Below are positions 1 to 17,214 of a stretch of 17,214 bases of DNA, one piece after another; positions within the stretch are counted from its first letter, which is position 1; every line of letters begins with the position of its first letter. Origin of the DNA: Candidatus Micrarchaeota archaeon (GTDB taxonomy: Archaea; Iainarchaeota; Iainarchaeia; JAADDC01); NCBI GenBank assembly GCA_027046625.1, contig JALTXX010000014.1, positions 28,129 to 45,342 on the forward strand, in the 5' to 3' direction. A program made the position numbers and the translations under genes. The notes below the pieces were generated by a model, which saw only the letters and a program-made list of their open reading frames with translations, searched no databases and was not told the DNA's origin.

Positions 1-273
1 TGCCATCTTCTTCTGTATAATCTCTGACAGCACATCGTAAGAGGTAGTTACTTTCTCTTTTACATCATTCTTCTTCTTCGCTTCAACTATTACTCTCTTA
101 GGAGCTTCTTCTCCCAAATAATCCAAAATTTGTTCCACCTCAGAATATATGTGGTCCACAAGTCGCTGCACTATAGGTGATTTTGATTCCTCCTCAGATA
201 CAACCTCCTTTAAAAGGGAGACCAGCTGGAATAACCCCTCCAACCTTCCCCTTACATAGTCTTCACTCTTCAT
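1..273 (-). CDS. Hypothetical protein, N-terminal 91 codons; the gene continues beyond the window start. Translation begins MKSEDYVRGRLEGLFQLVSLLKEVVSEEESKSP... and is K/E-rich, probably helical.
   Basis: I translated the minus strand by hand. An ATG (complement of 271-273) opens a frame that runs to position 1 with no stop. An out-of-frame ATG one codon upstream is followed immediately by TGA. I recognise no conserved motif. Confidence 0.35.
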   Translation of the reverse strand, partial: MKSEDYVRGRLEGLFQLVSLLKEVVSEEESKSPIVQRLVDHIYSEVEQILDYLGEEAPKRVIVEAKKKNDVKEKVTTSYDVLSEIIQKKMA

Positions 274-317
274 GTCATACACAACATAGTTAAACCCTCT
301 TTTAAAATATACGCATA

Positions 318-1055
318 ATGCTGGAATACATTATATACAGGAAGGAGCGACTCCGTCCCTTCCTGTTCTTCCTTAGCGGAGTTTTCTATACCATAATTTC
401 GGGAGCAATATCACTCATCCTTTTCCCCGCCCATGCAAGTGTGTCTCATGTACTTCTTTCCTCCCTAGCAACAGCTCCCCTCATGTTTAGAGCAGTATCC
501 AGGGGTGCAAAAATTTTGAGTAGTTATCCAGACAGGGTGGGGTACGTGCAGCTATCCCTCATTGTGGTGTATGTGTACTTCCTTATTGGAACAATTGTGG
601 GATACCTTACTTCCTACTTCATATGGGGAGAGAAGTTATTTTACATACAAAAGGACGAAATAAACGCCATTAGAGGTGCTTTTGCAGGCGGAGATAAAAT
701 ACTATCCAACAATCTAACTGTATATCTTATTGGAACACTTCTATCCTTCATATATGGTACTGGAGGGGTGCTACTCATTAACTGGAACGGATCCCTTATA
801 GGGTATATGCTCTACCTTGAGATGCACAGCGGGAATCCTATAGGGCTGTTGTTAGGTATTCTTCCCCATGGAATATTTGAATTTCTTGGATACTTTATGG
901 GGGGTATCTCTGGTGTTATGATTGGGGTTTCTATCATTCAAAGGGGTTGGAGCGCTCCCCTTATCAGGGATACCATTATTTTCTTCGGAACCGGCATTAT
1001 ATTTATTGTTATAGGAGCCTTCATTGAGTCCCTTCTTTTATCACTTTCCTTATAA
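318..1055 (+). CDS. Polytopic membrane protein, probably DUF95/SpoIIM family (stage II sporulation protein M-like, COG1300-type).
   Basis: The 245-aa ORF has an ATG start and about six hydrophobic segments. The stretch NNLTVYLIGTLLSFIYGTGGVLLINWNGSLIG resembles the NNxxV...G...G...NG..lG core I remember for DUF95/SpoIIM proteins. The family call comes from memory, not a search. Confidence 0.5.
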   Translation: MLEYIIYRKERLRPFLFFLSGVFYTIISGAISLILFPAHASVSHVLLSSLATAPLMFRAVSRGAKILSSYPDRVGYVQLSLIVVYVYFLIGTIVGYLTSYFIWGEKLFYIQKDEINAIRGAFAGGDKILSNNLTVYLIGTLLSFIYGTGGVLLINWNGSLIGYMLYLEMHSGNPIGLLLGILPHGIFEFLGYFMGGISGVMIGVSIIQRGWSAPLIRDTIIFFGTGIIFIVIGAFIESLLLSLSL

Positions 1056-1947
1056 TATCCTCGTAACGTTTCAGATCCGCCTCAACCTTTTTGGGGGATA
1101 CCACACCACCCATGTAGGATGAGATTGCTTGTGCCAGAGAGGATAGGTCTAGGGGGTATATAATCTTCGTTGCTCGACCTTCTGCAAGTTTCTTTAATGC
1201 CTCCAGATAGAAGTATAGGAGCACTCTCTCATTCATATCCTTTGTAGCCTCCTTAATAGCCTCCAGCTCTATTTTGGTGGCTTCTGCTCTTTGGGCTCTC
1301 GCTACCCTTTCCTTTTCCGCAATTGTCATAGAATGCATGGCCTGTTTTATGGCTGGAGGAATATCTATATCCTTTATTTGCACAGAAACCACCTCAATAC
1401 CCCAGTCAATGGCTGTTTTTGAGAGCTCCTCCTTTAGCTTTTGGTTCAACTCGTCCACATTAGCTACTAGCTCCTCTATCTCCATAGAACCAACAAGATC
1501 CCTTATCATGGACTGAATAAACAGTCGTGATGCTTTCTTATAGTCATCCACCTTGAGTACTGCCTTAGCCGGATCCACCACCCTAAGATAGATGACAGCA
1601 TCTATCATAAGCACTATATTATCCTTTGTCATTACTTCCTGCTTTGGGACATCCACCGTCTGGGTTCTAAGATCCACCACTCTGTACGTTTCAATGTACG
1701 GTAGCACAACAATCCATCCAGGACCTCTAACCCCCACATATCTTCCAAACCTAAACACAACTGCTCTCTCATACTCCTTTAGCTGTATAAGAATATCTGT
1801 AGTCCAGATAATGAGCAAAAATAATCCTACCAGGATAGCTATTGCTCCGAGGATTACATCTTTTACTATTACTGCATAGGCTAATAGCCCCACAATCCCA
1901 AACACCAACAGAAGTATTGCACCGAACACGAGGACGTCCTTCGCCAC
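1021..1947 (-). CDS. SPFH / band 7 family protein (prokaryotic stomatin/prohibitin homolog) with two N-terminal transmembrane segments.
   Basis: The 308-aa ORF has two hydrophobic helices at the N-terminus. A typical stomatin core follows (RAVVFRFGRYVGVRGPGWIVVLPYIETYRVVDLRTQTVDVPKQEVMTKDNIVLMIDAVIYLRVVDP). The C-terminal half is Ala/Glu/Lys-rich and looks like a coiled coil (EKERVARAQRAEATKIELEA), as in p-stomatins such as PH1511. Confidence 0.85.
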   Translation of the reverse strand: MAKDVLVFGAILLLVFGIVGLLAYAVIVKDVILGAIAILVGLFLLIIWTTDILIQLKEYERAVVFRFGRYVGVRGPGWIVVLPYIETYRVVDLRTQTVDVPKQEVMTKDNIVLMIDAVIYLRVVDPAKAVLKVDDYKKASRLFIQSMIRDLVGSMEIEELVANVDELNQKLKEELSKTAIDWGIEVVSVQIKDIDIPPAIKQAMHSMTIAEKERVARAQRAEATKIELEAIKEATKDMNERVLLYFYLEALKKLAEGRATKIIYPLDLSSLAQAISSYMGGVVSPKKVEADLKRYEDIIRKVIKEGTQ

Positions 1948-1977
1948 CCTTATATTAGGGTTCCCTCTTTTTATAAG
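1948..1977. promoter_or_regulatory. 30-bp divergent intergenic spacer with two TATA-like elements, CCTTATATTAGG and CTTTTTATAAGG. It is a candidate bidirectional promoter for the stomatin gene (minus) and the DUF373 gene (plus).
   Basis: A/T-rich TATA-like boxes lie about 22-27 bp from the two divergent start codons. This spacing matches archaeal TATA/BRE promoters producing leaderless mRNA. The call rests on sequence pattern only. Confidence 0.3.
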
Positions 1978-3150
1978 GTGGCACTGCTGGTATTGGTAGT
2001 AGACAGAGATGACGACCTTGGAGTAAAGACCGGTATAAAAGGGCCTATACTGGGTAGAGAAGAGGCTTTGAAGGCAGCTAATGCACTTCTATTATCTGAT
2101 CCTGAGGATTCGGATGGAAACACCATTTTTGCTGCTATAAAGATAGCTGATGAGCTGAAAAAGGAGGGAGAAATAGTTCAGATAGCAGTCGTTACTGGAG
2201 ATAGGGATGTTGGCATAAGGGCAGATAAAACTATTAGGGAACAGATGAAGGAGATTTTTTCCAAGTATCAGTTTGATGGGATTGTATTTGTAACAGATGG
2301 AGCTGAAGATGACCAAGTAATCCCCATCATATCCTCCTTTGCTCCCATAGTATCAAAAAAGACTGTAGTAGTTAGACAGGCAAAAGAGTTAGAAAAAACT
2401 TTCTACACCGTAAAAACAGCCCTTGAAGATCCGTCTTTCGCCCGTATGTTCCTTGGTATACCTGGTATCATCCTCCTTCTCTGGTTTTTGCTCCAGGAAA
2501 ATGCTCTAAGAATCATAATAGGTATCTTAAGCATCTACCTTATTATAAGGGGATTTGGGCTGGAAGATACAGTTATGAGCATGGTACAATCTTTTCTGAG
2601 AGTAGATCCTCACTCTATATCCCTTCCCTTTCACCTAGCGTCCTTTGCCCTTATCATAATAGGAGTATTTTTGTCTATCCACACATCTACCTATGGAAGT
2701 ATAGTAGAGGCTGCTAGGTTGCTGTTATTTTTCTTCTGGGGAGCCTTTACTGTATTCCTCTTAGGAAAATCTGCGGAAGCCATCTCCCAGAAAAGAGCAT
2801 ACAAAATTGGAGATTATCTTGCCATTGGAGGGGCTATTACAGCCGGATATGTAATTGGAGATGGGCTGCTAAACATTGTAAGTGGTGTTTTTGGTCCTCT
2901 TCATATGGTTTTCATCTTTCTTGTTACTGTAATGGCTTACTACATTGTTTACAAGATATCTACTGTAATAAAAAGGGCTCCATTACTTTCAGAGAAGATA
3001 AAGGGAAAACCTGTATATGACAGGGTTGGCTCCCTCTTAGGAAGGGTAAAGGGTGTTGACGAAGATGTTCTCATCATAGAAAGGGGTAGAAGATATACAA
3101 GAGTTCCACTATCCCAAGTAAGGATCGTGGAGGGGAGGATTGTGATATGA
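1978..3150 (+). CDS. DUF373-like archaeal membrane protein. It has an N-terminal soluble domain of about 150 aa, a central polytopic membrane domain of about 6-7 TM segments, and a C-terminal PRC-barrel-like domain of about 55 aa.
   Basis: The 390-aa ORF has a GTG start at 1978 and an ATG alternative at 2554. The N-terminal stretch VLVVDRDDDLGVKTGIKGPILGREEALKAAN...IVFVTDGAEDDQVIP matches my recollection of the archaeal-specific DUF373 (PF04123) family. The C-terminal stretch GKPVYDRVGSLLGRVKGVDEDVLIIERGRRYTRVPLSQVRIVEGRIVI fits the PRC-barrel pattern G-x-x-V-x-D-x-x-G-x-x-LG-x-V-x-D. The stop codon overlaps the next gene's ATG in an ATGA motif. Confidence 0.6.
   Translation: MALLVLVVDRDDDLGVKTGIKGPILGREEALKAANALLLSDPEDSDGNTIFAAIKIADELKKEGEIVQIAVVTGDRDVGIRADKTIREQMKEIFSKYQFDGIVFVTDGAEDDQVIPIISSFAPIVSKKTVVVRQAKELEKTFYTVKTALEDPSFARMFLGIPGIILLLWFLLQENALRIIIGILSIYLIIRGFGLEDTVMSMVQSFLRVDPHSISLPFHLASFALIIIGVFLSIHTSTYGSIVEAARLLLFFFWGAFTVFLLGKSAEAISQKRAYKIGDYLAIGGAITAGYVIGDGLLNIVSGVFGPLHMVFIFLVTVMAYYIVYKISTVIKRAPLLSEKIKGKPVYDRVGSLLGRVKGVDEDVLIIERGRRYTRVPLSQVRIVEGRIVI
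3129..3138 (+). promoter_or_regulatory. Shine-Dalgarno sequence GGAGGGGAGG, 8 nt upstream of the ATG at 3147. It marks the downstream gene as an internal operon gene translationally coupled to the DUF373 gene.
   Basis: The sequence is complementary to the archaeal 16S rRNA 3' end (CCUCC). The spacing and the ATGA stop/start overlap at 3147-3150 support the call. Confidence 0.5.
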
Positions 3151-3833
3151 TTATCTTTGAAGGAAGATTTATCCCGATATGGCTCGTATTCTCCACTATC
3201 CTTGCCTCTGTGATCTACGTATCCCTTCCCTCTATGGAGTATGAGGCTCCTAGTGAACTACCCATTCTTATTCTGTTATTCATAATACTGTTTACCCTCT
3301 TCCTTTTGTGGGTGCTTCATCGCTATCCCCTTCTTTTGAAAGGATTGGAATACTTCATTCTCTCCCTTCTAGGATTATACATAACCAATCATCCCTTGGG
3401 CAGCCTCCTCCCTTTCCTCCTCCTTCTACACAAAAACCTCACCTATTCTATTGCAGCCGCATTCTCCTCCGCACTTATTGCATCCATGATGGATGTAAAG
3501 GCTGTGCTGCTGCTCTACACGCTGCTCTCTATTTACGATCTCATTGCAGTCTTCGTCACAAAACACATGGTAGACCTTGTGCATAAGCTGGGATACAGAG
3601 CGGGTGGAGATAAACCACTCCTTGGAGGTGGGGATATCATTATTCCTCTATCCTTCTCACTAAAATTACTAGATTTTGGTATTATTCCCTTTTTGTTATC
3701 CTTCTTTGGACATCTAATAGCAATATTACTCCTTCTATGGTATGTAAAAAGAGAAAAAGTGGCACTTCCGGCACTTCCCTTCACATTAACAGCTCAGATT
3801 GTCCCACTACTGTTCCTCTTACCCTACCTTTAA
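3147..3833 (+). CDS. Minimal presenilin / signal-peptide-peptidase family homolog. It is a GxGD-type intramembrane aspartyl protease (archaeal PSH-like) with about 9 short TM segments.
   Basis: The 228-aa ORF carries the three family motifs in the canonical order. The YD motif is SIYDLIAVFVTKHM (nt 3534-3539); compare human PS1 VYDLVAVL. The GxGD motif is LLGGGDIIIPLSF (Asp codon 3633-3635); compare SPP GLGDIVIPG. The PAL motif is KVALPALPFT (nt 3768-3776); compare PS1 PALP. Type IV prepilin peptidases also have GxGD but lack YD upstream and PAL downstream. Confidence 0.65.
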   Translation: MIIFEGRFIPIWLVFSTILASVIYVSLPSMEYEAPSELPILILLFIILFTLFLLWVLHRYPLLLKGLEYFILSLLGLYITNHPLGSLLPFLLLLHKNLTYSIAAAFSSALIASMMDVKAVLLLYTLLSIYDLIAVFVTKHMVDLVHKLGYRAGGDKPLLGGGDIIIPLSFSLKLLDFGIIPFLLSFFGHLIAILLLLWYVKREKVALPALPFTLTAQIVPLLFLLPYL

Positions 3834-4437
3834 GGGCATCTCTCACAACCTCTATTCGCTTCCCCACCACAACAATAGGGATAGAGGATCGTTTTGCCAA
3901 CAAAATAGATGGTATATCGAGGGGAAAATGGGATCCAGGACTTCCTATATCCTTTTCTATGGCCATCTTTAACAGTTCATCGTAGTCTATAGAAGGCATC
4001 ACCTTCCCATTTTCGTCATATATACCCTCCACGTTTGTTATGTTAATCACAACTCCTCCCACATACTCTGCTACGGATAGTGCGACAAAATCTGTGGTTA
4101 ATCCAGGTAGTATGCTACCCCCAAAGATGTTTATTCTGCCTTTTTCAAGGAAGGGGCCCTCATAGAGTTTTGGCTCTGTAGCCATCTCTCCAAGAGCAGC
4201 TTTAAACAACCACGCATTAAGCAGGGTTGCTCCTATCCCTACCATATCCTTTACTTGGTTATTATCCGAAAGTTTTGACACCGCTCCTATCATATTTCTA
4301 GCCAAGGGTCCTCCGCCCACCACAATGGCGGGGATCTTGTCCCTTTCCTCCCGGATAAGGGATGACAGTTTACTTACCCATTCAGTATCTGGGGGGTATC
4401 CTATGGTGGATCCTCCTATTGAGAGTACGGCCTTCAT
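3781..4437 (-). CDS. pyrH: Amino-acid-kinase-fold protein, most likely uridylate (UMP) kinase.
   Basis: The 218-aa ORF starts MKAVLSIGGS (compare KLSGE/IGGS of AAK-fold enzymes). IPAIVVGGGPLARN matches the UMPK VVxGGGNxxRG loop. PGLTTDFVALSVAEYVGGVVINITNVEGIYDENG matches PGxTTD...TNVDGVY. The size fits archaeal UMP kinases. The 3' end overlaps the convergent upstream gene by 53 bp. Confidence 0.65.
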   Translation of the reverse strand: MKAVLSIGGSTIGYPPDTEWVSKLSSLIREERDKIPAIVVGGGPLARNMIGAVSKLSDNNQVKDMVGIGATLLNAWLFKAALGEMATEPKLYEGPFLEKGRINIFGGSILPGLTTDFVALSVAEYVGGVVINITNVEGIYDENGKVMPSIDYDELLKMAIEKDIGSPGSHFPLDIPSILLAKRSSIPIVVVGKRIEVVRDALKGRVRGTVVGQSELLM

Positions 4438-4474
4438 GTGCTTAAAAAGCGTTTGTAGACTAAAAGGTTATGCT
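4438..4474. promoter_or_regulatory. 37-bp bidirectional promoter spacer between pyrH (minus) and aRF1 (plus). Two TATA-like boxes are present: CTTAAAAAG (4441-4449, about 30 bp upstream of the aRF1 ATG) and CTAAAAGG (4460-4467, whose complement CCTTTTAG lies about 27 bp upstream of the pyrH ATG).
   Basis: The box positions fit a TATA element about 26-30 bp upstream of a transcription start that coincides with the start codon (leaderless mRNA). No Shine-Dalgarno sequence precedes either gene. Confidence 0.4.
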
Positions 4475-5671
4475 ATGAGTGAGGAGCTGCAGAAATTAAA
4501 AAGGCTTATAAGGGAGTTGGAATCGCTTAGAGGGAGTGGTACTCAGCTTATTTCACTCTATATACCACCAAACTATCCAAGAGGGGAGCTTTCATCCATG
4601 CTTACAGACGAGTATTCAAAAGCTGGTAACATAAAGAGCAAGCAAACAAGAAAAAACGTGCAAGCAGCTCTTCAGAAGATCATGGTATATCTAAAATCCA
4701 TAGACTACAAGATCCCAGATACAGGACTCATAATATTCTGTGGAAACGTATCCGAGGATCCCGGAAAAAGTGATATAAGATTATATAGTGTGGTGCCTCC
4801 GGAACCAGCCCCAAAGATATATCGATGTGATTCCACTTTTTACCTAGATCCCCTAAAGGAGATGGTAAAACCCTCTCAGGTATACGGTATCGTAGTAATG
4901 GATGGTAGAGAAGGTACAGTAGCCCTTGTAAAGGGCAATACATTTGAGATTATAGGAAGAGTAAGAAGTTTAGCCCCAGGCAAGCACCACAAGGGAGGCC
5001 AGTCCGCCAGAAGATTCGAGAGACTCATAGAGGAGGCAGAGCACGAATACCACAAAAAGCTCGGAGAGCTCATAAAACAGGCATTCTGGGATATAAGAAA
5101 CGAGCTAAAAGGTATTATTGTAGGAGGACCTGGCCCTCATAAGAATGAATTCATAAATGGGGACTACATACCTACAGAGCTGAAGAAAAAGATCTTGGGA
5201 GTAGTAGATACTGGGTATACAGATGAGTATGGCGTTAGAGAGGCTATGGAGGCTGCCAAAGATATCCTTAGGGATGCGGAGATACTTCAGCAGAAGAGAG
5301 AGGTTGAAAGATTTATAGGAGAAGTAGTGAAGGGCGGACTAGTAAGCTATGGACTGAAGAACGTTCTCAAGGATTTAGAGGCAGGAAAAGTGGAGGAGTT
5401 GCTGGTATCGGAAGATCTGGAGGGATGGAAGGTACGATACCAGTGTGAGCGCTGTGGATACGAGGGAGAAACCATCACCTCGGGAGATGTCAAATGTCCA
5501 AAATGTGGCTCGGATGTAAAGATATTGGAGAAGGAAAACGTTGTGGAGCATATGATTAGGCTTGCAGAGGATACAGGGGCAAATATCTTATTCGTATCTC
5601 CAGACACAGAGGAGGGAATGAAGCTAAAGAAGGGCTTTGGAGGTGTTGGGGCATTTCTGAGGTACAGGTAA
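4475..5671 (+). CDS. prf1: Peptide chain release factor aRF1 (archaeal eRF1 homolog).
   Basis: The GGQ motif HHKGGQSARRFERL lies at nt 4994-5002. Domain-1 NIKS is present (GNIKSKQTRKNV). The N-terminus LRGSGTQLISLYIPP matches the conserved aRF1/eRF1 start. I place the start at ATG 4475 (MSEELQKLKRLIRELESLRGSG), giving 398 aa. The track's upstream extension to 4325 overlaps pyrH and the promoter spacer. A CxxC-x14-CxxC insertion sits in the C-terminal domain. Confidence 0.9.
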   Translation: MSEELQKLKRLIRELESLRGSGTQLISLYIPPNYPRGELSSMLTDEYSKAGNIKSKQTRKNVQAALQKIMVYLKSIDYKIPDTGLIIFCGNVSEDPGKSDIRLYSVVPPEPAPKIYRCDSTFYLDPLKEMVKPSQVYGIVVMDGREGTVALVKGNTFEIIGRVRSLAPGKHHKGGQSARRFERLIEEAEHEYHKKLGELIKQAFWDIRNELKGIIVGGPGPHKNEFINGDYIPTELKKKILGVVDTGYTDEYGVREAMEAAKDILRDAEILQQKREVERFIGEVVKGGLVSYGLKNVLKDLEAGKVEELLVSEDLEGWKVRYQCERCGYEGETITSGDVKCPKCGSDVKILEKENVVEHMIRLAEDTGANILFVSPDTEEGMKLKKGFGGVGAFLRYR

Positions 5672-5703
5672 AAATAAAGGCCAGGGATGGTGCAGGAAGA
5701 TTA

Positions 5704-7350
5704 ATGGAGGTGAAACTTCCCAGTGGAAGAAAGTTTACAACCCCGTCCTTCTTTCCCGTATACAATCCTAACATTCCCATTATATCTCCAAACGAAATGA
5801 GATCTATGGGTGTGGAGACGCTTATTACAAACGCGTACATACTCTATAAAAAAGGGATAGAAAGGAGGGTGCATGAATTTCTGGGATTTGATGGGGTAGT
5901 TATGATGGATTCTGGAGCTTACCAATTGTGGGAGTATGGAGACCTTGATGTTACAAACGAAGACATCATAGAGTACCAGAACCGTATTCTACCCGATATA
6001 GGAACCTTTCTCGATACGGTGATGGAGTACGATATAGACAGAAAGTCTGCCGAAATTGGTGTAAAGGAAACCCTAACAAACGCAGAGGTTTGTAGAGCAA
6101 TAGGAGATGATAAAATAGCATGGATGGCCACAGTACAGGGAGCATTGCATAAAGATCTTGTTGAAATAGCTGCAGAAAGGCTTAGGGAATTGGATTTTCC
6201 ATACTATGCCATTGGCAGTCTTAAAAAGTCTACACAGAAGTGGATGTTTGAGCCTCAGATAGATCATAGCGTGTGGGCTCTGAATATTCTACCAAGGAGC
6301 AAGCCTGTTCATCTTTGGGGTGTTGGGCATCCTGCAGTATTTTCCATCTTTGTACTAATGGGATTTGATACCTTTGATTCCGCTTCCTACGCCCTTTATG
6401 CAAAAGATAACAGAGTTATGTTTCCTTGGGGCACAGAGAGACTGGAAAACATGGAAGAATTCCCCTATACATGCAAAGAGTGTGAAAAATTTACGGTTAA
6501 AGAGCTTCTATCTATGGATAAACACGAAAGGGTACGTATACTTGCAAAACACAATCTGTGGGTCATGATAAACGAGATAAAGGCTATTAGAGAGGCTCTT
6601 AGAGGTGAGTATCTCTTCGAGCTTGTACAGGAAAGGGTTAGATCACACCCAGGATTATTCAGGGCATTTGTAAAGCTGCTAAAAGAACATTATGGGTTTT
6701 TGGAGCAATATACCCCTTTCACAAAGAAACATGGGTTATTCCCAGTAGGCGAAGAATTTGTCTATAGACCAGAGATAAAAAGAGCTCTTGATAGAATAAA
6801 AATGTGGGAAAAAGATGCGAAGATTTTAGGTATAGAAATACCCTCCACCCTTTTCTATACATATCCTTTTGGGCACATTGTACACGAGGGGTCTCCTCCA
6901 TCCATCGATCCTACATCTCAAGCAAGAGATATCATAAAATATCAATGGGGTGTAGAGATAGAGCATTTGTACGTTACTGAGAGAAAAGGGAGGGCTAGAA
7001 TGGTATACAAAGATGAAACATACATTGGCATGATCAGACCGTCTGATGGGCTTTTTGTTCCCTCCATAGAGGGTGCCAAACTTTTGGTATCTCTTCTTCC
7101 CCATCCAAAAGGCAGAATAGTGGTAGATAGTGTTGCAGAAGGTCCCGTATCGGAGGGTAGGTCCGTATTTTCAAAGTTTGTTCTGGATGTAGACCCTGAT
7201 CTTAGACCAAACCAAGAGGTTATCGTAGTAAATGAAAGCGATGAAGTGCTAGCAGTGGGGAAGTTGGTGCTATCACCTAAAGAGATTACAGAGTTTTCCT
7301 CCCACGTAGCAGTAAAAGTCAGACATGGCTCAAAACTTTCACATTCTTAA
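5704..7350 (+). CDS. tgtA: Archaeosine tRNA-guanine transglycosylase (archaeal-type TGT) with a C-terminal PUA-like domain.
   Basis: The 548-aa size fits archaeal TGT. The TGT catalytic-region motif is VVMMDSGAYQLW. The zinc site is C-x-C-x2-C ... H (YTCKECEKF...H). The C-terminal roughly 80 aa look beta-rich and PUA-like (GKLVLSPKEITEFSSHVAVKVRHG). An SD-like GGTGCAGGAAG precedes the ATG, 32 bp after the aRF1 stop. Confidence 0.85.
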   Translation: MEVKLPSGRKFTTPSFFPVYNPNIPIISPNEMRSMGVETLITNAYILYKKGIERRVHEFLGFDGVVMMDSGAYQLWEYGDLDVTNEDIIEYQNRILPDIGTFLDTVMEYDIDRKSAEIGVKETLTNAEVCRAIGDDKIAWMATVQGALHKDLVEIAAERLRELDFPYYAIGSLKKSTQKWMFEPQIDHSVWALNILPRSKPVHLWGVGHPAVFSIFVLMGFDTFDSASYALYAKDNRVMFPWGTERLENMEEFPYTCKECEKFTVKELLSMDKHERVRILAKHNLWVMINEIKAIREALRGEYLFELVQERVRSHPGLFRAFVKLLKEHYGFLEQYTPFTKKHGLFPVGEEFVYRPEIKRALDRIKMWEKDAKILGIEIPSTLFYTYPFGHIVHEGSPPSIDPTSQARDIIKYQWGVEIEHLYVTERKGRARMVYKDETYIGMIRPSDGLFVPSIEGAKLLVSLLPHPKGRIVVDSVAEGPVSEGRSVFSKFVLDVDPDLRPNQEVIVVNESDEVLAVGKLVLSPKEITEFSSHVAVKVRHGSKLSHS

Positions 7351-7759
7351 GAATGATTTCCTTGCCCTTAACCTTATCCTCAATAGCAACCTTTGCATCC
7401 TCCTCTATCATCCTTATAATACCTTCCAAGGTGGTTATCCTGCCCCCAAAACCTTCCCTCATCTCCAGTACTATACCCATATCTGGAACTTCTATCCTTG
7501 CATATGGAGGGATGTATATCAGTGTATTTGATGTTTTTTCATCATAAACGAATCTTTTTTCTTCTAGTTTTTCATCGACCGAGAATACAGTTCTATCAAC
7601 AAATCCACAATTACTACACTTCTCCACAAACATTACGACACTACCTTCCAAATATTGCAAAGGATATAAGAACGCCTCTATCTTTGTTTCTGATCCGCAC
7701 ACAGGGCACTTCCCCTTTCCCTCATATAGTTTTTTCACCACATAGAGGCATATATCCAC
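7319..7759 (-). CDS. ZPR1-type zinc-finger protein (COG1779-like C4 zinc finger).
   Basis: The 146-aa ORF has CPVCG...x22...CSNCGF followed by a beta-rich region ending GFGGRITTLEGIIRMI, which matches the ZPR1 signature G.GG..TT.EGLL. The ORF opens with GTG at 7759. In-frame GTGs at 7741 or 7738 are better placed relative to the TATA-like box, so the true start is uncertain by 6-7 codons. Confidence 0.5.
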   Translation of the reverse strand: MDICLYVVKKLYEGKGKCPVCGSETKIEAFLYPLQYLEGSVVMFVEKCSNCGFVDRTVFSVDEKLEEKRFVYDEKTSNTLIYIPPYARIEVPDMGIVLEMREGFGGRITTLEGIIRMIEEDAKVAIEDKVKGKEIILKNVKVLSHV

Positions 7760-7794
7760 AGGGTTTTAAGTACTCTCCCAGCAAACTATGTGGG
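7760..7794. promoter_or_regulatory. 35-bp divergent spacer containing a near-palindromic TATA-like box GTTTTAAGTAC (7763-7773), about 27 bp upstream of the reverse gyrase ATG at 7795.
   Basis: It is the only A/T-rich element in the spacer. It is correctly spaced for leaderless rgy transcription and could also serve the divergent ZPR1 gene if that gene starts at GTG 7741/7738. Confidence 0.35.
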
Positions 7795-10700
7795 ATGAAG
7801 GCCCTCTTCACCAACCTCTGCCCCAACTGTAGAGGGGAAATAGACGACTCAAGACTGGAAAAACACCTTCCATGTAAAAGATGTTTGACCGATGAGGTGG
7901 AAGAAGGGAATTATAACACATTAGTAAAGACGGTGTTCTCTCATTTAAAGAATAAAGATGGGTATACACTCATATACAATACTGTAAATGGATTAGAGGA
8001 ATTCGAAGCATTCTTTAAGAAGTACACCGGTTATCCTTTGTGGAGTGCTCAGCGCTCATGGACAAAGCGCTTGCTACTAAACAAATCATTTTCTATTGTG
8101 GCGCCAACTGGTGTGGGAAAATCGCTCTTTGGAACCATGTATGCAGCCTTTTTAGCAGAAAAGGGCAAAAGATCTTACATTATCGTTCCTACCTCCACAC
8201 TGGTAAAACAAACACTGGATAGACTGTCCTTCAGGGAAGATGCGATTGGATTCTACTCTGCCATGACTCAGAAGAGAAAGGAGGAAATAATGGAACGTTT
8301 AAGGAGTGGGGATTTCCGTATTTTGGTTACCACCTCGCAGTTTCTGGCTCGTCGCTTTGAAGACATTCCTGTAAAGTTCGACTTCATCTTTGTAGATGAC
8401 GTAGATGCGCTCCTTAAATCCTCTAAGAATATAGATAGGGTGCTTTTATTACTAGGATTTCAAGAAAAGGACATAGAAACTGCCCTTTCCCTTATAAGGG
8501 AAAAGATACTCCTGGCTAGAGGAAAAGGGGACAGAAAAAAGGTTGAACACCTCGAAAAGATCCTAAAGAAAAGGAAAAAAGATATAAAAGGATCTCTTGT
8601 TGTTGCATCAGCTACAGGTAGATCTAGAGGGTTAAGATCAAGGTTGTTTAGAGAGTTGCTTGATTTTGAGGTGGGCTCCTCTAGGGCTCAGCTAAGGAAT
8701 GTGATTAACGTTTATACAAAAGAAGATGACATATCCTACTGGATAAGAAGGTTAGGTGGTGGAGGAATCATATTCGTATCCCACGGAGAAGACGAAGCAA
8801 AACGGATTACCGATGAGTTAAACAATATTGGAATAAGAGCTGCCTTCGCAGGGGGAGAAAAAGCCGTAAGTGCACTTGAGTCATTCGCAAAGGGGGAAGT
8901 TGATATACTTGTAGGATCTGCCTACTACTATGGAACCCTTGTAAGGGGCATCGACCTGCCGGAAAGAGTAAGGTATACCGTATTTGTGGGTGTCCCCAAG
9001 TTTAGGTTTGGTATGGACTTCGAAGGAATAAATCCTGGGAGAGCTGCCTTTCTTCTGGATATACTATATGACATAACATCTGATTCCTCTCTGAGAACCT
9101 TGGCAAACAGGCTTAGAAGATACGCAAGGGAGGAGGATCTGGAGGAGGCAAAGAAGATGCTAAGGGAGCTTATATCTAAGAGGGAAATCCTTGACAAGCT
9201 AAAGGAGCATCCAGATATAGTAATAGAAGAGGGAGATAAGTTATACATCATTATCCCCGATTACAAAACATATATCCAAGGCTCTGGAAGAGCCTCAAGA
9301 ATGTATGCAGGTGGAGTAACCACGGGGTTATCGCTGCTAATAGTGGACAATGAAAAGGTGTTTGAGCTGTTAAGACGTATTCTGTTCAACGTGTATGGAG
9401 AATCGTTCTCCCCTGTGAAAGAAGTAAACCTTGAGGATATCCTAAGAAAGATTGACGAAGAACGAAGGAGGATTAGGGAAAGATCCTGGAAGGATCCTGT
9501 AAGAACAATATTATTCGTGGTAGAATCCCCCAACAAAGCAAGAACAATAGCAAGATTCTTTGGGAGGCCGTCTGTGTACAGAATAGGAAGTATTAGAGGC
9601 TATGAGGTTACCACAGGAGATACAATTGTAAACGTGGTGGCAACGAGAGGGCACATGTTTGACCTGGTAACAGATAGAGGATTTCATGGTGTGCTGGTAA
9701 ACGATAGGATAATACCCGTTTATACTACCATCAAACGATGCAATCAATGTGGTACACAAACTACAGATAATGTGTGCCCAAAATGTGGAAGTACAGACCT
9801 AGAAGATGCCATAGAGAGGGTTAATGCGTTGAGATTGTTTGCTCTTGAGATGGATGAGGTCCTCATAGGTACAGATCCAGATACGGAAGGTGAAAAGATT
9901 GCATGGGATGTAATGCTAGCTATATCTCCCTATAATCCATCCATTAAAAGATCTGAGTTCCACGAGGTTACAAAGAACGCCCTCCTAAAGGCTATAAGGG
10001 AGCCCAGATCCTTTAATATAAACAGGGTAGATGCCCAGATTGTAAGAAGGGTTGAAGATCGGTGGATAGGTTTTGAGCTATCCCAAAAGCTGTGGACTGT
10101 TTTTGGCAACAGAGGGCTCTCCGCTGGAAGGGTTCAAACACCTGTACTTGGATGGATCATTGAGAGATATATGGAGCACAAGAAACAGGTAGCGGTGTTC
10201 CTTTCTGTAGATACAGAGGTTGGCAGATTCGTATTTGAAACACCTTTCAGAAATATAAACCAAGCAAAAGCTTATGGTAACAGTGGTATTATACGGATAG
10301 AACTATTGGAAAGTAGAGAGGAGATCAAACACCCACCTCCACCCTTTACTACAGACACCCTTATAAGGGATGGGGGTAATGTTCTACGTCTCGGGGCCAA
10401 GGAGATTATGGATCTTGCCCAAGATCTCTTCGAGGCAGGTCTTATAACATACCATAGAACCGATTCTACTCACGTATCCTCTACCGGAATAGCCATTGCA
10501 AAGGAGTATATATCCTCCAAATGGGGAGAAGATTACTTTAGGGGCAGATCATGGGGCAGAGAAGGAGCTCACGAATGTATAAGGCCTACACGGTCCCTTG
10601 ATACAGAGACGTTAATTAGATACATAAGGGAGGGAGAAATAGTGGTGGAGGGTATCAGCAAGCAGCACCTAAGGCTATACGATCTTATCTTTAGGAGATT

Positions 10701-11220
10701 TATGGAAAGCCAGATGAAGGAGGCGAAGGTAATTGTTTCAAAGTACAGAGTTACACTAGAGGCACTATCCACAGAAGAAGAGAGGATATCAGATATAGTG
10801 GAAAGGGGGTGGATGGTTCTGGAGAACATCGAACCATCACCCCTAAAGGAGGGAGCGTATAAACCTCTTTCTGTTTTATCCTACAAGGCATCTAAGATAC
10901 CACTATATACCCAAAGTGATGTAGTGGCCCTCATGAAGGAGAGGGGCATAGGCAGGCCGTCTACATACGCCACCATCCTACAAAAGCTACTAGAAAGAAG
11001 ATACATAATAGAAACTAAAAGTAAGCGCAGATTGTATCCTACAAGAAGGGGTATAGAAGTGTTTAACTACCTCAACTCGAAGTTCTACGATCTTGTTTCC
11101 GAGGAAAGAACAAAGATGTTAGAAATGCTCATGGAGGAGATTGAGGAAGGAAGGTTACATTATATGGATGTACTTAAGGAACTCTACAGGGAGATAGTAT
11201 CAACAAGGGGGATTATATAG
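7795..11220 (+). CDS. rgy: Reverse gyrase: N-terminal zinc finger plus SF2 helicase-like domain fused to a type IA topoisomerase domain.
   Basis: I place the start at ATG 7795 (MKALFTNLCPNCRGE...CKRCL, the N-terminal zinc finger), giving 1141 aa. Walker A is APTGVGKS and helicase motif II is FVDDVD. A second zinc finger, CNQCG...CPKCG, lies at the helicase/topoisomerase junction. The topo IA active-site region GLITYHRTDSTHVS keeps the catalytic Tyr, and the Toprim acidic motif GTDPDTEGE is present. No intein is evident. The ORF track's upstream extension (7498-7794) overlaps the ZPR1 gene and carries no conserved residues. Confidence 0.95.
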   Translation: MKALFTNLCPNCRGEIDDSRLEKHLPCKRCLTDEVEEGNYNTLVKTVFSHLKNKDGYTLIYNTVNGLEEFEAFFKKYTGYPLWSAQRSWTKRLLLNKSFSIVAPTGVGKSLFGTMYAAFLAEKGKRSYIIVPTSTLVKQTLDRLSFREDAIGFYSAMTQKRKEEIMERLRSGDFRILVTTSQFLARRFEDIPVKFDFIFVDDVDALLKSSKNIDRVLLLLGFQEKDIETALSLIREKILLARGKGDRKKVEHLEKILKKRKKDIKGSLVVASATGRSRGLRSRLFRELLDFEVGSSRAQLRNVINVYTKEDDISYWIRRLGGGGIIFVSHGEDEAKRITDELNNIGIRAAFAGGEKAVSALESFAKGEVDILVGSAYYYGTLVRGIDLPERVRYTVFVGVPKFRFGMDFEGINPGRAAFLLDILYDITSDSSLRTLANRLRRYAREEDLEEAKKMLRELISKREILDKLKEHPDIVIEEGDKLYIIIPDYKTYIQGSGRASRMYAGGVTTGLSLLIVDNEKVFELLRRILFNVYGESFSPVKEVNLEDILRKIDEERRRIRERSWKDPVRTILFVVESPNKARTIARFFGRPSVYRIGSIRGYEVTTGDTIVNVVATRGHMFDLVTDRGFHGVLVNDRIIPVYTTIKRCNQCGTQTTDNVCPKCGSTDLEDAIERVNALRLFALEMDEVLIGTDPDTEGEKIAWDVMLAISPYNPSIKRSEFHEVTKNALLKAIREPRSFNINRVDAQIVRRVEDRWIGFELSQKLWTVFGNRGLSAGRVQTPVLGWIIERYMEHKKQVAVFLSVDTEVGRFVFETPFRNINQAKAYGNSGIIRIELLESREEIKHPPPPFTTDTLIRDGGNVLRLGAKEIMDLAQDLFEAGLITYHRTDSTHVSSTGIAIAKEYISSKWGEDYFRGRSWGREGAHECIRPTRSLDTETLIRYIREGEIVVEGISKQHLRLYDLIFRRFMESQMKEAKVIVSKYRVTLEALSTEEERISDIVERGWMVLENIEPSPLKEGAYKPLSVLSYKASKIPLYTQSDVVALMKERGIGRPSTYATILQKLLERRYIIETKSKRRLYPTRRGIEVFNYLNSKFYDLVSEERTKMLEMLMEEIEEGRLHYMDVLKELYREIVSTRGII

Positions 11221-11242
11221 ATTTCCCCTCTAACCTCACAAC

Positions 11243-11407
11243 ATGATCACCAAACGTTGCACCTCTTGTGGTAGGGAGGTAGGACCCGGAGAGTATGTAT
11301 CCTTCAAGTGTCCCTCGTGCGGTGAGGCAGAAATTGTAAGATGTTTGGAATGCAGAAGCAGAGCCTCAAGATACATGTGCAACAGCTGCGGATTTGAAGG
11401 TCCCTAA
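11243..11407 (+). CDS. Small zinc-ribbon protein of 54 aa, resembling the Zn-ribbon protein (COG2888-like) commonly encoded just upstream of aEF-1beta in archaea.
   Basis: Hand translation gives MITKRCTSCGREVGPGEYVSFKCPSCGEAEIVRCLECRSRASRYMCNSCGFEGP. It has four CxxC pairs, so two zinc ribbons. The ORF is absent from the track because it is under 60 aa. Its TAA stop is followed 8 nt later by the aEF-1beta start, with an SD in between. Confidence 0.6.
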   Translation: MITKRCTSCGREVGPGEYVSFKCPSCGEAEIVRCLECRSRASRYMCNSCGFEGP

Positions 11408-11415
11408 GGGGTGAT
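11408..11415 (+). promoter_or_regulatory. Shine-Dalgarno GGGGTGAT immediately upstream of the aEF-1beta start codons at 11416 and 11419.
   Basis: The sequence matches the archaeal SD consensus GGAGGTGATC and is complementary to the 16S 3' end. It indicates that the Zn-ribbon gene and ef1b are co-transcribed. Confidence 0.5.
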
Positions 11416-11682
11416 ATGATGGGAGATGTACTGCTGGTCTATCGCATACATCCTAAGGAGGTGGAAGATCTTCCTAAAATAAGGGAAAAGATAGGAACAT
11501 CTATTCCCAACGTGGCCAAACTAAAGAGCATGGAGGAAGAACCTCTTGCCTTTGGATACAAGATTCTTAAGCTAAGTGTAATTGTGCCCGATGAGGAGGG
11601 AGCACAGGAAAGGGTAGAAGAGGCTTTAAGGGGTATTGAAGAGATCGATTCCTTCGAGGTGGAACTCTCAACCCTTATCTAG
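11416..11682 (+). CDS. ef1b: Translation elongation factor aEF-1beta.
   Basis: The 88-aa ORF begins MMGDVLLVYRIHPKEVEDLPKIREKI...AFGYKILKLSVIVPDEEG. The size and the acidic guanine-nucleotide-exchange core are typical of archaeal EF-1beta. It conventionally follows the Zn-ribbon gene. The true start may be the second ATG at 11419. Confidence 0.85.
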   Translation: MMGDVLLVYRIHPKEVEDLPKIREKIGTSIPNVAKLKSMEEEPLAFGYKILKLSVIVPDEEGAQERVEEALRGIEEIDSFEVELSTLI

Positions 11683-12162
11683 TTTCTCCCTTATCCTTTC
11701 TACAAACTCTTTTATCCTTGTCCAGTGAGACCCTTTCCAGTATACTTGTCCACAGCTTGTGCATATCCAAAACTCCTCCCTGCTCATATATACACCCATG
11801 GGTACCTGCCCTTTTACCTCAGATCGATTAGCTTTTCTTAGGATTCCGTTGCACCTTGGACATCTCTCAAGGGATGGTGCATCCTTTAATTCTATTGTAC
11901 CCTTCCTTACAAGAAAGGCAAGCTGTTCCTCCACATCATTACCCTCCACTAAAAGAGTAGACACACCCTCCTTCCTTGCACGTTCGTATAATTCTCTGTC
12001 CTTCGTTAAAAGAATCCTATCCTCATATTCTGCTATATCCAAAAGGTAGTCATCATCCAGTATGGATAAATCAGATGCTGATACTGTATCATATCCCAAT
12101 ATTCTCAACCATTCTGCCAGCTTTTCCAACATGGCATCCACAAGGAACCTCATCGATTCCAC
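11668..12162 (-). CDS. Mut7-C domain protein (DUF82; PIN-like RNase fold with a C-terminal zinc ribbon).
   Basis: The 164-aa ORF has an N-terminus MRFLVDAMLEKLAEWLRILGYDT that matches the Mut7-C/DUF82 signature MLGrLarwLRllGyD. The C-terminus carries CPRCNG...x32...CTSCG. The gene converges on ef1b with a 15-bp overlap. Confidence 0.65.
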   Translation of the reverse strand: MESMRFLVDAMLEKLAEWLRILGYDTVSASDLSILDDDYLLDIAEYEDRILLTKDRELYERARKEGVSTLLVEGNDVEEQLAFLVRKGTIELKDAPSLERCPRCNGILRKANRSEVKGQVPMGVYMSREEFWICTSCGQVYWKGSHWTRIKEFVERIREKLDKG

Positions 12163-12210
12163 GCTCCACCTCCATCAAAATAAATGGTGTACGTTTAGAA
12201 TATAACCTTG
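12163..12210. promoter_or_regulatory. 48-bp divergent spacer between the Mut7-C gene (minus) and rad50 (plus). It contains TCAAAATAAATGG (about 27 bp upstream of the rad50 ATG) and TTTAGAATATAA.
   Basis: The A/T-rich TATA-like boxes are spaced as expected for leaderless starts. No SD precedes rad50. Confidence 0.3.
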
Positions 12211-14772
12211 ATGATCCGTGAAGTCCACATTAAAAACTGGAAGTCCCATGGAGAAATAAATGGAAATTACGGCAGTTCTCTGTCATTTGAAAGGGGACTG
12301 AACGTTATATATGGTGTTAACGGTAGCGGGAAAAGTTCTATAGCCGAAGCCATACACTTCGCTCTTTTTGGGAAAAGGGGAGACGATGTTATCAGAAGAG
12401 GTGCTAAGAAGGCGGAGGTAAAAGTAGTTCTTGAAACGGATAATGTATACATTATAAAGAGGAGTTTGGGTCGAGGGGGGAGCGATGACGTTGTCGTAAT
12501 GACTGAGGATGGTAAGCTTCTTTCTGTTTCTAAGCAAAGGGATGCTAATAAGACGGTAGAGGACATCTTAGGCGTTAATGCAAAGCTGTTTGAGAAGGCT
12601 GTATACGGGGAACAAAACAAGATGTTGGAGTTCTATGAAAGTTCTCCCAAGGAGAGGGCCAAGATGATAGACGACATTATGGGTATGAAAGAGTTTTTTG
12701 AGGCAAAGGAGGTAATAACTAGAATATATAACAGGCTTTTGGATGAGATACGCCAGAAGGGTGATAAATTAACAGACTACAAAAAGGAAGAGGAGGAACT
12801 AAAGACATCCATTTCCAAAGAGGAGGAGAAGGTGTCCTCGCTTAGGGAAAGAGTAATGGAATTAACTTCTATGGTTGAATCGTTATCCTCCTCAGAGGAA
12901 AAGCTAAAGAAGGAGCTCTCAGAACTTGAAGTAAATCTTAGATCCCTTGAAGAGAAGAGAGAAAAGTATATCACACTATCTGCCCAGGTAAAACGGTTAA
13001 AGGAAGAGATAAAGTGGCCTGACGCGTCTGAAAAGGATGAAGATATGCTTCAGGAACTTCTCTCTAAGATGGAGAAGAAAAAGTCTCTGGAGGGAACTAT
13101 AAACCACCTAAAAAGCAGGAGAGAAAGGATTCTCAAAGAATTGGAAAGCATCCCAGAGGCAGAAGAGGTTGATATGGAGAGATTAAAAAAAGAATTGGAA
13201 GAAAAGGAGTATATACTAAGAGAGATAGAGGATAAACATAATGGTATAAGGAAGGAGCTTTATTCTTTGGAGATAAACATCTCTTCCCTGAAGGAGGAGC
13301 TAAAGCACCTACTAATGAAGGAAGAAGAGTATAAGCGACTGTCCTCTGAAGTTAATGAGCTTCCTTTCCTGAAAGATAGGCTGGAAAGCCTCACAGAAAA
13401 CCTTGAAGAGTTAAGATCGGTTGAGGAGGAGTTAAAAAGTCGTATATCGGTACTTAAGCAGTCTCACCTACTGAAAGAAGGCCGGTGCCCCCTCTGTGGA
13501 AGGAGTATCGACAAAGTACATGCAGAGGAGATAATAGCACATAGAGAAGAGGAGCTGAAGAAGTTACAAAATGAGTTGGAAGCTGTCCTCGCAAAAAGAA
13601 AGGTTATGGAGAGGGAATACAACGATGTCCATCGAAGAGTTTTGGCCTTAGAGGTTAAGCAGGACAGATTAAAGGATTTAAAAGACCAGCTGTCAAATAA
13701 AGAGGACATAAAAAGAAAAATAGAAGAAAGTGATAGAAGATTGAAAGAATTGGGGGAAATGCTCTCACGTATCGAAGAGGAAAAGAGCCGTATATCGTCC
13801 TTGGTAGAAGCATTAAGAAAACGGCTTTCCGACGCCATAAACACACTCAATATTATAAACAGGAAACGCTCCCTTCAGCAAGAGCTGCTAGAGGTTGAGA
13901 AAGAAATAGAGAAAACGGAACATTCATTAAAAGAGTTGGGAGACATAGACGCACAAACAATAGAGAGATACAGGGAAAGGGTGGAGAGTTACAGGAAAAA
14001 GCTTCAGCTAGAAGCTCTAGAGAAACAATTATCATCCCTACAATGGGATGAAAGAGAATATAACAATATGAAAAGTAGGGTGGAAGCGGTTAGAAAGGAA
14101 TTTTTAGAGTTGGTTTCCAAGAAGAAGGAGCTGGAAGGAACCCTAAAGGGCCTTCAGGAAACATTAAGAGAAAAGGAAAAATTGCTAGAGGAGATGAAAA
14201 GACGGTTAGCCATTTTGGAAGATGAGTTAAGAGATTATGAAAGGCTAAAAACTATAAGGGACAGTCTTGAACTTGTAAGAAGGGCGTGGGAAGAAAGTAT
14301 AAAAGAGGTTAGGAAGAGGAGGGTGGACCTCATTAATAAAACCGTAAAACTGGTGTGGAATGCCGTCTACAGATCTCAGTATTCCGACTATAAGGACATA
14401 TCTTTCTCCATGGAAAGTGCACGGTCTGGATATACCTACTCCCTCAAGGTAAAAGGGGATGAGTGGTACGATGTAGATGTGTTGTCTGGTGGAGAACGTA
14501 TGCTAGCCTTACTAGCTCTTCGGATAGCCATGGCTTATCTTCTCAGCAAAAAGAGCGGTTTCCTCATCCTTGACGAACCTACCCACAACCTTGACGAAAA
14601 CATTAGTAGAAAGTTGGCTGAATTTCTTCACAACACAACCCAAGAGGGTCTCTTTGATCAAATCATTCTTATTACCCATGATCCTGTATTCTCTGAGTAT
14701 GCAGACGTTGTATATCGTATGGAGAGAGCCAAAACCGGCAACGATCCCACCACAGTTGTTAGAGAACGTTAG
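12211..14772 (+). CDS. rad50: DNA double-strand-break repair ATPase Rad50 (SMC-like ABC ATPase with a central zinc hook).
   Basis: I place the start at ATG 12211, giving 853 aa; the track begins at TTG 12208. Walker A is GVNGSGKSS. Q-loop region is present. A long heptad-rich E/K/L coiled coil follows. The CPLCG zinc hook lies exactly at the midpoint (nt 13486-13500, residues 426-430). The ABC signature LSGGE (VLSGGERMLALLAL) is present. Walker B/D-loop is FLILDEPTHNLD and the H-loop is LITHD. Confidence 0.85.
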   Translation: MIREVHIKNWKSHGEINGNYGSSLSFERGLNVIYGVNGSGKSSIAEAIHFALFGKRGDDVIRRGAKKAEVKVVLETDNVYIIKRSLGRGGSDDVVVMTEDGKLLSVSKQRDANKTVEDILGVNAKLFEKAVYGEQNKMLEFYESSPKERAKMIDDIMGMKEFFEAKEVITRIYNRLLDEIRQKGDKLTDYKKEEEELKTSISKEEEKVSSLRERVMELTSMVESLSSSEEKLKKELSELEVNLRSLEEKREKYITLSAQVKRLKEEIKWPDASEKDEDMLQELLSKMEKKKSLEGTINHLKSRRERILKELESIPEAEEVDMERLKKELEEKEYILREIEDKHNGIRKELYSLEINISSLKEELKHLLMKEEEYKRLSSEVNELPFLKDRLESLTENLEELRSVEEELKSRISVLKQSHLLKEGRCPLCGRSIDKVHAEEIIAHREEELKKLQNELEAVLAKRKVMEREYNDVHRRVLALEVKQDRLKDLKDQLSNKEDIKRKIEESDRRLKELGEMLSRIEEEKSRISSLVEALRKRLSDAINTLNIINRKRSLQQELLEVEKEIEKTEHSLKELGDIDAQTIERYRERVESYRKKLQLEALEKQLSSLQWDEREYNNMKSRVEAVRKEFLELVSKKKELEGTLKGLQETLREKEKLLEEMKRRLAILEDELRDYERLKTIRDSLELVRRAWEESIKEVRKRRVDLINKTVKLVWNAVYRSQYSDYKDISFSMESARSGYTYSLKVKGDEWYDVDVLSGGERMLALLALRIAMAYLLSKKSGFLILDEPTHNLDENISRKLAEFLHNTTQEGLFDQIILITHDPVFSEYADVVYRMERAKTGNDPTTVVRER

Positions 14773-16370
14773 GCTACTCTCTCTTCCGGTCCAAATCCAT
14801 ATGAGAAGTCTGTGGACGGACCCATGCCTATATAATCAAGGTACATCCTAACCGTAAAGTAGTTTTGGTAGTCTAGCACTGCACTACCAAACACTGTATA
14901 CTTTTGCTGGGTGGGCAGTATAACACCAAATCTAAGGTTTGAGTTGGAGGTAGTAATATACTCCTTTACATCGCTGGCTGTTCTATATCTACAATTCTTG
15001 GTATCTACGTAGTATCTATAGCACACTGCCCTCGTAAGCTCTTCTCCAGATGAGCTGTTTGTTATATTGAAGACCTCGCTAGTTACAAGGTCTCTAGGAA
15101 AGCTCCCACCTATACCCATTACTACATTACACACATCCATACTCCACCAATCTATCTTGACGTTTCTTATCCTGCATGTGGATGAGCTATATGAAGCCCC
15201 CTTCGCTCCATATCCTATACTCTTATTTGCAAAGAGGGCAGTAGCTTTGTAAGTATGGATGTACGTACCGTAGCTTCTGACAGTTCTATAATCTCCACGT
15301 CCGCTCTCTACCCTTCCGGAGTATACAATGAGGGGATTTCTTATGGGAACGGTTGGCTTCATAATGTAATATCTCCACGTCGGATACGTGTTGGTAAACT
15401 GAACTCCATTGTATACATAACTGTAAGTATCCCTGCTTCTATACAACGTAACATCAAAGTATAACCTTCCGTTTCTAATATAATAGGAGGCACTCCCTTC
15501 CCCAAGCTCCTCTATATTGGATTCGTTGAGTTCCAAGGTGAAACCATTAATGGTTCTTCCGCTGAAATCCTCATACACATCAAAAACATTTTTTGGGTTT
15601 GATATGGAGGTAGCGGATGGATTTCCATAGTATACGTAGAAGAAGGTGGTACCTCCCTTCTTTAAGGTTGATCTGAGAAATATTCTCGTGTTTGAGAGAC
15701 ACGTTCCAGGTAATATCCACATGGGTACTTCCTGTCCTCTTTCGTCGAGGACTCTTAGATCTCCACAGTCGCTCCGTATCTTCCTCTCATTATAGAGGGC
15801 TCTAGTGTTAAGGTCGATGTAGAACACTACATCTCCACCTTTATTACTATAAACCAACAAGGCCTTCCTGTATTTCCACCCAGATACGGCAGTTTTATAA
15901 ACTGTGGCAGCAGAGCAGCTGCCAACTTCCCTAGACCCTATATGAACCACAGCACAAATGTTGTACTCCCCTTCATTATTCACAGTGTAGCTTCTACTTA
16001 ACGTTTGGGGAGCGATGGTACCGTTCTCTATGAGCTGATCATTAACGTATATGGAGTAGTTTACCTCCTCTCCATCAGAAAGAATAACAACATTGTAATC
16101 TATTGAAACAGGGAAGGATTCGGTAGAAACGTATTCTGGAGATTCCACTATTACATAGATATAACTAAATAACATGCTTTTCGGTATGGTAAAGTTTATA
16201 TCTACCGTATAATCTCTTAAAACATCAAAATTTACCTCTGTAGTACTAGGAGTCGACACTTCTTGAGATATAGCTTCTAAGGTATTGAGAAGGGCGGTAC
16301 CTGTCACAGTTACCAGTATGATGGATGCTCCCAATAAGAGGAGGTACTCCACATTGGTTTGACCGTACAC
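14769..16370 (-). CDS. Type-IV-pilin-like surface protein (class III signal peptide followed by an N-terminal hydrophobic helix) with a large extracellular domain containing a DUF2341-like, ConA-like region.
   Basis: The 533-aa ORF has a GTG start directly after an in-frame TAG. Its N-terminus (M/V)YG|QTNVEYLLLLGASIILVTVTGTALL fits the prepilin pattern: Gly at -1, Gln at +1, Glu at +5, then a hydrophobic helix of about 20 aa. The remainder is S/T/Y/N-rich and beta-like. The segment DCGDLRVLDERGQEVPMWILPG...TTFFYVYYGNPSATS resembles the DUF2341 core (DG.DiRF.d.dG..L.yeiE.W...vWVkvp...ttiymYYGN). Confidence 0.5.
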   Translation of the reverse strand: MYGQTNVEYLLLLGASIILVTVTGTALLNTLEAISQEVSTPSTTEVNFDVLRDYTVDINFTIPKSMLFSYIYVIVESPEYVSTESFPVSIDYNVVILSDGEEVNYSIYVNDQLIENGTIAPQTLSRSYTVNNEGEYNICAVVHIGSREVGSCSAATVYKTAVSGWKYRKALLVYSNKGGDVVFYIDLNTRALYNERKIRSDCGDLRVLDERGQEVPMWILPGTCLSNTRIFLRSTLKKGGTTFFYVYYGNPSATSISNPKNVFDVYEDFSGRTINGFTLELNESNIEELGEGSASYYIRNGRLYFDVTLYRSRDTYSYVYNGVQFTNTYPTWRYYIMKPTVPIRNPLIVYSGRVESGRGDYRTVRSYGTYIHTYKATALFANKSIGYGAKGASYSSSTCRIRNVKIDWWSMDVCNVVMGIGGSFPRDLVTSEVFNITNSSSGEELTRAVCYRYYVDTKNCRYRTASDVKEYITTSNSNLRFGVILPTQQKYTVFGSAVLDYQNYFTVRMYLDYIGMGPSTDFSYGFGPEERVA

Positions 16371-16403
16371 CTATTAAGTATCCTTCCACCATTTAAAAAT
16401 GCG
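16371..16403. promoter_or_regulatory. 33-bp divergent spacer between the pilin-like gene and the E1-like gene. It contains TATTAAGTA and ATTTAAAAAT.
   Basis: The A/T-rich TATA-like elements are the only support. Assignment to either gene is uncertain. Confidence 0.25.
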
Positions 16404-17057
16404 ATGATGAAGAGGTATTACTCTGAAGGGGTGATGAATAGGCACGCAGCTGAGCTATACCAAAGGAGCAGACACGCATGGTGGAAGCTAAGAGATAAGA
16501 GATTACTTATAGCTGGGGCTGGGGGGTTAGGTACCTTTGTACTAGCTAATTTACTTGGATCGGGTATAGGAGAAATTGTTGTAGTTGACAGAGACAAAGT
16601 AGAACCTCATAACCTCAACAGACAGTTCTTCTATGGGTTAGAAGACGTTGGACGGTGGAAGGTTGAGATTCTCAAGGAAAGGTTATCCTATAGACATGAA
16701 AACATCTCCTTTAAGAGAACTGATATAGAGGAGGTAGATATAACCCACTTTCACGTGGTAGTAGACTGTTTAGATAGGTGGAAGGAGAAATCTGCCCTCA
16801 TAGATAGGGCTATAGATAGTGATATTCCCATTGTTAGTATTTCGGCAGGAAGAGGAAAGGGGATGGTTACATCCCCTAGGAAAAGGATTCCCTTCACTCC
16901 AAAGGATGAATGTATTGTATCCACTCCGGAACTTTCAGTGGCAGCCGGTATAGGGTCTAATGAAGTTATAAATACATTAACTGGCAATCCAAGACTGGTT
17001 AATAAGTTACTCGTATTTGATTTAAACACCTACGACTTTCAACTAGTCGAATACTAA
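16404..17057 (+). CDS. ThiF/MoeB/HesA-family E1-like adenylyltransferase (ubiquitin-activating-enzyme fold). It is a candidate activator of small ubiquitin-like sulfur-carrier or modifier proteins.
   Basis: The Rossmann dinucleotide motif LLIAGAGGLGTFVLANLLGSGIGEIVVVDRDKVEPHNLNRQFFY fits the E1 family pattern GxGxxG ... D.D.VE.SNLNRQ. The RYYSEG region near the N-terminus corresponds to the conserved RYSRQ. I place the start at ATG 16404 (MMKRYY...), giving 217 aa. The track's TTG at 16359 would overlap the divergent gene's start. No CxxC zinc pairs are present. Confidence 0.7.
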   Translation: MMKRYYSEGVMNRHAAELYQRSRHAWWKLRDKRLLIAGAGGLGTFVLANLLGSGIGEIVVVDRDKVEPHNLNRQFFYGLEDVGRWKVEILKERLSYRHENISFKRTDIEEVDITHFHVVVDCLDRWKEKSALIDRAIDSDIPIVSISAGRGKGMVTSPRKRIPFTPKDECIVSTPELSVAAGIGSNEVINTLTGNPRLVNKLLVFDLNTYDFQLVEY

Positions 17058-17214
17058 GAATTCATCCCAGTCTTCATCTTTTAAACTAGACGCCGTCTTT
17101 TCAAGGCTAAGACTTATCTCAGAAGGTTTAAACACTCTCTCATACCCCTTTAAACGCTGACGGGCCGTTAAGGCATGAGCATATAAATGCTCAATGTGAA
17201 CAGGCCATTTTCTA
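17043..17214 (-). CDS. Hypothetical protein, C-terminal 55 codons; the gene starts beyond the window end. Translation reads ...RKWPVHIEHLYAHALTARQRLKGYERVFKPSEISLSLEKTASSLKDEDWDEFLVFD*.
   Basis: Hand translation of the minus strand gives an open frame from the window edge to a TAG (complement of 17043-17045). It overlaps the 3' end of the E1-like gene by 15 bp. I recognise no motif. Confidence 0.3.
   Translation of the reverse strand, partial: RKWPVHIEHLYAHALTARQRLKGYERVFKPSEISLSLEKTASSLKDEDWDEFLVFD

Follow-up and report, generated by a model that had tools for sequence, protein, structure and literature searches.

In a hot-vent DPANN archaeon, two membrane-protein genes overlap on the same (+) strand, the first coding for a DUF373 family protein and the second for a divergent and shortened presenilin homolog (PSH), assigned to the intramembrane aspartyl proteases of peptidase family A22. 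The two were analysed within a window of 17,214 nucleotides, which is the whole stretch of DNA under study. We consider it probable that they form a lineage-specific two-gene unit in a compact genome, made up of a self-sufficient intramembrane aspartyl protease and a separately acting DUF373 membrane protein, and that their adjacency arose once and is kept as inherited gene order. A first-pass annotation of this DNA had placed the two open reading frames at 1978..3150 and 3147..3833, where they are indeed found, and had named both proteins correctly, the first as DUF373 with a PRC-like tail and the second as a short protease of the presenilin/SPP family. These identities and the coupling geometry that it described hold up, but the partnership that it built on them does not. 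The proposed obligate two-component proteolysis module is not borne out, the adjacency being confined to one clade, and a new two-subunit protease of DUF373 and PSH is not supported.

The DUF373 protein and its C-terminal tail

The upstream gene (1978..3150, + strand) starts with GTG and encodes a membrane protein of 390 aa. Its assignment to DUF373 is borne out by a PF04123 match far above threshold (E 6.6e-82, 276.1 bits versus a gathering threshold of 28.3), which takes in residues 3-316 of the protein and covers the 335-position profile from 2 to 320. All 26 aligned homologs match the same profile. A near-invariant L4 and the consensus LVLxVDRDDDLG back the GTG start at 1978. In the AF2 model (pLDDT 87.3), an acidic alpha/beta domain at the N-terminus (aa 1-130) is followed by a helical membrane region (aa 136-337) and, at the C-terminus, by a PRC-like beta-barrel (aa 340-390), with strands predicted over aa 345-389.

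On a PRC-barrel tail (aa 340-390, encoded at 2995..3147 on the + strand) the evidence is divided. The modelled beta-barrel argues for it, as do PRC matches at E<=0.01 in 12 of the 26 DUF373 family members (best 1.4e-5), whereas the protein's own PF05239 score of 17.7 bits falls under the gathering score of 21.2. A profile search of the PDB returned no significant match, a hit to the PRC-like MTH1895 structure 1pm3 staying weak at E 0.33. Pfam gave no match to an NfeD domain or a ClpP-like domain in the DUF373 protein, and NCBIfam yielded no model for DUF373. A functional study of DUF373 was not found in the literature, where the sole specific mention is of a DUF373 protein that co-migrates with ammonia monooxygenase in N. 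viennensis.

A short and divergent presenilin homolog

The downstream gene (3147..3833, + strand) starts with ATG and encodes 228 aa with nine predicted helices. The curated HMMs, which the first-pass annotation had proposed as a check, fell short. The formal thresholds were missed for both PF06550 (20.9 bits versus a cut-off of 23.9) and the NCBIfam PSH model NF041679 (23.5 versus 125), and the curated-family match is limited to aa 104-145, but the sequence motifs, a profile match in the PDB and the predicted fold all place the protein in the presenilin/SPP family. In both alignments with PF06550 proteins (A2 and A3), residues Y130, D131, G160, G162, D163, A209 and P211 are invariant, while P208 is invariant in A2 and nearly so in A3. 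The YD motif with the first catalytic aspartate (TM6) is encoded by codons Y130-D131 at 3534..3539, within YDLIAVFVTKHM, and lies in a predicted helix at 117-138 of the AF2 model. The GxGD motif with the second catalytic aspartate (TM7) is encoded by codons G160-G-G-D163 at 3624..3635, and the PAL motif before the last TM helix by codons P208-A-L-P211 at 3768..3779, all on the + strand. A family profile of the protein matches the PSH structures 4HYC/4HYG at E 8e-33 and also presenilin-1 and -2 at E about 1e-11. The AF2 model (pLDDT 83.4, pTM 0.80) was compared with the PDB using Foldseek, and the top 24 matches are all PSH, SPPL2a or presenilin, with a best TM of 0.71. Because the motifs are intact, the profile matches PSH in the PDB and the model matches PSH as well, we regard the identity as confirmed: judged by its motifs and predicted fold, 3147-3833 is a divergent, shortened presenilin homolog despite its sub-threshold HMM scores.

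Comparison with Methanoculleus marisnigri PSH (MCMJR1; PDB 4HYC/4HYG/4Y6K; PF06550, MEROPS A22) brings out how compact this protein is. The two have the YD, GxGD and PAL motifs in common, each is encoded as a single polypeptide, and the predicted fold agrees with that of PSH at TM 0.71/0.67 and 24% identity. The protein described here has 228 aa versus 301 aa, its TM1-TM2, TM4-TM5 and TM6-TM7 loops are much shorter, and its TM4 is very short. Unlike the M. marisnigri enzyme, it scores under the Pfam and NCBIfam cut-offs, and its protease activity is predicted. Here an unusually compact presenilin homolog with all its motifs intact escapes standard HMM thresholds. Sequence searches give the same picture. 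With the single 228-aa sequence, a word-index search returned just 8 distant matches and an exhaustive search 71, of which 3 lie below 1e-10, including the query itself; at the sequence level the protein is nearly an orphan.

Several of these features could also be read as signs of a decaying or non-catalytic presenilin relic, in which case the gene overlap would be an accident of gene erosion. The scores under the Pfam and NCBIfam cut-offs would fit such a relic, as would a length that is the shortest of any family member compared (PSH proteins of the clade range from 228 to 260 aa), a shortened TM4 region with AF2 pLDDT of 66-69, and evolution much faster than that of the neighbouring genes' products. 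We nevertheless give this reading almost no credence, given that the catalytic and structural YD, GxGD and PAL motifs are intact in 6/6 clade members checked, no interruption breaks the reading frame, the N-terminus is conserved (MIIFEGRF, aligned with MILFKG in relatives from the clade), and the presenilin fold is predicted with confidence.

Gamma-secretase (presenilin with nicastrin, APH-1 and PEN-2) has a catalytic subunit that shares fold and motifs with the 228-aa protein. The complex depends on its three accessory subunits, whereas nothing in the comparisons points to a partner requirement for archaeal PSH; homologs of nicastrin, APH-1 and PEN-2 are absent here, and DUF373 resembles none of them.

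The gene junction and a putative promoter

The stop codon of the DUF373 gene (TGA, 3148-3150) and the start codon of the PSH gene (ATG, 3147-3149) share an ATGA at 3147..3150 on the + strand, an overlap of -4 nt. The Shine-Dalgarno-like motif GGAGGGGAGG lies inside the DUF373 3′ end (3129..3138, + strand), with an 8-nt spacer before ATG 3147. Overlap and motif are thus both as originally described. Taken alone, the motif was ruled out as a significant signal: GGAGG occurs 50 times on the + strand of the 17-kb window, and GGAGGGGAGG coincides with the codons for the conserved C-terminal V-E-G-R of DUF373. Among the related loci compared (L numbers), the motif is strong in L002 and weak in L003, L082 and L104.

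The pair has the spacing associated with termination-reinitiation coupling, being co-directional, within -8..+10 nt and joined by ATGA (criteria of PMC10666635). For a -4 overlap with an upstream SD, translational coupling has been demonstrated experimentally in H. volcanii and E. coli (PMC6728339, PMC10666635). The coupled ATGA pairs of those organisms (Huber et al. 2019, 2023; PMC6728339, PMC10666635) have the same geometry, a -4 overlap with the SD inside the upstream gene; here coupling is predicted from the sequence. In H. volcanii 45% of pairs spaced at -8..+10 nt code for subunits of heteromeric complexes, and in E. coli 30% (PMC10666635). The geometry alone therefore provides a non-trivial prior for interaction; at this spacing, 55-70% of pairs do not code for complex subunits (PMC10666635). 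In the gene tables of these DPANN loci, 11 of 30 same-strand neighbour pairs fall at -8..+10 nt. With about one third of neighbour pairs this close, the overlap is real but not exceptional, and in a compact DPANN genome a stop/start overlap counts as weak evidence of a partnership.

A TATA-like box, TTATATTA (1950..1957, + strand), stands about 25 nt before GTG 1978 and is the putative promoter of a leaderless mRNA covering DUF373 and PSH. In L002, L003 and L082, similar A/T boxes border the 30-35 nt that separate SPFH from DUF373. Under the explanation that we favor, a leaderless mRNA driven by this box would begin at about GTG 1978, and ribosomes terminating at TGA 3148-3150 would reinitiate at ATG 3147, so that the two proteins would be co-expressed. 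The protease would work alone, by analogy with the Methanoculleus enzyme, which is reportedly active without cofactors, and would probably clear signal-peptide or transmembrane remnants. DUF373 would have a separate membrane function of its own.

Distribution of the gene pair and the wider DUF373 neighbourhood

The nearest relatives of this thermophilic DPANN archaeon are MAGs labelled Ca. Iainarchaeum or Micrarchaeota. A DUF373 gene followed by PSH was found at eight loci. Each comes from a vent or DPANN MAG, and all belong to a single, exclusive and monophyletic clade; an NJ tree built from 85 DUF373 sequences places the 7 included from pair-bearing loci in a clade of their own. Of 80 further DUF373 loci, taken from GTDB species representatives, 78 have no PSH-like ORF within 4 kb of DUF373. 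Viewed from the protease gene, DUF373 is upstream of PSH in 3 of the 45 PSH loci whose upstream sequence reaches 1.3 kb or more, all 3 from the same clade, and is absent in the other 42. The first-pass annotation had suggested asking how often PSH sits directly downstream of DUF373 across archaea, and the arrangement recurs in one clade only; in every lineage except that one, the adjacency is not conserved. The repeated, independent co-localisation across lineages that would mark DUF373 as a presenilin-complex subunit is thus lacking. The adjacency would have arisen once, in the ancestor of this clade, and would persist as inherited gene order instead of reflecting a general DUF373-PSH partnership.

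Where flanks are available, the genes around the pair are usually syntenic as well. The full block SpoIIM-SPFH-DUF373-PSH-pyrH-aRF1-TGT is present in L002, L003 and L082, and L168 and L170 hold most of it. Within this block, the unrelated aRF1-TGT pair is kept in L002, L003, L082 and L170, with a 4-nt overlap in L082. The archaeal UMP kinase gene pyrH (3781..4437, - strand; TIGR02076 E 2.2e-34 and PF00696) is convergent with the PSH gene, their 3′ ends overlapping by 53 nt, and this convergent overlap recurs in L002, L003, L168 and L170. No tRNA genes were found in the 17-kb window.

The junction itself is kept at -4 or near zero in all eight pair-bearing loci. An ATGA/GTGA overlap is likewise found in L002, L003, L168 and L170, an apparent 8-nt overlap with an uncertain start call in L082 and L084, and a 3-nt gap in L104. 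DUF373 identity among these loci is 34-55%. Besides the prior from junction geometry, three observations run counter to the explanation by inherited order. The tight junction has been retained across substantial divergence (34-41% identity for DUF373 and 27-37% for PSH between sub-clades); the pair has outlasted flank changes in L104, where an Obg-like GTPase replaces pyrH, and in L168, where one more gene lies upstream and RFC follows downstream; and the clade's PSH proteins stand apart as a fast-evolving subfamily that shares an MI[LI]F[KE]G-like motif at the N-terminus, which would be compatible with adaptation to a partner.

One possible hypothesis, which narrows the first-pass proposal to one lineage, is that within the clade DUF373 serves the shortened PSH as a subunit with an accessory or regulatory role, or as a partner that recruits substrates, with coupling providing 1:1 synthesis and co-translational assembly. 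It draws on the junction kept in 8/8 loci despite sequence divergence and changed flanks, on the enrichment of complex subunits to 30-45% among overlapping pairs (PMC10666635), and on the distinct, short character of the clade's PSH proteins. We consider it unlikely, since the adjacency has a single evolutionary origin, functionally unrelated flanking genes are equally well conserved, and the SD is unconserved across the clade. DUF373 is moreover widespread without an adjacent PSH, Methanoculleus PSH is reportedly active alone, and PSH overlaps or abuts unrelated genes in other DPANN, where the upstream gene encodes a metallophosphoesterase (Metallophos) or an nSTAND3-like protein before SPP at -4 nt, a tRNA-binding protein (tRNA_bind) before SPP at +1 nt, or PEP synthase before PSH at +1 nt. 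There is likewise only a small chance that in one thermophilic vent DPANN lineage the shortened PSH gained DUF373 as a dedicated co-translated partner, whose PRC-barrel and acidic cytoplasmic domains would recruit or gate substrates. If true, the partnership would give the first prokaryotic presenilin with an accessory subunit, a simple prokaryotic model for accessory-subunit control of a presenilin-type protease, and, for the widespread archaeal family DUF373, a first hint of function.

Upstream of DUF373, and divergent from it, lies an SPFH/Band-7 (stomatin/HflKC-like) gene (1021..1947, - strand; PF01145 E 8.9e-46), the two start codons standing back to back 30 nt apart. No other neighbour of long-form DUF373 is as widely conserved as SPFH, which lies directly upstream in divergent orientation in 37 of 78 other DUF373 loci. 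LonB is downstream and convergent in 29 of the same 78; both arrangements are also found in L167 and L168. Stomatin (SPFH)-NfeD operons and HflK/C-FtsH modules similarly place SPFH beside genes for membrane proteins or proteases, and short NfeD proteins resemble DUF373 in having a polytopic membrane region and a small C-terminal beta-barrel. The link to these systems is drawn from gene neighbourhood.

The true partner of long-form DUF373 might accordingly be the divergent SPFH/stomatin-like protein, in an NfeD-stomatin-like arrangement, with PSH no more than the most recent protease gene to fill the position downstream of DUF373 in a membrane-proteostasis neighbourhood (SPFH, LonB and, here, PSH). 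Besides the recurrence of SPFH and LonB, the predicted beta-barrel tail is in keeping with this proposal, and the 30-35 nt intergenic region with its back-to-back A/T boxes suggests a shared bidirectional promoter. The proposal nevertheless seems unlikely to us. All SPFH-adjacent DUF373 loci are from Iainarchaeia/Micrarchaeia-type DPANN and may therefore reflect inherited synteny too, the genes are divergent whereas stomatin-NfeD pairs are usually co-operonic and co-transcribed, DUF373 has no NfeD match in Pfam, and the short-form DUF373 of other archaea has no SPFH neighbours.

In Thermococcus and other archaea, the genes around DUF373 are unrelated. A conserved downstream partner of short-form DUF373 was considered and rejected, as the ~355-aa ORFs that follow DUF373 in Thermococcus (L165) and in L166 are non-homologous. 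The more widely conserved SPFH / DUF373 / LonB neighbourhood may be a better lead to DUF373 function than the pairing with PSH.

The DUF373 and PSH-like proteins

The window holds a DUF373 ORF with a GTG start (1978..3150, +; 390 aa) and a PSH-like ORF, encoding a presenilin homolog of peptidase family A22, with an ATG start (3147..3833, +; 228 aa). The stop of the former and the start of the latter overlap in an ATGA (3147-3150, +), and an SD-like motif, GGAGGGGAGG (3129-3138, +), is separated from the PSH-like ATG by 8 nt; the two ORFs, the overlap and the motif are present as the first-pass annotation described them. The deposited DUF373 gene call begins at TTG 1993 (385 aa), five codons downstream of GTG 1978. 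Because L4 is nearly invariant in the homolog alignment and the LVLxVDRDDD N-terminus is conserved (family consensus LVLxVDRDDDLG), GTG 1978 is the better start.

The 390-aa protein matches PF04123 in a Pfam search (E 6.6e-82), which confirms its proposed identity, and is an ordinary long-form member of a family with at least 1081 homologs at E<=1e-5. Its AF2 model (pLDDT 87.3) has three parts: an N-terminal alpha/beta domain (aa 1-130, window 1978-2367), a helical membrane region (aa 136-337) and a C-terminal beta-barrel (aa 345-389). The PRC-barrel tail claimed for this protein scores below the PF05239 cut-off (17.7 vs 21.2 bits), but a PRC-like tail is likely, since 12 of 26 family members give a PRC match (best E 1.4e-5). 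Invariant residues of the N-terminal domain are D9, D11, D13, K17, D41, D46, N48, D107, G108 and D111, and this acidic constellation suggests a putative metal- or ligand-binding site. The sole structural neighbours of that domain are CARF-domain proteins (Csx1-Crn2, Csm6), at a non-significant Foldseek E of about 0.01. Structure and profile comparison found no solved structures similar to the DUF373 protein, and the literature searched assigns DUF373 no function.

The 228-aa protein is nearly an orphan in sequence searches and misses the formal Pfam (20.9 vs 23.9) and NCBIfam (23.5 vs 125) cut-offs, although its assignment to the presenilin/SPP family is well supported by motifs, profile matches and predicted fold. 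In alignments, YDLIAVFVTKHM (Y130, D131), GGGD (aa 160-163) and PALP (aa 208-211) match invariant PF06550 columns, and all 20 members of alignment A2, made with PF06550 proteins, match that family. A profile including the 228-aa protein retrieves the PDB PSH (E 8e-33) as well as presenilin-1 and -2 (E about 1e-11). Its AF2 model has nine helices (pLDDT 83.4, pTM 0.80), and every one of its top 24 Foldseek PDB matches is a PSH, SPPL2a or presenilin structure (best TM 0.71). 'Minimal' is a fair label: this is the shortest complete member seen, against 241-260 aa for clade relatives and 255 to 322 aa (median 282) for 66 complete metagenomic PSH ORFs, with the reduction falling, in the alignment, in loops TM1-TM2, TM4-TM5 and TM6-TM7. 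Within the known PSH/A22 family, the protein is a new member of unusual compactness and divergence. It diverges much faster than the flanking genes: identity to the comparison loci L002 and L003 is 27-28% (phmmer E 1e-13 to 1e-17), against 51-54% for DUF373 and E-values of 1e-131 to 1e-220 for SPFH and aRF1. That the ORF is a non-functional relic is highly improbable.

Conservation of the adjacency

Searching GTDB species representatives with a DUF373 profile yielded 80 loci, taken with 4 kb of flanking sequence. When these were screened with a local PSH HMM, a PSH-like ORF turned up in just two, L002 and L003, which carry the DUF373 proteins most closely related to that of the window (51-54% identity) and show the same 4-nt overlap. 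In the reverse direction, a PSH profile run against metagenomes recovered 80 loci. The PSH gene is preceded by >=1.3 kb of sequence in 45 of them, and among these DUF373 lay upstream only in L082, L084 and L104. Two further close PSH relatives that we looked up (L168/L169 and L170) are both downstream of DUF373. Seven sequences from pair-bearing loci were included in a neighbour-joining tree built from 85 DUF373 proteins, where they group as one exclusive clade. Surrounding gene order is also conserved: the full block SpoIIM-SPFH-DUF373-PSH-pyrH-aRF1-TGT is found in L002, L003 and L082, L170 has DUF373-PSH-pyrH-aRF1-TGT-ZPR1, and L168 retains SpoIIM, SPFH, DUF373, PSH and pyrH. The adjacency is therefore a single evolutionary event inherited by descent, and the neighbourhood check did not uphold the two-component membrane proteolysis module that had been proposed, finding the pair restricted to this one DUF373 clade.

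A true DUF373-PSH complex specific to the clade is unlikely. In its favour, the clade is not shallow (between sub-clades, identity is 34-41% for DUF373 and 27-37% for PSH), and the pair persists despite altered flanks in L104, where an Obg-like GTPase gene is downstream, and in L168. Against it, the pair arose once, and the functionally unrelated aRF1 and TGT are kept beside it in L002, L003, L082 and L170, overlapping each other by 4 nt in L082. The 3′ ends of the PSH-like (+) and pyrH (-) genes form a convergent 53-nt overlap (window 3781-3833); such overlaps, of about 38-44 nt, also occur in L002, L003, L168 and L170.

The junction and its interpretation

Overlaps of this kind have been shown to couple the translation of adjacent genes in both archaea and bacteria (PMC6728339), and the first-pass annotation took the ATGA as a signature of an obligately co-translated pair. 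Of gene pairs spaced at -8..+10 nt, 45% in H. volcanii and 30% in E. coli code for subunits of a complex (PMC10666635), and therefore most such close pairs do not. In gene tables of the window's contig and DPANN PSH loci, 11/30 same-strand neighbour pairs lie within that range. Other DPANN loci join PSH genes just as tightly to unrelated genes, namely those for a metallophosphoesterase and an nSTAND3-like protein (both -4 nt) and for a tRNA-binding-domain protein and PEP synthase (both +1 nt), which counts against a complex. In L162 and L163, which carry distantly related PSH genes of other DPANN, the common opposite-strand downstream neighbours are SepF, UPF0147, prefoldin beta and ribosomal protein L37ae, a different conserved PSH context in those lineages. 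The SD-like motif codes for DUF373's conserved C-terminal V-E-G-R and is poorly kept across the pair-bearing clade. The junction makes co-expression likely without implying a partnership.

The Methanoculleus PSH reportedly works without cofactors (Li et al. 2013; Dang et al. 2015). By analogy with it, the window's PSH-like protein is most likely an autonomous intramembrane aspartyl protease. The adjacency, phylogeny and junction comparisons gave no support for a gamma-secretase-like multi-subunit enzyme. Archaeal A22 proteases are still listed in PMC9263693 as having no known physiological role. We regard the locus as probably a lineage-specific bicistron whose two proteins act independently; DUF373 would be translated from the mRNA 5′ end and the PSH-like protein made by reinitiation at the ATGA. 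The main value of the case is as a caution against inferring partnerships from gene overlaps in compact genomes.

DUF373 neighbourhood and host

Upstream, a divergent SPFH/Band-7 gene (1021-1947, -) is separated from DUF373 by 30 nt between start codons (1948-1977). This region carries the A/T boxes TTATATTA (1950-1957) and TTTATAA (1970-1976), each about 25 nt ahead of the start codon of the gene that it would serve; the layout recurs in L002, L003 and L082, and suggests back-to-back putative promoters for SPFH and DUF373 mRNAs that both appear leaderless. Among long-form DUF373 genes of Iainarchaeia/Micrarchaeia-type MAGs (window 1021-3150; L004-L043, L055, L068, L167, L168), 37 of 78 loci have a divergent SPFH/Band-7 gene directly upstream, and 29 have a convergent gene for membrane LonB downstream. 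Such a neighbourhood occurs far more widely than the DUF373-PSH pair; in the window's clade, PSH-pyrH sits where LonB sits elsewhere. SpoIIM often lies beyond SPFH. An SPFH-centred alternative, to which the 37 loci lend weight, is quite unlikely. The SPFH/LonB neighbourhood may tell more about what DUF373 does than the pairing with PSH; it gives a weak hint of a membrane-proteostasis theme and a modest lead on the genomic context of DUF373.

The window matches contig WANZ01000027.1 (GCA_015521515.1). Genes for reverse gyrase, aRF1, archaeosine TGT and an SMC/Rad50-like protein lie on the contig, and the source is therefore a thermophilic archaeon. The MAGs that yield the closest DUF373 relatives are labelled Ca. 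Iainarchaeum, Micrarchaeota or Diapherotrites, all of them DPANN. The reverse gyrase gene of this DPANN-type MAG (7761-11220; zf_Rg, helicase, Toprim and topoisomerase domains) is a (hyper)thermophily marker and agrees with the closest relatives being of hydrothermal origin. A small ORF (7319-7759, -) has a weak, below-cut-off ZPR1 jelly-roll match (E 3.4e-4), and L170 carries a ZPR1 zinc-ribbon gene in the syntenic slot after TGT. A 533-aa DUF2341-domain ORF (14769-16370, -) converges on the SMC/Rad50-like gene (12208-14772, +), their stop regions overlapping by 4 nt, another case of extreme gene packing in the window.

Follow-up and report, generated by a model that had tools for sequence, protein, structure and literature searches.

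A predicted presenilin-type intramembrane aspartyl protease of 228 residues in a DPANN-type archaeal genome

The whole stretch of DNA analysed here (the window) is 17,214 nucleotides long. In the ORF listing of the window, positions 3147..3833 on the plus strand hold a reading frame of 228 aa with an ATG start. Its neighbours encode SpoIIM, Band_7 and DUF373 proteins, a UMP-kinase-like protein, aRF1, archaeosine TGT, reverse gyrase, aEF-1beta, Mut7-C and Rad50. The reading frame and the features that touch it are:

1993..3150, plus strand: gene for a DUF373 membrane protein, upstream of the protease gene and co-oriented with it (gene call; PF04123, E = 6.6e-82)
3129..3138, plus strand: two tandem GGAGG motifs, Shine-Dalgarno-like as read from the sequence and of putative function
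3147..3150, plus strand: ATGA start/stop overlap of the protease gene with the DUF373 gene, seen in the sequence and repeated in the orthologous loci L052, L055 and L057
3147..3833, plus strand: coding sequence of a presenilin-family (A22/PF06550-type) intramembrane aspartyl protease homolog, assigned from the ORF, its homologs, profile matches to PSH, and fold matches to SPPL2a, PSH and PS2
3781..4437, minus strand: amino-acid-kinase gene, archaeal UMP kinase-like by family matches, convergent with the protease gene and overlapping it at the 3' end

Upstream of the ATG, the protease frame carries a stop at 3087-3089, after which no start codon (ATG, GTG or TTG) occurs before 3147. Therefore, 228 aa is the maximum length of the protein. 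It is no fragment, since its two termini align end to end with those of full-length relatives. The GGAGG pair sits 8-17 nt 5' of the ATG, within the 3' end of the DUF373 gene, and the ATGA overlap suggests that translation of the DUF373 and protease genes is coupled. Bacterial promoter and terminator models, which do not apply to archaea, matched the window at chance level. The translated frame contains IYDLIAVFV (Y130-D131), LLGGGDIIIP (G160-D163) and ALPALPF (P208-P211). Coordinates and translation thus confirm a preliminary description of this DNA, which had read from it a 228-aa ORF with YD, GxGD and PAL motifs. The protease sequence is known from one metagenome-assembled genome only (GCA_015521515.1, contig WANZ01000027.1).

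The 3' ends of the protease gene (plus strand) and the kinase gene (minus strand) overlap by 53 nt at 3781-3833, which corresponds to 17 codons of each. Because a convergent overlap of 29-44 nt is kept in all four orthologous loci (L052, L053, L055 and L057), it is a conserved feature of the gene block and not a gene-calling artefact. The kinase gene scores 119 bits against the archaeal UMP kinase model TIGR02076 (cut-off 158) and is another fast-evolving gene of the block. Elsewhere in the window, the mechanical ORF list over-extends aRF1 (4325 versus a called start of 4475) and reverse gyrase (7498 versus 7795). The right window end holds a 533-aa ORF with a DUF2341 domain at 14769-16370 (minus strand) and a ThiF-family ORF at 16359-17057 (plus strand).

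When the 228-aa protein (the query) is searched alone, PF06550 (SPP, presenilin aspartyl protease) matches residues 106-145 only, with 20.9 bits and E = 2.8e-4, which falls below the Pfam gathering threshold of 23.9 bits. The NCBIfam model NF041679, which defines equivalogs of PSH, gives 23.5 bits against a cut-off of 125. The matches to both models are confined to residues 104-145. To name the query PSH, as an equivalog, would be unwarranted; "presenilin-family homolog" is a defensible name. A phmmer search of the PDB sequences with the query alone found no match. In a word-indexed search of 5.8 billion proteins, the query retrieved only itself and eight PF06550 proteins with 28-43% identity, none of them a close relative, and phmmer against 1.84 billion representatives returned 71 matches, the best non-self match at E = 1.2e-12. 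In sequence, the resemblance to the presenilin family is far beyond chance. YD is present in all but two of the 71 phmmer matches and GxGD in all but one, and in most of them PALP follows GxGD by about 48 residues. The second-best match, P0013 (1078 aa), covers query residues 28-74 only, in 11 repeated stretches. It has no YD, GxGD or PAL and is thus the exception common to the two counts; it is most likely a hydrophobic-repeat artefact, and was rejected as a relative. The PALP identity with human PS1, which had seemed to stand out at first reading, loses its weight here: PALP is the norm among the archaeal relatives, and we rejected it as a sign of a special relation to the human protein.

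Profiles reach further than the single sequence. A profile made from the query and its eight matches aligns with PSH (4HYC, 4HYD, 4HYG, 4Y6K) over nearly the full length at E = 2.4e-27, and a profile from the query and its four positional orthologs only still matches PSH at E = 1.3e-15. The ortholog profile has a further, weak match to human presenilin-1, in its PAL/TM9 region (E = 0.0036-0.075). PF06550 is matched by all five of these proteins, the query and four orthologs, at E <= 0.01, and a precomputed, unmarked PF06550 match is on record for three of the four positional orthologs. We regard the sub-threshold PF06550 score as a failure of sensitivity for a divergent member, and not as a contradiction of membership. 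PF04258, the eukaryotic-type signal peptide peptidase family (A22B), has no match in the query and is weakly matched by one protein in the set of five orthologs (E = 0.0015).

The fold was examined with AlphaFold2. The model used is based on a 46-sequence alignment and has a mean pLDDT of 86.9 and a pTM of 0.84; a run with nine sequences (pLDDT 61) was set aside in its favour. Modelled helices span residues 8-29, 39-59, 63-79, 83-92, 96-114, 117-138, 140-147, 162-177, 179-203 and 209-222. Hydropathy and AlphaFold each give nine membrane helices, with loops of 1-9 residues except at the TM6-TM7 connection. Apart from that connection, this agrees with the earlier impression of about nine short hydrophobic segments and almost no loops, and the AlphaFold model shows the nine-TM presenilin fold. 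The fold matches of the model are SPPL2a, PSH and PS2, and it superimposes on 208 residues of SPPL2a. The parts of the protein that matter for the argument are:

3393..3431, plus strand: short TM4, residues 83-95, PLGSLLPFLLLLH, of which AlphaFold models 83-92 only as helix; orthologs are 8-10 residues longer here
3495..3560, plus strand: TM6, residues 117-138, with the YD motif; Y130 and D131 are invariant in 46 sequences, and D131 aligns to PSH D162
3537-3539, plus strand: codon of the predicted catalytic D131; Y130-D131 align to PSH Y161-D162
3564..3587, plus strand: TMD6a-like helix, residues 140-147, HMVDLVHK; a separate helix in the model, supported by the PSH alignment
3618..3635, plus strand: beta2-like strand (L158-L159), a strand in the model, followed by GGGD (160-163), with G160, G162 and D163 invariant
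3633-3635, plus strand: codon of the predicted catalytic D163, which aligns to PSH D220; GGGD aligns to PSH G217-D220
3768..3779, plus strand: PALP motif, residues 208-211, directly before TM9 (helix 209-222); P208 and P211 are invariant

The residues that are invariant across the 46-sequence alignment are Y130, D131, V135, H140, M141, G160, G162, D163, P208 and P211, and A209 is nearly so. D131 lies within helix 117-138 and D163 at the start of helix 162-177, so that the predicted topology places neither of them outside the membrane. The stretch T138-K-H-M-V-D-L-V-H-K147 aligns to PSH T169-...-E177, and in this alignment M141, V142, L144 and V145 correspond to M172, I173, L175 and A176 of the TMD6a hydrophobic patch. 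In PSH, this patch is required for substrate cleavage, and the beta2 strand pairs with the substrate in models of PSH and gamma-secretase (PMC9282858). Profile matches to PSH, fold matches and motif conservation all support the initial identification of the protein as a presenilin/SPP homolog.

The type IV prepilin and preflagellin (archaellin) peptidases of family A24, such as FlaK and PibD, are GxGD aspartyl intramembrane proteases too, and their overall size is similar to that of the query. A size of about 230 aa and the GxGD motif are all that would favour placing the query among them. FlaK and PibD differ in fold, having six TM helices, and carry neither YD nor PAL. Peptidase_A24 has no match in the query or the four orthologs, profiles built with the query match PSH strongly, and A24 peptidases are absent from the fold matches of the query model. 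Lacking any sequence or structural match to FlaK/PibD-type enzymes and unsupported by every tool result, the A24 identity was rejected; it is effectively refuted and barely conceivable.

Only two beta segments occur in the AlphaFold model, at residues 2-3 (in 3147-3155) and 158-159 (3618-3623). The N-terminal tail, M-[IL]-[ILV]-[FLV]-x-G, is conserved in the orthologs and, as the model implies, may pair with the strand before GGGD. In gamma-secretase, the strand just before GGGD is the place where the substrate docks.

The query carries six Lys and Arg residues in the N-terminus and the 2-3, 4-5, 6-7 and 8-9 loops, and none in the other loops. In the four orthologs, the corresponding numbers are 7-11 and 0-2. 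By the positive-inside rule, both the N-terminus and the connection between TM6 and TM7 are predicted to be cytoplasmic. The predicted membrane orientation of the query is thus that of presenilin and opposite to that of SPP/SPPL.

Positional orthologs are found in the same gene block at four other loci: P0012 (258 aa), P0014 (257 aa), P0023 (247 aa) and P0016 (241 aa). The window shares a syntenic six-gene block with all four. Identity of its genes to their counterparts there is 29-32% for the protease, 34-40% for the kinase, 38-50% for DUF373, 49-72% for Band_7, 60% for TGT and 65-75% for aRF1, which makes the protease the fastest-diverging gene of the block. The orthologs diverge equally from one another (27-46% identity). 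Therefore, the protease evolves fast in this lineage as a whole, and the view of the query as a decaying outlier was rejected. All window proteins that were looked up are singletons at 90% clustering.

The nearest named relatives of the window's aRF1 carry Candidatus Diapherotrites labels (80% and 64% identity) and are followed by Micrarchaeota, which identifies the organism, an uncultured one, as a DPANN-type archaeon. A reverse gyrase with zf_Rg, helicase, Toprim and topoisomerase domains is encoded at 7795-11220 on the plus strand; its presence in a DPANN-type genome suggests a thermophilic or hyperthermophilic lineage. PF06550-like genes were also seen on contigs that carry CPR bacterial labels (Saccharibacteria, Patescibacteria, Paceibacterota or "bacterium"), namely L015, on a 654-kb contig, L023, L025 and L032. 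These could reflect binning or labelling errors, or transfer between archaeal and bacterial ultra-small lineages. In the subgroup of P0015 and P0026 (L058, L060/L061), the presenilin homolog lies directly downstream of MCM and near eIF-1A and eIF-2beta. The MCM gene in L060 contains an intein, and this MCM neighbourhood is a second conserved context, unrelated to that of the window.

DUF373 adjoins the protease gene in all four orthologous loci. The 4-nt overlap of the DUF373 stop with the protease start that the window shows recurs at three of these loci, and in L053 the genes abut. That this overlap persists at about 30-50% protein identity speaks for a two-subunit membrane complex, in which the DUF373 product would be a regulator, a substrate adaptor or a substrate of the protease, loosely like the partners of presenilin in gamma-secretase. 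However, the whole six-gene block is syntenic, and the adjacency may simply be inherited. Among 50 further presenilin-homolog loci, most of them DPANN, not one has DUF373 nearby, and the flanks of 13 further DUF373 loci, taken from metagenomes, contain no presenilin homolog; the more distant presenilin relatives are located next to MCM or in other contexts. Furthermore, PSH is active alone (PMC2947513). The C-terminus of the DUF373 protein has a weak PRC-barrel-like match, a search for a solved relative of DUF373 found none, and a literature search on the family returned nothing useful. In view of the two null counts outside the block, we treat the pairing as lineage synteny. A functional link was considered and downgraded to low probability, and a two-subunit complex is highly unlikely.

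Compared with PSH (MCMJR1 of Methanoculleus marisnigri JR1; 301 aa), the alignment shows where residues have been lost. The stretch from TMD6a to beta2 is shorter in the query by about 26 residues, the TM3-TM4 region by about 22, the TM7-TM8 loop by about nine and the TM1-TM2 loop by about five, and parts of both tails are gone. The query is also 13-30 residues shorter than its positional orthologs, with 62 non-TM residues versus 75-87 in the four of them. The largest loss that is specific to the query, 8-10 residues, is at the TM4/TM5 junction. This leaves a TM4 of 10-13 residues, below the canonical length of a membrane-spanning helix, and an in-frame deletion derived from the assembly could account for it. 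The TM6-TM7 connection has 23 residues in the query versus 19 in P0023.

Among the 71 matches of the exhaustive search, full-length proteins begin at 241 aa and continue with 242, 243, 245, 246, 247, 248 and 249 aa and upward, and the PF06550 members among the matches listed from the profile search of the 5.8-billion-protein collection are 245-366 aa long. Entries of less than 210 aa are probably fragments; their contigs measure about 2 kb at most or are not recorded. The query is the shortest apparently complete member found, by 13 residues. The expectation that it would be one of the smallest such proteases holds to this extent, but it is only slightly smaller than relatives from 241 aa upward. 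The query is a divergent, compact and unannotated member of a known and widely annotated family, and not a new kind of protein. Its relatives are already named "presenilin family intramembrane aspartyl protease" by NCBI and "presenilin-like A22 family membrane protease" by JGI; no Pfam family is on record for the query or its 241-aa ortholog. The novelty is one of degree: the shortest length found, a truncated TM4 and scores below the thresholds of the family models.

Engineered truncations of the TM6-TM7 loop inactivated MCMJR1/PSH (PMC2947513), and therefore activity should not be assumed for a naturally short protein such as the query. Several observations count against reading the query as a working protease, namely the sub-threshold PF06550 and NF041679 scores, the fast divergence, the 10-13-residue TM4, the loop-truncation result and the origin from a single MAG. 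The same scores, loop truncations and single MAG, together with the lowest ortholog identity within the syntenic block and the residues at TM4/TM5 that the query alone has lost, would fit a pseudo-protease, a relic that is decaying or inactive, or a sequence shortened by an assembly error, in which the short TM4 and minimal loops abolish proteolysis. However, every family-invariant position is intact, the reading frame is open throughout, and the gene has a Shine-Dalgarno-like site as well as the conserved start/stop overlap. The orthologs are just as divergent from one another, and P0023 has an even shorter connection between TM6a and beta2. The confident model and its superposition on SPPL2a also argue against decay. 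A relic or an assembly-shortened protein is distinctly unlikely.

The known members of the family differ from the query in several ways. PSH, at about 21-23% identity, is longer, but its crystal chains have 237-247 ordered residues, and the query is near that size. PSH deviates from PAL in having PPL (PMC2947513), whereas the query has canonical PALP. PF06550 proteins of DPANN and other archaea, including P0016, P0023, P0014 and P0012, share the same motifs with PALP, the same nine-TM layout and the same predicted orientation; they are 241-366 aa long and 27-38% identical to the query. Human presenilin-1/2 and SPP/SPPL2a (A22A/A22B) are 17-20% identical. Compared with these proteins, the query lacks a long cytosolic N-terminus and a large loop between TM6 and TM7, and thus has no obvious site for endoproteolysis. 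We know of no nicastrin, APH-1 or PEN-2 partners in archaea.

Taken together, the reading frame at 3147..3833 (plus strand) very probably encodes a presenilin/PSH-type GxGD intramembrane aspartyl protease (MEROPS A22; PF06550) that has nine TM helices and would act alone. Its catalytic activity, mechanism and action without partners are what we infer from homology, fold, motif conservation, predicted topology and orthology. In the mechanism that we propose, D131 (YD, TM6) and D163 (GGGD, TM7) would face each other within the membrane and activate a water molecule. TMD6a (140-147), the strand at 158-159 and the PALP turn (208-211) would keep an unwound stretch of a substrate TM helix in place at the active site, in the manner of PSH and gamma-secretase. 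As for its origin, the query is the positional ortholog of the 241-258 aa proteins and probably shrank by trimming of loops (TM1-2, TM6a-beta2) and tails, together with the loss at the TM4/TM5 junction that is its own.

A more specific proposal goes beyond this. The query would be an active, minimised presenilin whose TM4 does not span the membrane as a canonical helix, and whose N-terminal tail (M-I-I-F-x-G) forms a strand on beta2 that replaces the loop-derived beta1, perhaps in partnership with DUF373. This proposal, which draws on the model, is unlikely. If it were true, the query would be the smallest functional core of a presenilin, and its substrate-docking sheet would be built in a new way.

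Proteases of the presenilin family have a central place in Alzheimer's research, and their main simple structural model is PSH. The query has retained both aspartates, TMD6a and beta2, and also a canonical PAL, which is missing from PSH itself. Since it is about the size of the ordered PSH core and comes from a probable thermophile, it could be a convenient minimal, thermostable scaffold for studies of structure and mechanism. It also illustrates that curated family models miss divergent members, as they do the query and its 241-aa ortholog. The gain is incremental: this family is already known, along with its motifs, fold and broad distribution across DPANN archaea, and relatives of 241-249 aa exist. 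The query is at present a modest curiosity; evidence that it is active, and that the short TM4 or the pairing of the N-terminal tail with beta2 is real, would raise its significance.

What the first reader, a model, noticed from the sequence alone, without database searches (positions are those of the whole stretch)
14769..16370. 533-aa pilin-like protein with a 3-residue leader and a DUF2341-like domain
The N-terminus (V/M)YG-QTNVEYLLLLGASIILVTVTG has the prepilin hallmarks: Gly at -1, Gln at +1 and Glu at +5, followed by a hydrophobic helix of about 20 aa. This is the archaeal EppA-type pilin pattern. The leader peptide, however, would be only two or three residues and lacks the usual Lys/Arg at -2/-3. 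The start codon is GTG and abuts an in-frame TAG, so the leader cannot be longer. The mature protein is large and carries a segment resembling DUF2341 (ConA-like lectin/glucanase superfamily; ...DCGDLRVLDERGQEV...FFYVYYGNPSA). Candidate functions are a minor or tip pilin, an adhesin, or a carbohydrate-binding surface protein.
Basis: partly seen in the sequence, partly recalled or inferred. Interest (0 to 1): 0.6.

Follow-up and report, generated by a model that had tools for sequence, protein, structure and literature searches.

The report
Pilin-like archaeal adhesin, very short leader
This gene from an uncultured heat-loving archaeon encodes a large surface protein that pairs a pilus-subunit-like N-terminal helix with a probable sugar-binding module, which makes it a fairly ordinary "modular pilin" whose only oddity is a three-residue leader with no positive charge.

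Summary
The ORF is real. It lies on the minus strand (16370..14769, 533 aa). Its GTG start directly follows in-frame TAA-TAG, so the leader is Met-Tyr-Gly. A TATA-like box sits 21-30 nt upstream, the same spacing as at about 16 other genes of this contig. This indicates a leaderless mRNA and supports the GTG as the true start.

The N-terminus, G|QTNVEYLLLL plus about 20 hydrophobic residues, fits the Gln+1/Glu+5 (EppA/Epd-type) class III signal. It scores below the PF04021 cutoff only because Lys/Arg is missing at -2.

A metagenome scan shows that obligatory three-residue M-[K/R]-G leaders are common in this class. One Met-Phe-Gly variant sits in a pilin gene cluster syntenic with an Epd-like pilus operon. 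Leader length is therefore normal, and only Tyr at -2 is unusual.

Pilin-type N-termini joined to DUF2341 and lectin-like modules recur in archaea and bacteria. I file this as a new member of a known kind, a modular pilin-like adhesin. Cleavage, the peptidase and the pilus machinery could not be tested. No pilus genes lie within about 27 kb.

The parts
14769..16370 (-). Complete CDS, 533 aa, GTG start, TAA stop. Its stop overlaps the TAG stop of the convergent Rad50-like gene.
   Evidence: The identical protein is called in NCBI MAG GCA_015521515.1, contig WANZ01000027.1.
16391..16400 (-). TATA-like box ATTTTTAAAT, 21-30 nt upstream of the GTG. This is the putative promoter of a leaderless mRNA.
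   Evidence: The same A/T box at about -32..-21 precedes about 16 of 25 genes of the contig, including five other GTG starts. That the mRNA is leaderless is inferred, not measured.
16371..16376 (-). In-frame TAA TAG directly before the start codon. On the other strand these bases are part of the TATTAAGT box of the divergent ThiF gene.
16362..16370 (-). Three-codon leader Met-Tyr-Gly (GTG TAC GGT). The putative prepilin-peptidase site follows Gly3.
   Evidence: PF04021 profile positions 2-4 (K, G, Q) align with residues 2-4 in bona fide M-[K/R]-G-Q proteins.
16263..16361 (-). Putative mature N-terminus, residues 4-36: Gln+1, Glu+5, Tyr+6, then a hydrophobic helix (pilin alpha1-like).
   Evidence: PF04021 is the top hit, below its cutoff. 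AF2 predicts a helix at 7-36 with pLDDT about 88. The hydropathy maximum is at residues 9-28.
15891..16259 (-). Residues 38-160: a Ser/Thr-rich linker (STPSTT) and a beta-rich region with no detectable homologues. It could be the pilin globular module.
   Evidence: No homologue covers it. AF2 pLDDT is below 50 both with and without an alignment. The function is inferred only from its position.
15546..15884 (-). DUF2341 beta-sandwich domain, residues 163-275 (the Pfam match covers 201-275).
   Evidence: Pfam E=1e-13. HMMER finds 2356 library hits, and all of the best 150 listed centre on this region. AF2 pLDDT is above 90. Invariant residues are D204, R206, Y248, G249, N250 and A253.
14772..15545 (-). 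Residues 276-533: probable ConA-like (lectin/glucanase-fold) jelly-roll. It ends at the degenerate tail of the conserved module (YLDY...GPEE).

Best explanation
The gene encodes a modular, pilin-like surface adhesin of a hyperthermophilic archaeon that is probably DPANN (Iainarchaeota-related).

Shown:
- The architecture is a three-residue leader, a Gln+1/Glu+5 hydrophobic helix, an orphan beta-rich region, a DUF2341 domain, and a probable ConA-like jelly-roll at fold level, from a model of which about half is low-confidence.
- The promoter geometry is that of a leaderless, GTG-initiated mRNA.

Inferred:
1. The hydrophobic helix inserts in the membrane with the N-terminus inside and the C-terminus outside.
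2. An EppA-like, Gln+1-specific prepilin peptidase cuts after Gly3.
3. The helix, with Glu5, is taken up by an Epd/Tad-like type IV pilus machine encoded elsewhere in the genome.
4. The bulky DUF2341-lectin module can fit only at or near the filament tip. There it binds a glycan on a surface or on a host cell.

If the protein is not assembled into a filament, the same helix would simply hold the lectin module at the cell surface.
For: Motif and start codon:
- The sequence is M-Y-G|Q-T-N-V-E-Y-L plus about 20 uncharged hydrophobic residues.
- PF04021 is the best Pfam match to the N-terminus. Changing MY to MKK in silico raises the score from 18.4 to 23.8 bits, which reaches the cutoff. Starting at Val7 instead lowers it to 14.8.
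- The TATA-like box at -30..-21 matches the contig-wide leaderless geometry, which includes five other GTG starts.

Natural precedent for the leader:
- 24 metagenomic ORFs of this motif class have an in-frame stop upstream and no alternative start, so their leader must be three residues. In 20 of them the -2 residue is K or R.
- Two such proteins pass the PF04021 cutoff at 27.9 and 28.1 bits.
- L118 carries M-F-G|QAAFEYL. It scores 18.2 bits, the same as the target.
- The L118 gene lies in a pilin gene cluster syntenic with L046. L046 also has a T2SSE/PilB3-like ATPase and two T2SSF (TadC-like) genes.

Recurring architecture:
- P0125 has Pilin_N, two DUF2341 domains and an L-type lectin domain. 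P0129 has N_methyl and DUF2341 in 500 aa. P0151 has QAAMEYL and DUF2341 in 501 aa. P0029 has MKA|VSEIIG and two DUF2341 domains.

Fold and composition:
- Eight Cys residues fall in four closely spaced pairs, there are seven N-x-S/T sequons, and an STPSTT linker follows the helix. These fit an extracellular protein (inference).

Literature:
- DUF2341 proteins in Epd pilus loci were proposed to be tip adhesins (PMC4858521).
- Transposon hits in the DUF2341 gene of the M. maripaludis epd locus were recovered in a screen for transformation defects (PMC10133366).
- PilC of S. sanguinis is a tip-located modular pilin with a ConA-like lectin module (PMC9934059).
- PibD cleaves engineered three- and four-residue leaders (PMC4187195).
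Against: - There is no charged residue at -2 or -3. This is described as critical for recognition by archaeal prepilin peptidases (PMC4371748). The only positive charge on the cytoplasmic side would be the free alpha-amino group.
- PF04021 scores below its cutoff.
- No prepilin peptidase, pilus ATPase, TadC or other pilin gene lies in the roughly 27 kb readable around the gene. The rest of the MAG could not be read.
- Residues 38-160 could not be modelled, so a pilin globular fold is not shown.
- About half of the jelly-roll region is low-confidence, and Foldseek found nothing significant.
- The gene has no full-length homologue among about 15 billion proteins. It is absent from the syntenic position in the nearest MAG, L002. 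Conservation therefore cannot be used as evidence.
- Lectin activity is inferred from fold only.
Confidence: 0.55

Rival explanations
1. The protein is a surface lectin or adhesin held by an uncleaved signal anchor. The N-terminal helix is a permanent membrane anchor. It is never processed by a prepilin peptidase and never enters a filament. The Gln/Glu motif is a relic of pilin ancestry.
For: Tyr replaces Lys/Arg at -2, and a charged residue there is reported as critical. PF04021 is below its cutoff. The gene stands alone among housekeeping genes with no pilus genes nearby. It is a lineage-specific orphan.
Against: The exact G|Q-xxx-E-Y-L register is retained. This pattern is strongly associated with genuine class III proteins (74 of 121 pattern matches). 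An M-F-G variant persists in a pilin gene cluster syntenic with a pilus operon. Stand-alone class III genes outside the main locus are usual in archaea (PMC4858521). A plain anchor would normally carry basic residues on the cytoplasmic side, and this one has none either.
Confidence: 0.3
2. The start is assigned wrongly. Translation begins at the internal GTG (Val7, 16352), or the 5' end is damaged, giving M-EYLLLL..., an ordinary Sec signal or anchor. The G-Q motif would then be untranslated.
For: GTG codons occur at both codon 1 and codon 7. A transcription start a few bases downstream would bypass the first GTG. No transcript data exist.
Against: The TATA-like box sits at -30..-21 from the first GTG, the same spacing as at about 16 other genes. 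From Val7 the spacing would be about -48..-39, and no Shine-Dalgarno sequence would be left. The M-EYLL form scores lower on PF04021 (14.8 against 18.4 bits). It would start with an acidic residue and no basic n-region, which is atypical for Sec signals. G-Q-xxx-E immediately before the helix is very unlikely by chance (Gln makes up 1.7% of the protein).
Confidence: 0.07
3. The C-terminal jelly-roll is a catalytic glycanase or lyase (GH16- or PL7-like) and not a lectin. The protein would then be a surface-tethered polysaccharide-degrading enzyme.
Against: There is no ExDxxE or ExDxE GH16 catalytic motif. Sequence identity to these enzymes is 6-13%. No glycoside-hydrolase Pfam or NCBIfam family is detected. 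Non-catalytic lectins, CBMs and phage receptor-binding domains score equally well. In homologues the same position holds Laminin_G_3 or L-type lectin domains.
Confidence: 0.08

Closest known systems
Large DUF2341 proteins of archaeal clade-1 (Epd-type) type IV pilus loci (arCOG03508 and relatives; e.g. M. maripaludis MMJJ_08210)
   Same: Both are archaeal, large and carry DUF2341. They were proposed to be pilus-tip adhesins (PMC4858521). In M. maripaludis, transposon hits in this gene came up in a screen for transformation defects (PMC10133366). [quoted passage not shown]
   Different: Those genes lie inside the epd locus next to eppA, the ATPase and TadC genes. This gene stands alone between ThiF and a Rad50-like gene. 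Outside DUF2341 no sequence similarity to any protein was found. I could not obtain the arCOG03508 sequences for a direct comparison.
EppA-processed Epd pilins / Pfam PF04021 (Class_IIIsignal, former DUF361)
   Same: Both have Gly -1, Gln +1 and Glu +5 followed by about 20 hydrophobic residues. PF04021 is the best hit at the N-terminus.
   Different: Characterised substrates have K/R-G/A-Q sites (KGQV, KGQI, RAQI). This protein has Y-G-Q and scores below the cutoff. Most Epd pilins are small, whereas this one is 533 aa with extra modules.
Streptococcus sanguinis PilC, a modular type IV pilin with a ConA-like lectin module
   Same: Both combine a class III signal and pilin helix with a grafted ConA-like lectin/glucanase-fold module. 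PilC is about 53 kDa, comparable to the 533-aa target. It sits at the pilus tip and binds glycans (PMC9934059; PMC8179133).
   Different: PilC is bacterial, and no sequence homology to it was detected. Those papers do not report DUF2341 in PilC, and its partner pilin PilA has an 8-residue leader. The similarity is in mode of action, not family membership.
Environmental pilin-N-terminus + DUF2341 + lectin-like proteins (P0125, P0129, P0151, P0029 from the protein library)
   Same: The domain order and, for P0129 and P0151, the size (about 500 aa) are the same. DUF2341 identity is 36-39% (P0029, P0151); the P0129 and P0125 alignments, which extend beyond DUF2341, are 27-31% identical. P0151 has a Gln/Glu-type N-terminus (QAAMEYL). 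P0029 has a three-residue MKA leader.
   Different: Similarity is confined to DUF2341 and, for P0129 and P0125, short flanking stretches. The N-terminal domains are unrelated. None of these proteins has been characterised.
Metagenomic 134-aa class III pilin family with obligatory three-residue leaders (L046, L095, L117, L135; the L118 variant has M-F-G)
   Same: Both have a three-residue leader ending in Gly, then Q-xxx-E-Y-L and a hydrophobic helix. L118 has an aromatic uncharged residue at -2 and the same PF04021 score as the target. L046 lies in an operon with a PilB3-like ATPase and two TadC-like genes.
   Different: These are small, probably major pilins without DUF2341. They are unrelated to the target beyond the signal.
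PilY1/PilC tip adhesins of diderm bacterial type IV pili
   Same: Both are proposed tip-located adhesins. PMC4858521 states that PilY adhesins contain DUF2341.
   Different: PilY1 is not a pilin. It has no class III helix and is held by minor pilins. It is also much larger. I did not test the DUF2341 claim for PilY1.

Membership tests
DUF2341 (Pfam PF10102) | Profile HMM score at or above the gathering cutoff (23.4 bits) | tested here: met
   52 bits, E=1e-13, residues 201-275 covering profile positions 1-77 of 84. There are 2356 HMMER hits, and all of the best 150 listed centre on this region. The family-invariant residues D204, R206, Y248, G249 and N250 are present.
Class III signal peptide, Gln+1 type (Pfam PF04021; EppA substrates) | Profile HMM score at or above the gathering cutoff (23.7 bits) | tested here: not met
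   14.3 bits for the full protein and 18.4 bits for the first 60 aa. The MY-to-MKK change in silico gives 23.8 bits. A natural M-F-G homologue of proteins that pass the cutoff scores 18.2.
Class III signal peptide, Gln+1 type (Pfam PF04021; EppA substrates) | Small residue (G/A/S) at -1 | tested here: met
   Gly3. The criterion comes from PMC4371748.
Class III signal peptide, Gln+1 type (Pfam PF04021; EppA substrates) | Charged residue at -2 (or a basic leader) | tested here: not met
   Tyr2. There is no K/R/D/E in the leader. The criterion comes from PMC4371748. Among 24 natural obligatory three-residue leaders, 20 have K/R at -2 and one credible case has Phe.
Class III signal peptide, Gln+1 type (Pfam PF04021; EppA substrates) | Gln at +1 and Glu at +5 | tested here: met
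   Gln4 and Glu8. The criterion comes from PMC4371748.
Class III signal peptide, Gln+1 type (Pfam PF04021; EppA substrates) | The processing site precedes an uncharged hydrophobic domain of about 20 residues | tested here: met
   Residues 9-30 are uncharged, and the Kyte-Doolittle maximum is at 10-28. AF2 predicts a helix at 7-36.
Class III signal peptide, Gln+1 type (Pfam PF04021; EppA substrates) | Actual cleavage by a prepilin peptidase, and a matching peptidase in the genome | not testable with these tools
   Only about 27 kb of the MAG could be read, and it holds no A24-type peptidase. The presenilin/SPP-like GxGD protease at 3147-3833 belongs to a different family.
Modular type IV pilin (sensu Raynaud et al. 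2021) | An N-terminal class III signal and pilin module followed by a functional module not specific to pili | tested here: inconclusive
   The extra modules are present: DUF2341, confirmed by Pfam, and a probable ConA-like domain supported at fold level only. The signal is sub-threshold. The pilin globular module (residues 38-160) could not be modelled.
ConA-like lectin/glucanase fold (C-terminal domain) | Jelly-roll beta-sandwich superposable on known members | tested here: inconclusive
GH16 glycoside hydrolases | Catalytic ExDxxE (or ExDxE) motif | tested here: not met
   The regex search found none.
Epd-locus DUF2341 adhesins (arCOG03508-like) | Encoded within a type IV pilus locus (ATPase, TadC, EppA, minor pilins) | tested here: not met
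   The neighbours are ThiF, a Rad50-like ATPase, a Mut7-C RNase, EF-1beta, reverse gyrase, a cation-efflux protein and arginase.

The most novel reading that the evidence does not exclude
Met-Tyr-Gly is a working class III leader: three residues, no charged side chain, translated from a leaderless GTG mRNA, and still cleaved before Gln. This would mean that the prepilin peptidase of this DPANN-related lineage recognises only G|Q...E plus the helix. The free alpha-amino group of Met1 would then supply the cytoplasmic positive charge. This would set a natural minimum for a type IV pilin signal. The alternative is that the protein enters a filament without being cleaved.
Probability: 0.3. Interest if true: 0.4.

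Novelty: new member of a known kind. Interest (0 to 1): 0.3.

Why it matters
DPANN-type archaea often live attached to other cells, and how they attach is largely unknown. A pilin-anchored lectin module is a concrete, testable candidate for glycan-mediated attachment in a hyperthermophilic member of this group. The gene also gives a natural test substrate for how little leader an archaeal prepilin peptidase needs. PibD has been shown to cleave engineered three-residue leaders. The metagenome survey here suggests that three-residue M-[K/R]-G leaders are a common natural form, and that an aromatic residue at -2 is tolerated at least occasionally. Beyond that, the protein fits an architecture already described: DUF2341 adhesins of Epd pili and modular pilins.

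Tried and rejected
- Full-length homologues: the word-index search found only the protein itself and three DUF2341 hits. The exhaustive HMMER search gave only DUF2341-centred hits among the best 150 listed.
- Fragment searches with residues 1-162 and 262-533 returned nothing, not even the protein itself. I treat them as uninformative.
- NCBIfam gave no hit. The PDB sequence search gave none.
- Foldseek against the PDB gave nothing at E<=1e-3. The afdb50 library was unavailable.
- Single-sequence AF2 of residues 1-165 was useless, with pLDDT 38.7.
- A genome-contig scan with the protein found no relative. A second scan with the ThiF neighbour gave a related Iainarchaeota MAG, but tRNA genes occupy the target's position there.
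The contig ends just left of the window.
- Paper searches for the assembly and run accessions found nothing.
- A DUF2341 HMM built here found no DUF2341 gene near the metagenomic three-residue-leader pilins.
- The bacterial sigma-70 promoter and terminator scan does not apply to an archaeon.
- N-glycosylation sequons are not enriched: 7 observed against 6.1 +/- 2.1 in shuffles.
- L134 (MYGQTDVEYLL...) looked like a near-identical N-terminus but is a low-complexity LTY repeat. I rejected it as chance.
- I considered reading the upstream ATG at 16392 as the start after a frameshift. I rejected it because the frame differs and the promoter geometry fits the GTG.

Full report
**Observation.** The window has a 533-codon ORF at 14769..16370, on the minus strand. 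Read 5'->3' on that strand, the sequence runs ...TAA TAG GTG TAC GGT CAA ACC AAT GTG GAG TAC CTC.... The GTG at 16370 directly follows two in-frame stops, so the product starts M-Y-G-Q-T-N-V-E-Y-LLLLGASIILVTVTGTALL.
- Tyr is at -2, and no charged residue occurs apart from Glu8 until Glu32.
- The only strongly hydrophobic segment is residues about 9-28.
- The identical protein is called in NCBI MAG GCA_015521515.1, contig WANZ01000027.1.
- A six-frame motif scan of the window and of the 21.6-kb locus L001 found this kind of N-terminus only here.

**Is the start codon right?** The divergent ThiF gene starts at 16404. Its MMKRYY N-terminus is conserved in the homologue on L002, which leaves a 33-nt intergenic region. 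On the target's strand, ATTTTTAAAT lies at -30..-21 from the GTG.
- I tabulated 25 gene starts in the window and L001. About 16 have an A/T-only box at roughly -35..-21.
- Six of these have GTG starts: MCM, RIO1, the ZPR1-like gene, Band7, DUF373 and the target.
- Genes internal to operons lack the box and instead have GGTGAT-like Shine-Dalgarno sequences.
- This is the usual archaeal pattern of leaderless first genes (general knowledge). It argues that transcription starts at or next to the GTG and that the three-residue leader is real.
- The Band7/DUF373 pair uses the same compact divergent layout: 30 nt with two boxes.
- This step is inferred from sequence geometry. No transcript data exist.

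**Domains.** Pfam finds DUF2341 at residues 201-275 (52 bits, cutoff 23.4). Class_IIIsignal (PF04021) matches residues 3-24 at 14.3 bits, below its cutoff of 23.7. NCBIfam and the PDB sequence search find nothing.
- Exhaustive HMMER against 1.84 billion cluster representatives gives 2356 hits. All of the best 150 listed match only query residues about 115-433, centred on DUF2341. Residues 1-160 and about 340-490 are therefore orphan sequence, as far as the listed hits show.
- Alignment with 28 homologues shows that residues 163-533 form one module. DUF2341 comes first. Then a domain opens with the family's FDDFxG...W motif (VYEDFSGRT in the target). It closes at the family's Y-D-W..RKYxSPEPTxxxGxEE tail (YLDYIGMGPSTDFSYGFGPEERVA-stop in the target).
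- In homologues this second domain is Laminin_G_3 or an L-type lectin.
- AF2 with that alignment (mean pLDDT 58.8) gives a helix at 7-36 (pLDDT about 88) and a confident beta-sandwich at 160-275 (above 90). Confidence is moderate for 276-360 and 490-533 and low for 38-159 and 360-489.
- Foldseek against the PDB gives nothing significant.
- No GH16 catalytic motif is present.
- The ConA-like label therefore probably belongs to the domain after DUF2341, and only at fold level.

**The signal.** The review PMC4371748 lists the criteria: G/A/S at -1, a charged residue at -2 that is critical in archaea, and, for EppA substrates, a conserved Gln +1 (required by EppA) and Glu +5.
- The target meets every criterion except the -2 charge.
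- The native first 60 residues score 18.4 bits on PF04021. Replacing MY with MKK gives 23.8, which reaches the cutoff. Starting at Val7 gives 14.8. The shortfall therefore lies at the basic position or positions.
- Of 121 matches, 74 are followed by a 20-residue uncharged hydrophobic stretch.
- Of these, 24 have an in-frame stop upstream and no alternative start, so their leader must be three residues. The -2 residue is K in 12, R in 8, Y in 2, T in 1 and F in 1.
- The Y and T cases are a 30-aa ORF, a low-complexity repeat and a 40-aa TTG ORF. I discount all three.
- L118 is credible. Its product starts M-F-G|QAAFEYLLLF and is a clear homologue of a 134-aa family whose other members start M-[K/R]-G.
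- Family member L046 and a 521-aa M-K-G protein on L131 pass the PF04021 cutoff at 27.9 and 28.1 bits. L118 scores 18.2, the same as the target.
- L046 and L118 share a syntenic gene cluster: the pilin, further pilin-like proteins, and proteins of 617-881 aa beginning M-K-G plus a hydrophobic stretch. L046 continues into a T2SSE/PilB3-like ATPase and two T2SSF genes, which is an Epd-like arrangement.
- A three-residue leader is therefore a common natural form of this signal class, and an aromatic residue at -2 occurs at least once in a pilus-related gene cluster.
- PibD cleaves engineered three- and four-residue leaders, whereas FlaK needs five (PMC4187195).

**Precedent for the architecture.** Several of the best 150 DUF2341 hits have pilin-type N-termini.
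- P0125 has Pilin_N above its cutoff, two DUF2341 domains and an L-type lectin domain.
- P0129 has N_methyl above its cutoff and DUF2341, in 500 aa.
- P0028 and P0035 have bacterial-type N-termini.
- P0029 starts MKA|VSEIIG, and P0039 has KG|VSPIIA.
- P0151 has ...QAAMEYLMTYGWAIL in 501 aa, with the same domain order as the target.
- Makarova et al. (PMC4858521) found large DUF2341 proteins in Epd-type pilus loci of Methanococci, Methanobacteria and Thermococci and proposed them as tip adhesins. They also note that many class III genes stand alone outside the main locus.
- In M. maripaludis, transposon insertions in the DUF2341 gene of the epd locus were recovered in a screen for transformation defects (PMC10133366).
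- In S. sanguinis, PilC is a tip-located modular pilin whose ConA-like lectin module binds glycans (PMC9934059). Modular pilins are widespread (PMC8179133).

**Context and organism.** The neighbours are housekeeping genes:
- ThiF lies divergent to the target, and a Rad50-like ATPase with a zinc hook lies convergent, with overlapping stop codons.
- Further out are a Mut7-C RNase, EF-1beta, reverse gyrase, archaeosine TGT, aRF1, an amino-acid kinase, a presenilin/SPP-like protease, DUF373, Band7 and SpoIIM.
- On the other side are a cation-efflux gene, arginase, CarS, ribosomal proteins and MCM.

No pilus ATPase, TadC, prepilin peptidase or second pilin lies in the roughly 27 kb that could be read. 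Reverse gyrase points to a hyperthermophile (general knowledge).
- ThiF, the cation-efflux gene and arginase are 53-60% identical to, and syntenic with, a MAG named Candidatus Iainarchaeum archaeon (L002).
- That taxon belongs to the DPANN kingdom Nanobdellati.
- In L002, tRNA genes occupy the target's position, so the gene is lineage-specific.
- The taxonomic placement rests on three genes only.

**Mechanism, verdict and score.** The architecture, start codon and fold-level similarity are shown. Membrane insertion, cleavage after Gly3 by an EppA-like peptidase, uptake by an Epd/Tad-like machine encoded elsewhere, tip location forced by the bulky module, and glycan binding are all inferred.
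- The main rival is that the helix is an uncleaved anchor holding the same lectin module at the cell surface. The missing -2 charge and the isolated locus favour it.
- A misassigned start and a catalytic (GH16- or PL7-like) C-terminal domain are less likely.
- I classify this as a new member of a known kind, an archaeal modular pilin-like DUF2341/lectin adhesin, with a minor variant (Tyr at -2). Interest is about 0.3.

Noticed in passing
window 3147-3833 (+): A 228-aa polytopic membrane protein carries YD (SIYDLIAV), GGGD and PAL (LPALPF) motifs. It has a sub-threshold Pfam hit to SPP/presenilin (PF06550, 20.9 bits against a cutoff of 23.9). It is probably an archaeal presenilin/signal-peptide-peptidase homologue. 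That is a GxGD protease, but not a prepilin peptidase.
   Followed up: partly
window 1948-1977 and 16371-16403: Two divergent gene pairs (Band7/DUF373 and target/ThiF) are separated by only 30 and 33 nt. Each spacer holds two TATA-like boxes, each next to the other gene's start codon. About 16 of 25 genes have an A/T box at about -32..-21, and six of these start with GTG. This suggests widespread leaderless, often GTG-initiated, mRNAs in this lineage.
   Followed up: partly
window 14769-14772: The stop codons of the target (TAA, minus strand) and of the convergent Rad50-like gene (TAG, plus strand) overlap. No intergenic terminator is left between them.
   Followed up: no
window 12208-14772 (+): An 854-aa Rad50/SMC-like ATPase with a zinc hook (CPLC) has no adjacent Mre11 gene. 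It lies divergent to a Mut7-C RNase gene at 11668-12162 (-).
   Followed up: no
window ~7795-11220 (+); 7498-11220 listed as a TTG ORF: A reverse gyrase gene (zf_Rg, helicase, Toprim and Topoisom_bac domains) indicates a hyperthermophile. The long TTG ORF overextends the real start and overlaps the ZPR1-like zinc-ribbon gene at 7319-7759 (-).
   Followed up: partly
L046 396-9726 (-) and L118 1-4942 (-): Low-GC (33-35%) metagenome contigs carry an Epd-like pilus operon. It holds a 134-aa G|QAAFEYL pilin with an obligatory three-residue leader, a 136-aa pilin-like protein, and proteins of 617-881 aa and 340-402 aa beginning M-K-G plus a hydrophobic stretch. In L046 a PilB3-like ATPase and two TadC-like genes follow. 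The L118 pilin has M-F-G instead of M-[K/R]-G.
   Followed up: partly
L031, L066, L070, L099, L100, L136, L146 and others (metagenome loci): A very conserved ...G|QGATEYLVLLAVVLIVALVSVALLGFFPGMASDAQIT family lies within ORFs that stay open for about 20-170 codons upstream. Its -2 residue varies and is often uncharged (P, L, V, Q, H). In this class of signal the -2 charge does not seem to be strictly conserved.
   Followed up: no
L002 1-260: In the related Candidatus Iainarchaeum MAG (55% GC, against 42% here), tRNA-like sequences lie upstream of ThiF where the target gene lies in the window. The gene of unknown function (307 aa) next to ThiF in L001 is also absent there. I identified the tRNA-like sequences by eye and did not run ARAGORN on L002.
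   Followed up: partly
window 14769-16370 (-), protein residues 139-460: Eight cysteines fall in four closely spaced pairs (139/152, 202/224, 399/414, 450/460), and Tyr makes up 9% of the protein. Cys202 lies in the family's conserved SDCGD motif. This suggests disulfide-stabilised extracellular domains.
   Followed up: no
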